Below are positions 1 through 61,023 of a DNA stretch of 61,023 nt, one piece after another. Each line of letters starts with the position of its first letter. The first letter of the stretch is position 1. The stretch spans positions 1 through 61,023 of the forward strand of contig CAVFFR010000004.1 of assembly GCA_963621875.1 (NCBI GenBank). The letters run 5' to 3'. The notes beneath the pieces were generated by a model. That model was not told the origin of the DNA and did no database searches. It saw nothing but the letters and a program-made list of their open reading frames with translations. This DNA is from Bacteroidaceae bacterium. GTDB lineage: Bacteria > Bacillota > Clostridia > TANB77 > CAG-508. Both the position numbers and the translations under genes were made by a program.

Positions 1-67
1 CTTCCCCTTTCCATTTGTATATTGTTATTATAAAACAATATGTTTTATAAATCAAGTATTAACTTTT

Positions 68-246
68 TTATTAAATATATAATTTAATAAAAGAATTAAT
101 TGTCCAAAACTCGTTCTACTCTAAAGAATATATAATTTTTAACATTTTTATTTTTCCCATTTTTTTATTTTTTAGTATTGATTTTTTCTTACAGCTATGC
201 TATAAATTAAGATAGTTAATTTTAATTAAATTATATATTTAATTAA
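68..246. promoter_or_regulatory. Inverton-like cassette, copy 1 (179 bp). The gene-proximal site is TTATTAAAT-ATATA-ATTTAATAA (68-90) and the distal site is TTAATTAAAT-TATAT-ATTTAATTAA (222-246). Between them lies a plus-strand promoter (TTGATT 178-183, 17-nt spacer, TGC-TATAAA 201-206) that points away from the minus-strand gene starting just beyond the left edge.
   Basis: Read directly from the sequence. The layout and internal distances match copies 2 and 3. A GGAAAGGGGAAG Shine-Dalgarno-like run on the minus strand at 1-12 implies a gene start just off-window. Confidence 0.6.
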
Positions 247-265
247 AAAAATATTGTTGCACAAA

Positions 266-307
266 AAAATCTAACTTTATAGATTTTATCTAAGAGTTAG
301 ATTTTTT
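266..307. terminator. Bidirectional stem-loop with an A-tract and a T-tract (AAAATCTAACT ... AGTTAGATTTT).
   Basis: An 11-bp stem (266-276 with 295-305) is flanked by an A-run and a T-run. Confidence 0.5.
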
Positions 308-374
308 ATGTATAGTGCATTTTATTTTTTAATTAATTTTATATTATGTAATTTATTACGAATATAAAAATTTT

Positions 375-400
375 GAGAAGCTCCAAATTTGGAGCTCCTC
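375..400 (-). terminator. Stem-loop directly downstream of the 414-749 CDS.
   Basis: GAGAAGCTCCAAA pairs with TTTGGAGCTCCTC as a 13-bp palindrome with one mismatch. The U-tract is weak. Confidence 0.45.
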
Positions 401-413
401 TTTGCGGGACATT

Positions 414-749
414 TTAACTGTTCAGATAGATTATATATTTGCAAGGCTTATATGAAATTTGAAATTCTCTTAAGGTCTTTAGCTCGTCTGGTGTGAATTT
501 GCCAACAAGCTGGATATTTCCCTTTTTGTTTTCATAATGGATTCTCTTAATTAAACTATTCTTTATGTTGTAAATATTTCTAAATTTACGAGTATTCACT
601 ACATAAAGATATGGTCTAATTTCGAAGTACTTGCTTAAAAATTCCAACTGTTCCTGCCTTAGCTTCCACTGAACAGATTTAACTTTTCTACTCTGCAAGT
701 CTTTCAGCTGATACAATATTCTGCGCAACCGATAGTCTTTGCCTTTCAA
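414..749 (-). CDS. Hypothetical small basic protein (111 aa).
   Basis: ORF with GGAGGGAAC upstream of the ATG. I recognise no family. Confidence 0.55.
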   Translation of the reverse strand: MKGKDYRLRRILYQLKDLQSRKVKSVQWKLRQEQLEFLSKYFEIRPYLYVVNTRKFRNIYNIKNSLIKRIHYENKKGNIQLVGKFTPDELKTLREFQISYKPCKYIIYLNS

Positions 750-825
750 AATGTTCCCTCCTTTACTTTTGATAATTATAGTATATCACATTTTGCTTTA
801 TTTTTAAAGCTTTTATTTGATTTTA

Positions 826-2304
826 TTATAATATTATGCAAATTAATCCTCCGCTTCCCTCATTTATTATTCTTTCTAATGTTTCTTGTAACTTCTCCTG
901 TGCATCTTCTGGCATTTTTAATAGTTTTGTTTGTAATCCTTCGTTTACTAACTCATGTAGACTTTTTCCGAATATATTTGATTCCCATATTTTTTTTGGA
1001 TCACTTTCGAACTCCGAAAGTAAATATTCTACAAGCTCTTGTGACTGTTTTTCACTTCCCACTATTGGAGATACTTCTGTTTCTATATCTGCCCTTATCA
1101 TATGTATTGATGGAGCTTTTGCTCTTAATTTAACACCATAACGTGAACCTTGCTTTACCATCTCTGGTTCTTCTAGTAATAATTCATCTATTGATGGACT
1201 TACTATTCCATATCCTTTTGTATTTACTTCTTGTAGTGCTACTGCTATTTTGTCATATTCCTTCTTTACATTTGCAAAAGAAATCATTGTTGAGAATAGC
1301 TCCCCTTCATTTGTAATTGGAACCTTTGATATTTCGGTTAACACTTTATAGAATAAATTATCTAGTAAGTTTATTGTGATGTTAATACTCCCTGTTCCAA
1401 GCTGTATTTCGTTTATTATGCTATTTGATATTACTTCTGTACCTTGAAGATTTGTAATTCTATTATCTATTTGTTTTAATATTGACACATCTTTAAAAGT
1501 GGTTTTTATTTCATCATATAATTCTTCTTTTAGCCAATGATCTTCTGGAAGTCCATCAACCCATCTTGGAAAACTAATGTTAACTCTGTCTATTGGAAAT
1601 TCATACAACACTCTGCCAAATATTTCATCTACTTTATCTCTTGACAAGTTTTCGCAATCTGTTGGTATTACTTGTGCATCATATTTTTCTTGTAATTTTT
1701 CTGCTAAGCTTCTTGTATAGGCTGATTCTGGCTCACTTGAGTTAAGAACTATTATAAATGGTTTATTTAATTCTTTCAGTTCTTTTACAACTCTTTCTTC
1801 TGCACCAATATAATCTTCTCTTGGAATGTCTGTTACACTTCCATCTGTTGTTACTAACACTCCGATTGTTGAATGCTCTTTAATTACTTTTCTTGTTCCG
1901 ATCTCAGCCGCTTCTTCAAATGGAATTTCTTCTGTATTCCACGGAGTTTTTACCATTCTTGGCATATCATCTTCTAAATATCCTATAGCATTGTTTACTA
2001 GATATCCTACGCAATCAACTAATCTAACATTTAATTTTATATTATCTCCAACAGTTATTCCAACTGCTTCATTTGGTACAAATTTAGGCTCTGTTGTCAT
2101 TATTGTTCTTCCACCAGCGCTTTGTGGTAATTCATCTTGTGCTCTTTCTCTTTTATATTCATTATCAATATTTGGAATTACTAACAAATCCATAAATCTT
2201 TTTATAAACGTAGACTTTCCAGTTCTTACAGGACCAACAACACCAACATAAATATCTCCATCTGTTCTTTGTGCTATATCTTGATATAACATATTATCTT
2301 TCAT
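826..2304 (-). CDS. spoIVA: Stage IV sporulation protein A (spore-coat morphogenetic ATPase).
   Basis: 492 aa with an N-terminal Walker A motif GPVRTGKST. Length and overall sequence are typical of SpoIVA. Confidence 0.93.
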   Translation of the reverse strand: MKDNMLYQDIAQRTDGDIYVGVVGPVRTGKSTFIKRFMDLLVIPNIDNEYKRERAQDELPQSAGGRTIMTTEPKFVPNEAVGITVGDNIKLNVRLVDCVGYLVNNAIGYLEDDMPRMVKTPWNTEEIPFEEAAEIGTRKVIKEHSTIGVLVTTDGSVTDIPREDYIGAEERVVKELKELNKPFIIVLNSSEPESAYTRSLAEKLQEKYDAQVIPTDCENLSRDKVDEIFGRVLYEFPIDRVNISFPRWVDGLPEDHWLKEELYDEIKTTFKDVSILKQIDNRITNLQGTEVISNSIINEIQLGTGSINITINLLDNLFYKVLTEISKVPITNEGELFSTMISFANVKKEYDKIAVALQEVNTKGYGIVSPSIDELLLEEPEMVKQGSRYGVKLRAKAPSIHMIRADIETEVSPIVGSEKQSQELVEYLLSEFESDPKKIWESNIFGKSLHELVNEGLQTKLLKMPEDAQEKLQETLERIINEGSGGLICIIL

Positions 2305-2464
2305 TGATCTATTTACCTCCTTAAAATTTTCAATTGTCTAATCTGTTTGTACAATTAACTTTATTTAATGTATATTAAGCAGTCTAAAAGTTATGCATAA
2401 TTTTTTTACATATTTTTATATTTTTAGTAAAAACTATTATAAATATTTTTTGTGGAGGCTTATC

Positions 2465-4270
2465 TTGAAAGAAAATAAAATTAGTACAAAACCAAATAAC
2501 CAAAAAACCATTTCATCTATTGTCGGCTCTGTTAAAAAGTATCTTTATAAAATTTTTTATGAAGATAGTCCAACAGATTATGATTTTACTATTGGAGAAA
2601 CTACAAATTCTGTTGTAATCGATAAGAGTGCAACCTTTCCTTCTAGCACAGAGAATTTAGAACTAACAAATGAAAGTTTACAATGTTTTGATACTAGTAA
2701 AGATACTGTCTTTCAGTCTTTGGATGTTAATTTAGAGTATATTAAAGTTAGGTTTAATAGTATGGTCAATTCTGATGTTATTATTCGTGAATTTACTCTG
2801 AACGCCAGAGGTAAGCAATACAAGGCTTTCCTTGTTTTCATTGATGGTATGATTAATTCTGATATGATTAATAATTTTATTTTAAAACCTTTGATGTTGA
2901 AGAATACTGCTAATTCTTTTGACGGCTCTCAAAACAGAGTCTTGTCTGAAGTTAAGACTAATAATATTACTGTTAGGAAGGTAAAGAAATTCGACATTTT
3001 GGAGTATATTTCAACTTGTTTGCTACCTCAGAATGCTGTGAATAAATTTACTAAGTTTGATGATATTATAGCTGGTATTAATTCTGGTAATTGTGCATTG
3101 TTCTTAGATACTATAAATTTTGCTTTTGATATAGAGGTTAAAGGTTTTAGTCAGCGTGGTCTTGGAACTCCTGAAAATGAGATTGTTATTAGAGGTGCTC
3201 AGGTTGGATTTACAGAAAATTTGCGTACTAATACTTCTTTGCTAAGACGCTATGTTAATAACGAAAATTTAATTATTGAATCCACTAAAGTTGGTAAGAT
3301 TAGTAAAACACCTTGTGCAGTTTGTTATTTAAAGAATGTTGCTAATTCTGACTTAGTCGCTGAAGTTAAATATCGTATTAATAATCTTGGTGTTGATTAT
3401 CTGATTTCTTCTGGACAATTAGAGCAATTTATTCAGGATGATGATAATTCGAGTATTCCACAAATGGTTTCTACCGAAAGACCTGATAGAGCCTGTAATT
3501 TGCTCTTTTCTGGTAGGGTCGTAATTTTAGTAAATGGAAGTCCTTATGCTTTAGTTGCACCTGCTATATTTTCAGACTTTCTTGCATCTTCTGAAGATTT
3601 AAATTTAAAACATCAATATTCAAATTTTATAAGAGTATTAAGAATTATCGCATTTGTAATTTCGCTATTTTTACCAGGTCTTTACATTGCTATTACGAAT
3701 TTTCATCAAGAAATTATTCCGACAGAATTGCTATTTGCAATTGTTGCTTCAAGAGAAAATGTTCCTTTTCCTATTCTATTTGAAATTCTTGTTATGGAAT
3801 TTTCTTTTGAGCTTATACGAGAAGCTAGCATTAGAGTTCCCTCTCCTATTGGTCCAACTATAGGCATCGTAGGTGCTTTAATCTTAGGTCAAGCAGCGGT
3901 TGAAGCAAATGTAGTAAGTCCAATACTTATTATTATAGTTTCTATTACTGCTATATGTTCTTTTGCTGTTCCTGATTTTTCTTTGGGATTTCACTTTAGA
4001 ATTATGCGTTTCTTTTACATTATTTTAGGTGCCATTGCAGGTTTTCTAGGACTTGCTGCAGGTTTTTGTATTCATCTAATTGTTTTATGTAATTTAAAGT
4101 CCTTTGGAGTACATTTTTTTGAGATTAATTTGTTCCAAAATCCTAAAACGGCTAGTGGCACAATTTTATCTCCTGCTTGGAAAAGAGAAGATCGTCCTAG
4201 TTTTCTTAAGTCTAAAAGGCCAAAGATTCAAGATGATATAAGTATAAAATGGAGATATAATAAAAAATAA
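2465..4270 (+). CDS. Spore germination protein, GerA-family A subunit.
   Basis: GerA-type soluble domain plus C-terminal TM helices. The likely start is TTG 2465, 6 nt after GGAGG (2454-2458). The ORF-track start at 2393 lacks an RBS. Confidence 0.85.
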   Translation: MKENKISTKPNNQKTISSIVGSVKKYLYKIFYEDSPTDYDFTIGETTNSVVIDKSATFPSSTENLELTNESLQCFDTSKDTVFQSLDVNLEYIKVRFNSMVNSDVIIREFTLNARGKQYKAFLVFIDGMINSDMINNFILKPLMLKNTANSFDGSQNRVLSEVKTNNITVRKVKKFDILEYISTCLLPQNAVNKFTKFDDIIAGINSGNCALFLDTINFAFDIEVKGFSQRGLGTPENEIVIRGAQVGFTENLRTNTSLLRRYVNNENLIIESTKVGKISKTPCAVCYLKNVANSDLVAEVKYRINNLGVDYLISSGQLEQFIQDDDNSSIPQMVSTERPDRACNLLFSGRVVILVNGSPYALVAPAIFSDFLASSEDLNLKHQYSNFIRVLRIIAFVISLFLPGLYIAITNFHQEIIPTELLFAIVASRENVPFPILFEILVMEFSFELIREASIRVPSPIGPTIGIVGALILGQAAVEANVVSPILIIIVSITAICSFAVPDFSLGFHFRIMRFFYIILGAIAGFLGLAAGFCIHLIVLCNLKSFGVHFFEINLFQNPKTASGTILSPAWKREDRPSFLKSKRPKIQDDISIKWRYNKK

Positions 4271-4320
4271 GGTTATGAATCCTTTAAAAATTCAAATTTT
4301 TGTATAAAGGAGTATTTACA

Positions 4321-5433
4321 TTGAGTGTCAATAAAGTTAGTACAGTTGAAGCTATTGCTTTGGTTTTAATAGTTGTAGTTAATAGATTAACTATCAGTCT
4401 TCCTCAATCAATTATTATGTCTTGTGGATCTGCTGCACTTTTAAATGTTGTTTATATATGTATTATTACTCTTGTTTTTGTTTTTCTTATTACGAAATTA
4501 TTTAGGAGATTTGCAGGTAAAGATATTATTGATATTTCTGAGTTCTTAGGTGGAAAGTTTCTTAAAAATCTTATTGGTGTCGTCTTAATTTGCTATTTCA
4601 TATTTTTTACTTTTACTCTTTTAAGAGATTTCTCTGAGATTTTGAAAATTTTATATTTTCCTAATGTACCAATCACATATATTCTTGCATTTTTTATTAT
4701 AGTATGTGTTGTTGCAAATTTGGTTGGCTCTAAGAGTATAATAAATTCTAATGTATTGCTATGTTTCTCTATTATTGCTGGAATTGTATTAGTTGGTATA
4801 TTTGTCTTTCCTTCTATAACTATACAAAGGATTTTTCCTATACTTGGCTATGGTGCTTATCAGACTTTTGTTGTTGGTCTTTCAGATATTTTTGCTTTTA
4901 ATGGGTTAATTATTTTATATTTACTACCTCCAATGTTAGAAAATAAGGCAGATTTCAAGAAAATTAGTGTTGTTTCGACTGTTATCGCTGGACTCCTTCT
5001 TATTCTTTCTATTGTAACTTTATTACTTCCATTTTCTTTTAGTACAAAAATTAGGAAGATAACGCCTTTGTATTTATTGCTTTCTAATAATGAATTTGGA
5101 AAATATGTACAACATCCTGAGTCTATATTTGTGTTTACTTGGATTATTTCGATTATGTCTTATTTAAATGTTGCTTGTATGTTCATTTTACAAATCGCAA
5201 AAAAACTTTTAAAAGTGAGGCATATAAAACCTTTGATTATACCTATTGGGTTTTTGCTTTTCTTTACGAGTTTGATTCCACATAGTATTATGCAAGCTCG
5301 TTATTGGTGGCTTTTTGCTTATAAATATATTTCTGGTCCTTTGCTTTTTATATTGCTACCGCTTATATTGATTTTTGCAAATATAAAGTATAAAAAAGTT
5401 CACAAAAACGATTATGATGTTCTTAAAGAATAG
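4321..5433 (+). CDS. Spore germination protein, GerAB-type B subunit (amino-acid-permease-like, about 10 TM).
   Basis: Polytopic membrane ORF in the second position of a ger operon. The likely start is TTG 4321, 8 nt after AAGGAG (4307-4312). Confidence 0.8.
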   Translation: MSVNKVSTVEAIALVLIVVVNRLTISLPQSIIMSCGSAALLNVVYICIITLVFVFLITKLFRRFAGKDIIDISEFLGGKFLKNLIGVVLICYFIFFTFTLLRDFSEILKILYFPNVPITYILAFFIIVCVVANLVGSKSIINSNVLLCFSIIAGIVLVGIFVFPSITIQRIFPILGYGAYQTFVVGLSDIFAFNGLIILYLLPPMLENKADFKKISVVSTVIAGLLLILSIVTLLLPFSFSTKIRKITPLYLLLSNNEFGKYVQHPESIFVFTWIISIMSYLNVACMFILQIAKKLLKVRHIKPLIIPIGFLLFFTSLIPHSIMQARYWWLFAYKYISGPLLFILLPLILIFANIKYKKVHKNDYDVLKE

Positions 5434-5444
5434 GAGTTTTAAAT

Positions 5445-6722
5445 ATGAGGATTTTAAAAAGTTTTAGAACTATATTGGTTATATGTATTATAATTGCTGT
5501 ATCTGCTATTGCTTTTTCTGGTATTTACAGTACTAATAATATTGATAAGCTTTCTTATGTTCTTGCCTTAGGAATTGATGTTGGTAAAAATAACAACATT
5601 GAGCTTAGTGTTCAACTTGCCAAACCTGGCGGAAGTTCGAGAAAATCTGGTAGCTCAAGTCAGTCATCTAATAATATTGTAAATTCAATAGAGTGTTCTT
5701 CCATAGAATCTGGTATAAATTTATTTAATAGTTATATTAGTAAAAAGCTTAATATGGGACATTGTAAGGTTATTGTATTTTCTGAGGAAGTGGCTTCTAA
5801 AGGAGTGTCAACACATTTATATACTTTGTTAAATAGTGTTGAAGTAAGCTCTCAGGCCAACATTGTTGTTAGTAAATGTTCTGCAAAAGATTTTTTAGAG
5901 CATTCTAGTCCTTTGCTTGAATCTCTTTCTTCTAGATATTATGATGTTGCATCAGCTTCAAGTGAATACACTGGTTATACTCAAAATATTTCTTTGCTTG
6001 ATTTTTTCTCTAACCAAGTAGATCATTTTATGCAGCCTGTTGCAATTCTTGGCTCTATTAATACTGGTGATACAACTAATTCATCTGTTGGCGAAAGTTC
6101 TAGTAATAAAAGTTCTACAGATTTAACGAATAAAGATAGCTCATATAAAGCTGGTGAATCTCCAATAAGTTCTTCTGGTAATCTTGAAAATATGGGACTA
6201 GCAATTTTTAGATATGATACTCTAGTAGGCGAACTTACTGGTTTGGAATCTATTTGTCATCTGATTATTTCTAATGATTTGAAATCTTGTAACATTAGTA
6301 TTCCAAATCCAATTGGTGATTCTGAAAATTTAGATATTAATGTTAGACTCGCACATAAGACCAAGAACAGTGTCCAGTTTGTAAATGGTACACCTTATAT
6401 TGCTTCTAATATAAAATTGAGGGTTCAAATTATTTCTACTACTGAAGATTCTGCACTCGATAAAGCAAATTACTTTACTCCTGAACATATTGACCTTATA
6501 GAAGAAGCTTGTAATAATTATATGCAAAAGGTTATTTCTGAATATTTATATAAAACTGCCAAAGAGTACAATGCTGATATTGATGGTTTCGGAAAGTATG
6601 CTGCAAAATATTTTGTCACTCTCCAAGATTGGGATAATTATAATTGGCTAGATAATTATCAAAATAGTACTTTTAATGTAAAGATTGATACTAATGTTAA
6701 GTCTGGTTATACTTTCTTATAA
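5445..6722 (+). CDS. Spore germination protein, Ger(x)C-type C subunit (lipoprotein-like).
   Basis: Third gene of the A-B-C operon. It has an N-terminal signal or anchor and a Ser-rich linker. Confidence 0.8.
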   Translation: MRILKSFRTILVICIIIAVSAIAFSGIYSTNNIDKLSYVLALGIDVGKNNNIELSVQLAKPGGSSRKSGSSSQSSNNIVNSIECSSIESGINLFNSYISKKLNMGHCKVIVFSEEVASKGVSTHLYTLLNSVEVSSQANIVVSKCSAKDFLEHSSPLLESLSSRYYDVASASSEYTGYTQNISLLDFFSNQVDHFMQPVAILGSINTGDTTNSSVGESSSNKSSTDLTNKDSSYKAGESPISSSGNLENMGLAIFRYDTLVGELTGLESICHLIISNDLKSCNISIPNPIGDSENLDINVRLAHKTKNSVQFVNGTPYIASNIKLRVQIISTTEDSALDKANYFTPEHIDLIEEACNNYMQKVISEYLYKTAKEYNADIDGFGKYAAKYFVTLQDWDNYNWLDNYQNSTFNVKIDTNVKSGYTFL

Positions 6723-6776
6723 TTTATATGCAAAAATAAATCGCTAAAGATGTTTCCCTTTTTAGCGATTTATTTC

Positions 6777-7658
6777 TTAAATTACAATATCTCTTTTTAG
6801 TTTATTATTAGCAACTATTCCAAGTCCTATAAAAATATTATTTATATTATATATTCTATAAATTTCATCTTCTTTTTTTGTGTCTATCTTAACACCGTTT
6901 ATATATTGTTCTAGCTGTTTTTGAGTTAGTTTAATTTGAGATTTATCTTTAAATATTTCCTCTATTGTTATTAGGTTTTCTAAATTGCCACTTTCTATTT
7001 TTTCTTTCATCTCAGATATTGTTACTGCATCTGTTATATAGAATTCTCCTACTTGTAGTCTATTTAGTTCCTTCATATATCCTACAGTTCCAAGTTTTTT
7101 GCTAATATCTTCACAAAGGCTTCTTATATATGTACCTTTTGAACATTTTACTTTAAATAATATTTGTTTTTCTTTTTCATTTATACTTACTAACTGAATA
7201 CTATAAATTTCGATTTGTCTTGGTTTTAGTTCTACTTCTTGCCCTTTTCTTGCATATTCATATAGCTTTTTTCCATTTACTTTAATTGCAGAATATATTG
7301 GTGGAATTTGTTCCTGCTTACCAATAAATTGTTGCAATTTTTCTTCTATATTATCTTTATTTAACATTTCTGCAGTAACTTCTTTTTCTTCAATTACTTT
7401 TCCTTCTACATCTGCTGTTTCTGTTCTAGTTCCTAATTGCAATACTACTTCGTATTCTTTATTGTGGTTTATTAGATATTTTGATATTTTAGTGGCATTT
7501 CCAATTAATAGTGGTAACACACCAGTAGCATTAGGGTCTAATGTACCAGTGTGTCCTACTTTAGATTTTGTTATTTTTTTTACAATGTTTACAACATCAT
7601 TAGAAGTATAGTTTTTTTCTTTATTTATTATAATTATACCATCCATTTTATTTCTCAC
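6777..7658 (-). CDS. truB: tRNA pseudouridine-55 synthase.
   Basis: The HTGTLDP catalytic Asp motif is present and the gene follows rbfA and nrnA. The true start may be ATG 7646 (MDGIIII). Confidence 0.93.
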   Translation of the reverse strand: MRNKMDGIIIINKEKNYTSNDVVNIVKKITKSKVGHTGTLDPNATGVLPLLIGNATKISKYLINHNKEYEVVLQLGTRTETADVEGKVIEEKEVTAEMLNKDNIEEKLQQFIGKQEQIPPIYSAIKVNGKKLYEYARKGQEVELKPRQIEIYSIQLVSINEKEKQILFKVKCSKGTYIRSLCEDISKKLGTVGYMKELNRLQVGEFYITDAVTISEMKEKIESGNLENLITIEEIFKDKSQIKLTQKQLEQYINGVKIDTKKEDEIYRIYNINNIFIGLGIVANNKLKRDIVI

Positions 7659-7659
7659 T

Positions 7660-8610
7660 TTATTTTAAATAACATTTTATTCCATTTAATATTTGATTTT
7701 TTGCTTGCTCGATAGTGCCTTGTATTGTACATCCAGCAGCACGAATATGTCCGCCTCCGCCAAACATCATAGCAACTTGTGATACATTAACATAGTTTTT
7801 AGAACGTAATGATACTTTTATTCCTTTGTCTGTTTCTCTTAAGAATACTGAAACTTCCACATTTTCTATGTCTCTACCATTTTCTACTATTCCATCATAA
7901 TCTCCGTTAGATGCTCCAACTAAAGCTTCATCTTCTTTAGTAACATATGTAAATGTAACTTTGTCGTCATACAAAAATTCTAATCTATTTAGTGCTATTC
8001 TATGTAATTCAAATTTTGCTCTTGTTTTACTTGCAAATACCTGCTGATATACTTTAGATACTTTTACGCCTTTCTCACAAAGTTCAGCAACAAAGTGAAA
8101 AGTTTCAGCTGTTACTCCATCATATCTAAATCCGCCTGTATCGGTGATTATTCCTGTTAATATACAAGTTCCAATTTCTTTTGTAACCTCTATTTTAAAG
8201 TAGCTAAATACTACTAATAAAAGTTGAGCACAAGCTGGTGCATCTTGATCTACATAGTTAAAATCTGCATACATTGTATTACTGCTATGATGATCTATTA
8301 ATACTCTTGTTTCTGCGTTGTCAAAGTATTTTGCACAACCATTTAATAGTTTTGTACTTGCACAGTCTAGTGATATAGCTAAATCATATTTTTCTATTTC
8401 TGATTCTTTTATTATTTTGTCTGCTCCTGGAAGGAATTCAAAAACTTTAGGAAATTCAGGTATTATAACATCCGTATCTTTTCCTAATTGTTCTAATGCT
8501 AATTTCATAGCAAGAGCACTTCCAATAGCATCTCCATCTGGATTTTCATGTACGACTATGGCTATTTTATCTGCTTTTTTTATTTCTTCTAAAATATTAT
8601 CTAGTGTCAT
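7660..8610 (-). CDS. nrnA: DHH/DHHA1 phosphoesterase (NrnA-like oligoribonuclease / pAp phosphatase).
   Basis: The motifs DGDAIGS, DHH and GGGH are present, and the gene sits between rbfA and truB. Confidence 0.85.
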   Translation of the reverse strand: MTLDNILEEIKKADKIAIVVHENPDGDAIGSALAMKLALEQLGKDTDVIIPEFPKVFEFLPGADKIIKESEIEKYDLAISLDCASTKLLNGCAKYFDNAETRVLIDHHSSNTMYADFNYVDQDAPACAQLLLVVFSYFKIEVTKEIGTCILTGIITDTGGFRYDGVTAETFHFVAELCEKGVKVSKVYQQVFASKTRAKFELHRIALNRLEFLYDDKVTFTYVTKEDEALVGASNGDYDGIVENGRDIENVEVSVFLRETDKGIKVSLRSKNYVNVSQVAMMFGGGGHIRAAGCTIQGTIEQAKNQILNGIKCYLK

Positions 8611-8668
8611 TTTGTATTTCCTTTCGTTTAGTTTGCAAGGGGTAACTATTCAAATTAAGTTCAAATAG

Positions 8669-9049
8669 TTACTTGTTAAATTTTTCTTTTAACGCCTTGT
8701 CTTGTATACTAATCTGCTTTAAAATATTGTCTATCTTTTCTCCATTTTCTATTGAGTCATCATATTCAAATACTAGTTCTGGTGTAATTCTTAAATTAAC
8801 TGTTTTTGCTACTTGTGATCTTATAAAACCAGCAGATTCTTTTAATCCTTTCATTGTTTCTTCTACACTTTTAGGATTTAATATGCTTACATATACTTTT
8901 GCATATTTTAGGTCAGGTGTGACTTTAACTCTTGTTACACTAATCATCCCTGTTACATCTGGATTTTTTAGTTCATAAGTAATTATATGACTTATAGCCT
9001 TCATTAATTCCTCATTAACTCTGCCTAGTCTTGCTTCATTTTTACTCAT
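8669..9049 (-). CDS. rbfA: Ribosome-binding factor A.
   Basis: 126 aa, located downstream of infB, with a typical RbfA N-terminal region. Confidence 0.92.
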   Translation of the reverse strand: MSKNEARLGRVNEELMKAISHIITYELKNPDVTGMISVTRVKVTPDLKYAKVYVSILNPKSVEETMKGLKESAGFIRSQVAKTVNLRITPELVFEYDDSIENGEKIDNILKQISIQDKALKEKFNK

Positions 9050-9110
9050 ATTTTGACCTCATTTCTCTTTTATTTACAAGCCTAGTTGAGAAAAATATGT
9101 TTTTCTCAAC

Positions 9111-12104
9111 TTATTCTTGTGTCGAATTATGTTCTAGTTCAACTTGTTTAGCTTTAGATTTTTTTGCTCTTTTTACTTCTTCCATTACAAATACTTCTAT
9201 AATGTCGCCTTCTTTTATGTCATTATATCCTTCTATTTGTAATCCACATTCAAATCCTTTTGCTACTTCTTTAACATCGTCTTTAAATCTCTTTAAAGAT
9301 GCAAGTTTTCCTGTATGAATTACAACATCTTCTCTTATAACTCTTACGCCGGCATTTCTTTCTACTTTTCCGTCTTTTACATATCCACCTGCAATTGTAC
9401 CAACATTTGATACTTTGAATGTTTGTCTTACTTCTACATTTCCAATTACTTTTTCTTCGTATACTGGATCTAATAGTCCATTCATAGCAGCCTCTACATC
9501 TTCTAATGCTTGATAAATTACGGAATATAGTTTTATTTCTACTTCTTGTTTTTCTGCTGTGGCTTTTGCTATTGCATTTGGCCTTACATTAAATCCTATT
9601 ATTATTGCTTTTGCCGCTTTTGCAAGGTTTACATCTGATTCGTTTATTGCTCCAGCATTTGAATGTATTACTTTTACTTCTACATCTTCATCAGAAAGTT
9701 TTTGTAGTGATTGTTTTAATGCTTCTGCAGTTCCTTGTACATCGGCTTTTACAATAATGTTCAATTGTTTTAAGTTTTCGTGTTCCATTTGATCGAATAG
9801 ATTGTTTAGAGTAACTTTGTTATAAGCATCCATTGCTTTTTCTCTTTTTTGTCTCTCTCTCCTTTCGATTAAATGTTTAGCCATTTTTTCATCTTTAACT
9901 TCGTAGAAAGTTTCTCCTGCTTCAGGAACTTTTGTAAGTCCCATTATCTCTACTGGCGTAGAAGGACCAGCTCCTTTAGCTTTTTTGCCTTTGTCATCTT
10001 TCATAGCTCTAATTCTACCTATTGAAGTTCCAACAACAATTGTATCTCCTACATCTAAAGTTCCTCTTTGAACTAATACTGATGCAATTGGCCCTTTTGC
10101 TTTGTCTAATCTTGCTTCTATAACAACACCTTTTGCTTGTTTTTTTGGATTTACTTTTAAGTCTTTTACATCTGTAACTAATAGTACCATTTCTAGTAAT
10201 TGGTCAATGTTAATATTTTTCTTAGCAGAGATTTCTACAAATATTGTATCTCCACCCCATTCTTCTGGTACTAGTTCGTATTTCATTAATTCTTGTTTTA
10301 CTTTATCTGGATTTGCTCCTGGTAAATCTATTTTATTTACAGCAACTACTATTGGAATTCCAGCTGCTTTAGCATGATTTATCGCTTCAACAGTCTGTGG
10401 CATGACACCATCGTCTGCTGCTACAACTAGTATTGCAACATCTGTAATTTGAGCTCCTCTAGCACGCATACTTGTAAATGCTTCGTGTCCTGGTGTATCT
10501 AAGAAAGTAATTTTTCTATCATTTATAGAAACTTTGTAAGCACCTATATGTTGTGTTATTCCTCCAGCTTCTCCTTCTATTACATTTGTCTTTCTAATTG
10601 CATCTAGAAGGGATGTTTTACCGTGGTCAACGTGTCCCATAACAACAACTACTGGTGGTCTTTGAACTAGGTCTTCTTCTTTATCTTCTGACTCGTCAAA
10701 TAATATGTCTTCTTCTCTTACTTCTTCTTTTTTATTTGCTGTTACACCAAATTCTTCTGCTACTAAGAAAGCTGTATCGAAATCTAATACTTGATTTATT
10801 GTTGCCATTATTCCAAGTTCTAATAATTTTTTAATTACCTCTGAACTTGTTTTCTTTAAATCTGTTGCTAAATCTTTTACACTGATTTCTTCTGGTATTG
10901 TTATTTCTGTTAATTTGAATATTTTTTGTTTATTTCTTTCTTCGTTATTTTTTTGGTTTTTACGTTTTCCTTTTTTACCACGAGCGGTTGATAAGTCATA
11001 ATAATCTAACATTCCGCCATCTTGATCTTCAAACATATTTGATAATCTGTCAACTTGCTTTAGATTTTTTAATTTACCTTCATCATATTCTTCGTGTCCA
11101 TTAAATCTTTTTGATTTTGCAGATTTATTTTGTTTTAACTCATCATTTTTGTTATTTTTTGCTTTGTAATTTGCTCTTGTAGAATAGTCTCTTTGATTTT
11201 CTTTTTCTACAATTTCTGTTTCTAAGATATCATTGATTTTTTTGTCTATTCTCTTATCATCTAAAGGTCTAGAGCCTTTGTTGAAATTATTGTTTCTAAG
11301 GTTATTGTTTCTATCATAATTTTCGTTTTTACTATTTTTATAATTGTTATTATAACCATTGTTTGAATTATTATTGTATCTGTTATTTTGCCTGAAACCG
11401 TCTCTTTGTTGATTGTTATTTGAATATCTATTATTGTTGTAGTTATTTCTTTGTTGATATTGATTATTTCTTTGGAAATGTTCATCTCTATTTGGTCTAT
11501 CATTTCTTTTTGTATTGTTATTAAAAGTACCTTTTGGAGTGTTCACTGGCTTTGTTTCTTTTATTTCTGTTGCTTTTGGATCTTCTGCTTTTACTTCCAC
11601 TGATTTTTTTGTTTCTTCCTTTTTATCCTCGACAACAACCTGTGGTTTTTCTTCTTTTATAGGCTCTTTCTTTGGCTTTTCTTCTTTTTTGTTTATTCCA
11701 AATAATTCATTTACTGTAAGAGGTTTATTAGGTTTGTTTCTATAAACAATATTGTAATCATTATTGTTTCTTCTTTTTACAAATCCTATATCTTTTCTTT
11801 CATTAACTTTTTTAGTTTCCTCTTGTTTTGTTTCTTCTTCATCATTTAGTATTACTTGTCTTCTAATTATTACTGGTCCAGCTTTTTTATTTTCCACCTT
11901 GCTTTCCTTGCTTGGTTTCTTGCTGTTATCCTTAACTTTTTCACTATTAGAATATGATTTTTTTATTTTCGATACTTGATCATCTTCTAAGCTACTTAAA
12001 TGACTTGATAATTCTATTCCAAGTTTTTTTGCTCTTTCTATTAAGTCTTTACTTGTTATTTTTAATTCTTTAGCAAGTTCATATGCTTTCATTTTACCCA
12101 ACAA
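9111..12104 (-). CDS. infB: Translation initiation factor IF-2.
   Basis: GTPase motifs [13 protein letters not shown] and NKID are present. The TTG start lies 6-7 nt after AGGGGGTG. The N-terminal region is long and low in complexity. Confidence 0.96.
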
Positions 12105-12151
12105 TTACACCCCCTATATTTATGTTTTTTATTGTTCCCTTTTTGTTTTCT

Positions 12152-12412
12152 TTATTTATCAATAATTACACCTCTTAAGCTTTCATAAATTTCGTTATCT
12201 ATTTTAGTTTCAAAGTTATTTTCTAACCTTTTCGACTTTATAGCCTTTTCCAAACATTCTATATTATTACATATATATGCGCCTCTACCATTAGCTTTTC
12301 CTGTTTTGTCTATAAATATTTTGCCATCATTCTGTTTAACTATTCTTATAAATTCTTTTTTGTCTTTAGACTCTTTACATCCTAGACAAGTTCTTTGTGG
12401 TTTCTTTTTCAA
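12152..12412 (-). CDS. ylxR: YlxR/RnpM-family protein (DUF448).
   Basis: The RTCxGC motif is present and the gene lies between nusA and infB. Confidence 0.85.
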   Translation of the reverse strand: MKKKPQRTCLGCKESKDKKEFIRIVKQNDGKIFIDKTGKANGRGAYICNNIECLEKAIKSKRLENNFETKIDNEIYESLRGVIIDK

Positions 12413-13633
12413 TTATTCCACTTCCTTTTTAGTAGTTTTTCTTGTTCTTTTTGCTTTTGGCTTTTCTTCTTGTACAACTTCTTCAACAGGCTCTGCTACT
12501 GGTTCTTCTAGAACTTCGTTAATTTCTTCTTTTTCTTGTAATTGTGCTAGCATCTCTTGGAATTGAGATTTGCTCTTTATATCTATTTTCCAGTTTGTAA
12601 GTTTTGCCGCAAGTCTTGCGTTTTGTCCTGATTTTCCTATTGCTAATGATAATTGATCATCCGGAACTATTACTTGTGCAAATTTTTCTTCTTCTTTTAT
12701 ATCAACCGCCATTACTTTTGCTGGAAGTAATGCTTCTGCTATAAATATTGATGGATCTTCATTCCATTCTATTACATCTATTTTCTCTCCACATAGCTCA
12801 TTGATTATATTTTGAATACGTATTCCTTTTTGTCCTACACAAGAGCCTACTGGATCTATGTTCTCATTTTGAGAATATACTGCAACTTTACATCTCTTTC
12901 CTGGATCTCTTGATACACTCTTTATTTCTATTAATCCTTCATATATTTCTGGTATTTCTAATTCAAATAATTTTCTTAAGAATTCGTTATTTGCTCTTGA
13001 TACTATTATTTGAGTAGATCCCTTTGGTCCTTTTTCTACATCTGCTACGCAAGCTCTTAATTTTTGATTTACATAGTAGTTTTCTGTTGGAATTTGCTCT
13101 TTTATTGGCATTATTCCTTCTATTTTTCCTAAGTCTATTACAATTATTGATTTGTCAACTTTTTGTACTATCCCTGAAATTATTTCTCCTTTTTTTTCTG
13201 TAAATTCATTGAATATTACATCTCTTGAAGCTTCTCTTATTCTCTGTACTATTACTTGTTTTGCTGTTTGAGCTGCAATTCTACCAAAGTTCTTTGGTAT
13301 TAATTCTTTTTCTACAACATCTCCTACTTTATATTTAACATCAATTTTTTTTGCATCTTCTAGACTTATTTGTGTAGCTGAGTCTTCTACTTCCTCTACA
13401 ATATCTAATTCTTCATATACATGTGTTTCACCTGTTTCTGGATTCATTGTTACTTTTACATTTTCTGAGTTTACATCAAAATTTCTTTTATATGCAGTAA
13501 CAAGTGCAGCTTCTATTGATTCCAACACATAGTCTTTTTTGATTCCTTTTTCTTTTTCTAGTTCTTCTAGTGCAAGTATTAATTCTGCACTGTCTATTCC
13601 TCTGTTTTCAACTTTCTTTACTTTCTTTTTCAT
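12413..13633 (-). CDS. nusA: Transcription termination/antitermination factor NusA.
   Basis: S1 and KH domain sequence is present and the synteny is conserved. Confidence 0.95.
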   Translation of the reverse strand: MKKKVKKVENRGIDSAELILALEELEKEKGIKKDYVLESIEAALVTAYKRNFDVNSENVKVTMNPETGETHVYEELDIVEEVEDSATQISLEDAKKIDVKYKVGDVVEKELIPKNFGRIAAQTAKQVIVQRIREASRDVIFNEFTEKKGEIISGIVQKVDKSIIVIDLGKIEGIMPIKEQIPTENYYVNQKLRACVADVEKGPKGSTQIIVSRANNEFLRKLFELEIPEIYEGLIEIKSVSRDPGKRCKVAVYSQNENIDPVGSCVGQKGIRIQNIINELCGEKIDVIEWNEDPSIFIAEALLPAKVMAVDIKEEEKFAQVIVPDDQLSLAIGKSGQNARLAAKLTNWKIDIKSKSQFQEMLAQLQEKEEINEVLEEPVAEPVEEVVQEEKPKAKRTRKTTKKEVE

Positions 13634-13660
13634 TTTTCCAATCAGTCCCTTCCTTTTATT

Positions 13661-14116
13661 TTACCACTTATAAGCTAATTTCATTAAACTTATGTTTTTT
13701 CTTTCTATTGATAATTCTTGCGTTTCTGTTTCTATAATAATATTTGTTTCATCAAATGATTTTAATATTCCTGTTACTTCTTTTTGTTTTTCTATTGCTT
13801 TAAATAATTTAATATTAATTTCTTTTCCGATACTTTCTTTTAAATGTTTTTCTTTTCTTATATGTCTTTCTATTCCTGGTGAAGATACTTCTAAGAAATA
13901 TTGCTCTTTTATATAGTTCGCTTCATCTAGCATATCTGTAATTGCATTATTTACTTTTTCGCAGTCATCTAAGCTTATTCCATTTTCGCTATCTATAAAA
14001 ATTCTTAGATAATTGTCTTTTCCTTCTTTTGTATATGTTACATCATATACATTATATCCTAAATCATTTATTGGTTTAGTGACAAGTTCTTCTACTTTTT
14101 CTTCTATATTTGCCAA
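13661..14116 (-). CDS. rimP: Ribosome maturation factor RimP.
   Basis: 151 aa, immediately upstream of nusA, with the LEVSSPGIER motif. Confidence 0.92.
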   Translation of the reverse strand: MANIEEKVEELVTKPINDLGYNVYDVTYTKEGKDNYLRIFIDSENGISLDDCEKVNNAITDMLDEANYIKEQYFLEVSSPGIERHIRKEKHLKESIGKEINIKLFKAIEKQKEVTGILKSFDETNIIIETETQELSIERKNISLMKLAYKW

Positions 14117-14139
14117 TTTTAACCTCCTTATAACATATC

Positions 14140-14168
14140 AGAAGAGTGGAATTCGCTTCCACTCTTCT
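14140..14168. other. Perfect 12-bp stem-loop (AGAAGAGTGGAA ttcgc TTCCACTCTTCT) between the transposase fragment and rimP.
   Basis: Read directly from the sequence. There is no U-tract on either strand. Confidence 0.4.
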
Positions 14169-14178
14169 GCCTTACTCT

Positions 14179-14436
14179 TTATGTCTTTATTATTATACCC
14201 TTTTTTTGGAAAAAATGCAATAGTTTTTCCAAAATTTCCAATTTTTCTAATGAACTTCTTGATATATGATACTTTCTGCAAGTATATTCTATATCTCCAT
14301 TATTTAAATATGTTTTTACTGCATTTTCTTTGGTTTTTAAATCATGTGGTAAATATCTCTTTGCATTTTTTGAATTTTGTGTTATACTATTCATAAGTGA
14401 TTCAAGTCCTTTCGTATAATTTTCATTTTTTGACAA
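14179..14436 (-). pseudogene. Isolated helix-turn-helix N-terminal fragment of a transposase (IS remnant).
   Basis: 85 aa containing RYLPHDLKTKENAVKTYLNNGDIEYTCRKYHISRSSL, which resembles the HTH domains of IS481/IS3-type transposases. No catalytic domain follows. Confidence 0.5.
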
Positions 14437-14534
14437 TTCAATTATACTACTTGAATCACTTTTTTTCTATATTTTTTGTTTCACATCAATTGTAACACTA
14501 CAAAATACAAATTTGCTCTTGTGTTCTGCTTACT

Positions 14535-16057
14535 TTATTTGTTATTTATCCATTCTATAAATTCTTCATATGTTTTTAGATCATCTTCTACTTCTTTAAT
14601 TGTTTCATTATTATATTGTTCTTGATTGTTTACAGCATATAACCCAACAGTATTTAAATAGTATAAATTTTCAAGTTTAGCATTACTATCATATTTAATT
14701 TGTTTCCCTATTATTGAACCAACATCTCCATTTGAAGCAGAAACACTACCTTTATTATAACATTTTTCTACTGTTCCTTGTTGAGACTCTCCACAAAGAT
14801 AGCCTACTATTCCTCCCACTAACTGTATTCCTGATACCGAACCCGAGTTATAACATTCTCTAATCACTGAATATGACTGGCCATTCTTTTGATTCATATG
14901 TCCAACTATTCCTCCTCCTACTTTTGAAGAAATAATTTCTCCTATATTACTACATTTTTCGATAGTTCCTCTTATTGATATCATTCCAACAATTCCACCT
15001 GTTGTAATTATTCCTTTAATCTTACCTTCATTTATACACTTATATACTCTTATTTCATCCGTATCACTTGCTACACCAACAATTCCGCCTGTATATATTC
15101 CGCCTTCATCTCCTAATGTAACATTACCATAATTTATGCAATTAGAAATCTCAGATTTTCCTACCATTAGTCCGGACAATTCCTCCAGCCTGTGTATAAT
15201 CGTTGCTACTACCTCTACCATAAGCATATATATTTCCTGTATTTGTGCAATTTACTATTTTAGTTGCCTGGCTTTGTGCTACAACTCCTCCTACAGTATT
15301 GTTATCCCCCTCTTTCAGTATTACTGTGGTACCAATATTGTGGCAATTTTCTATTGTTCCGCCTCTTACAGCTCCAGCAATTCCTCCCGTGCAACCTTTC
15401 CCTTCTATATAACTATTCTTTACTGTTAGATTTTTTATAGTATTGATATTACCAAATATACCACAAAATAAATTATCAGCATTTACATATACACCTTGAA
15501 TGTAATGATTATTTCCTTCGAATGTTCCTAGTAATATATTTTCTTTTTTCATTCCTACAGGAGTCCATTCTACTCCTAGTGTTAGATTTCCGTTTTCATC
15601 AAATCTCGCTCCTAAGTCTAAATCATTCATTAGGTAAATAGTTGTTGTTTCTGTAATAGCTATATCTTCAGCAGTCACATTGTTATCAGAAAGAATTTTT
15701 TCGTCTTGTTCTGTTAGTTCTTTATTAACAAAATCCGCAAAGAATTTCATTTGTGATTCATTATATATACCAGTCAAATTTACTTGTTGCATCATTTTGT
15801 TTGAATTCTGGCAGCTCTTTTTCTACACCATTCCATTCTGGTATAATATCTTTTATTGCATCGGATATTCTACTTATATCATCTATCTCATTTTTTGTTG
15901 CTTGATTCATTCTTTCTCTTGCATCTTTGCTTTTTTGTATTATTCCGTTGTTATCTAATATCAAGCTTATGCTTACTCCTGCTAATATCAAAAGTACTAC
16001 TATTGTTACAACCAAAGCTATTAATGTTATTCCTTTTTTATTCTTTATTTTTTTCAT
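14535..16057 (-). pseudogene. Pilin-like N-terminus plus GG[IV][VA]G-repeat (GLUG-motif-like) surface protein, disrupted by two frameshifts.
   Basis: Three consecutive ORFs (15761-16060, 15151-15795, 14535-15227) together parallel the single intact paralog at 44172-45980. The second shift is at GTCCGGA (15171-15177). Removing one base there restores GGIVGLMVGKSEISNC. Confidence 0.8.
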
Positions 16058-16076
16058 CAAACTATCTCCTTTGTTT

Positions 16077-16255
16077 TTATTAAATATATAATTTAATAAA
16101 AATGCAAAAAGCCTACAGTCTATGGAGCTCTAGCAATTCATAACTTATATATTATTTAACTCCTTTATTTTTGTAATTTTATAGTATTGATTTTTTCTTA
16201 CAGTTATGCTATATATTTATTATATAAATTTTAATTAAATTATATATTTAATTAA
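16077..16255. promoter_or_regulatory. Inverton-like cassette, copy 2 (179 bp). The sites are at 16077-16099 and 16231-16255. The plus-strand promoter is TTGATT 16187-16192, 17-nt spacer, TGC-TATATA 16210-16215, and it points away from the pilin-like pseudogene.
   Basis: Read directly from the sequence. Internal distances are identical to copies 1 and 3. Confidence 0.6.
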
Positions 16256-16274
16256 AAAATTTTAAAGACACGAA

Positions 16275-16315
16275 AAGAACCCAGATTTACAGATTTATCT
16301 CTCATCTAGGTTCTT
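16275..16315 (-). terminator. recG terminator stem-loop.
   Basis: AAGAACCCAGAT pairs with ATCTAGGTTCTT with one mismatch. On the minus strand it is followed by TTTTCG. Confidence 0.6.
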
Positions 16316-16374
16316 ATTAGTTTTAATTTGTGTAAGTAACTGTATTTTATGCTTATACAGTCATAAACTTACTT

Positions 16375-18426
16375 TTATATTTCTATTCTTTCTTTTCTTA
16401 TTTTTTCTACTATTTTCTTTAATGGTGCATTTTCTTCTTTTTCTAATTTTTTATCTTGATTTTCTATTCTTATTGCTAGTTCCTGAACTTGTTTTAATAC
16501 TTTTACATCTTCAAATATATTTGCTATTTTAAATTCTGGAAGTCCATGTTGTTTTGTTCCAAAGAATTCTCCTGCACCTCTTAGTTCTAAGTCTTTTTCT
16601 GCTATTTTGAAGCCATCTTCTGTTTGTGTCATTGTCTTCATTCTTTCTCTTACCATTTGAGAATTACTGTTATATTTCAAAATACAGTATGATTGATATT
16701 CTCCTCTTCCAACTCTTCCTCTTAGTTGATGAAGTTGTGCTAGTCCAAATCTTTCTGCATTTTCTATTACCATTATGTTGGCATTTGGAACATCTACTCC
16801 AACTTCTATTACTGTTGTCGAAATCAGTATGCTTATTTTGTTTTCTTTGAAGTCTTGCATTGTTTTTTCTTTGTCTTTTGGTTTCATTTTTCCGTGCAAG
16901 ATTTCTACTTTATAGTCTTTGAATATTTCATCTTTATATGTCTTTGCTAGTTTTTCTACAGACTTTACATCTTCCATTTCTTCATTCTCGTCCACAAATG
17001 GACATACTATGTAGGCTTGTCTTCCTTCGTCTACATTCCTTTTTATGAATGTAATTATTCTGTCTGCCATATTTTCTTTTACAGCAACTGTCTCTATCTT
17101 TTTCCTATTTGGTGGCAATTCATCTATTATAGAAATATCTAGATCTCCATATACTATTATTGCAAGTGTTCTTGGTATAGGAGTTGCTGTCATTACTAAA
17201 ACATCTGGATTGTTTCCTTTACCAGCAATTACACTTCTTTGCTTTACACCAAATCTGTGTTGCTCATCTGTTATTACTAATCCTAGGTTTTTAAATTCAA
17301 CATTTTCTTGTAAGAGTGCGTGCGTTCCTATAAGAATGTCTATTTCGCCGTTTTTTAATCTTTCTAGTACATTATCTTTTTGTTTTTTTGTTAAGCTACT
17401 TACTAGAAGCTCACATCTGATGCCAAATTGTTCTAATATTTTATTAAAGTTCACAATATGTTGACTTGCAAGTATTGTAGTTGGTGCCATCACTGCCACT
17501 TGGTATCCACTTTTAACGGCCTTATACGCAGAGATCATTGCAACAACTGTTTTTCCAGAGCCAACATCTCCTTGAAGGAGTCTGTTCATAGGCTTTTCTG
17601 ATTCCATATCAGCATCAATTTCTTCTAAAACTCTTAATTGTGCCTTTGTTAAATTAAATGGTAGTACATTTATTACATCAGACATATGGACTTCTTTATT
17701 ATATTTTATTCCTCTAATTTCATTACTATATTGATTTTTTAGGCTAAGTAATGCTAATTGGAAGGTCAGTAGTTCTTCAAAGACTAGTCTTTGCCTTGCA
17801 ACTGTTAATGAGTCAAAGTCTGATGGGAAATGTATTTGTTCTACTGCTTTATCAAAGTCTTCTAAGTTATATTCTTTTTTTATATATTCAGGCAAATTAT
17901 CTTTTAATTGATCATTTGCAAGTTTTAAAGCATTTTCCATAGCCTGTCTTATTGCATTCTCAGATAAACTTTTAGTAGTGCTGTATATTGGAACTATTTT
18001 TCCTGTATTTTTACTTTCTCCTTCTTTGTCAAAAACAGGAGATGACATTTCCATTTTCCCTAATTTCTGTGTAATCTTACCATAGAACTTATATTTTTCG
18101 TGTGCTTGTATAGAATTTCTTATATAATCTTGATTAAACCATGTAATTAAACATCTACCTGTATCATCCTGAACTTGTACTTTAGAAACAGACATATTTC
18201 TTCTTAGCTTAAAAGTTGAAACTCTTGACATCGTAACTGCTTCAATTAAAGCTTCTTCTCCATCTTGAAGTTCCTCTATTGTTTTTATTTTGCTTCTGTC
18301 TTGGTAAGCTCTTGGATAATAAGTTATTAAATCTTCTATTGTATATATTCCTAATAGATTAAATAATTTTGCTCTGTTTGGTCCTACTCCTTTTATATAT
18401 TGAACACTTTGTTTTAAATCAATCAT
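16375..18426 (-). CDS. recG: ATP-dependent DNA helicase RecG.
   Basis: Wedge domain plus SF2 helicase motifs ([21 protein letters not shown]). Confidence 0.95.
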
Positions 18427-18451
18427 ATTTACTTCCTATATTTTATATTCT

Positions 18452-18483
18452 TTCGCCCAAGAGGAAAATACCTCTTGGGCGAA
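18452..18483 (-). terminator. GC-rich 13-bp perfect stem-loop downstream of ftsH (TTCGCCCAAGAGG aaaata CCTCTTGGGCGAA).
   Basis: Read directly from the sequence. The T-run lies on the plus-strand side only. Confidence 0.55.
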
Positions 18484-18487
18484 GTTT

Positions 18488-20323
18488 TTATTCAAATAAT
18501 TTATTAAATTCCTCTGAAGATATAACTTCTTTTTCTATTAATAAATTTGCTAGTTCGTGTAATTTGTCTATATGTTCTAATAATATGGTTTGTGCTTTGA
18601 TATACGCATTATCAACCATTGCTCTTACTTCTTGTCCTATTTCATTTTCCATATTGTTTCCATATAATTGCATTTGATATGGATCTCTTTCTACGTTTAT
18701 ACTAATAGGGCCTAATTTGTCACTCATTCCATATACTATAATCATATCTTTTGCTACATTTGTAGCTACTTCTAGGTCATTGCTTGCTCCTGTTGAGATA
18801 TCATTTATGATTATTTTTTCTGCTGCTCTTCCACCTAATAAAGCAATCATTTTTTCTAGCATTTCTGTTTTAGATATATAATATTTATCTTCGTTGGTTT
18901 TATACATTGTATATCCACCAGCAACTCCTCTTGGAATTATAGATACTTCTTTTATGTCTTTTTGTGTTTCTAAAAATCTGCTTACTATAGCATGTCCAGC
19001 TTCGTGATATGCAGTTATTTTCTTGTCTTTATCAGACATTATTCTGCTATGTTTTTCCACTCCGACAGTTACTTTCTTTAAAGCGTCATCTATATCTTTG
19101 TTTGTTATTGCTTTTTCTTTGTTTATTGTTGCAATTATTGCAGCTTCATTTAATATGTTAGCAAGCTCTGCTCCTGTAAATCCTGCAGTATCTCCTGCTA
19201 TTGCTCTTAAGTCCACATCTGGAGCTAATGTTTTGTCTTTTGCATGTATTTTTAAAATTGCTTCCCTTCCATTCATATCTGGAAGTGCGATTGTTATTTG
19301 TCTGTCAAATCTTCCAGGTCTTAGCAATGCTTGGTCTAGCATTTCTGGTCTATTTGTCGCAGCTAGTACTATTACTGTATTGTCCGAATCAAAACCGTCC
19401 ATTTCTACTAACAATTGATTTAATGTTTGGTTATTGTCTATATCAGCCGCACTTCCACCTTCTGATCTCTTAGATCCAACAGCATCTATCTCATCTATAA
19501 ATATTATTGCAGGTGAAGCTTTTTTTGCTTTTTCAAATAATTTTCTTACTCTCGAAGCACCTAGTCCTGCGAACATTTCTGTAAATTCAGAACCATTCAT
19601 TGTTATAAATGGGACATTAGCCTCTCCTGCTATTGCTTTAGCTATTAAAGTTTTTCCTGTTCCAGGCTTTCCACATAGTAATACTCCTTTTGGAATTTTC
19701 GCACCCATTTTATAGAATTCTTCTGGATTCTTTAAGAAACTTACTATTTCTATCATTTCTTGTTTTTCTTCATCTAGTCCAGCAACATCATCAAATGTTG
19801 TTTTTACATCTTCTTCTGTTGCATCATAGAATTTGCCTTTTCCTTCTAGTCCTTGCATTTTTATTAATAATACAAATAGTATTGCCATTAATACGGTTGG
19901 TAATATAGTAAATATCTTATCTCCTAATGTAAGTAAGAAATTTGGTTTTACTTGTACTAATTCTATTTCATTTCCTTCTAATTTTTTATTCTGCACAAGT
20001 TCAACAAATGCTTGAGTACTTGGTATTATCGCTGTTTTTTGCTTTTCTTCTCCTTTTAATTTTACTTTAACAGCTGTGCTTCCAATTGTCATTCTTACTT
20101 TTTCTACATTGCCCTCATCTATTTGTTTTACTAAATCTGTATAAGCTAGTTCGTCTTCTTTTATTACATCTTTTTCTTTATTATCTTTAATTACTCCATA
20201 GATTATTGATGCAATTAATACTACAGATAATATTGATATTAAAATATACAAAAGTATTTTCTTATTTTTATCTTTGTTATCGTTTTGTTTTTTGTTTTTA
20301 CTATTATCGTCCTTTTTGCCCAA
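18488..20323 (-). CDS. ftsH: ATP-dependent zinc metalloprotease FtsH.
   Basis: AAA+ Walker A GPPG-like motif GKPGTGKT, the HEAGH zinc motif and an N-terminal TM segment. Confidence 0.96.
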   Translation of the reverse strand: MGKKDDNSKNKKQNDNKDKNKKILLYILISILSVVLIASIIYGVIKDNKEKDVIKEDELAYTDLVKQIDEGNVEKVRMTIGSTAVKVKLKGEEKQKTAIIPSTQAFVELVQNKKLEGNEIELVQVKPNFLLTLGDKIFTILPTVLMAILFVLLIKMQGLEGKGKFYDATEEDVKTTFDDVAGLDEEKQEMIEIVSFLKNPEEFYKMGAKIPKGVLLCGKPGTGKTLIAKAIAGEANVPFITMNGSEFTEMFAGLGASRVRKLFEKAKKASPAIIFIDEIDAVGSKRSEGGSAADIDNNQTLNQLLVEMDGFDSDNTVIVLAATNRPEMLDQALLRPGRFDRQITIALPDMNGREAILKIHAKDKTLAPDVDLRAIAGDTAGFTGAELANILNEAAIIATINKEKAITNKDIDDALKKVTVGVEKHSRIMSDKDKKITAYHEAGHAIVSRFLETQKDIKEVSIIPRGVAGGYTMYKTNEDKYYISKTEMLEKMIALLGGRAAEKIIINDISTGASNDLEVATNVAKDMIIVYGMSDKLGPISINVERDPYQMQLYGNNMENEIGQEVRAMVDNAYIKAQTILLEHIDKLHELANLLIEKEVISSEEFNKLFE

Positions 20324-20340
20324 TTCTTGTTACTCCTTTC

Positions 20341-21408
20341 TTAAACATTGCTTCCTTCAGGCTTACCACCTATATTTGGAATATCTTTTTCGTCTTTATC
20401 TTTTTTTTGCTTTTTTTCTTTCTTTTTCTGATCTTCCTTTTCTTTTTCTTCTTTTCTCTTAGCCTCTTCGTCTTCTTCTTTTTGTCTTTGTTGCTCTAGT
20501 TCTTCTCTTACTTTCTCTTGAACTGATTTTATTTTTTCCACTTCGTTTTGTCTTTTAATATAGTCAGATCTAATTATAAGTATTGAAGTAACTACATAGA
20601 TACACGCAATTGCTGTATACATTGTTTGAAAGTATCTTACTGTACAACCTGTGAATTCTTTTATTATCGCGTATATAATATTTAGTACAATTGGAAGTGT
20701 TAAAGAGTGAACTGCTACACTAAATGCTGCTCCATATCTTAATTTCATTCTTACACATCTAGCTAATACAAACCCTAATACTCCTAATGCTAATGCATCT
20801 AATAGAACACTAACAAAATATATTGCTACCATATATATAAATGTAGTAACAAGTATCACTGCATATATTTTTACTTTATTTCCATTTATAATTTCTGGTA
20901 TAGTTTGCTTGTCCATAGTTTGTATATTGTTTTGTTCTAGAATATCCGAATATGTTCTCTCTGTTATTCCATTTACCATTTCATTTTTATACAAAATTTT
21001 ATCTCTTAATAGTAAAAATCCATTGCTTTTTTCTTGTAGCTCTTTTTTATATGCTTCTATTTGTTCATCTGTTAGTTCAGAAGTATCTATCGTTACATTT
21101 TGGTAGATTTCTTCTATATTTGCTTCTAATTTTTGATTATTGTTTACTTCAAGTATTCCATCTTTGTAAGATAATTGTGAAATGTTATTGTTGTAATATT
21201 CCGATACTTTGTTTAAAGCTTTGGAGAATCTGTATGTTGTCAAAATTGCTACAATAACTGTAAATATTGCAATTAGCTTAAATAAGTACATAGTTGTTTT
21301 TCCTATGCTGTCTAATGCAAAATCTTCATATTTATCAAAATCTTTTATGCTCTTTATAAAAGATTTAAAAAATCCTTCTTTTTTTATTTTCTGGCTGTTT
21401 GTGCTCAT
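20341..21408 (-). CDS. DUF1189-like polytopic membrane protein with a Lys/Glu-rich C-terminal tail.
   Basis: The N-terminus resembles DUF1189 proteins and there are several TM helices. The family assignment is from memory only. Confidence 0.6.
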   Translation of the reverse strand: MSTNSQKIKKEGFFKSFIKSIKDFDKYEDFALDSIGKTTMYLFKLIAIFTVIVAILTTYRFSKALNKVSEYYNNNISQLSYKDGILEVNNNQKLEANIEEIYQNVTIDTSELTDEQIEAYKKELQEKSNGFLLLRDKILYKNEMVNGITERTYSDILEQNNIQTMDKQTIPEIINGNKVKIYAVILVTTFIYMVAIYFVSVLLDALALGVLGFVLARCVRMKLRYGAAFSVAVHSLTLPIVLNIIYAIIKEFTGCTVRYFQTMYTAIACIYVVTSILIIRSDYIKRQNEVEKIKSVQEKVREELEQQRQKEEDEEAKRKEEKEKEDQKKKEKKQKKDKDEKDIPNIGGKPEGSNV

Positions 21409-21429
21409 ACAGTTCTCCTCAAAAATTTA

Positions 21430-22842
21430 TTATGATTCTTTTTTTACTATTATTCCATCTTTAGTATCTTTTATGCTGTAGCCCTTGCTAATTATCAAAT
21501 CTCTTAGTTCATCTGATCTATTCCAGTCTTTATTAGCTCTTGCTTGTTTTCTTTGCTCTACTAATTCTTTTATTTCATCTGGCAGTTCTTCTACTTGACT
21601 ATTCTTAAATTCTTCTAGATATTTTTCTGAATTTATAATATCTAATCCTAAAACTTTGTCAAATTCTAATAGTAGTTTGCTAAATTGATTAGATTTTTTA
21701 GCGTTTCTAACAACTTCCCAAACTACACTCATAGCTCCAGGAATATTCATATCATCATTTACAAAGTTATCAAATTTGTCTTTGTATTCTTTTATTACGG
21801 TATCTTCTATTATGTCAGTTCCATTTGTATTTTTTACATAACCATCATATAATCTCTCTAGTGCTTTTTGTGCTCCATAAGCTCCTTCAAAAGTAAAGTT
21901 TAATTTATTTCTATAATGTGATGTGAAGCAGAATAGTCTAAATGCTAGTGGTGCTATACCCTTTTCTTGTAATTGTGATATCGTGTATGTGTTTCCTAAG
22001 CTTTTTGACATTTTTCCGTTGTTCACTAATAGATATTCGCAGTGCATCCATATTTTTGCTGGTATTTTACCAGTTGCACCTTTTGCTTGAGCTATTTCAT
22101 TTTCGTGATGTGTAGGAATATGGTCTACTCCTCCTGTATGAATATCAAATACTTCTCCTAAAAATCTTCTTCCCATTGTAGAACATTCTAAATGCCAGCC
22201 TGGATACGAAAGTCCCCAAGGACTCTCCCATTTCATAATATGGTTTTCTGGTGCTTTAATCCATAATGCGAAGTCATATGGACTTTTCTTTTCTGGATCA
22301 ACATCAACTCTTGCTCCAGCTATTTGATCTTCTAAGCATCTGTTTGATAAAACTGGATATTTATCTAATTTTGATATATCAAAGTATATGCCTTTGCTTG
22401 TTTCATAAGCATAGCCATTTTTTATTATTTCTTGTACATATTCTATCATCTGCTCTATATTGTCTGTTGCTTTTGTAATGATTTCCGGTCTTTGAATATT
22501 TAACCTATCCATATCTTTTAGGAAAGCATCAGTATAGAATTTTGCTATCTCGTAAGGATCCCTATTTTCTTTTCTCGCAGCTTTTTCCATTTTATCTTCG
22601 CCTTCATCTGCGTCAGATTCTAAGTGTCCTACGTCTGTTATATTCATTACGTGTTTTAATTCAAATCCATTATATTTTATTACTCTTCTTAAAGTGTCTA
22701 CGAATATGTAAGTTCTAAAATTTCCAATATGTGCATAGCTGTAGACTGTAGGTCCACAACTATACATTCTTACTTTATTTTCTTCTATTGGAATAAATTT
22801 CTCTTTTTCTTTTGAAAGAGTATTATAAAAATTTAATTCCAT
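21430..22842 (-). CDS. cysS: Cysteinyl-tRNA synthetase.
   Basis: HIGN and KMSKS class I signatures are present, at the typical CysRS length. Confidence 0.95.
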   Translation of the reverse strand: MELNFYNTLSKEKEKFIPIEENKVRMYSCGPTVYSYAHIGNFRTYIFVDTLRRVIKYNGFELKHVMNITDVGHLESDADEGEDKMEKAARKENRDPYEIAKFYTDAFLKDMDRLNIQRPEIITKATDNIEQMIEYVQEIIKNGYAYETSKGIYFDISKLDKYPVLSNRCLEDQIAGARVDVDPEKKSPYDFALWIKAPENHIMKWESPWGLSYPGWHLECSTMGRRFLGEVFDIHTGGVDHIPTHHENEIAQAKGATGKIPAKIWMHCEYLLVNNGKMSKSLGNTYTISQLQEKGIAPLAFRLFCFTSHYRNKLNFTFEGAYGAQKALERLYDGYVKNTNGTDIIEDTVIKEYKDKFDNFVNDDMNIPGAMSVVWEVVRNAKKSNQFSKLLLEFDKVLGLDIINSEKYLEEFKNSQVEELPDEIKELVEQRKQARANKDWNRSDELRDLIISKGYSIKDTKDGIIVKKES

Positions 22843-22858
22843 TAATTAATCTTCTCCT

Positions 22859-25495
22859 TTAAATTTCTGTGTTCTCTGGATTATCTGGTTTTATAACATT
22901 CTCAGATGTATTATCTCCATCAGTTTCTCCTGATTTCTTGCTTACTGTTATTGTAACCGTATCTCCTATTTTAATAGTTGTACCCGTTGACTTGCTTTGT
23001 TCTATCACTTCTCCATCTTCTTTATTTGATGTTTTTGTTTCTATTATTACTTTTAGCCCTAAATCTTTTAATATCTTCATAGCCTCATCTTTGCTTTTTT
23101 CAATAATATTTGGCATTACAACAGTTTTGGCTGTATGAACATCACAAGTTTCTGTTGGTATATCATATTTACCGCCATCGTCAGTATTCCATAATGTTAA
23201 TTCTTCTTTTTCTGGTTTTTTAGTATAATTTTTTTCTTCTGTGTTTGGACAATGTTCTGTTGCTATCTTGCCTGTGTCTGTGCATATTGTTAATTTTGTA
23301 TGTCCTTCACAGTCTGATGGAATAGTTCCTTTTGCAAAATACTCTGTATACGTTTGACTACAAGCTTCTGTTGCCACTTTTCCAGACTGTAAACAAATTC
23401 TTGCAGTCACTACACTGCTTGGTTTTGTGAAACTTGATTCTGGTAAATCTTCGTGAATTTTTTTCATTACCTCTGCCCATAATTGACACGATCTGTTTGT
23501 TGAATTTGCATAACCTGTTAAACGCTCTTGATCTCTGTCATACCCATACCAAGTAGCTGCTGTATAATATGATGTAAATCCACAGAACCATCTGTCTACA
23601 TTTGATGTTGTTGTTCCTGTTTTTCCTGCGGTTTCTTGATTTGGTATTTTACATCTGCTTGCTGTTCCTCCTGCTCCTACTACTGGGCCTGTTAATATTG
23701 ACTTTTCTATAAATGCGTTTGCTTCTGACATAACTCTTGTTTTTTCTTGTTTAGCTTCTAGTATTACATTTCCTGAAGAATCTTCCACTTTTGTATAGAA
23801 AGTTGGTGTTATATAAACTCCATCATTTGCTATTGTTGCATATGCTCCTGCCATTTCTAGTGGAGAAATTCCTATTGTTAATCCACCAAGTACCATTGGT
23901 AAGTTTTCATCATTATGTTCTGAATTTTCATCAGCAGTAACTAATGTAGTTATTCCCATTTTTCTTAGGAATTCTATTGAATTTCTTGGTCCAAGTTCAG
24001 ACATTATTTTACATTCTGTTGTATTTGCAGATATTTCTATTGCTTTTCTTACAGTAATTAGTCCTACTCTTGAACTTGTTGGATGATAACTTCCAAAACT
24101 TGTAGATGATTCATCATATATTGTTGCTGCATTTATTATTCCTGCTTCTAATGCTGGTGCAATGGAAGCTATTGGCTTCATTGATGATCCTGGTTGTCTT
24201 GCAGATTGTGTTGCTCTGTTTAGTCCGTTTGAATCAACATCATCTCCAAGTCCTCCCATACAACCAACAACATATCCAGTTTTGTGATCTATAATAACCA
24301 TTGCTGATTGAGTATGTTCATTTATTAAGTTTCCTTCTGAGTCCGTTTTGTTTCCTGGATACACATAGTCACCACTTCTATATACTTCTTCTAAGCTTGC
24401 TTGTATACTAGAGTTTTGTGTAGTGTATATTTTATATCCTTTTCCTTCTATAAGTGATGCTGCTGTTTTTTCGTCTATTTCTTTCTCTTTTGCATAGTCT
24501 TCTACAACCTGATTAAATGCTGCTCTTGCAAGATATGACATTGATACATTTGTTGTCGTTTCACCTTGTTCAAATTTCAAACCTGCCTCTACTTCGTCTT
24601 TTGCAGTGTTATATTCTTCTTCTGTAATTTTTCCTAACTCTTTCATTTTTGCAAGAACAGTTTTAGTCCTTTTTTTAATTAATTCCGAATTATCTTCTTC
24701 ACCAAAAGGATTATAACTATTTGGTGCATTATTTATGCCTGCTAAGAAGGCACATTCTGCTAAGTCTAAGTCTTTTACAGATTTATTAAAATAGTACTGT
24801 GAGCCAAGTTCTACTCCGTGTATTCCAGGACCTCCCACAAATATTAAATTTAGATATAATTCTAATATTTGACTCTTAGATAATTGTTTTTCTAGCTTAA
24901 TAGCTCTAGACATTTCTCTGATTTTTCTTTTTATTCCGCCTAATCCAGAATCATCTTTGTCATTCATAAAGTTCTTTACTGTTTGTTGGGTAATTGTACT
25001 TCCTCCACCAGATGAAGAATTTCCTTTATGTAATATGTATTTTACAGTAACTGCTAGAGTTCTTTTTATATCTACTCCATTATGTTTTTCAAATCTTTCG
25101 TCTTCTATTGATATATATGCATCTTGAAGATATTTTGGTACTTCGCTTAGTTGAACAACCCTTCTTCTTTCTGCCCCAGCCATATTAGCTATTTCGTTTC
25201 CTTCTGCATCATATATAACAGTATTAACATTGCTATATGTCAAATCACTTTCTGTCATATTCCATTGATCGCTATTAAATATAGCTACTATTATTCCCAC
25301 ACCTATTATAAATAATAATAAGCAAAGAATAATAACTATTTTTAGGAATTTAGCTAATAGCTTATGCCTTTTCCAGAATCCCTTCTTTTTTGTCTTATCT
25401 TCTTTATTTTTATTTTGGTTTTTATTCTGATTTTCTTTTTTATTTATTTTTGTATTGTTTCTTTTATTGTCATTTTTTCTTGCGGGTTTTTTCAT
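22859..25495 (-). CDS. Class A penicillin-binding protein (glycosyltransferase/transpeptidase) with a C-terminal PASTA-like extension.
   Basis: GT51 motif EDERFEKHNG and transpeptidase motif SSMKP are present. The likely start is ATG 25495 after AAGGAGGA. Confidence 0.9.
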   Translation of the reverse strand: MKKPARKNDNKRNNTKINKKENQNKNQNKNKEDKTKKKGFWKRHKLLAKFLKIVIILCLLLFIIGVGIIVAIFNSDQWNMTESDLTYSNVNTVIYDAEGNEIANMAGAERRRVVQLSEVPKYLQDAYISIEDERFEKHNGVDIKRTLAVTVKYILHKGNSSSGGGSTITQQTVKNFMNDKDDSGLGGIKRKIREMSRAIKLEKQLSKSQILELYLNLIFVGGPGIHGVELGSQYYFNKSVKDLDLAECAFLAGINNAPNSYNPFGEEDNSELIKKRTKTVLAKMKELGKITEEEYNTAKDEVEAGLKFEQGETTTNVSMSYLARAAFNQVVEDYAKEKEIDEKTAASLIEGKGYKIYTTQNSSIQASLEEVYRSGDYVYPGNKTDSEGNLINEHTQSAMVIIDHKTGYVVGCMGGLGDDVDSNGLNRATQSARQPGSSMKPIASIAPALEAGIINAATIYDESSTSFGSYHPTSSRVGLITVRKAIEISANTTECKIMSELGPRNSIEFLRKMGITTLVTADENSEHNDENLPMVLGGLTIGISPLEMAGAYATIANDGVYITPTFYTKVEDSSGNVILEAKQEKTRVMSEANAFIEKSILTGPVVGAGGTASRCKIPNQETAGKTGTTTSNVDRWFCGFTSYYTAATWYGYDRDQERLTGYANSTNRSCQLWAEVMKKIHEDLPESSFTKPSSVVTARICLQSGKVATEACSQTYTEYFAKGTIPSDCEGHTKLTICTDTGKIATEHCPNTEEKNYTKKPEKEELTLWNTDDGGKYDIPTETCDVHTAKTVVMPNIIEKSKDEAMKILKDLGLKVIIETKTSNKEDGEVIEQSKSTGTTIKIGDTVTITVSKKSGETDGDNTSENVIKPDNPENTEI

Positions 25496-25606
25496 GAAAA
25501 TAATCCTCCTTATAATTATTTCAATATATGCCATTATTATATTACATATTTAAATAAAAGTAAAATCTTTTTATAAAATTCTTTTAATTTATATTTTATT
25601 TCTTGT

Positions 25607-26512
25607 TTAATAATTGTTAATCTTTAAATCTTCTAATATTTCTTCAGGTGCCGTTATAAGTCTAGCTCCTTGTTTTATTAATTCATTAGTTCCAACAGCA
25701 TTCTTGCTATCTATATTTCCTGGAATTGCATATACATTTTTTCCTTGTTCTAGTGCAAAGTCTACCGTTATTAATGTTCCACTTTTCTCTTTTGCCTCTA
25801 TCACTAATACTCCATCTGATATACCACTTATAATTCTATTTCTTGCAGGAAATGTATATTTACTTGGTTTTGTTCCAATTATATATTCAGATATTATTAA
25901 TCCATTGTTTTCTAGTATCTGTTCTTCTAGTTTTTTGTTCTCTGGTGGATATATGTAATCTATTCCGTTTCCTAATACTGCAATTGTTTCTTTATTTGCA
26001 TTAATGGTTCCTTGATGTGCAAATGAATCTATTCCTCTTGCTCCTCCACTTACTATAACAATATTCTCTTGTGCTAATTTATATGCAAATTCTTTTGCTA
26101 TCTTTTCACCATATTCGCTATAATCTCTGCATCCTATTATAGCAATTTTCTTTGCTCTATTTAATAATTCTATGTTTCCCCTACAATATAAACATATTGG
26201 ATGATCACTGACATATTTCAGTTGTTTTGGATATTCTTTATCATTACATAATACAATTTTTAATTTGTATCTTTTGATGTTTTTTATGTTTATTTCCAAC
26301 CTTATTTTATAATATAAGTTTGTTATTTCTTTTATTATCTTTTTTGAGTTTTCAAAATAGCCTAATAGTTCTTCTTCTAATTCTTTTTTTGTTTTGTTAA
26401 ATAAGATTTGAGGATCTTTGTATTTATCTAATAATTTAACTTTTTCTCTCGTTGAAAGCTTGTCTATACTTGATAGCCAAATATAATATTTATTTTGTTC
26501 TATATCTTTCAA
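25607..26512 (-). CDS. dprA: DNA processing protein DprA.
   Basis: The SGGARGID Rossmann-like motif typical of DprA/Smf is present. Confidence 0.9.
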   Translation of the reverse strand: MKDIEQNKYYIWLSSIDKLSTREKVKLLDKYKDPQILFNKTKKELEEELLGYFENSKKIIKEITNLYYKIRLEINIKNIKRYKLKIVLCNDKEYPKQLKYVSDHPICLYCRGNIELLNRAKKIAIIGCRDYSEYGEKIAKEFAYKLAQENIVIVSGGARGIDSFAHQGTINANKETIAVLGNGIDYIYPPENKKLEEQILENNGLIISEYIIGTKPSKYTFPARNRIISGISDGVLVIEAKEKSGTLITVDFALEQGKNVYAIPGNIDSKNAVGTNELIKQGARLITAPEEILEDLKINNY

Positions 26513-26547
26513 ATCGTTTTTCCTTTCTATATAAGTTTAAAAAACAA

Positions 26548-26582
26548 GGAGAATAAAAGCATTTGTATGCTCAGTATTCCCC
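26548..26582 (-). terminator. folD terminator.
   Basis: A compound stem (GGAGAATA...GCAT/ATGC...TATTCCCC) is followed on the minus strand by TTGTTTTTT. Confidence 0.6.
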
Positions 26583-26607
26583 TATTATTTTTATTCAATT
26601 TATTAAA

Positions 26608-27468
26608 TTATATTATGCCATTTTGTTTTTTTGTTGCTTTTATAACATTATTCATAAGCATTGCTATTGTCATTGGACCTACACCGCCAGGAACAGGCGT
26701 TATGTATGATGCCTTTACTTTTACATTTTCAAAGTCCACATCTCCCACTAGTTTGCCTTCAATGTTTCTATTCATTCCAACATCAATTACAGTAGCTCCT
26801 TCTTTTACCATATCAGCAGTTACCATATTTACTTTCCCGACAGCACTAATTAATATATCTGCTGTTTTTGTTATGTCTTTTAGATTTTCTGTTTTTGAAT
26901 GGCAAGTTGTTATTGTTGCATTTTTATTTAATAAGCATTGTGAAAGTGGCTTTCCAACAATATTGCTTCTACCTATTACTACTGCATGTTTGCCTTCTAT
27001 TGGTATGTTATATTCTTCTAGCATTTTTATTATTCCATAAGGTGTACAAGATATAAAACAGTCTTGTCCAATCATTAATTTACCTACATTTACAGGATTA
27101 AACCCATCTACATCTTTTCTATAATCTATTCTTTCAAATGCTTGCTTTATATCCAATCCCTTTGGTATTGGACTCTGTAATAATATTCCATTAATGTCTT
27201 TTCTATTGTTTAGGTCGTCTATTACATTTAGCAATTTTTCCATTGTTGTATTTGAGTCTAACAAAATTTCTTCATATTCTATCCCTACATCTTGACACGC
27301 TTTACTTTTGTTTTTTACATATATTTTTGAAGCGCTATCGTCTCCAACCAATATTACTGCTAATTTTGATATTATTCCTCTTTTTTTCAGTTTGTCATTT
27401 TCTTGCTTCAAATTTTCCCTTGTTTTTTTAGCAAGTGCTTTACCATCAATAATTTGATACATATTCAA
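26608..27468 (-). CDS. folD: Bifunctional methylenetetrahydrofolate dehydrogenase/cyclohydrolase.
   Basis: 286 aa with the GRSNIVGKP and TPVPGGVGPMT motifs. Confidence 0.95.
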   Translation of the reverse strand: MNMYQIIDGKALAKKTRENLKQENDKLKKRGIISKLAVILVGDDSASKIYVKNKSKACQDVGIEYEEILLDSNTTMEKLLNVIDDLNNRKDINGILLQSPIPKGLDIKQAFERIDYRKDVDGFNPVNVGKLMIGQDCFISCTPYGIIKMLEEYNIPIEGKHAVVIGRSNIVGKPLSQCLLNKNATITTCHSKTENLKDITKTADILISAVGKVNMVTADMVKEGATVIDVGMNRNIEGKLVGDVDFENVKVKASYITPVPGGVGPMTIAMLMNNVIKATKKQNGII

Positions 27469-27474
27469 TACCTC

Positions 27475-28584
27475 TTATATTTTTATTATTTTTTCCCAAG
27501 GCAGATCATCTTTACCGAAGTGACCGTAGTTTGTAGTCTTTTCAAATATAGGCTCTTTTAGATGTAAATATTCTATTATTCCATCTGGTGTTAAATCAAA
27601 TTTATTTTTTATTAGTTCTACTAATTCTTCTTCAGATTTTTCGCTTGTTCCAAATGTATTTACATATATTGAAAGAGGTTCTTTCATTCCTATTGCATAA
27701 GATACTTGTATCTCACATTTTTTTGCATAACCATTAGCAACTAGGTTTTTTGCAATATGTCTAAGCATATAAGCTGCTGATCTATCTACTTTGCTTGCAT
27801 CTTTTCCAGAAAAAGCTCCCCCACCATGTCTTGCATATCCACCATATGTGTCTACAATTATCTTTCTTCCTGTAAGCCCAGTATCGCCTAAAGGTCCACC
27901 TATTACAAACCTTCCTGTTGGATTTACATATATTTTTGTATTTTCATCCATCATATTTTTTGGAACAACTTTTTTTATTACATTTTCTATAACAGCTTGT
28001 CTTACTTCTTCAAGTGTTGCTGTTTCTAGGTGTTGTGTTGATATTAATATTGTTTCTATTCTCTTTGGTTTATCGTCCTCATATTCAACAGTTACTTGTG
28101 TTTTACCATCTGGCCTTAAGAAGTTTACTATTCCTTCTTTTCTAACTTGTGTTAGCCTTTTAGCTAGTTTATGTGCCATATCTATTGCAAATGGCATATA
28201 ATTTGGCGTTTCGTCACAAGCATAACCAAACATTATTCCTTGATCACCAGCTCCACCAACATCAACACCAAGTGCTATATCTGAACTCTGCTTTGTTATA
28301 TCTGCATTAATATTGCAAGTTCTATAATCAATGTCTGTTTGAGCATTGTCATAGCCTATTTCTTTTAGTTTTTCTCTAACTATTTCTCCTAATTTAATTC
28401 TGGCAGTAGAAGTTATTTGTCCTGCAATTGTAATTGTGTTGCTAGAAGCAAAAGTTTCTATTGCTACCCTAGAGTTTTCATCTTGTTTTAGACATTCGTC
28501 TAGAATTGTATCAGAAATGTTATCGCATATTTTATCTGGATGTCCTTCTGTAACACTTTCTGATGTAAAATAATATTTTTTCAT
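27475..28584 (-). CDS. metK: S-adenosylmethionine synthetase.
   Basis: The motifs GHPDK, GAGDQG and GGGAFSGKD are present. Confidence 0.96.
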
Positions 28585-28678
28585 TTTTTCCTCTTTTCTT
28601 GTGGCTTGTTAAAATCTTAATTATTATACTATATTAATTATATTTTGACTACCATTTTTGCAAAATATTTTAATACAA

Positions 28679-29905
28679 CTATTCTTTATTATTTCTTAAT
28701 AATTTATCTGCTTTCATCTTTCCTGCTCTTGTTATTATTTCGTAACCAAATTTTTCTTTTATTTCATCTATCGCTTTATCTACTTTTCTTTGTTTTTCTT
28801 TCTCTATATCAGTTTGGTTAAATAAGGATAATTGCATTTGATCTTTTCCCTCTAAATTGTCTACTCTTAGCCCTATTAATCTGATTTGTTTATTTATCGA
28901 ATTATTATATAAAGTTTCTAATAACTTTTTAGATTCACTATAAATATATTTTGTACTATCTGTTGGTTCGTCCATTTTTCTTTGATGCGAAAATGTTTTA
29001 AACTCATTTGTTTTTATTTGCACATTTACCACATTTGCCATTAGCTCTTGCTTTCTTAATCTATATGCTACTTGCTCCGCTAGTGATAATAATATTTCAT
29101 TTAATTTTTCTATATTTGAAACATCCTGTGGCAATGTTACAGAGTTTCCTATTCCTTTTGGCTTGTCATTATTTACTGTTACTGGCTCGTTGTCTATTCC
29201 GTTGGCATATTCCCATATCATTTTTCCAAATTTGCCAAATTTCTTAATTAAAACATTCTGATCTTTTTTAGCTAAGTCTTCTATTGTTTTTATTCCCATT
29301 TTTTCTAATTTAGGTAAGCTTTTTCTGCCAACCATATATAAATCAGATACTGGTAATGACCACATTTTGTTTGGTATTTCTTCTTCATATAATGTATGAA
29401 TTTTGTCTGGCTTTTCAAAGTCTGATGCCATTTTAGCTAAAAGTTTGTTGTGTGCAATCCCTATATTTACTGTAAAACCCAGTTTTCCCTTTATTTCTCT
29501 ACTTATTTGTTTTGTTTTTTCTAATATTGTTTCGTTAGGAAGTAAGAAATTTGTTAGGTCTAAGGAACATTCATCTATTGAATATTGTTCTATTTTGTCC
29601 GTATATTCTTTAAAAATTTCTATCATAGCTTTTGAGTATTTTGAATAAACACGAAAGTCACTACTAAAGACCTTTACCTCTGGGCATTTTTGCCTTGCAA
29701 GATATAAAGGTTCTCCAGTTTTTATTCCAAACTGTTTAGCTAATTGACTTTTAGCTAAAACGATTCCTCTCCTTTGAGATTCGTCTCCCCCTATTACAGC
29801 CGGAATAGTTCTTATATCTAATTTTTCGCCATTTTTTAGCTTTTCAACAGCAGTCCAAGATAAAAACGCATTGTTTACATCTACATGCAAAATAAAACGT
29901 TCCAT
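28679..29905 (-). CDS. dinB: DNA polymerase IV (Y-family).
   Basis: The N-terminus reads ILHVDVNNAFLS. The likely start is ATG 29905 after GGAGG. Confidence 0.9.
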   Translation of the reverse strand: MERFILHVDVNNAFLSWTAVEKLKNGEKLDIRTIPAVIGGDESQRRGIVLAKSQLAKQFGIKTGEPLYLARQKCPEVKVFSSDFRVYSKYSKAMIEIFKEYTDKIEQYSIDECSLDLTNFLLPNETILEKTKQISREIKGKLGFTVNIGIAHNKLLAKMASDFEKPDKIHTLYEEEIPNKMWSLPVSDLYMVGRKSLPKLEKMGIKTIEDLAKKDQNVLIKKFGKFGKMIWEYANGIDNEPVTVNNDKPKGIGNSVTLPQDVSNIEKLNEILLSLAEQVAYRLRKQELMANVVNVQIKTNEFKTFSHQRKMDEPTDSTKYIYSESKKLLETLYNNSINKQIRLIGLRVDNLEGKDQMQLSLFNQTDIEKEKQRKVDKAIDEIKEKFGYEIITRAGKMKADKLLRNNKE

Positions 29906-29956
29906 AATAACCTCCACGATTATTATAGAACATTTGTTTCTGTTTGTCAATATTTT

Positions 29957-31126
29957 TTACATTTCTATATAAATTTTTAGATTTTCGTAGTCATATGTTA
30001 TCTTTGCTCCGAAGTATTGTTCCAAATAAGACATTCTACAAGTGTATGGCAATTTTCCTTTTTCTACAGTATTCGTTATGTATTGTAGTTCATAGGTTTT
30101 ACCTTTATAATTTATTGACTCTATCGCACCATCTTGTGCTATTTTTTTATCAGTAATACCTAGTTCACTAATTAAATATCTCAAATTATATTCATATTCT
30201 TCTATATCTATGTTATAGGTGGCACTAAATATAAAGTTTCCAACATTTTGCGCTTGTTTGTTTCCCGTCCAAAATTCTTTTGCACTTTTTCCATTTACAA
30301 TTACTTCTAAATACTCTGGTCGATATTTATCTAATTCTTCTTGTGGAATTCCTGCTGTACTTAGATTACTAGTTTTAAGCCATTTGATATAATTATATTT
30401 CTCCTCTTTTATTGCTTCTTCTTCACTTTTTTCTGTATCTATATATACTGTGTTGCTTCTATATTCTCCTATTTTTATAAAACTTCCCGGAAATGTATAC
30501 ATACTTACTCTTTTATTGTCTTTTAATGCAAGTCTAGATATCTCACGCATTGCTTTTGCAGCTTCTTCTATTTCGGCAAAATCATTTAGTTCCATAAATA
30601 TATTATAAGTTAAGAAAGTGACTTTTGTTTCTTTGCCTGATACCATATTGTCATATTTTTCTTGTATTGTTAACTTGTTTCTCAATTCCTTTGGAAGAGT
30701 ATTCTCTATAAAGTATTTCTTGCTTTGAGCTTCATAGTCGTTTCTAGTATCTGCATTATTCTTATATGCAGTAAACACAATTTTCTTATTGCTTTTTGGT
30801 GACATTGTATATATTTCTTCTTTGTCATTTATTTCTTGTGAAATTACTTTAAATTTTTCTAGATATATATCTTCTAAGTTTTCTATTACATCTGGATTTA
30901 CTCGACTCCCTAAGTTCTTCCATTGATTTATTACATACAAAAACACTAGTGCTATTGTCATAATTCCTATAATAGACGCTATTACCGCAAACACTTTAGT
31001 TATATTATGTGTAACTTTTGCAAACTTTTTGACTCCTTTGAAATTTAAGTTATCAAAATCAATTTCCGCTTTCATTTTCTGATATCGTTCGTTATCCTTT
31101 TCATTCCAAAACTCATTTTTATCCAT
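29957..31126 (-). CDS. Hypothetical membrane-anchored protein (389 aa).
   Basis: ORF with a single TM helix near residue 45. I recognise no family. Confidence 0.6.
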   Translation of the reverse strand: MDKNEFWNEKDNERYQKMKAEIDFDNLNFKGVKKFAKVTHNITKVFAVIASIIGIMTIALVFLYVINQWKNLGSRVNPDVIENLEDIYLEKFKVISQEINDKEEIYTMSPKSNKKIVFTAYKNNADTRNDYEAQSKKYFIENTLPKELRNKLTIQEKYDNMVSGKETKVTFLTYNIFMELNDFAEIEEAAKAMREISRLALKDNKRVSMYTFPGSFIKIGEYRSNTVYIDTEKSEEEAIKEEKYNYIKWLKTSNLSTAGIPQEELDKYRPEYLEVIVNGKSAKEFWTGNKQAQNVGNFIFSATYNIDIEEYEYNLRYLISELGITDKKIAQDGAIESINYKGKTYELQYITNTVEKGKLPYTCRMSYLEQYFGAKITYDYENLKIYIEM

Positions 31127-31137
31127 AGTTTCCCCTT

Positions 31138-31947
31138 TTATATATAATGTTCTACCATTACTATTATTTTTCCTTTTTTAGTTTGACCATCTATTCTCAA
31201 AATATTGAATTTTCCTTTTCCTCTAATTACTACTATGTCATTTTCTTTAACTAATTTTGAATTATTTTCTTCATTCATGTAGTTCACAAATACTCTTTGT
31301 TCTAATATTACTTCATTTGCTCTTGTCCTTGAACAATGAGCTAATTCGGCAACAATATTGTCTAATCGAAGAGATGATACTCTAATATCCATAATTCCCT
31401 TTTTTATGTCAGGTTTTCTAATTTCTGATATATCAATCTTTTCTATTGTCGCCTTACTAAATCTTGTTAACTGGTTTAGACTTTCTAATAGATACTTACT
31501 GATTTCTCTGCTTACAACTATATCTGCACCATCTTCAAAAACAAAAATATCTCCTATTTTTTCTCTTTTAATTCCCAGTTTCATTATACCACTCAAATAA
31601 TCTTTGTGTACATATTTTTCTTTATTTTCTTTTGGGAGTTTAATTCTTACAACTTCCGCTATGTTTGAATAACTATATTTGTTTTCCGTGAATAATTCGG
31701 AATATTTATCTGGATATATAACAAGTACTGGTTTTTCTGCTTCCTCACACGGTGCAAAAAATGTATAATTTTCTTGTTTTTGCATTTTTAAAATGTCTTG
31801 ACTTATCACCTTTTGGTGCATATTCAAAAAGTCCGTATATACAATTTGATTTCTTGTTTTAGCCGATTTTATTTTATCTAATATCTTTGCTACTAATAGT
31901 TTATCTTCTTCATTATTATATTTGTTAATAATATCATTTTTTTGCAT
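31138..31947 (-). CDS. ylmH: YlmH-like RNA-binding protein with an S4 domain.
   Basis: The C-terminal S4-like segment (RLDNIVAELAHCSRTRANEVILEQRVFVN) is present. Confidence 0.7.
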   Translation of the reverse strand: MQKNDIINKYNNEEDKLLVAKILDKIKSAKTRNQIVYTDFLNMHQKVISQDILKMQKQENYTFFAPCEEAEKPVLVIYPDKYSELFTENKYSYSNIAEVVRIKLPKENKEKYVHKDYLSGIMKLGIKREKIGDIFVFEDGADIVVSREISKYLLESLNQLTRFSKATIEKIDISEIRKPDIKKGIMDIRVSSLRLDNIVAELAHCSRTRANEVILEQRVFVNYMNEENNSKLVKENDIVVIRGKGKFNILRIDGQTKKGKIIVMVEHYI

Positions 31948-33820
31948 TTTTAATTTCCTTTACAATTTTCTCTGAAATACTTTTTACGCTTAAATGGTTT
32001 ATTTCTTCAAGTTCTTCAACTGTCCCGTGTTGCACAAATTCATCATTATATGCAAAGCCTTGCAATTTCACATCTTTAATATTCGCAGTAAGTTCTGCTA
32101 TGCTTGTATATAGTCCTCCATTTATGCTTCCATCCTCTAGGGTATAAACATTTTTATTTTTCTGTATTGATTTTAATATGTTTTGTTTGTCTAATGGTTT
32201 TAAAAATCTAACATTAATAATCTCTGCATCTATTTTCTTCTTTGTAAGTTCATTTGAAATTTCTACTGCTTTAGAAACCATTTTTCCTATTGCAAGGATA
32301 GTTAAATCTTTTCCTTGTTTTATTATTTCACATTTTCTCTCTTCTATTTTTTGAATTTGATTTTCTTCTTTTTTAAATTCAATATTTGACTGTCCTCCTC
32401 TTGGATATCTTATTGCAACGGGAGTTGTCATTTTGTTTACAGCTATTTCTAGCATATCTTCTAATTCATCAAAGTCTTTTGGTGCCATTATTGTTATGTT
32501 TGGAATGAGTTTTAAAAACGCCATATCTAACATTCCGTGGTGTGTTTCGCCGTCAGGGCCCACTACTCCTGCTCTATCAACACACATAACAATGTGTAAA
32601 TTTTGCATACAAATGTCATGAATTATTTGATCATAGGCTCTCTGCAAGAAAGATGAATATATTGCAACCACTGGTGTTATTCCTTCCATTGCCATTCCTG
32701 CTGCCATTGTTAGTGCGTGTTGTTCTGCAATTTCTACATCAAAAAAGCGCTCTGGATACTTTTCTTTAAACTTAGTAAGTCCTGTTCCAGCTGTCATTGC
32801 CGCTGTTATTGCAACTATGCTTTTGTTATCTTTTGCAAGTTTTACTAGCTTTTCTCCAAATACTTTAGCATAATCTGTTTTTTTTGATTTTAATGCTTTG
32901 CCAGTTTTTATGTCAAAGCTTGAAATGTTATGGTATTTATCTGGATTTTCTTCAGCATATTTATATCCTTTACCTTTAATAGTTTTGCAATGTATTAATA
33001 TTGGTCCTGTTAGATCCTTTGCTCTGGATAACATTGCTTCCAATTTTTCTATGTCGTTTCCATCAACTGGCCCAAGGTATTTAAATCCTAAATCCTCAAA
33101 CATCATATTAGGCAATACTAATTGTTTTATGCTATATTTCACTCTTCTTACAAATTTTATAATTGAGTTTCCCACTCTAGGAATCTTACCTACGGCATTT
33201 TTTATTTTTCTATTAGAGTTTGTATAGAATTTTTTTGTTCTCATTTTCGATAAAGCCATAGCCAAACCGCCAGTATTCTTTTCTATACTCATCTCATTAT
33301 CATTTAATATTACTATAATATTTGTATTACTTACTCCTGCGTCGTTTAGAGCTTCTAACGCCATTCCACCAGTCAAAGCTCCATCTCCTATTACTGCAAT
33401 AACTTTATAATTTTCATTTTTTATATCTCTTGCCCTTGCCATTCCCAACGCTGCCGAAATTGATGTGCTACTGTGTCCTGTATTAAAACAGTCATATTCA
33501 GATTCTGCCGTCTTTGGAAATCCCGCAATTCCATTTAATTTTCTTAATGTTGAAAATGTTTCTTTTCTGCCAGTTAATATTTTATGAGCATACACTTGAT
33601 GTCCCACATCCCAAACTATTTTATCATTTGGTGTATCAAAAATATCGTGCAGTGCAATTGTTAGCTCTACTACTCCTAAACTTGATGCTAGATGACCTCC
33701 TGTTTTAGAAACATTTTCTATTATAAAATCTCTAATTTCTTGAGCTAATTCTTCTTTTTCTTTTATATTTAACTTTTTCAAGTCTTTTGTGTTGTTAATT
33801 TGATCTAATATGCCATACAT
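31934..33820 (-). CDS. dxs: 1-deoxy-D-xylulose-5-phosphate synthase (canonical copy).
   Basis: The motifs GGHLASSLG, DVGHQVYAHKILTGR and the TPP motif GDGALTGGMALEALN are present. Confidence 0.95.
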   Translation of the reverse strand: MYGILDQINNTKDLKKLNIKEKEELAQEIRDFIIENVSKTGGHLASSLGVVELTIALHDIFDTPNDKIVWDVGHQVYAHKILTGRKETFSTLRKLNGIAGFPKTAESEYDCFNTGHSSTSISAALGMARARDIKNENYKVIAVIGDGALTGGMALEALNDAGVSNTNIIVILNDNEMSIEKNTGGLAMALSKMRTKKFYTNSNRKIKNAVGKIPRVGNSIIKFVRRVKYSIKQLVLPNMMFEDLGFKYLGPVDGNDIEKLEAMLSRAKDLTGPILIHCKTIKGKGYKYAEENPDKYHNISSFDIKTGKALKSKKTDYAKVFGEKLVKLAKDNKSIVAITAAMTAGTGLTKFKEKYPERFFDVEIAEQHALTMAAGMAMEGITPVVAIYSSFLQRAYDQIIHDICMQNLHIVMCVDRAGVVGPDGETHHGMLDMAFLKLIPNITIMAPKDFDELEDMLEIAVNKMTTPVAIRYPRGGQSNIEFKKEENQIQKIEERKCEIIKQGKDLTILAIGKMVSKAVEISNELTKKKIDAEIINVRFLKPLDKQNILKSIQKNKNVYTLEDGSINGGLYTSIAELTANIKDVKLQGFAYNDEFVQHGTVEELEEINHLSVKSISEKIVKEIKNAKK

Positions 33821-33930
33821 ACTTATAATCTCCTGTTGATTTTATTTATATATAATATCATATATAAAAATTTTTTTAAAGACTGGATTTTTATTTCTAT
33901 TTGTGTTATTATATATCTTGTACTAAATAT

Positions 33931-34005
33931 TGGGATGTCGCCAAGCGGTAAGGCCTCGGACTCTGACTCCGATATGCGTGTGTTCGAATCACACCATCCC
34001 AACCA
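33931..34005 (+). tRNA. tRNA-Gln (anticodon CTG).
   Basis: Hand-folded cloverleaf. The acceptor stem is TGGGATG/CATCCCA with the U1-A72 pair typical of bacterial tRNA-Gln. The anticodon stem is TCGGA/TCCGA with loop CTCTGAC, and the T arm is GTGTG-TTCGAAT-CACAC. CCA is encoded. Confidence 0.92.
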
Positions 34006-34020
34006 AATTTTCCAAAAAAA

Positions 34021-34052
34021 ATGAGAATGTGATTTTTGCATTCTCATTTTTT
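34021..34052 (+). terminator. Intrinsic terminator after tRNA-Gln.
   Basis: ATGAGAATG pairs with CATTCTCAT and is followed by TTTTTT. Confidence 0.75.
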
Positions 34053-34062
34053 ATGCAAATGT

Positions 34063-34096
34063 AAATTCCAGTAGTTAATTATAACTACTGGAATTT
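34063..34096. terminator. Perfect 15-bp stem-loop (AAATTCCAGTAGTTA / TAACTACTGGAATTT) downstream of the 34106-34474 CDS.
   Basis: Read directly from the sequence. Confidence 0.6.
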
Positions 34097-34105
34097 GGAG
34101 ATGTG

Positions 34106-34474
34106 TTACATAATTTCCTCATTGTTACTCTCAACAACAATATTTTTTGTCCTGTTTTTCCTATATGCTATACTCAGTAGAACAAGAATGCAGATTGTCG
34201 AGATTAATAATAAGATTCCCCAAGTAGGCTGAATTGTTTTTCCAAGACTAGAGCCAAACACTACGCTCAATACAAAGATATTGATTGTGTGTGTGGTCAA
34301 GTTGTCAATGATTTCCAGTATCAGTACCAGAATCAGCCATCCTGCTATCCACTGACTGAACTGCGGAGTACCAGATTCAAAATAGCCAAGCATACAACTG
34401 ACATTTGCTCCAATAAGCAGTCCAATTACCAAAAGTGATATTTTAGTGGTAGGGTTCATTTTCCGTTTTTGCAT
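34106..34474 (-). CDS. Small integral membrane protein (122 aa, about 4 TM).
   Basis: Hydrophobic ORF that is visibly more GC-rich than its neighbours. Confidence 0.6.
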   Translation of the reverse strand: MQKRKMNPTTKISLLVIGLLIGANVSCMLGYFESGTPQFSQWIAGWLILVLILEIIDNLTTHTINIFVLSVVFGSSLGKTIQPTWGILLLISTICILVLLSIAYRKNRTKNIVVESNNEEIM

Positions 34475-34602
34475 TTTTTTATCTCTCCTAGTGTGTATTT
34501 TCCAACTTTCGCTGGTTATACTTATATTATACTACATTTTACAAATTATGTAAAGTTTTATAATTTTATGCCTAATTTATTGTGGATTTTAGCCTTAATC
34601 TA

Positions 34603-34632
34603 TTGACATTACTAAGATTTGTAGCATATAAT
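34603..34632 (+). promoter_or_regulatory. Sigma-A consensus promoter for sigH.
   Basis: TTGACA (34603-34608), an 18-nt spacer and TATAAT (34627-34632), about 40 nt upstream of the sigH start. Confidence 0.7.
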
Positions 34633-34671
34633 ACAAATTAATAAAGGCATTTTTAGGAGGGACTTACTTTT

Positions 34672-35304
34672 ATGAACTACAACTTGGACTATAATAATAT
34701 GTCTGATGAAGAATTACTTGATTCAATACGAGCTGATGACAAACATGCCCTTGAGTTTTTAATTTGTAAATATAAAGATTTGGTTAATTCTAAGGTTAAC
34801 AAATATTTTATTATTGGTGCTGAAAAAGAAGATATAATTCAAGAAGGTTTAATTGGCTTATATAAAGCAATAAAGGACTACAAAGGTGATAAACAAAATT
34901 CCTTTAAATCTTTTGCCAATTTATGTATTGAGCGTCAATTAATAACTGCTATAAAATCTTCTAATAGACAAAAACATATTCCACTTAATTCTTATTTATC
35001 TTTAAACATGCCAGCTTATGAGGATACTGATGGCAATAATGATACTGAAGTTATGGAAATTTTAGATGCAAATATTATAGAAGATCCATTAGACACTATC
35101 ACTAAAAAAGAATATATTTCTAATGTAGAAAATGTTATTGATTCCTCTCTTAGTGACTTTGAAAAAAAGGTCCTTAATAGATATATTCAAGGTGAGTCGT
35201 ATGTTAAAATTGCCGAGAAATTAGATGCTCCAGTAAAATCTGTTGATAACGCCATACAACGTATTAGAAAGAAAACTGCTAAAAATTTAAATAATATAAT
35301 TTAA
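34672..35304 (+). CDS. sigH: RNA polymerase sporulation sigma factor SigH.
   Basis: 210 aa with sigma-70 regions 2 and 4. The N-terminal sequence is characteristic of SigH. GGAGGG lies 9 nt upstream. Confidence 0.88.
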   Translation: MNYNLDYNNMSDEELLDSIRADDKHALEFLICKYKDLVNSKVNKYFIIGAEKEDIIQEGLIGLYKAIKDYKGDKQNSFKSFANLCIERQLITAIKSSNRQKHIPLNSYLSLNMPAYEDTDGNNDTEVMEILDANIIEDPLDTITKKEYISNVENVIDSSLSDFEKKVLNRYIQGESYVKIAEKLDAPVKSVDNAIQRIRKKTAKNLNNII

Positions 35305-35308
35305 AAAT

Positions 35309-35334
35309 AAGTGTCAGCTTGTACTGGCACTTTA
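35309..35334 (+). terminator. Weak stem-loop after sigH.
   Basis: AAGTGTCAG pairs with CTGGCACTT, followed by TATATT. Confidence 0.4.
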
Positions 35335-35403
35335 TATTGTAAAAAATGCTTGATATTGTCTTTTAATTATGTTAAAATAATTTATATGCTAATATTAATT
35401 TTT

Positions 35404-35479
35404 GCTACCATAGCTCAGTAGGTAGAGCGCAGCCTTGGTAAGGCTGAGGTCACCAGTTCAATTCTGGTTGGTAGCTCCA
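35404..35479 (+). tRNA. tRNA-Thr (anticodon GGT).
   Basis: Hand-folded. The acceptor stem is GCTACCA/TGGTAGC, the anticodon stem is CAGCC/GGCTG with loop TTGGTAA, and the T arm is ACCAG-TTCAATT-CTGGT. CCA is encoded. Confidence 0.93.
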
Positions 35480-35488
35480 TTTTTGTAT

Positions 35489-35562
<74 letters not shown>

Positions 35563-35603
35563 ACGACGTTTTTGTTCGAACTAATAGAACAGATTGATAC
35601 AAA

Positions 35604-35631
35604 AATCATTCATAAAATGGATGATTTTTTT
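35604..35631 (+). terminator. Intrinsic terminator after the tRNA-Thr/tRNA-Gly pair.
   Basis: AATCATTCAT pairs with ATGGATGATT (one G-U pair) and is followed by TTTTTT. Confidence 0.7.
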
Positions 35632-35633
35632 GT

Positions 35634-36546
35634 TTGCCCCAAAATATCATCCCAGAAAGGATGGTGCCTGTAATGAAGATAATTAAACATGAAATACAAT
35701 TTGAAGAAAGTTTAAAACAAAGACTTGAATTTATATGTGAGTTTTCTAAAGTAACCCCTACTTTTGTTAATGGCAGTATTAGAAAGTTAGATAAAACTAA
35801 TCTCTCATATAATAGTAGATGGTACAGGATTAGCAACGAGTAGAAAAAAATATAATGAAAATTGTTTAGCAAAAAATAAAACAGATAAAAACGGAAAAGA
35901 ATACAAAGAATATAGTACATATGTATTAGAAGCAAAATTAGTAGTAGGAGAAATGGTATTTAGTATAGGAAGTGAATTTGTAGAAAATGTAAAAGAGAAT
36001 GAAACAAAACAAGATTGTGAAACAAAAGCATTTAAGAGATTAGCAAAAAAAATAAAAAATGAATATCCGAAATTAAAAATCTTAATATCAGGTGATGCTC
36101 TGTATGCAAATAAACCAGTATTAGATATATGTAAAGAAAATGGATGGAAATATATAATAAGATTTAAAGAAGGAGCAATACCAAGTTTATATAATGAATT
36201 TGAAACGGTAGTTGCAAAAGCAAATGAAAGCACAATAAAAGATTATGAGTATGTAACAGGATTAGACTATCAAGAGGAAAAAGTAAATATAATAAAATAT
36301 ACAAATAAGAAAAGAGGAACAGAATTTGTATATATAACAGATTTAACAATAACAAATAAAAATATAAAAGTCACAATAGAACTAGGAAGAAGAAGATGGA
36401 AAATTGAAAATGAAGGATTTAACATACAAAAAAATAGAACATTCGATATAGGTCATTTATATAGTAAAAATCAAGTAGCAATAAAAGTACATTATCTCAT
36501 GATACAAATTGCTCATATACTTAGACAATTATTAGAAAAAGGATAA
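35634..36546 (+). pseudogene. IS4-like DDE transposase, N-terminally truncated and frameshifted.
   Basis: The catalytic triad context is recognisable: VDGTG (35815-), ISGDALYA, and RRRWKIENEGFNIQKN, which matches the Y-R-E-K type motif. The frame changes near 35790-35815 between the 35634-35843 ORF and the ORF ending at 36546. Confidence 0.65.
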
Positions 36547-36630
36547 ATTACCAATAATTACCAGTAAATACTAAAAAAGTTATATACGAAATAAAATTTA
36601 CTCTTTTTTACTGAAAAAACATTGAAATTA

Positions 36631-36659
36631 TTGACTTTTCTTAATTATCTGTGTATAAT
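36631..36659 (+). promoter_or_regulatory. Near-consensus sigma-A promoter of the candidate antitoxin sRNA.
   Basis: TTGACT (36631-36636), a 17-nt spacer and TATAAT (36654-36659). Confidence 0.65.
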
Positions 36660-36666
36660 AAATATA

Positions 36667-36760
36667 GGAAATGAATAACCGCAGTGAATGCGGTTACCAC
36701 TACATAAAAGTATAACAACACATTCGCAATATTGGCATAGTGGAATGTGTTGTTATTTTT
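36667..36760 (+). ncRNA. Candidate antisense (antitoxin-like) sRNA of about 94 nt.
   Basis: It runs from the predicted TSS after the promoter above, through hairpin AACCGCA..TGCGGTT (36677-36696), to a terminator with a 12-bp stem (36714-36725 with 36743-36754) plus ATTTTTATT. It overlaps the stop codon and 3' UTR of the convergent small ORF. Confidence 0.5.
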
Positions 36761-36872
36761 ATTCCTTATCTATAATTGAATTTACATATTTTATGTATAT
36801 AATCGTCAATAAGGCTACGTTTATTGTTGCTGATACCATTAAGGCATATATTAAAAAAAGTATAAAACTCAT
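36759..36872 (-). CDS. 37-aa hydrophobic peptide, type I toxin-like (MSFILFLIYALMVSATINVALLTIIYIKYVNSIIDKE).
   Basis: Translated by hand because it is below the ORF-track size cutoff. It has a strong RBS (GAGGTGGTG) just upstream of the ATG, one predicted TM helix, a charged C-terminus and a hairpin terminator downstream. Confidence 0.55.
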   Translation of the reverse strand: MSFILFLIYALMVSATINVALLTIIYIKYVNSIIDKE

Positions 36873-36958
36873 AAACACCACCTCACTTTCTGATAACAAA
36901 AGTTATCGAGTGCAGTGGCAACACATATCTACTACTATGTTCATTTCCTATGCTAGCT

Positions 36959-36987
36959 AGTATAACATACCATTTACAATAAATCAA
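36959..36987 (-). promoter_or_regulatory. Extended -10 sigma-A-type promoter for the small-peptide mRNA.
   Basis: On the minus strand: TTGATT (36987-36982), a 17-nt spacer ending in TGT, and TATACT (36964-36959). This gives a 5' UTR of about 80 nt. Confidence 0.5.
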
Positions 36988-37294
36988 TACAAAAAGAACA
37001 AAAATTCGTAGATGTTTTTTTCAAATATAAAAATACAGCAGAAGAAATTGTTTTGAATGAATATGTTTTTATATAAATAATCTTCAAAAAAGAGGAAAAA
37101 CTATCAAAACAATTTAATTCCCTTTTTATATATTTTTAAATTTGGGAGTAAAACTTGTGTCTAGCAAGCAATGAATTTATACTCCCGCACAAATTCCTAT
37201 GTGGGAAAATCCCAAACTCCTTAATGGAAATAAAATATTAATTTACAAATAATTTTAATTGTAAATTGTAATTTTTCGAGATGATTGTAGCATA

Positions 37295-37329
37295 AAAGAC
37301 AGATTATTTTTAATAAATTATCTGCCTTT
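37295..37329 (-). terminator. Terminator downstream of the flavodoxin gene.
   Basis: An imperfect 14-bp stem is followed by a U-run on the minus strand. Confidence 0.55.
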
Positions 37330-37345
37330 ATTTTTAATAATTCTG

Positions 37346-37837
37346 TTATAATATACTAATCCAATTATCAATATCTTGTTCTTTTGTAATAAGCTTATCA
37401 CTATAACTTTCAAAAACAATATTCATACCTTTTTCTACTTTTGAATTTGGGCATAATGTTTTTATTTCTTTAAAAGTATTTCCTAGCCAACCTGCATTTG
37501 TTGCAAAAGGTTTTATTATTTTTCCTGATAAATCGTTTTGAGTTAAAAATGTTCTTATTGCAGGGGCTGGTCTATACCACCATACTGGAGTTCCTATAAT
37601 AATTTCATCATATTGATTTAAGTCTTTATCTATTTTTTGTATTTCTGGCACTTTATTTACACTACTATTATTTTGTTCTTCATCAACAACAGTTTGATAA
37701 TCTGTTGAGTATGGTTTTACTGGTTTTATTTCTAAGATATCACAGTTTAATTGTTTTTGTATACTTTCTGCTATCATTTTTGTATGACCTGTGTATGAAA
37801 AATACACAACTAATTTTTTACTATTTTCCATTTTCAT
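37346..37837 (-). CDS. Flavodoxin-like protein.
   Basis: 163 aa. It has an N-terminal VVYFSYTGHTK FMN-binding loop and GTPVWWY. Confidence 0.8.
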   Translation of the reverse strand: MKMENSKKLVVYFSYTGHTKMIAESIQKQLNCDILEIKPVKPYSTDYQTVVDEEQNNSSVNKVPEIQKIDKDLNQYDEIIIGTPVWWYRPAPAIRTFLTQNDLSGKIIKPFATNAGWLGNTFKEIKTLCPNSKVEKGMNIVFESYSDKLITKEQDIDNWISIL

Positions 37838-37851
37838 CTTCCTCTCTTGTT

Positions 37852-39612
37852 TTAAAGCATTTTTTCTACATCTTCTGTGATTTGTTCTTTTGTAATTCTG
37901 TTTGCTTTTAATAATTCATTTACATCATATCTATCATAAAATGCTTTTTCAATTCCATAATTTTTAACTTTGATATCACTATCTCCGTAGAAGCTTGCTA
38001 TTTTTTCTCCAAATCCTCCTTGTAATATTCCATCTTCAAGTGTTATTACAATATCATGATTTGCTTTTAATTCTTCTAATAATTCTTTGTCTAATCCTGT
38101 TATATATCTTGGATTAATTAATGTTGCATTTATATTTAATTTTTCTTTTAATTCTTTTGAAACTTCTTCTCCTAATTGATAGAAATCTCCTAATGCTATT
38201 ATTGCAACTTTTTCACCATTTTCTTCTACTTTAAATTTGTTTATATTGCTGTAATCTGTGTCAACTTTTCTTTCATCTACTATTACTCCATTAGCGGGTA
38301 TACGAATTGCAACTGGATGTTCTGTTTGTTCTATTGACCAATCTAACATTGCGAAATATTCTTCTTTTGATGTTGGTGCTAAATATATAATATTGGGAAT
38401 GTTAGAAGTCATTGGAATATCATATATTCCTAAGTGTGTAACATCATTCATTCCATATGCAGATGCTCCATTTACTAAAATTGTTGCTGGATTGTTATTG
38501 ATACATAAATCTTGTGATATTTGGTCATAAGTTCTTTGTATAAAGCTTGAATAGGTTGCAAATATTGGTTTTCCACCGTTTTTAGCTATTCCTGATGCTA
38601 AAGCTACTGCATGTTCTTCTGCAATTCCAACATCTACAAATTGTTTACCAGCTTTAATTCTTCTGTCTTTTGTGAATCCAATATTTGTTGGAACTCCTGC
38701 TACTATAGCTACAACTTTTGGGTCTTTTTTCATCTTTTCTAATAGATATTTTCCTGTTAAATCTCCATAGTCTTCTCCATTAAAGGTAAATTTTGATTTA
38801 CCTGTTTCAATATCAAATGGCATTGTCCAGTGCCAATTTTCTTTGTTTTCTTCTGCTAATTTGTAACCTTTTCCTTTTTTTGTATTAATATGAACAACTA
38901 TTGGATGTTCTATATCTTTTACTTTTGATAATGTTTTTATTAATTCATCTAGATTGTTTCCTTCTTTTACATAAACATAATCAAGTCCCATTGCTTTAAA
39001 TAAGTTACATTCACAAGTTCCATTTGTTTCTCTTAATTGTTTTAAGTTTTTGTATAATCCTCCATGATTTTCTGCAATTGACATATCATTATCATTTACT
39101 ATTATAATAAAATTGCTTTTTTGTTCTCCAGCAAAATCTAATCCTTCTAATGCTTCTCCGCCACTTAATGAGCCATCACCTATTACTGCTACAACATTGT
39201 AGTTTTCTCCTTTTAAGTCCCTTGCTTTTACTAAACCCGAAGCAAGGCTTATTGATGTTGATGTATGTCCTACATTAAATAAATCGTGTTCACTTTCATT
39301 TGGATTTGTGTAACCTGTTACATCATCATATTTTTCTTCATATATAAACGCATCTTTTCTTCCTGTTAAAATTTTGTGAGGATAGCTTTGGTGTGATACG
39401 TCAAATACAAATTTGTCTTTTGGTGATTCAAACACATAGTGCATTGCAATTATTGCTTCTACCATTCCAAAGTTTGGTCCAAAATGTCCTCCATGTATAC
39501 TTAATTTTTTTAATAAGATTTCTCTTATTTCTTTTGATAATTTTTCTAATTCTTCCTTTGATAAAACTTTCAAATCTTTTGGCTCATTAATTTTATTTAA
39601 AACTTCTAACAT
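37852..39612 (-). CDS. Divergent DXP-synthase-like, transketolase-family, TPP-dependent enzyme (second dxs-like copy).
   Basis: 586 aa, colinear with Dxs. It has the TPP motif GDGSLSGGEALEGLDFAG, but reads GGHFGPNFG and DVSHQSYPHKILTGR where the canonical copy has GGHLASSLG and DVGHQVYAHKILTGR. Confidence 0.75.
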   Translation of the reverse strand: MLEVLNKINEPKDLKVLSKEELEKLSKEIREILLKKLSIHGGHFGPNFGMVEAIIAMHYVFESPKDKFVFDVSHQSYPHKILTGRKDAFIYEEKYDDVTGYTNPNESEHDLFNVGHTSTSISLASGLVKARDLKGENYNVVAVIGDGSLSGGEALEGLDFAGEQKSNFIIIVNDNDMSIAENHGGLYKNLKQLRETNGTCECNLFKAMGLDYVYVKEGNNLDELIKTLSKVKDIEHPIVVHINTKKGKGYKLAEENKENWHWTMPFDIETGKSKFTFNGEDYGDLTGKYLLEKMKKDPKVVAIVAGVPTNIGFTKDRRIKAGKQFVDVGIAEEHAVALASGIAKNGGKPIFATYSSFIQRTYDQISQDLCINNNPATILVNGASAYGMNDVTHLGIYDIPMTSNIPNIIYLAPTSKEEYFAMLDWSIEQTEHPVAIRIPANGVIVDERKVDTDYSNINKFKVEENGEKVAIIALGDFYQLGEEVSKELKEKLNINATLINPRYITGLDKELLEELKANHDIVITLEDGILQGGFGEKIASFYGDSDIKVKNYGIEKAFYDRYDVNELLKANRITKEQITEDVEKML

Positions 39613-39631
39613 TATAAATCCTCCTTATTAT

Positions 39632-40015
39632 TTATATCTGTTCTGTAAAATCTTTTCTTTTTCCTGCTTCTATCTCTTCATAAAGTTCTATTTTATAATC
39701 TAATCTTTTTAATGTTTCTGTAATATCTTTTTGTTTTTCTAGTAACTTTTCTCTTTGCTCTTCTAATAATTCTTTTCTAGCTCTTACTGTACTTTTACCT
39801 TTATCAAATAATGTCATATATTCTATTAAAACTTCAATTTCAACACCTGCTCCTCTCATACATTTTATAAATTCTATTCTTCTGCAAGTTTTGTCATCAT
39901 AGTTTCTAATTCCATTATTGTTTCTTGGTACATTTGAAAGTAAACCAATTCTTTCGTAATATCTTAATGTATCTGGTGTTAAATCATATTTCTTTCCTAC
40001 TTCTGCTATTGTCAT
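39632..40015 (-). CDS. MerR-family transcriptional regulator.
   Basis: An N-terminal wHTH (TIAEVGKKYDLTPDTLRYYERIGLL) is followed by a coiled-coil dimerisation helix. Confidence 0.88.
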   Translation of the reverse strand: MTIAEVGKKYDLTPDTLRYYERIGLLSNVPRNNNGIRNYDDKTCRRIEFIKCMRGAGVEIEVLIEYMTLFDKGKSTVRARKELLEEQREKLLEKQKDITETLKRLDYKIELYEEIEAGKRKDFTEQI

Positions 40016-40038
40016 TTTTTACCTCCATCTGTTACAAT

Positions 40039-40779
40039 TTATAACTTATTATACTCATCATCTGTAACTTGTTCACACCACTCAGTTGATGTATTTTCTC
40101 CTGGCACTTCTATTGCTAAATGACTAAACCAACCGTCTTTTTTTGCACCATGCCAATGTTTCACATTTGCAGGAATTGTTATAACATCTCCCACTTTTAA
40201 ACTCTGCGTTTCTTTTCCTTCTTCTTGATACCATCCTTCTCCATCAACACAAATTAAAATCTGTCCTCCTCCATTGTCTGCATGATGAATATGCCAGTTA
40301 TTTCTACACTTTGGCTCAAATGTTACATTCGCAATAAACACCTTTGTTTTATTTGGATCTGTTAATGGTTTCAAATATGAATTGCCTATAAAATATTGTG
40401 CAAAATTCACATTTGGCTCTCCAATCCCAAATACTCCACCATGTTTCTTTGTTTCTTCATTTTCTGTTCCATATACTTCTTCTATTAGTGGAAAAGCATT
40501 CCATGCTTTTGCCCAACCACTATAAAATGCTAATTGTGTTACAATCTCTACTGCCTCTTGCTTAGTAATTCCATGTTTTTTTCCCATAATAAAATGTGAT
40601 TTTAATTGTGGAAATAAACCTTGTGTCATTAAAGCTGATATTGTAATCATGCTTCTATTTTTTAAAGATAATTCACTTTCTCTACTCCAAATTTCTCCAA
40701 ATAATATGTCATCATTTAATTCGGCAAATTTTGGAGCTAACTTCCCTAAATTATCTCTACCTGCTGTTTGTTTTTTCAT
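40039..40779 (-). CDS. Fusion of a carboxymuconolactone-decarboxylase (AhpD-like) domain and a cupin domain.
   Basis: There is an N-terminal CMD-like region and a C-terminal cupin motif (GDVITIPANVKHWHGA). Confidence 0.75.
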   Translation of the reverse strand: MKKQTAGRDNLGKLAPKFAELNDDILFGEIWSRESELSLKNRSMITISALMTQGLFPQLKSHFIMGKKHGITKQEAVEIVTQLAFYSGWAKAWNAFPLIEEVYGTENEETKKHGGVFGIGEPNVNFAQYFIGNSYLKPLTDPNKTKVFIANVTFEPKCRNNWHIHHADNGGGQILICVDGEGWYQEEGKETQSLKVGDVITIPANVKHWHGAKKDGWFSHLAIEVPGENTSTEWCEQVTDDEYNKL

Positions 40780-40813
40780 TTTTCATACCTCCTCGTAAAT
40801 TTTTTCTATGTAT

Positions 40814-40844
40814 TATATATCACTTCGAGTTAACTCCAAGTCAA
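40814..40844 (-). promoter_or_regulatory. MerR-type promoter/operator with a 19-bp spacer.
   Basis: On the minus strand: TTGACT (40844-40839), a 19-nt spacer containing the dyad CTTGGAGTTAACTCGAAG, and TATATA (40819-40814). It lies upstream of the CMD-cupin / merR / dxs-like / flavodoxin gene string. Confidence 0.65.
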
Positions 40845-40884
40845 GAGTTTTTTCAAAATTTTAATCTAAAAGTATGGATTTATG

Positions 40885-49890: not shown

Positions 49891-50024
49891 ATCTTTTATG
49901 TATTGATAAAATCAATACTCTCCTTTCTTTTATTGTTCTACTATATAATATCATCTTATTTGTTATTTCGTGTATATGATATCACAACAGTCTATATTGT
50001 TCAAGTACTTTAATAACATTAGAA

Positions 50025-53000
50025 TTACTCAACACTTTTTAGAGATTCTATCATGTTTATTTTTCTTAATCTTCTATTCATTAATTTATCTGTAATTATT
50101 GTAAATAGCATTGTTATTGCAAATGATATTATAAATGTCATCCAGTTTAATCTTATTGGAAGATATATTGTTTCTACCTCTGCACTTTTCATTATTGGTC
50201 CTAATATCAATATTCCTAATACTAGTCCTATTAGTCCACCAATTATTGTAAGCATTATGTTTTCCCTAAATACATAACTTGATACTTCTTTATTGTAAAA
50301 GCCAAGTACTTTAATTGTTGCAAGTTCTCTTTTTCTTTCTTCTATATTGATACTATTTAAATTAAATAATACTATAAATGCTAGCAAACTTGCACAACCA
50401 ACACATAAAAATACTATACTTGAAAGCCCTCCTAAACTTGATTTATATTCGTCATTTATTACTCTCATTAATACTATTCCACTTACTTTCGAGTCTTCTT
50501 TAATAGCTTGTGCTAATTCATTTTCTTTTGAATTGTTTATTTCCACTGTGTCTGCTAATATCTCATTGTATTCAACATCTTCATTATACACATATTTATA
50601 TGTCGTAGAAGTCATATATATGTAATTGTACAAATAGTTTTCCGTTATGCCTATTATTTGAGTTGTTCCCTGCTTTTCTCCGCTTCTTAGTGTAACAGTA
50701 TCTCCAATTTCTAGTTTCAACTCCTCTGCAAGTTTTTCTGTGATTATAATTCCTGCATCTGTTAGATCAATTTTAGCTTTACTCTTTCTGTTTTGCAATT
50801 TTATATACTTTGGTAAAGCATCTGACTCTCCTACCATATAGAAAACAGATTTATTTACGCCGTCTGTTTCTATGTCAGTTGATCTTTCTCTTACTAAGTC
50901 TGCATTTGTAATTTTATCTATTTTTCTTATATTTTCAACTACTTCACTTGCTTCTTCTGCTGACATATCATATTTTAAGTTTATTTGTATATTATAGAAT
51001 TTTATATCTCCAAATTGTTTTGCTCCGATTTCGTCAATAGAATTTTTTAGCGATATTCCCGTATAGACTAATGCTGTACATCCTGCGATTCCTATTATTG
51101 TCATAAATAATCTACGTTTATATCTAAATATATTTCTTATGCTTATTTTGAACAAAAAGCTTAATCTTTCCCAGAAATTCGGGATTTTTTCTAGGAATAT
51201 TTGCTTTCCTTCTCTTGGAGCTTTTGGTCTCATTAATTCAGCGGTACTTCCTTTTACTTCTTTTACTGTTACTATTATTGCACATAGTACAGTTGATGCA
51301 AATGTTATAAGGGAAGCTATTAACAAGCAGATTTTGTTAATACTCATCTCTAATTCTGGAACAGAATACAATGCTCGATAAGCTGAGTATAATACATTAG
51401 TAATAATATAACTTCCAATTATCGTTCCCAGTACTAGTCCTATTAATGACGACAATAATGAATATAATACATATTTTATTACTATATAAAATTTACTGTA
51501 TCCCAATGCTTTTTCTGTTGCGATTGTCATTCTATCTTCTTCAATCATTCTTGCAATTGTAGTAATTGATACTAAAGCTGCCACAACAAAGAATATTACC
51601 GGAAATACCTTTCCCATAATTCCTATTTTTTCTAAATCATTCTTAAATGATACAAAACCTTGATTATCATATAGTCCAATTACATGCCATTTTCCATCTA
51701 ATTTTTCTAATGTTGTTTCAGCATCTTTTACTTCTTTTTCTTTCTCAGATATTTTATTTAATGCTTTTTCTGATTCTTTTTTATATTCAGCTTGTTTTTT
51801 GAAATATTCTATATTACCTTTTCGTAAAATTTCTTGATAATAATTTAGATTACTTTGATTTTTGGCAACCTGAATATTATAGTTTGATTTTTGTAGATTA
51901 AGTTCCACATCACTATTATTAAATTCAACTTGTGCTATGTCTAATTTTTGTTTTGATGTTTCAAGTTCTTTTTGCTTTTCTGATAGTTCTTGTTCATTTG
52001 ATTCAATTTCCGCTTTAGCTTCTGATAATTTTTGCATTCCTTGTGAATATGTATTCTCTAGATATTCTATCTTTCTTTTTAATACAGCATATTCTCCCGA
52101 AGTATTATCCATACCTGCCAATGTATATATTAATGTATTTATCTGACTATCGAGTTCATTTAACTGTTTTTCATTTTGCAAATATTCTTGTTTTGCCTTA
52201 TCCAAGGCTTGTTTGCCATTTTCTATTTGTTCTTCTGCATCTTTTAATTTGTCTGTATTCTCTGCTAACTCAGCTCTAGCTATGTTTAATTTTTCGTCAT
52301 ATTGTTTAAATAAATTGTCAGTATCGATAACTGTTTTATTTAGCTTTACACTTCCAAGATATATCTGCCTTGATAAATTATTAAGTTGATTTCTAGCATC
52401 ATATAAGGCATCTTTTGCATTTTGCAATTCTACTTTAGCATTTTGTAACTTTTCTTTTGCTTCTTGTAATTTTTCATAATTCTCGTCATATATTTCCTTG
52501 TATCTTATTTCTGCTCGTCTTTCTCCAACTTCTTCAATTTGTTTTACAATGGGTTCTAATTTATCCTCATATTCTTTGCTTGTCTTTAATATGTCATTGG
52601 GCACATTTGTTTTGACATATATATTAGAATATATGTCTGATTTAAATACATCTTTTGATACATAAACACATCCCATTAACTCTCCGTTTTCTAGATTAGT
52701 TGATCCATAAAATTTGGAAATATATGCAGGACTTCTAGCCTTTCCAACTATAGTATATTGTGTGTTTGTTAAGTCTTCGTTTATATCATCTTCAGTTCCA
52801 CTTTTAAAGCTAAATTTGTCTCCTATTTTATAACCATAAATCGTACTTAATCTTTCATCTACTAAGCACTCATCAATACTTTCTATGTTTCTTCCTTCTA
52901 TGATTTGCATTTTATTTACATCTTGTTCTGTTTCTATAGAATTTAGTCTTACTGGAAGTCTTTTTCCATTGTGTTCTAAGATCACATCATACAAGAACCC

Positions 53001-53261
53001 AGACTTTACTTCAACTACATTGTCGATTTTCTTAATTTCATCAACATCCTCCTGAGTAAATCCCAATGCTGATATTATTTGTACATCTGACACATTATAA
53101 TCCTTTAAGTATTTATTAAGAGTGTTTTCCATATCAGGCGAAACAGAGTTCATTCCTGAAAAGAATAGAACTCCTAACATTACTATAAGCATTAATGATA
53201 TAAATCTAGTTTTTGTCTTGCTTATTTTTCTAAGATTTTCTTTTATATATGCTATTTTCAT
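50025..53261 (-). CDS. FtsX-family ABC transporter permease with two 4-TM modules and a long coiled-coil insert (1078 aa).
   Basis: TM clusters lie at about residues 530-680 and 950-1070. A heptad-rich, Glu/Lys/Gln-rich segment spans about residues 230-520. Confidence 0.85.
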   Translation of the reverse strand: MKIAYIKENLRKISKTKTRFISLMLIVMLGVLFFSGMNSVSPDMENTLNKYLKDYNVSDVQIISALGFTQEDVDEIKKIDNVVEVKSGFLYDVILEHNGKRLPVRLNSIETEQDVNKMQIIEGRNIESIDECLVDERLSTIYGYKIGDKFSFKSGTEDDINEDLTNTQYTIVGKARSPAYISKFYGSTNLENGELMGCVYVSKDVFKSDIYSNIYVKTNVPNDILKTSKEYEDKLEPIVKQIEEVGERRAEIRYKEIYDENYEKLQEAKEKLQNAKVELQNAKDALYDARNQLNNLSRQIYLGSVKLNKTVIDTDNLFKQYDEKLNIARAELAENTDKLKDAEEQIENGKQALDKAKQEYLQNEKQLNELDSQINTLIYTLAGMDNTSGEYAVLKRKIEYLENTYSQGMQKLSEAKAEIESNEQELSEKQKELETSKQKLDIAQVEFNNSDVELNLQKSNYNIQVAKNQSNLNYYQEILRKGNIEYFKKQAEYKKESEKALNKISEKEKEVKDAETTLEKLDGKWHVIGLYDNQGFVSFKNDLEKIGIMGKVFPVIFFVVAALVSITTIARMIEEDRMTIATEKALGYSKFYIVIKYVLYSLLSSLIGLVLGTIIGSYIITNVLYSAYRALYSVPELEMSINKICLLIASLITFASTVLCAIIVTVKEVKGSTAELMRPKAPREGKQIFLEKIPNFWERLSFLFKISIRNIFRYKRRLFMTIIGIAGCTALVYTGISLKNSIDEIGAKQFGDIKFYNIQINLKYDMSAEEASEVVENIRKIDKITNADLVRERSTDIETDGVNKSVFYMVGESDALPKYIKLQNRKSKAKIDLTDAGIIITEKLAEELKLEIGDTVTLRSGEKQGTTQIIGITENYLYNYIYMTSTTYKYVYNEDVEYNEILADTVEINNSKENELAQAIKEDSKVSGIVLMRVINDEYKSSLGGLSSIVFLCVGCASLLAFIVLFNLNSINIEERKRELATIKVLGFYNKEVSSYVFRENIMLTIIGGLIGLVLGILILGPIMKSAEVETIYLPIRLNWMTFIISFAITMLFTIITDKLMNRRLRKINMIESLKSVE

Positions 53262-53294
53262 TTTACTTTTCCTTACTTAATATTTTGCACACAA

Positions 53295-53339
53295 AAAGGA
53301 AATATAAATAATCTTTCTATGATCTTTTATATTTCCTTT
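53295..53339 (-). other. Intercistronic 12-bp perfect stem-loop between the ABC ATPase and permease genes.
   Basis: AAAGGAAATATA pairs with TATATTTCCTTT around a 21-nt loop. Confidence 0.45.
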
Positions 53340-53344
53340 GTTCA

Positions 53345-54046
53345 TTACCATTCAATTTCATCTATTGATTGTGGTTTCTCATTTATAACTATATCTTCTG
53401 CTTTTCCGTTCTTAAAGCGAATTACTTTGTCCGCCATTGGTGCTATAGCACTATTGTGTGTTATTATTATTACAGTCATTTTTTCTTTTCTACAAGTATC
53501 TTGTAGCAATTTTAATATTTGCTTGCCTGTGTTATAATCCAACGCTCCTGTTGGCTCATCACATAACAATATCTTAGGATTTTTAGCTATTGCTCTAGCT
53601 ATTGCAACTCTTTGCTGTTCTCCTCCTGATAGTTGTGATGGAAAGTTATCTTTTCTATTTTTTAGTCCAACTTTTTCTATTGTTTTCTTTGGTTCTAATG
53701 GATTTTTGCATATTTGAGTTGCTAGTTCCACATTTTCTAATGCTGTTAGGTTTTGTACTAGATTGTAGAATTGGAATACAAATCCAATGTCCTCTCTCCT
53801 ATAATGAGTTAATTCTTTTTCTGAGTACTTGTCTACTCTTTGTCCATCTATTATAACTTCTCCTGAAGTTACATTGTCCATTCCTCCCAATACATTTAGG
53901 GCAGTTGTTTTTCCTGCACCACTTGGTCCTACTATTACAACAAGTTCTCCTTTTTCTATCTTAAAACTTGCTTTATCTAACGCTTTTATACTATTCTCTC
54001 CGACTATATACTCTTTAACTACATTTTTAAATTCTATGTAAGCCAT
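53345..54046 (-). CDS. ABC transporter ATP-binding protein (MacB/LolD-like).
   Basis: Walker [10 protein letters not shown], signature LSGGEQQR and Walker B LLCDEP. Confidence 0.92.
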
Positions 54047-54300
54047 TTACATCTTCCTTCCCTACTAGTAATTAAATATTGTGTTTATTATACTATTCTA
54101 TTGGCTCATTTACAAGCTTTTTAGAAAATTTTGCCAATATTTTTATCTGATTCTAAATTTATATTTTTATAAAAAATAGCAATATGGTATAAGTTGTTTT
54201 TGTTTTATTACATTCATATATTTTTTCAAAAAAGACTTGATTAAATTTAAAATTAAATATATATTAATTAGAGCAATTATAAAACAAGGAGAAAATATAA

Positions 54301-54840
54301 ATGGGATGCATCAATGTATATACAGGACCAATGAAATGTGGAAAAAGCCAAAAAATTTTTAATGAACTAAAAAGGCAGTTAATAGCTGGTAAAAATATAA
54401 AGGTCTTTAAGCCTTTGTTAGACGATAGAGCTGGTGATAATGTTATTTCAACTAGAGCTGGCAATTCTGTAACCGCTATTAATATTCAAGATATTTCTGA
54501 AATAGAAAAATACGATGCTGACTCTTATTTTATTGATGAGTTCCAATTTTTAAATGGAGATGTTCATGTTATAGATAAAATGGCTTCTTCTGGGAAAAAA
54601 TTCTATATTGCTGGACTTAATTTAACTTCTGAAAAAAAGATATTTGGTAAAATGGGAGATCTTATGTGTATCGCTGATACTGTTGAAATTATGACTTCTA
54701 TTTGTGAAGTATGTAAATCTGAGGAGGCTGTATTCACTTATTTTAAAGGCAAGAAAGATAATGATATTGTTGTTGGCGATTCGCAGTATCTACCGGTTTG
54801 TAGAAATTGTTACAACAAATTAATAAATGGAGAAATTTAA
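54301..54840 (+). CDS. tdk: Thymidine kinase.
   Basis: P-loop GPMKCGKS, the DEFQF motif and a C-terminal CxxC...CxxC zinc ribbon. Confidence 0.9.
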   Translation: MGCINVYTGPMKCGKSQKIFNELKRQLIAGKNIKVFKPLLDDRAGDNVISTRAGNSVTAINIQDISEIEKYDADSYFIDEFQFLNGDVHVIDKMASSGKKFYIAGLNLTSEKKIFGKMGDLMCIADTVEIMTSICEVCKSEEAVFTYFKGKKDNDIVVGDSQYLPVCRNCYNKLINGEI

Positions 54841-54846
54841 AAAAGG

Positions 54847-54880
54847 TTCCAAGAAGTATTTGTTCTTCTTGGAATCTTTT
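54847..54880. terminator. Terminator between tdk and the convergent membrane-protein gene.
   Basis: TTCCAAGAAG pairs with CTTCTTGGAA, followed by TCTTTT. Confidence 0.7.
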
Positions 54881-54885
54881 AATTA

Positions 54886-56529
54886 TTATTTCTGTAATAC
54901 ATATCCATCTATTGAAAGATACATAATTTTACTCTTTTCTTCACCGTTGTATGTTAAGCTTAACTCTGTTATATAGAAGTCTTTGTTTTCATCTATTTTT
55001 ATTGTATTATTTGATTTTATATATCCTTCTATATTATTTTCATTTATTTCGTTTATCTCTATTATTTTAGATAAATATCCTGTAAGATCAATTGTAGTTG
55101 AATTTGTTAAATTAATCTTTTTCATAGCGTTAATTTCTTCATTATATTCTGATACAGAAACTGCTTGAATATACTTATATTCTCCAACTGGTACAACTTG
55201 TTGGTTGTCTCCAATTATATACATTTCTGGGTATTGGATAGTTTTGTTAGTATATTTGTAATAATATTCTTTTTCATCAGCCACATATTCTTCTACTGCG
55301 TTTTCGTCTATATAACTTGGAATGTATTTATCTGCATCGTCTTGTTTTTCTAAATATAAATATGCACTTTGTGCTATTTTTTTGTTTTCTTCTGATAAAT
55401 CACTAAATGATTGGTTTTCCTTCCAAGCTTTCTTTAGTCTATTTGCTTGGCTTATGTTAGATGCCGTCTCCATATTTACAACTGGTAGTATTGTTGCTAT
55501 TGCTATTATTACTGTTGCAGTTGTTATAAAGTGTACTAAATATTTTCTTTCTTTGTATAGTGATAAGAAAATTGCTATCGCTTCAAATATTATAAATGCT
55601 ATTCCTATATATCTACTTGGCGTAAGTCCATTTCCATCCATACGAGCACATATTGAATATGTTTGTAATAATACAAATGGGATAAATGCTATTGGCAATA
55701 TTTTGCAAGTTTTCTCTATTAATTTTGATTCTTTTTTAAATGTATCTATCATTATCCATACAGGGAATGCTACTATGAATAAACCTGTTAGTATTCTAAA
55801 TATTGAATTTGCTGGTATTTCCTTTATTATAAATATTTTTGCCATATATATGTAAATAATTACTGTAGCAAGTATTGTTAATGGCAACATTATATATAAT
55901 ATGATTACTTTTATAAATTTTGAAATGTCTTCTTTTATTTCTGTTATTGCTATCAAAGTTGCTGGTAATAAAAATAATCCTAATAGTGCTATTTGTAATC
56001 TTGCCATCAGGTCAAAGTTGCTTTTATTGTTTAATATTAATGTTATAAATATTAGTATAATTAAAGTAAGTCCTACATTTAAAATTGTATATACTATTCC
56101 TATATTGAAAAGATTTTTAAATGCTTTTACTGCATATTCTCCAATCTCTACTTTGGTGTTTTTTATTGCTTGTATTAAGGCTATTAAAAATACTATCATT
56201 GCATATCCTATACATATTCTTGAAATTGCATCTGAAGAATTGCTTGAATATATAAGTTTTTCAAATCCTATTGCTATTCCTAGGCCTATCACATATGCTA
56301 TTCCTCTTTGTCCTAATTTCTTTAAATATGTTTCACAGGCAAAGAAGTTTATTGCAGACAAGATTGCTATTGTTAGAGTTTTGTTTATTATTGTCCCTGT
56401 TAGTTTATTAAGACCAAACATAAAAAATAGTGTTGTTAATATTATTACTATGTTTGTAGCTGCGTATTGTTTAAAACTGTTTTTGTAGTTTGTCGCAATT
56501 CCTTTAAAAAAGTTTTTGAATTTTGACAT
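54886..56529 (-). CDS. Polytopic membrane protein with a C-terminal soluble domain (possibly DUF4153-type).
   Basis: About 11 TM helices. The likely start is ATG 56529 after AAAGGAGGG. The family assignment is tentative. Confidence 0.65.
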   Translation of the reverse strand: MSKFKNFFKGIATNYKNSFKQYAATNIVIILTTLFFMFGLNKLTGTIINKTLTIAILSAINFFACETYLKKLGQRGIAYVIGLGIAIGFEKLIYSSNSSDAISRICIGYAMIVFLIALIQAIKNTKVEIGEYAVKAFKNLFNIGIVYTILNVGLTLIILIFITLILNNKSNFDLMARLQIALLGLFLLPATLIAITEIKEDISKFIKVIILYIMLPLTILATVIIYIYMAKIFIIKEIPANSIFRILTGLFIVAFPVWIMIDTFKKESKLIEKTCKILPIAFIPFVLLQTYSICARMDGNGLTPSRYIGIAFIIFEAIAIFLSLYKERKYLVHFITTATVIIAIATILPVVNMETASNISQANRLKKAWKENQSFSDLSEENKKIAQSAYLYLEKQDDADKYIPSYIDENAVEEYVADEKEYYYKYTNKTIQYPEMYIIGDNQQVVPVGEYKYIQAVSVSEYNEEINAMKKINLTNSTTIDLTGYLSKIIEINEINENNIEGYIKSNNTIKIDENKDFYITELSLTYNGEEKSKIMYLSIDGYVLQK

Positions 56530-56598
56530 AATTTTCCCTCCTTTTATTTTCTGGCAACATTGTATCATAAAGAATTAAAAGATACAATATTAAGAATC

Positions 56599-56771
56599 CG
56601 CCCAATAGAGACGCCCTTTTCCGCCCAATAGGGACGCCCTTTTCCGCCCAATAGGGACGCCCTTTTTTGGGCGAAAAAAAGGACGCCTTTTTTTTTCGCC
56701 CAAAAAAGGGCGTCCCTATTGGGCGGAAAAGGGCGTCCCTATTGGGCGGAAAAGGGCGTCTCTATTGGGCG
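56599..56771. repeat. 173-bp near-perfect compound palindrome. Three 22-bp direct units (CGCCCAATAG[A/G]GACGCCCTTTTC) are followed by a central GG-ACG-CC turn and then three mirrored units.
   Basis: I compared the arms base by base. The left arm (84 nt) and right arm (86 nt) differ only by A7 versus T9 in one homopolymer. The outermost unit carries the same A/G variant on both arms. Confidence 0.9.
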
Positions 56772-58150
56772 AATTTTGTTTTTTCTGTTAGCCAATTTTT
56801 TAAATCAGCAATTGCAATTCTTTCTTGTTTCATTGTATCTCTATCTCTTACAGTTACTTTTTCATCTTCTAGCGTATCAAAATCAATTGTTACACAATAT
56901 GGTGTACCTATTTCATCTTCTCTCCTATATCTTTTTCCTATACTTCCTGCTTCATCATAATCACACATAAAATCTTTTGAAAGCATTTCATATACTTCTT
57001 GTGATTTGTCTGACAATTTCTTAGACAGTGGAAGTATTGCTACTTTGTATGGTGCAAGTGTTGGATGTAAGTGTAATACAACTCTAGAGTCACCTTCTCC
57101 TAGGTCTTCTTCTTCATAAGCATTGCATAAAATTGCAAGTGCAGCTCTATCGCATCCTAATGATGGTTCTATTACATATGGTACAAATTTTTCATTTGTT
57201 TCTGGATCTTGATATGATAAGTCTTGTTTAGAATGTTCCATATGTCTTGATAGGTCATAATCTGTTCTGTCAGCTATTCCCCATAATTCTCCCCACCCAA
57301 ATGGGAATTTGAATTCTATGTCTGTTGTAGCTTTGCTGTAGAATACAAGTTCTTCTTTGCTGTGATCACGAAGTCTTATATTTTCCTCTTTCATTCCTAA
57401 GCTTAATAAAAATTCTTTACAGAATTTTCTCCAATATTCAAACCATTCTAAGTCTGTTCCTGGCACACAGAAAAATTCTAATTCCATTTGTTCAAATTCT
57501 CTTGTTCTAAATGTAAAGTTGCCTGGTGTAATTTCGTTTCTGAAGGCTTTACCAATTTGTCCTATTCCCATTGGTAATTTCTTTCTGGTTGTACGAATTA
57601 CATTTTTGAAGTTTACAAATATACCTTGGGCTGTTTCTGGTCTTAAGTATATCTGTGCAGAAGAATCTTCTGTTACTCCTTGGAATGTTTTATACATTAA
57701 GTTGAATTTTCTTATATTTGTGAAGTTTGTTTTCCCACAGTTCGGACAAGGTATTTTGTTATCATTTATATAGTCAACTAGTTGTTCATCTGTCCAACCA
57801 TCTGCAACTATATCTTTTCCTTGACTATGTGACCATTCTTCTACTAGTTTATCTGCTCTGTGTCTTGTTTTACAATCCTTGCAGTCTATAAGTGGGTCAC
57901 TGAATCCTGCTACGTGTCCTGTTGCTACCCAAGTTTCTGGATTCATTAATATTGAAGCATCAAGTCCTACATTGTATTTATTCTCTTGTATAAACTTTTT
58001 TCTCCAAGCATTTTTGATATTGTTTTTTAGTTCTACTCCTAGAGGGCCGTAATCCCAAGAGTTAGCTAATCCTCCATATATTTCTGAACCTGGATATACG
58101 AATCCTCTGCTCTTACAAAGAGCTACTATTTTTTCCATACTATCTACCAT
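56762..58150 (-). CDS. glyQS: Glycyl-tRNA synthetase (alpha2 type).
   Basis: The sequence is typical of GlyQS ([14 protein letters not shown]...). The likely start is ATG 58150 after AAAGGAGGA. The last three codons and the stop lie inside the palindrome. Confidence 0.94.
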
Positions 58151-58422
58151 AATAATTCCTCCTTTTGTAGTTATAGTATTGTGCTTTAAAGAATGGTATA
58201 TAATCAAAAAAACTTCCATTCCTAGCACTTTTAAATGCTAGGGACGAAAGTTTAATACTTACGCGGTTCCACCCTAGTTTAAGTTATTTTACTAACTTAC
58301 ACCTTAATTAATAATATGCTCCAAAGCTCCCCATATATTTGTTAATTATTGGATTCCACCATTCCCAACTCTCTAGAATTTTAAATATATTTTTTCTTTT
58401 TCAACGCACTTTATTTATAATA
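58151..58422 (-). promoter_or_regulatory. T-box riboswitch leader of glyQS.
   Basis: On the minus strand the T-box sequence AAACTAGGGTGGAACCGCG lies at 58261-58283 and an AGAGAG box lies in stem I. The terminator CCCTAGCA/TGCTAGG is followed by a T-run at about 58205-58245. Confidence 0.85.
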
Positions 58423-58428
58423 TATATT

Positions 58429-58457
58429 ATATTACCACGATATTTTAAGATTGTCAA
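58429..58457 (-). promoter_or_regulatory. Sigma-A-type promoter for the glyQS leader.
   Basis: On the minus strand: TTGACA (58457-58452), a 17-nt spacer ending in TGG, and TAATAT (58434-58429). Confidence 0.55.
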
Positions 58458-58518
58458 TATTGTAGTTTATGTTTACTGTTATTATTTCATATTTTTTATT
58501 GTTAACTAAACACAGGGC

Positions 58519-58548
58519 TGTGGATAATGTGGATAACCCTGTGAATAA
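58519..58548. promoter_or_regulatory. Three tandem, same-orientation DnaA boxes.
   Basis: TGTGGATAA (58519-58527) and TGTGGATAA (58528-58536) are perfect complements of TTATCCACA. TGTGAATAA (58540-58548) has one mismatch. Confidence 0.6.
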
Positions 58549-58733
58549 CTTTGTAGCAAGGGTTTCATTTTCGAGTTTTGCACAGGTATTATTGTTAATC
58601 TATTTATTGTAAACTTTTTATTTTTTATTTAATAAATTATGTCTATTTTACGAACTTATTTTCTTAAAAATAGCACAATTATAGACAGTTCTAATTGTTC
58701 CTTTATTATGGATCAATTAAAACTGTCTATTTT

Positions 58734-58991
58734 TTATTTTTTGAAATTCTTTGCTACACTCTCTATTTCCTGTAGTTCAAATCTGTATTTTTGTTTTACA
58801 TTTGGATATTTTTCGTGATCTACTTCACTTAAAAACATTTCTAGTGGTCTTATCCATAAACTTCCATCTCCATATAATCTTCTGTATACAACAAATGGTT
58901 GCTTTGTTTCAGAATCGTTTGCCACATCTTGCACTAGGTAATAATCTCCCTTAAAATGTTTGTATATTCCATTAATTTTTATTTCTCTCAT
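58734..58991 (-). CDS. DUF1653-like small protein.
   Basis: 85 aa. It carries the pattern YKHFKGDYY...[20 protein letters not shown]. Confidence 0.7.
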
Positions 58992-59001
58992 TTTTTACCT
59001 C

Positions 59002-59286
59002 CTATAAGTTTATTGCTATGATTAGCAATATTTGAAGTACTATTATAACTGGAATTCCTATAAAGAATTTTGGTTTTTGTGTTTTATGATGAAACACATA
59101 CATTCCTATTATTTCTCCTATACTTCCTCCTATTAGTGCTAGTGTAAGTAGTGTTGCCTCCTTGGTTCTCCATCTTCCTTTTTCTGCTTTCTTTTTATCT
59201 ATAAGCATTGCTAAGAAAGCAATTAAATTAATCGCCACTAAATAAATTATTAAATTTTTTATTGTAAAAATGTTGTTTATTTCCAT
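59002..59286 (-). CDS. DUF1294-like small membrane protein.
   Basis: It carries the motif DKKKAEKGRWRTKE...GGSIGEIIGMYVFHHKTQKPKF. The likely start is ATG 59286 after GAGGAAA. Confidence 0.7.
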   Translation of the reverse strand: MEINNIFTIKNLIIYLVAINLIAFLAMLIDKKKAEKGRWRTKEATLLTLALIGGSIGEIIGMYVFHHKTQKPKFFIGIPVIIVLQILLIIAINL

Positions 59287-59395
59287 TATTAATTTTCCTC
59301 GCACTTATTTTAAGTATATCTTTATTTAATCTAAAAAGTCAAGCAATTTTATTTAATATTCTTCAGAAACACAAAAAATGAATATAAAAGAAATA

Positions 59396-59424
59396 TTGAC
59401 ATATAATAAAAAGTATAGTATACT
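59396..59424 (+). promoter_or_regulatory. Near-consensus sigma-A promoter in the polC / DUF1294 intergenic region.
   Basis: TTGACA (59396-59401), a 17-nt spacer and TATACT (59419-59424). Confidence 0.6.
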
Positions 59425-59430
59425 ATATTT

Positions 59431-59502
59431 AGCTTAAGCAATAGAGTTATTTATAAGATGACAATTGCTCGAGATATGTTGACCACATATCTCATTTTTT
59501 TT
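59431..59502 (+). ncRNA. Candidate orphan sRNA of about 72 nt.
   Basis: The predicted TSS lies 7 nt after the -10 element. There is an internal stem AGCAAT/ATTGCT. The terminator is GAGATATG ttgacca CATATCTC followed by an 8-T run. Confidence 0.45.
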
Positions 59503-59512
59503 GCAAAAAATA

Positions 59513-61023: not shown

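Follow-up and report, generated by a model that had tools for sequence, protein, structure and literature searches.

A candidate toxin-antitoxin module of type I that has a bsrG/SR4-like RNA design in the chromosomes of uncultured gut Clostridia

Toxin-antitoxin loci of type I easily escape detection, since annotation misses peptides of this size and the antitoxins are RNAs, and few such loci have been reported by surveys in Clostridia outside C. difficile (PMC6563280). In the bsrG mRNA, nt 1-35 pair with nt 232-262 (helix P1); binding of SR4 opens P1 and frees nt 1-33, and the helix at the Shine-Dalgarno (SD) sequence is extended from 4 to 8 bp (PMC3834814). The antitoxins of the B. subtilis systems bind the 3' ends of the toxin mRNAs and promote their decay, and SR4 acts likewise; RatA drives the decay of txpA through RNase III, and no refolding of the leader was seen on RatA binding (PMC6562991). 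In case of Fst/RNAII and SprA1/SprA1as, the sRNA pairs with the 5' region of the mRNA outside the overlap (PMC8594479). The C. difficile toxins CD2517.1, CD2907.1 and CD0956.2 are peptides of 34-59 aa with lysine-rich tails, and are located in prophages or beside CRISPR arrays (PMC6563280).

In our study, a locus comparable to these systems was analysed in a stretch of 61,023 nucleotides (the window, with a G+C content of 29%). The original prediction had proposed a type I toxin-antitoxin-like layout for it, and all the elements of the module were found again in the sequence at the positions given there. On the plus strand, the predicted promoter of the antisense (antitoxin) sRNA (TTGACT, 17 nt, TATAAT; 36631-36659) agrees with the consensus at 11 of 12 positions. 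The predicted sRNA of about 97 nt (36666-36763, plus strand) would start with the single-stranded segment AGGAAAUGAA, followed by hairpin 1 (36676-36696), an unpaired CCACUAC and a terminator hairpin (36712-36756), and would end in a U-run (36757-36763) which overlaps the toxin stop codon. The terminator stem comprises 14 bp (36712-36725 with 36743-36756) and is followed by TTTTTATT; the terminator and the sRNA as first proposed are thus retained, with a stem of 14 instead of 12 bp and a predicted length of about 97 instead of about 94 nt.

On the minus strand, the toxin promoter has its -35 box, TTGATT, at 36987-36982 and its -10 box, TATACT, at 36964-36959, separated by 17 nt of which the last three are TGT (36967-36965, extended -10). 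In the predicted 5'UTR of about 79 nt (36873-36951, minus strand), the 5'-terminal strand is AUAGGAAAUGAA (36951-36940) and the anti-SD region is GUUGCCACUGCAC (36922-36910); a small hairpin follows at 36907-36892, and the SD GAGGUGG (36884-36878) is located 5 nt ahead of the start codon. The toxin ORF MSFILFLIYALMVSATINVALLTIIYIKYVNSIIDKE (36759-36872, minus strand) runs from the ATG at 36872 through 37 codons to the TAA at 36761-36759. The 3'UTR (36664-36758, minus strand, the extent of its 3' end being deduced) would be the target of the sRNA, and it contains the shared hairpin (36756-36712), a local hairpin (36698-36674) and two pairing strands: GUAGUGGUAAC (36703-36693) has its partner in the anti-SD region, and UUCAUUUCCUAU (36675-36664) in the mRNA 5' end. 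The toxin mRNA and the sRNA share their 5' start, AUAGGAAAUGAA (36951-36940 and 36664-36675, respectively), in which an SD-like AGGA stands beside an AUG. In some relatives, gene callers join the upstream AUG in frame to the toxin and give 61-aa products (e.g. P0001). An sRNA-encoded peptide starting from the ATG at 36671 was considered and rejected, as it has no usable SD spacing and its frame is not conserved across the hairpin covariation.

The features of the module in a single window are no more than expected by chance: the surrounding 4 kb contain 54 ORFs of at least 20 aa, and 16 promoter-like sites were counted in the region against 19.7 in shuffles. It is because of the comparison with relatives that the observation exceeds chance. 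Further copies of the module were not found within the window. A scan of one genome per species located the unit of about 360 nt at a minimum of 125 loci, 80 of which (L001-L080) were retained for study. All the loci belong to uncultured Clostridia from the guts of humans, rabbits, goats, deer and mice; two copies are present in several genomes. Judged from these relatives, conservation extends to both predicted promoters and the ORF, as well as to the sRNA fold and to the anti-SD/SD and 5'-3' helices, and this conservation of each proposed part supports the originally suggested layout. We consider it probable that the locus is a chromosomal type I toxin-antitoxin-like module of a new family with a bsrG/SR4-like design, in which the toxicity of the peptide is a prediction.

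The boundaries of the unit and its promoters were studied in an alignment of 69 distinct copies, in which high identity spans from the toxin -35 box to the antisense -35 box and the flanks are unalignable. Just 5' of the toxin -35 box a T-rich, partly conserved stretch with TTTGTTY(GC) is found (36988-37010 in the window and at the same place elsewhere), and this could be a UP element or a regulator site. In many loci (L005, L019, L031, L041, L080, L063, L064 and others) the contig of the metagenome-assembled genome (MAG) ends inside the module or less than 100 nt away from it, which suggests that repeated module copies break MAG assemblies.

Working promoters are characterised by fixed hexamers and spacing together with a drifting spacer sequence. 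The antisense promoter is the best promoter-like site in a scan of 2.5 kb, and its -10 box is TATAAT in 68 of the 69 copies; as its -35 box, TTGACA was read 45 times and TTGACT 23 times, and its spacer measures 17 nt in 68/69 copies with 42 different sequences. The convergent plus-strand promoter of the original prediction gains support from this pattern of hexamers and 17-nt spacing being kept while the spacer drifts. The toxin promoter has a -35 box of the form TTGnnn across the 69 copies, weaker than the antisense -35, and a -10 box reading TATACT in 35 and TATAGT in 26 of them; 50 different spacer sequences were counted, and the spacer is 17 nt long in 67/69 copies.

The 37-aa product has the character of a small membrane peptide, with one hydrophobic helix (Kyte-Doolittle values up to 2.35 in a 19-residue window) and a short polar tail, and in size and helix it matches the hydrophobic ORF below 60 aa that type I loci carry. 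The C-terminal tail NSIIDKE is less charged than that of many type I toxins. The original likening to Fst, TxpA and BsrG does not extend to detectable homology; Pfam, NCBIfam and PADLOC gave no family match for six variants of the peptide. A protein search with the 46-aa TTG-extended frame as the query recovered 37 homologous database proteins, all metagenomic, all of uncultured gut Clostridia and none named, many of which are exactly 37 aa long and 75-95% identical. The peptide family is narrow, because a profile search among 1.84 billion cluster representatives matched only 46 proteins. Exact look-ups of the 37-aa and the 46-aa products gave no match, and no paper printing or describing the peptide was found in the literature.

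The ORF (ATG, 37 codons and stop) was found intact in 77 of 82 copies, which encode 56 distinct peptides, and the block from SD to ATG, AAAGTGAGGTGGTGTTTATG, is identical in 63 of the 69 aligned copies. The value of pN/pS is 0.48 in frame compared with 0.75 and 1.44 in the other two frames, which on the aligned copies would be only moderate constraint, and the second codon position of the ORF is the most conserved. The expectation that the 37-aa ORF would be conserved in homologous loci was upheld by these data. Moreover, a nucleotide profile revealed more divergent copies, often 0.1-2.5 kb from the main copy (L007:4591-4937, L018:4770-5114, L036:763-1108, L046:34-376, L054:3295-3667, L060:2070-2409, L064:334-687, L066:5379-5719, L067:574-918 and L068:992-1088, the last detected only in its sRNA-like part). 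These paralogs keep the full RNA layout, with SD, start codon and hydrophobic ORF at the same place, and encode different hydrophobic peptides of 33-38 aa, e.g. MGFILFLIYALGFSLTINVALLTIIYIIWTNKE and MIEAILLEIIYLLLFALVVETIIVFALIIFIVFLSK. Decayed copies were also seen: in L079:2914-3196 a 13-nt deletion brings a stop after three codons, and in L072 and L076 (near 2992) the N-termini are altered, and in all of these the sRNA is kept.

These observations bear on the reading of the unit as a non-coding repeat, that is, a MITE-like element or a structured RNA in which the ORF is incidental. A length of about 360 nt, several copies, variable contexts and two unit ends that are alike in inverted orientation would suit such an element. 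However, the ORF is kept and has its lowest pN/pS in the coding frame, the divergent paralogs have kept an SD and a start codon in place, followed by hydrophobic ORFs 33-38 aa in length, the inverted similarity begins at the transcription starts and not at the unit ends, and the flanks have no target-site duplication (6.4 nt vs 6.1 nt in the control). On this evidence a non-coding repeat is highly improbable, and a MITE with terminal repeats and target duplications is rejected.

The neighbourhood of the copies was found to be diverse. The neighbour genes are not shared, with no cluster present in more than 5 of the 80 loci, and they are mostly housekeeping genes with a few mobile-element genes; a larger mobile element is ruled out on these grounds. 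The association of the copies with tRNA and tmRNA genes is strong: around the copies there are 51 tRNA/tmRNA genes in 409 kb, and such genes lie within 1 kb of 26/80 loci. Of the 48 genes within 3 kb, 46 face the module with the tRNA 3' end, 29 of them from the sRNA-promoter side and 17 from the toxin-promoter side. In the window the tRNA genes (35404-35562) are arranged likewise, with an IS4-type fragment in between; this truncated transposase (35634-36546) comprises a 69-aa ORF upstream and a 197-aa ORF whose match to the DDE_Tnp_1_4 model (435 positions) is confined to positions 199-377. The setting originally noted, an IS4-like pseudogene with tRNA genes, is thus general in its tRNA part, and the IS fragment is particular to the window.

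It is conceivable, and in our estimate improbable, that the module is a self-contained selfish unit which settles specifically downstream of tRNA/tmRNA genes and whose expression may be tied to tRNA transcription, for instance by read-through from the growth-rate-controlled tRNA promoters. If so, the antitoxin supply or the firing of the toxin would follow the growth state. tRNA-derived att repeats across the module were looked for and rejected, with one exception, a 32-nt tmRNA repeat in L023. This repeat (L023:3255-3286) is a direct copy of the tmRNA 3' end located between the module and the tmRNA gene (3400-3761), and it looks like a leftover attachment site.

Most characterised Gram-positive type I systems reside on phages or plasmids. 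No match to the module was found in phages or viral contigs by DNA or protein, and this absence counts against the type I reading. In plasmids, also searched by DNA and protein, only a 46-nt remnant was matched. It lies in a Levilactobacillus brevis plasmid (NC_012551.1; L081:1501-1546), is 89% identical to the toxin 3' end and encodes ..NYVISIIDKE and a stop, with a hairpin after it. This stretch occupies an unannotated gap beside a recombinase and IS5, was found in four Lactobacillaceae plasmids, and may be the remnant of a related module.

The genomic data also bear on the possibility that the same two RNAs encode and control a benign small membrane protein, e.g. a modulator of a transporter or sensor, with the antisense RNA tuning its level. 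The polar tail is short and weakly charged, and the copies are chromosomal and often among housekeeping genes, as would be expected of such a protein. On the other hand, several copies in one genome, paralogs that diverge in tandem, decayed copies and the lack of a conserved partner gene, with each neighbour cluster in at most 5/80 loci, are usual in type I toxin loci rather than in accessory membrane peptides. Further, control of the SD in two layers and an antisense promoter nearer to the consensus than the sense promoter argue against a benign product. We regard it as quite unlikely, and the toxin reading is followed below.

The antisense sRNA predicted in the window has two hairpins and a minimum free energy (MFE) of -30.7 kcal/mol (z -4.2). 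When 29 representatives were folded singly, all 29 gave one and the same order, with hairpin 1 first, then a short unpaired stretch, the long terminator hairpin and finally the U-run, and with stem sequences that differ among them. The sRNAs were aligned by a covariance model, as MAFFT misaligned the divergent hairpins; under this model the sRNA strand scored 90-125 bits and the opposite strand about 30. In this alignment, which is fitted to the model and so biased towards the structure, 96.5% of cells are paired compared with 25-47% with slid partners, and 17/21 pairs change on both sides compared with 3-7. An sRNA that ends at a hairpin and T-run had been predicted, and the covariance search speaks for it through a fold kept by compensatory changes. 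With its conserved promoter, fold and terminator, the predicted gene would supply an antisense RNA able to pair with the toxin mRNA, as type I systems possess. Rfam searches (12 kb; 411 bases) gave nothing above noise.

The predicted sRNA is perfectly complementary to the toxin 3'UTR, and the overlap measures about 97 nt at most and goes no further than the stop codon. After the shared hairpin, the U-run is poorer in the toxin direction (mean 4.1 T in 8 nt) than in the sRNA direction (5.3), and read-through of the toxin transcript past the hairpin is plausible. Direct pairing of the sRNA with the SD through ACCAC was considered, and the divergent members were found to have CCAA, CCGU or CCAU instead. 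The part of the sRNA which mirrors the 5'UTR is kept in divergent members.

Folding of the toxin mRNA was analysed with RNAalifold on a covariation set of 29 transcribed regions. The local structure consists of the anti-SD/SD helix around the small hairpin; 87.3% of its cells pair and 23 pairs vary on both sides, where slid partners give 38-52% and 9-16, respectively. The anti-SD/SD helix itself is 91% paired in the 29 members and is kept where the SD differs, so that the mRNA fold is predicted to sequester the SD, as in type I toxins. The small leader hairpin is 95% paired, with 5 of 6 pairs changing on both sides.

RNAalifold also revealed a long-range structure, in which the mRNA 5' end pairs with the sequence opposite the sRNA start and the leader GUUGCC pairs with GGUAAC of the 3'UTR. 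The paired cells amount to 90.9% and the pairs varying on both sides to 21, where slid partners reach 35-56% and 7-14, respectively; the two long-range helices are 93% and 88% paired. The compensatory sets in these helices include GC15/AU8/GU6, GC15/AU12 and UA12/GU7/AU6, and natural variants of the paired ends include GGAAAUGAA/UUCAUUUCC and AGAAAAUGAG/CUCAUUUUCU. For the local and the long-range structures alike, none of 500 shuffles matched the observed values. Further, G-U cells outnumber A-C cells in the long-range helices (56 vs 13), and this excess fits pairing in the mRNA strand rather than mere repeat identity. The sRNA exactly complements the 3' strand of the long-range helix, which accounts for the likeness of the sRNA 5' half to the toxin leader.

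For the full-length mRNA an MFE of -89.2 kcal/mol (z -7.46) was obtained, with about 45 nt of the leader paired to the 3'UTR; an mRNA truncated behind the shared hairpin forms the anti-SD/SD helix. The anti-SD/SD and the long-range helices compete for one anti-SD. When the 3'UTR was blocked in silico, the unpaired probability of the SD fell from 0.20 to 0.10, and a fall was seen in 25 of the 29 members. The predicted change in SD accessibility is small, the SD staying largely in pairs throughout the modelled states.

From these elements a mechanism modelled on bsrG/SR4 can be proposed, which we infer by analogy with that system. On the toxin side, a moderately strong extended -10 promoter would give an mRNA of about 250-295 nt for the 37-aa single-helix membrane peptide, with the SD held in a helix with the upstream anti-SD. 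On the antitoxin side, a near-consensus convergent promoter would give the two-hairpin sRNA of about 97 nt, whose terminator is shared with the toxin gene. As long as the full-length mRNA is free, some 45 nt at the start of the 5'UTR, including the anti-SD, would be paired to the 3'UTR. The sRNA would bind the same 3'UTR segment, and the long duplex formed by the two would be a substrate of RNase III, while the released 5'UTR would let the anti-SD close fully on the SD. The sRNA would in this way destabilise the mRNA and block its translation, a dual action which would follow from the duplex cleavage and the 5'UTR release. The refolding of the leader onto the SD is the weakest step of the mechanism, because the modelled effect on the SD is slight and none of the states leaves the SD mainly unpaired.

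The main alternative in mechanism is a type I module of the hok/aapA kind, in which the full-length mRNA is an inert store that needs 3' trimming and the sRNA mainly triggers decay. The very stable full-length fold (z -7.46), together with an SD that is mostly paired in it (unpaired probability about 0.2), would suit an inert store, and the hok and aapA mRNAs use their 5'-3' interaction in this manner (PMC6733600). However, the long-range helix of the module captures the anti-SD and not the SD, the mRNA without its 3'UTR is predicted to be more closed at the SD and not more open, and 3' trimming would remove the target of the sRNA as well. This alternative is accordingly judged to be rather unlikely, and the bsrG/SR4-like mechanism is preferred.

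The family has clear boundaries, more than 100 natural variants and covariation sufficient to read the RNA design without experiment, and its natural variants are ready-made compensatory mutants for tests of the mechanism. The presence of this design in an unrelated sequence family of a distant lineage suggests, by analogy, that the dual-action design of bsrG/SR4 may be more widespread. An annotation model for the module would improve the annotation of gut Clostridia, as the module lacks annotation and appears to break many MAG assemblies.

In comparison to the known systems, the layout is one common to the Gram-positive families with an antisense RNA on the 3' side (PMC8594479). The hok/Sok and aapA/IsoA systems likewise have a 5'-3' long-distance interaction in the full-length mRNA which is conserved by covariation (PMC6733600). 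These systems are Gram-negative; in them the anti-SD is part of the mRNA 3' end, and the antisense RNA lies over the 5' part or the ORF. In the module, by contrast, the anti-SD and the 5' terminus are the pairing partners of the mRNA 3' end, which is also the part opposite the antisense RNA; a 3' end sequestering the SD along with an antisense RNA over the 5' part was not found. In case of Fst/RNAII (par of pAD1) and SprA1/SprA1as, convergent genes with a shared terminator and an ORF not covered by the sRNA are common to these systems and the module (PMC8594479). Unlike in them, the 5' half of the module sRNA is identical to the 5'UTR and not complementary to it, and the repeats are inverted in place of the direct repeats through which the sRNA of Fst/RNAII complements the translation initiation region of the toxin. 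An Fst peptide or RNAII fold was not detected, with no Pfam match and an Rfam fstAT score of 14.4 bits against a threshold of 72.

The clostridial systems CD2517.1/RCd8, CD2907.1/RCd9 and CD0956.2/RCd10 of C. difficile resemble the module in their convergent overlapping genes and previously unannotated toxins (PMC6563280), and no similarity to them was detected. Convergent transcription with 3' overlap is also shared with txpA/RatA of the B. subtilis skin element, as would be the antitoxin-driven decay through RNase III, whereas TxpA has 59 aa and RatA 222 nt, and no homology was found. As in the TxpA/BsrG group, a convergent sRNA lies over the mRNA 3' end; the overlap of 100-140 bp including the 3' part of the ORF, characteristic of that group, is replaced by one of at most about 97 nt which touches the stop codon only. 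Sequence searches for this group gave no match in Pfam, NCBIfam or Rfam, and none by tblastn in phage records.

The closest resemblance is to bsrG/SR4 of the B. subtilis prophage SPbeta (and the similar bsrE/SR5). In that system, and by prediction in the module, the toxin has 37-38 aa and one membrane helix, the mRNA is about 290 nt long and a convergent sRNA overlaps its 3' end. The mRNA 5' end lies in a long helix with a 3' segment, the 3' strand of this helix is the antitoxin target, and the SD is in a short helix which, in the module by prediction, can be extended once the 5' strand is freed. The 5'-3' helix of the module is supported by covariation and overlaps the sRNA target, and its opening on sRNA binding is what we infer. 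The bsrG/SR4-type convergent layout had been proposed originally, and the likeness is closer than was claimed, as the 5'UTR pairs with the 3'UTR segment covered by the sRNA. The module differs in that no sequence similarity was found, its sRNA is about 97 nt long with two hairpins whereas SR4 has 183 nt and four, the overlap barely touches the ORF, and the sRNA terminator hairpin is inside the toxin 3'UTR. Moreover, it is chromosomal and beside tRNA genes rather than in a prophage, and its hosts are uncultured gut Clostridia. Hence, from its sequence, the module appears to be a new unannotated family of a known kind, which is predicted to work most like bsrG/SR4.
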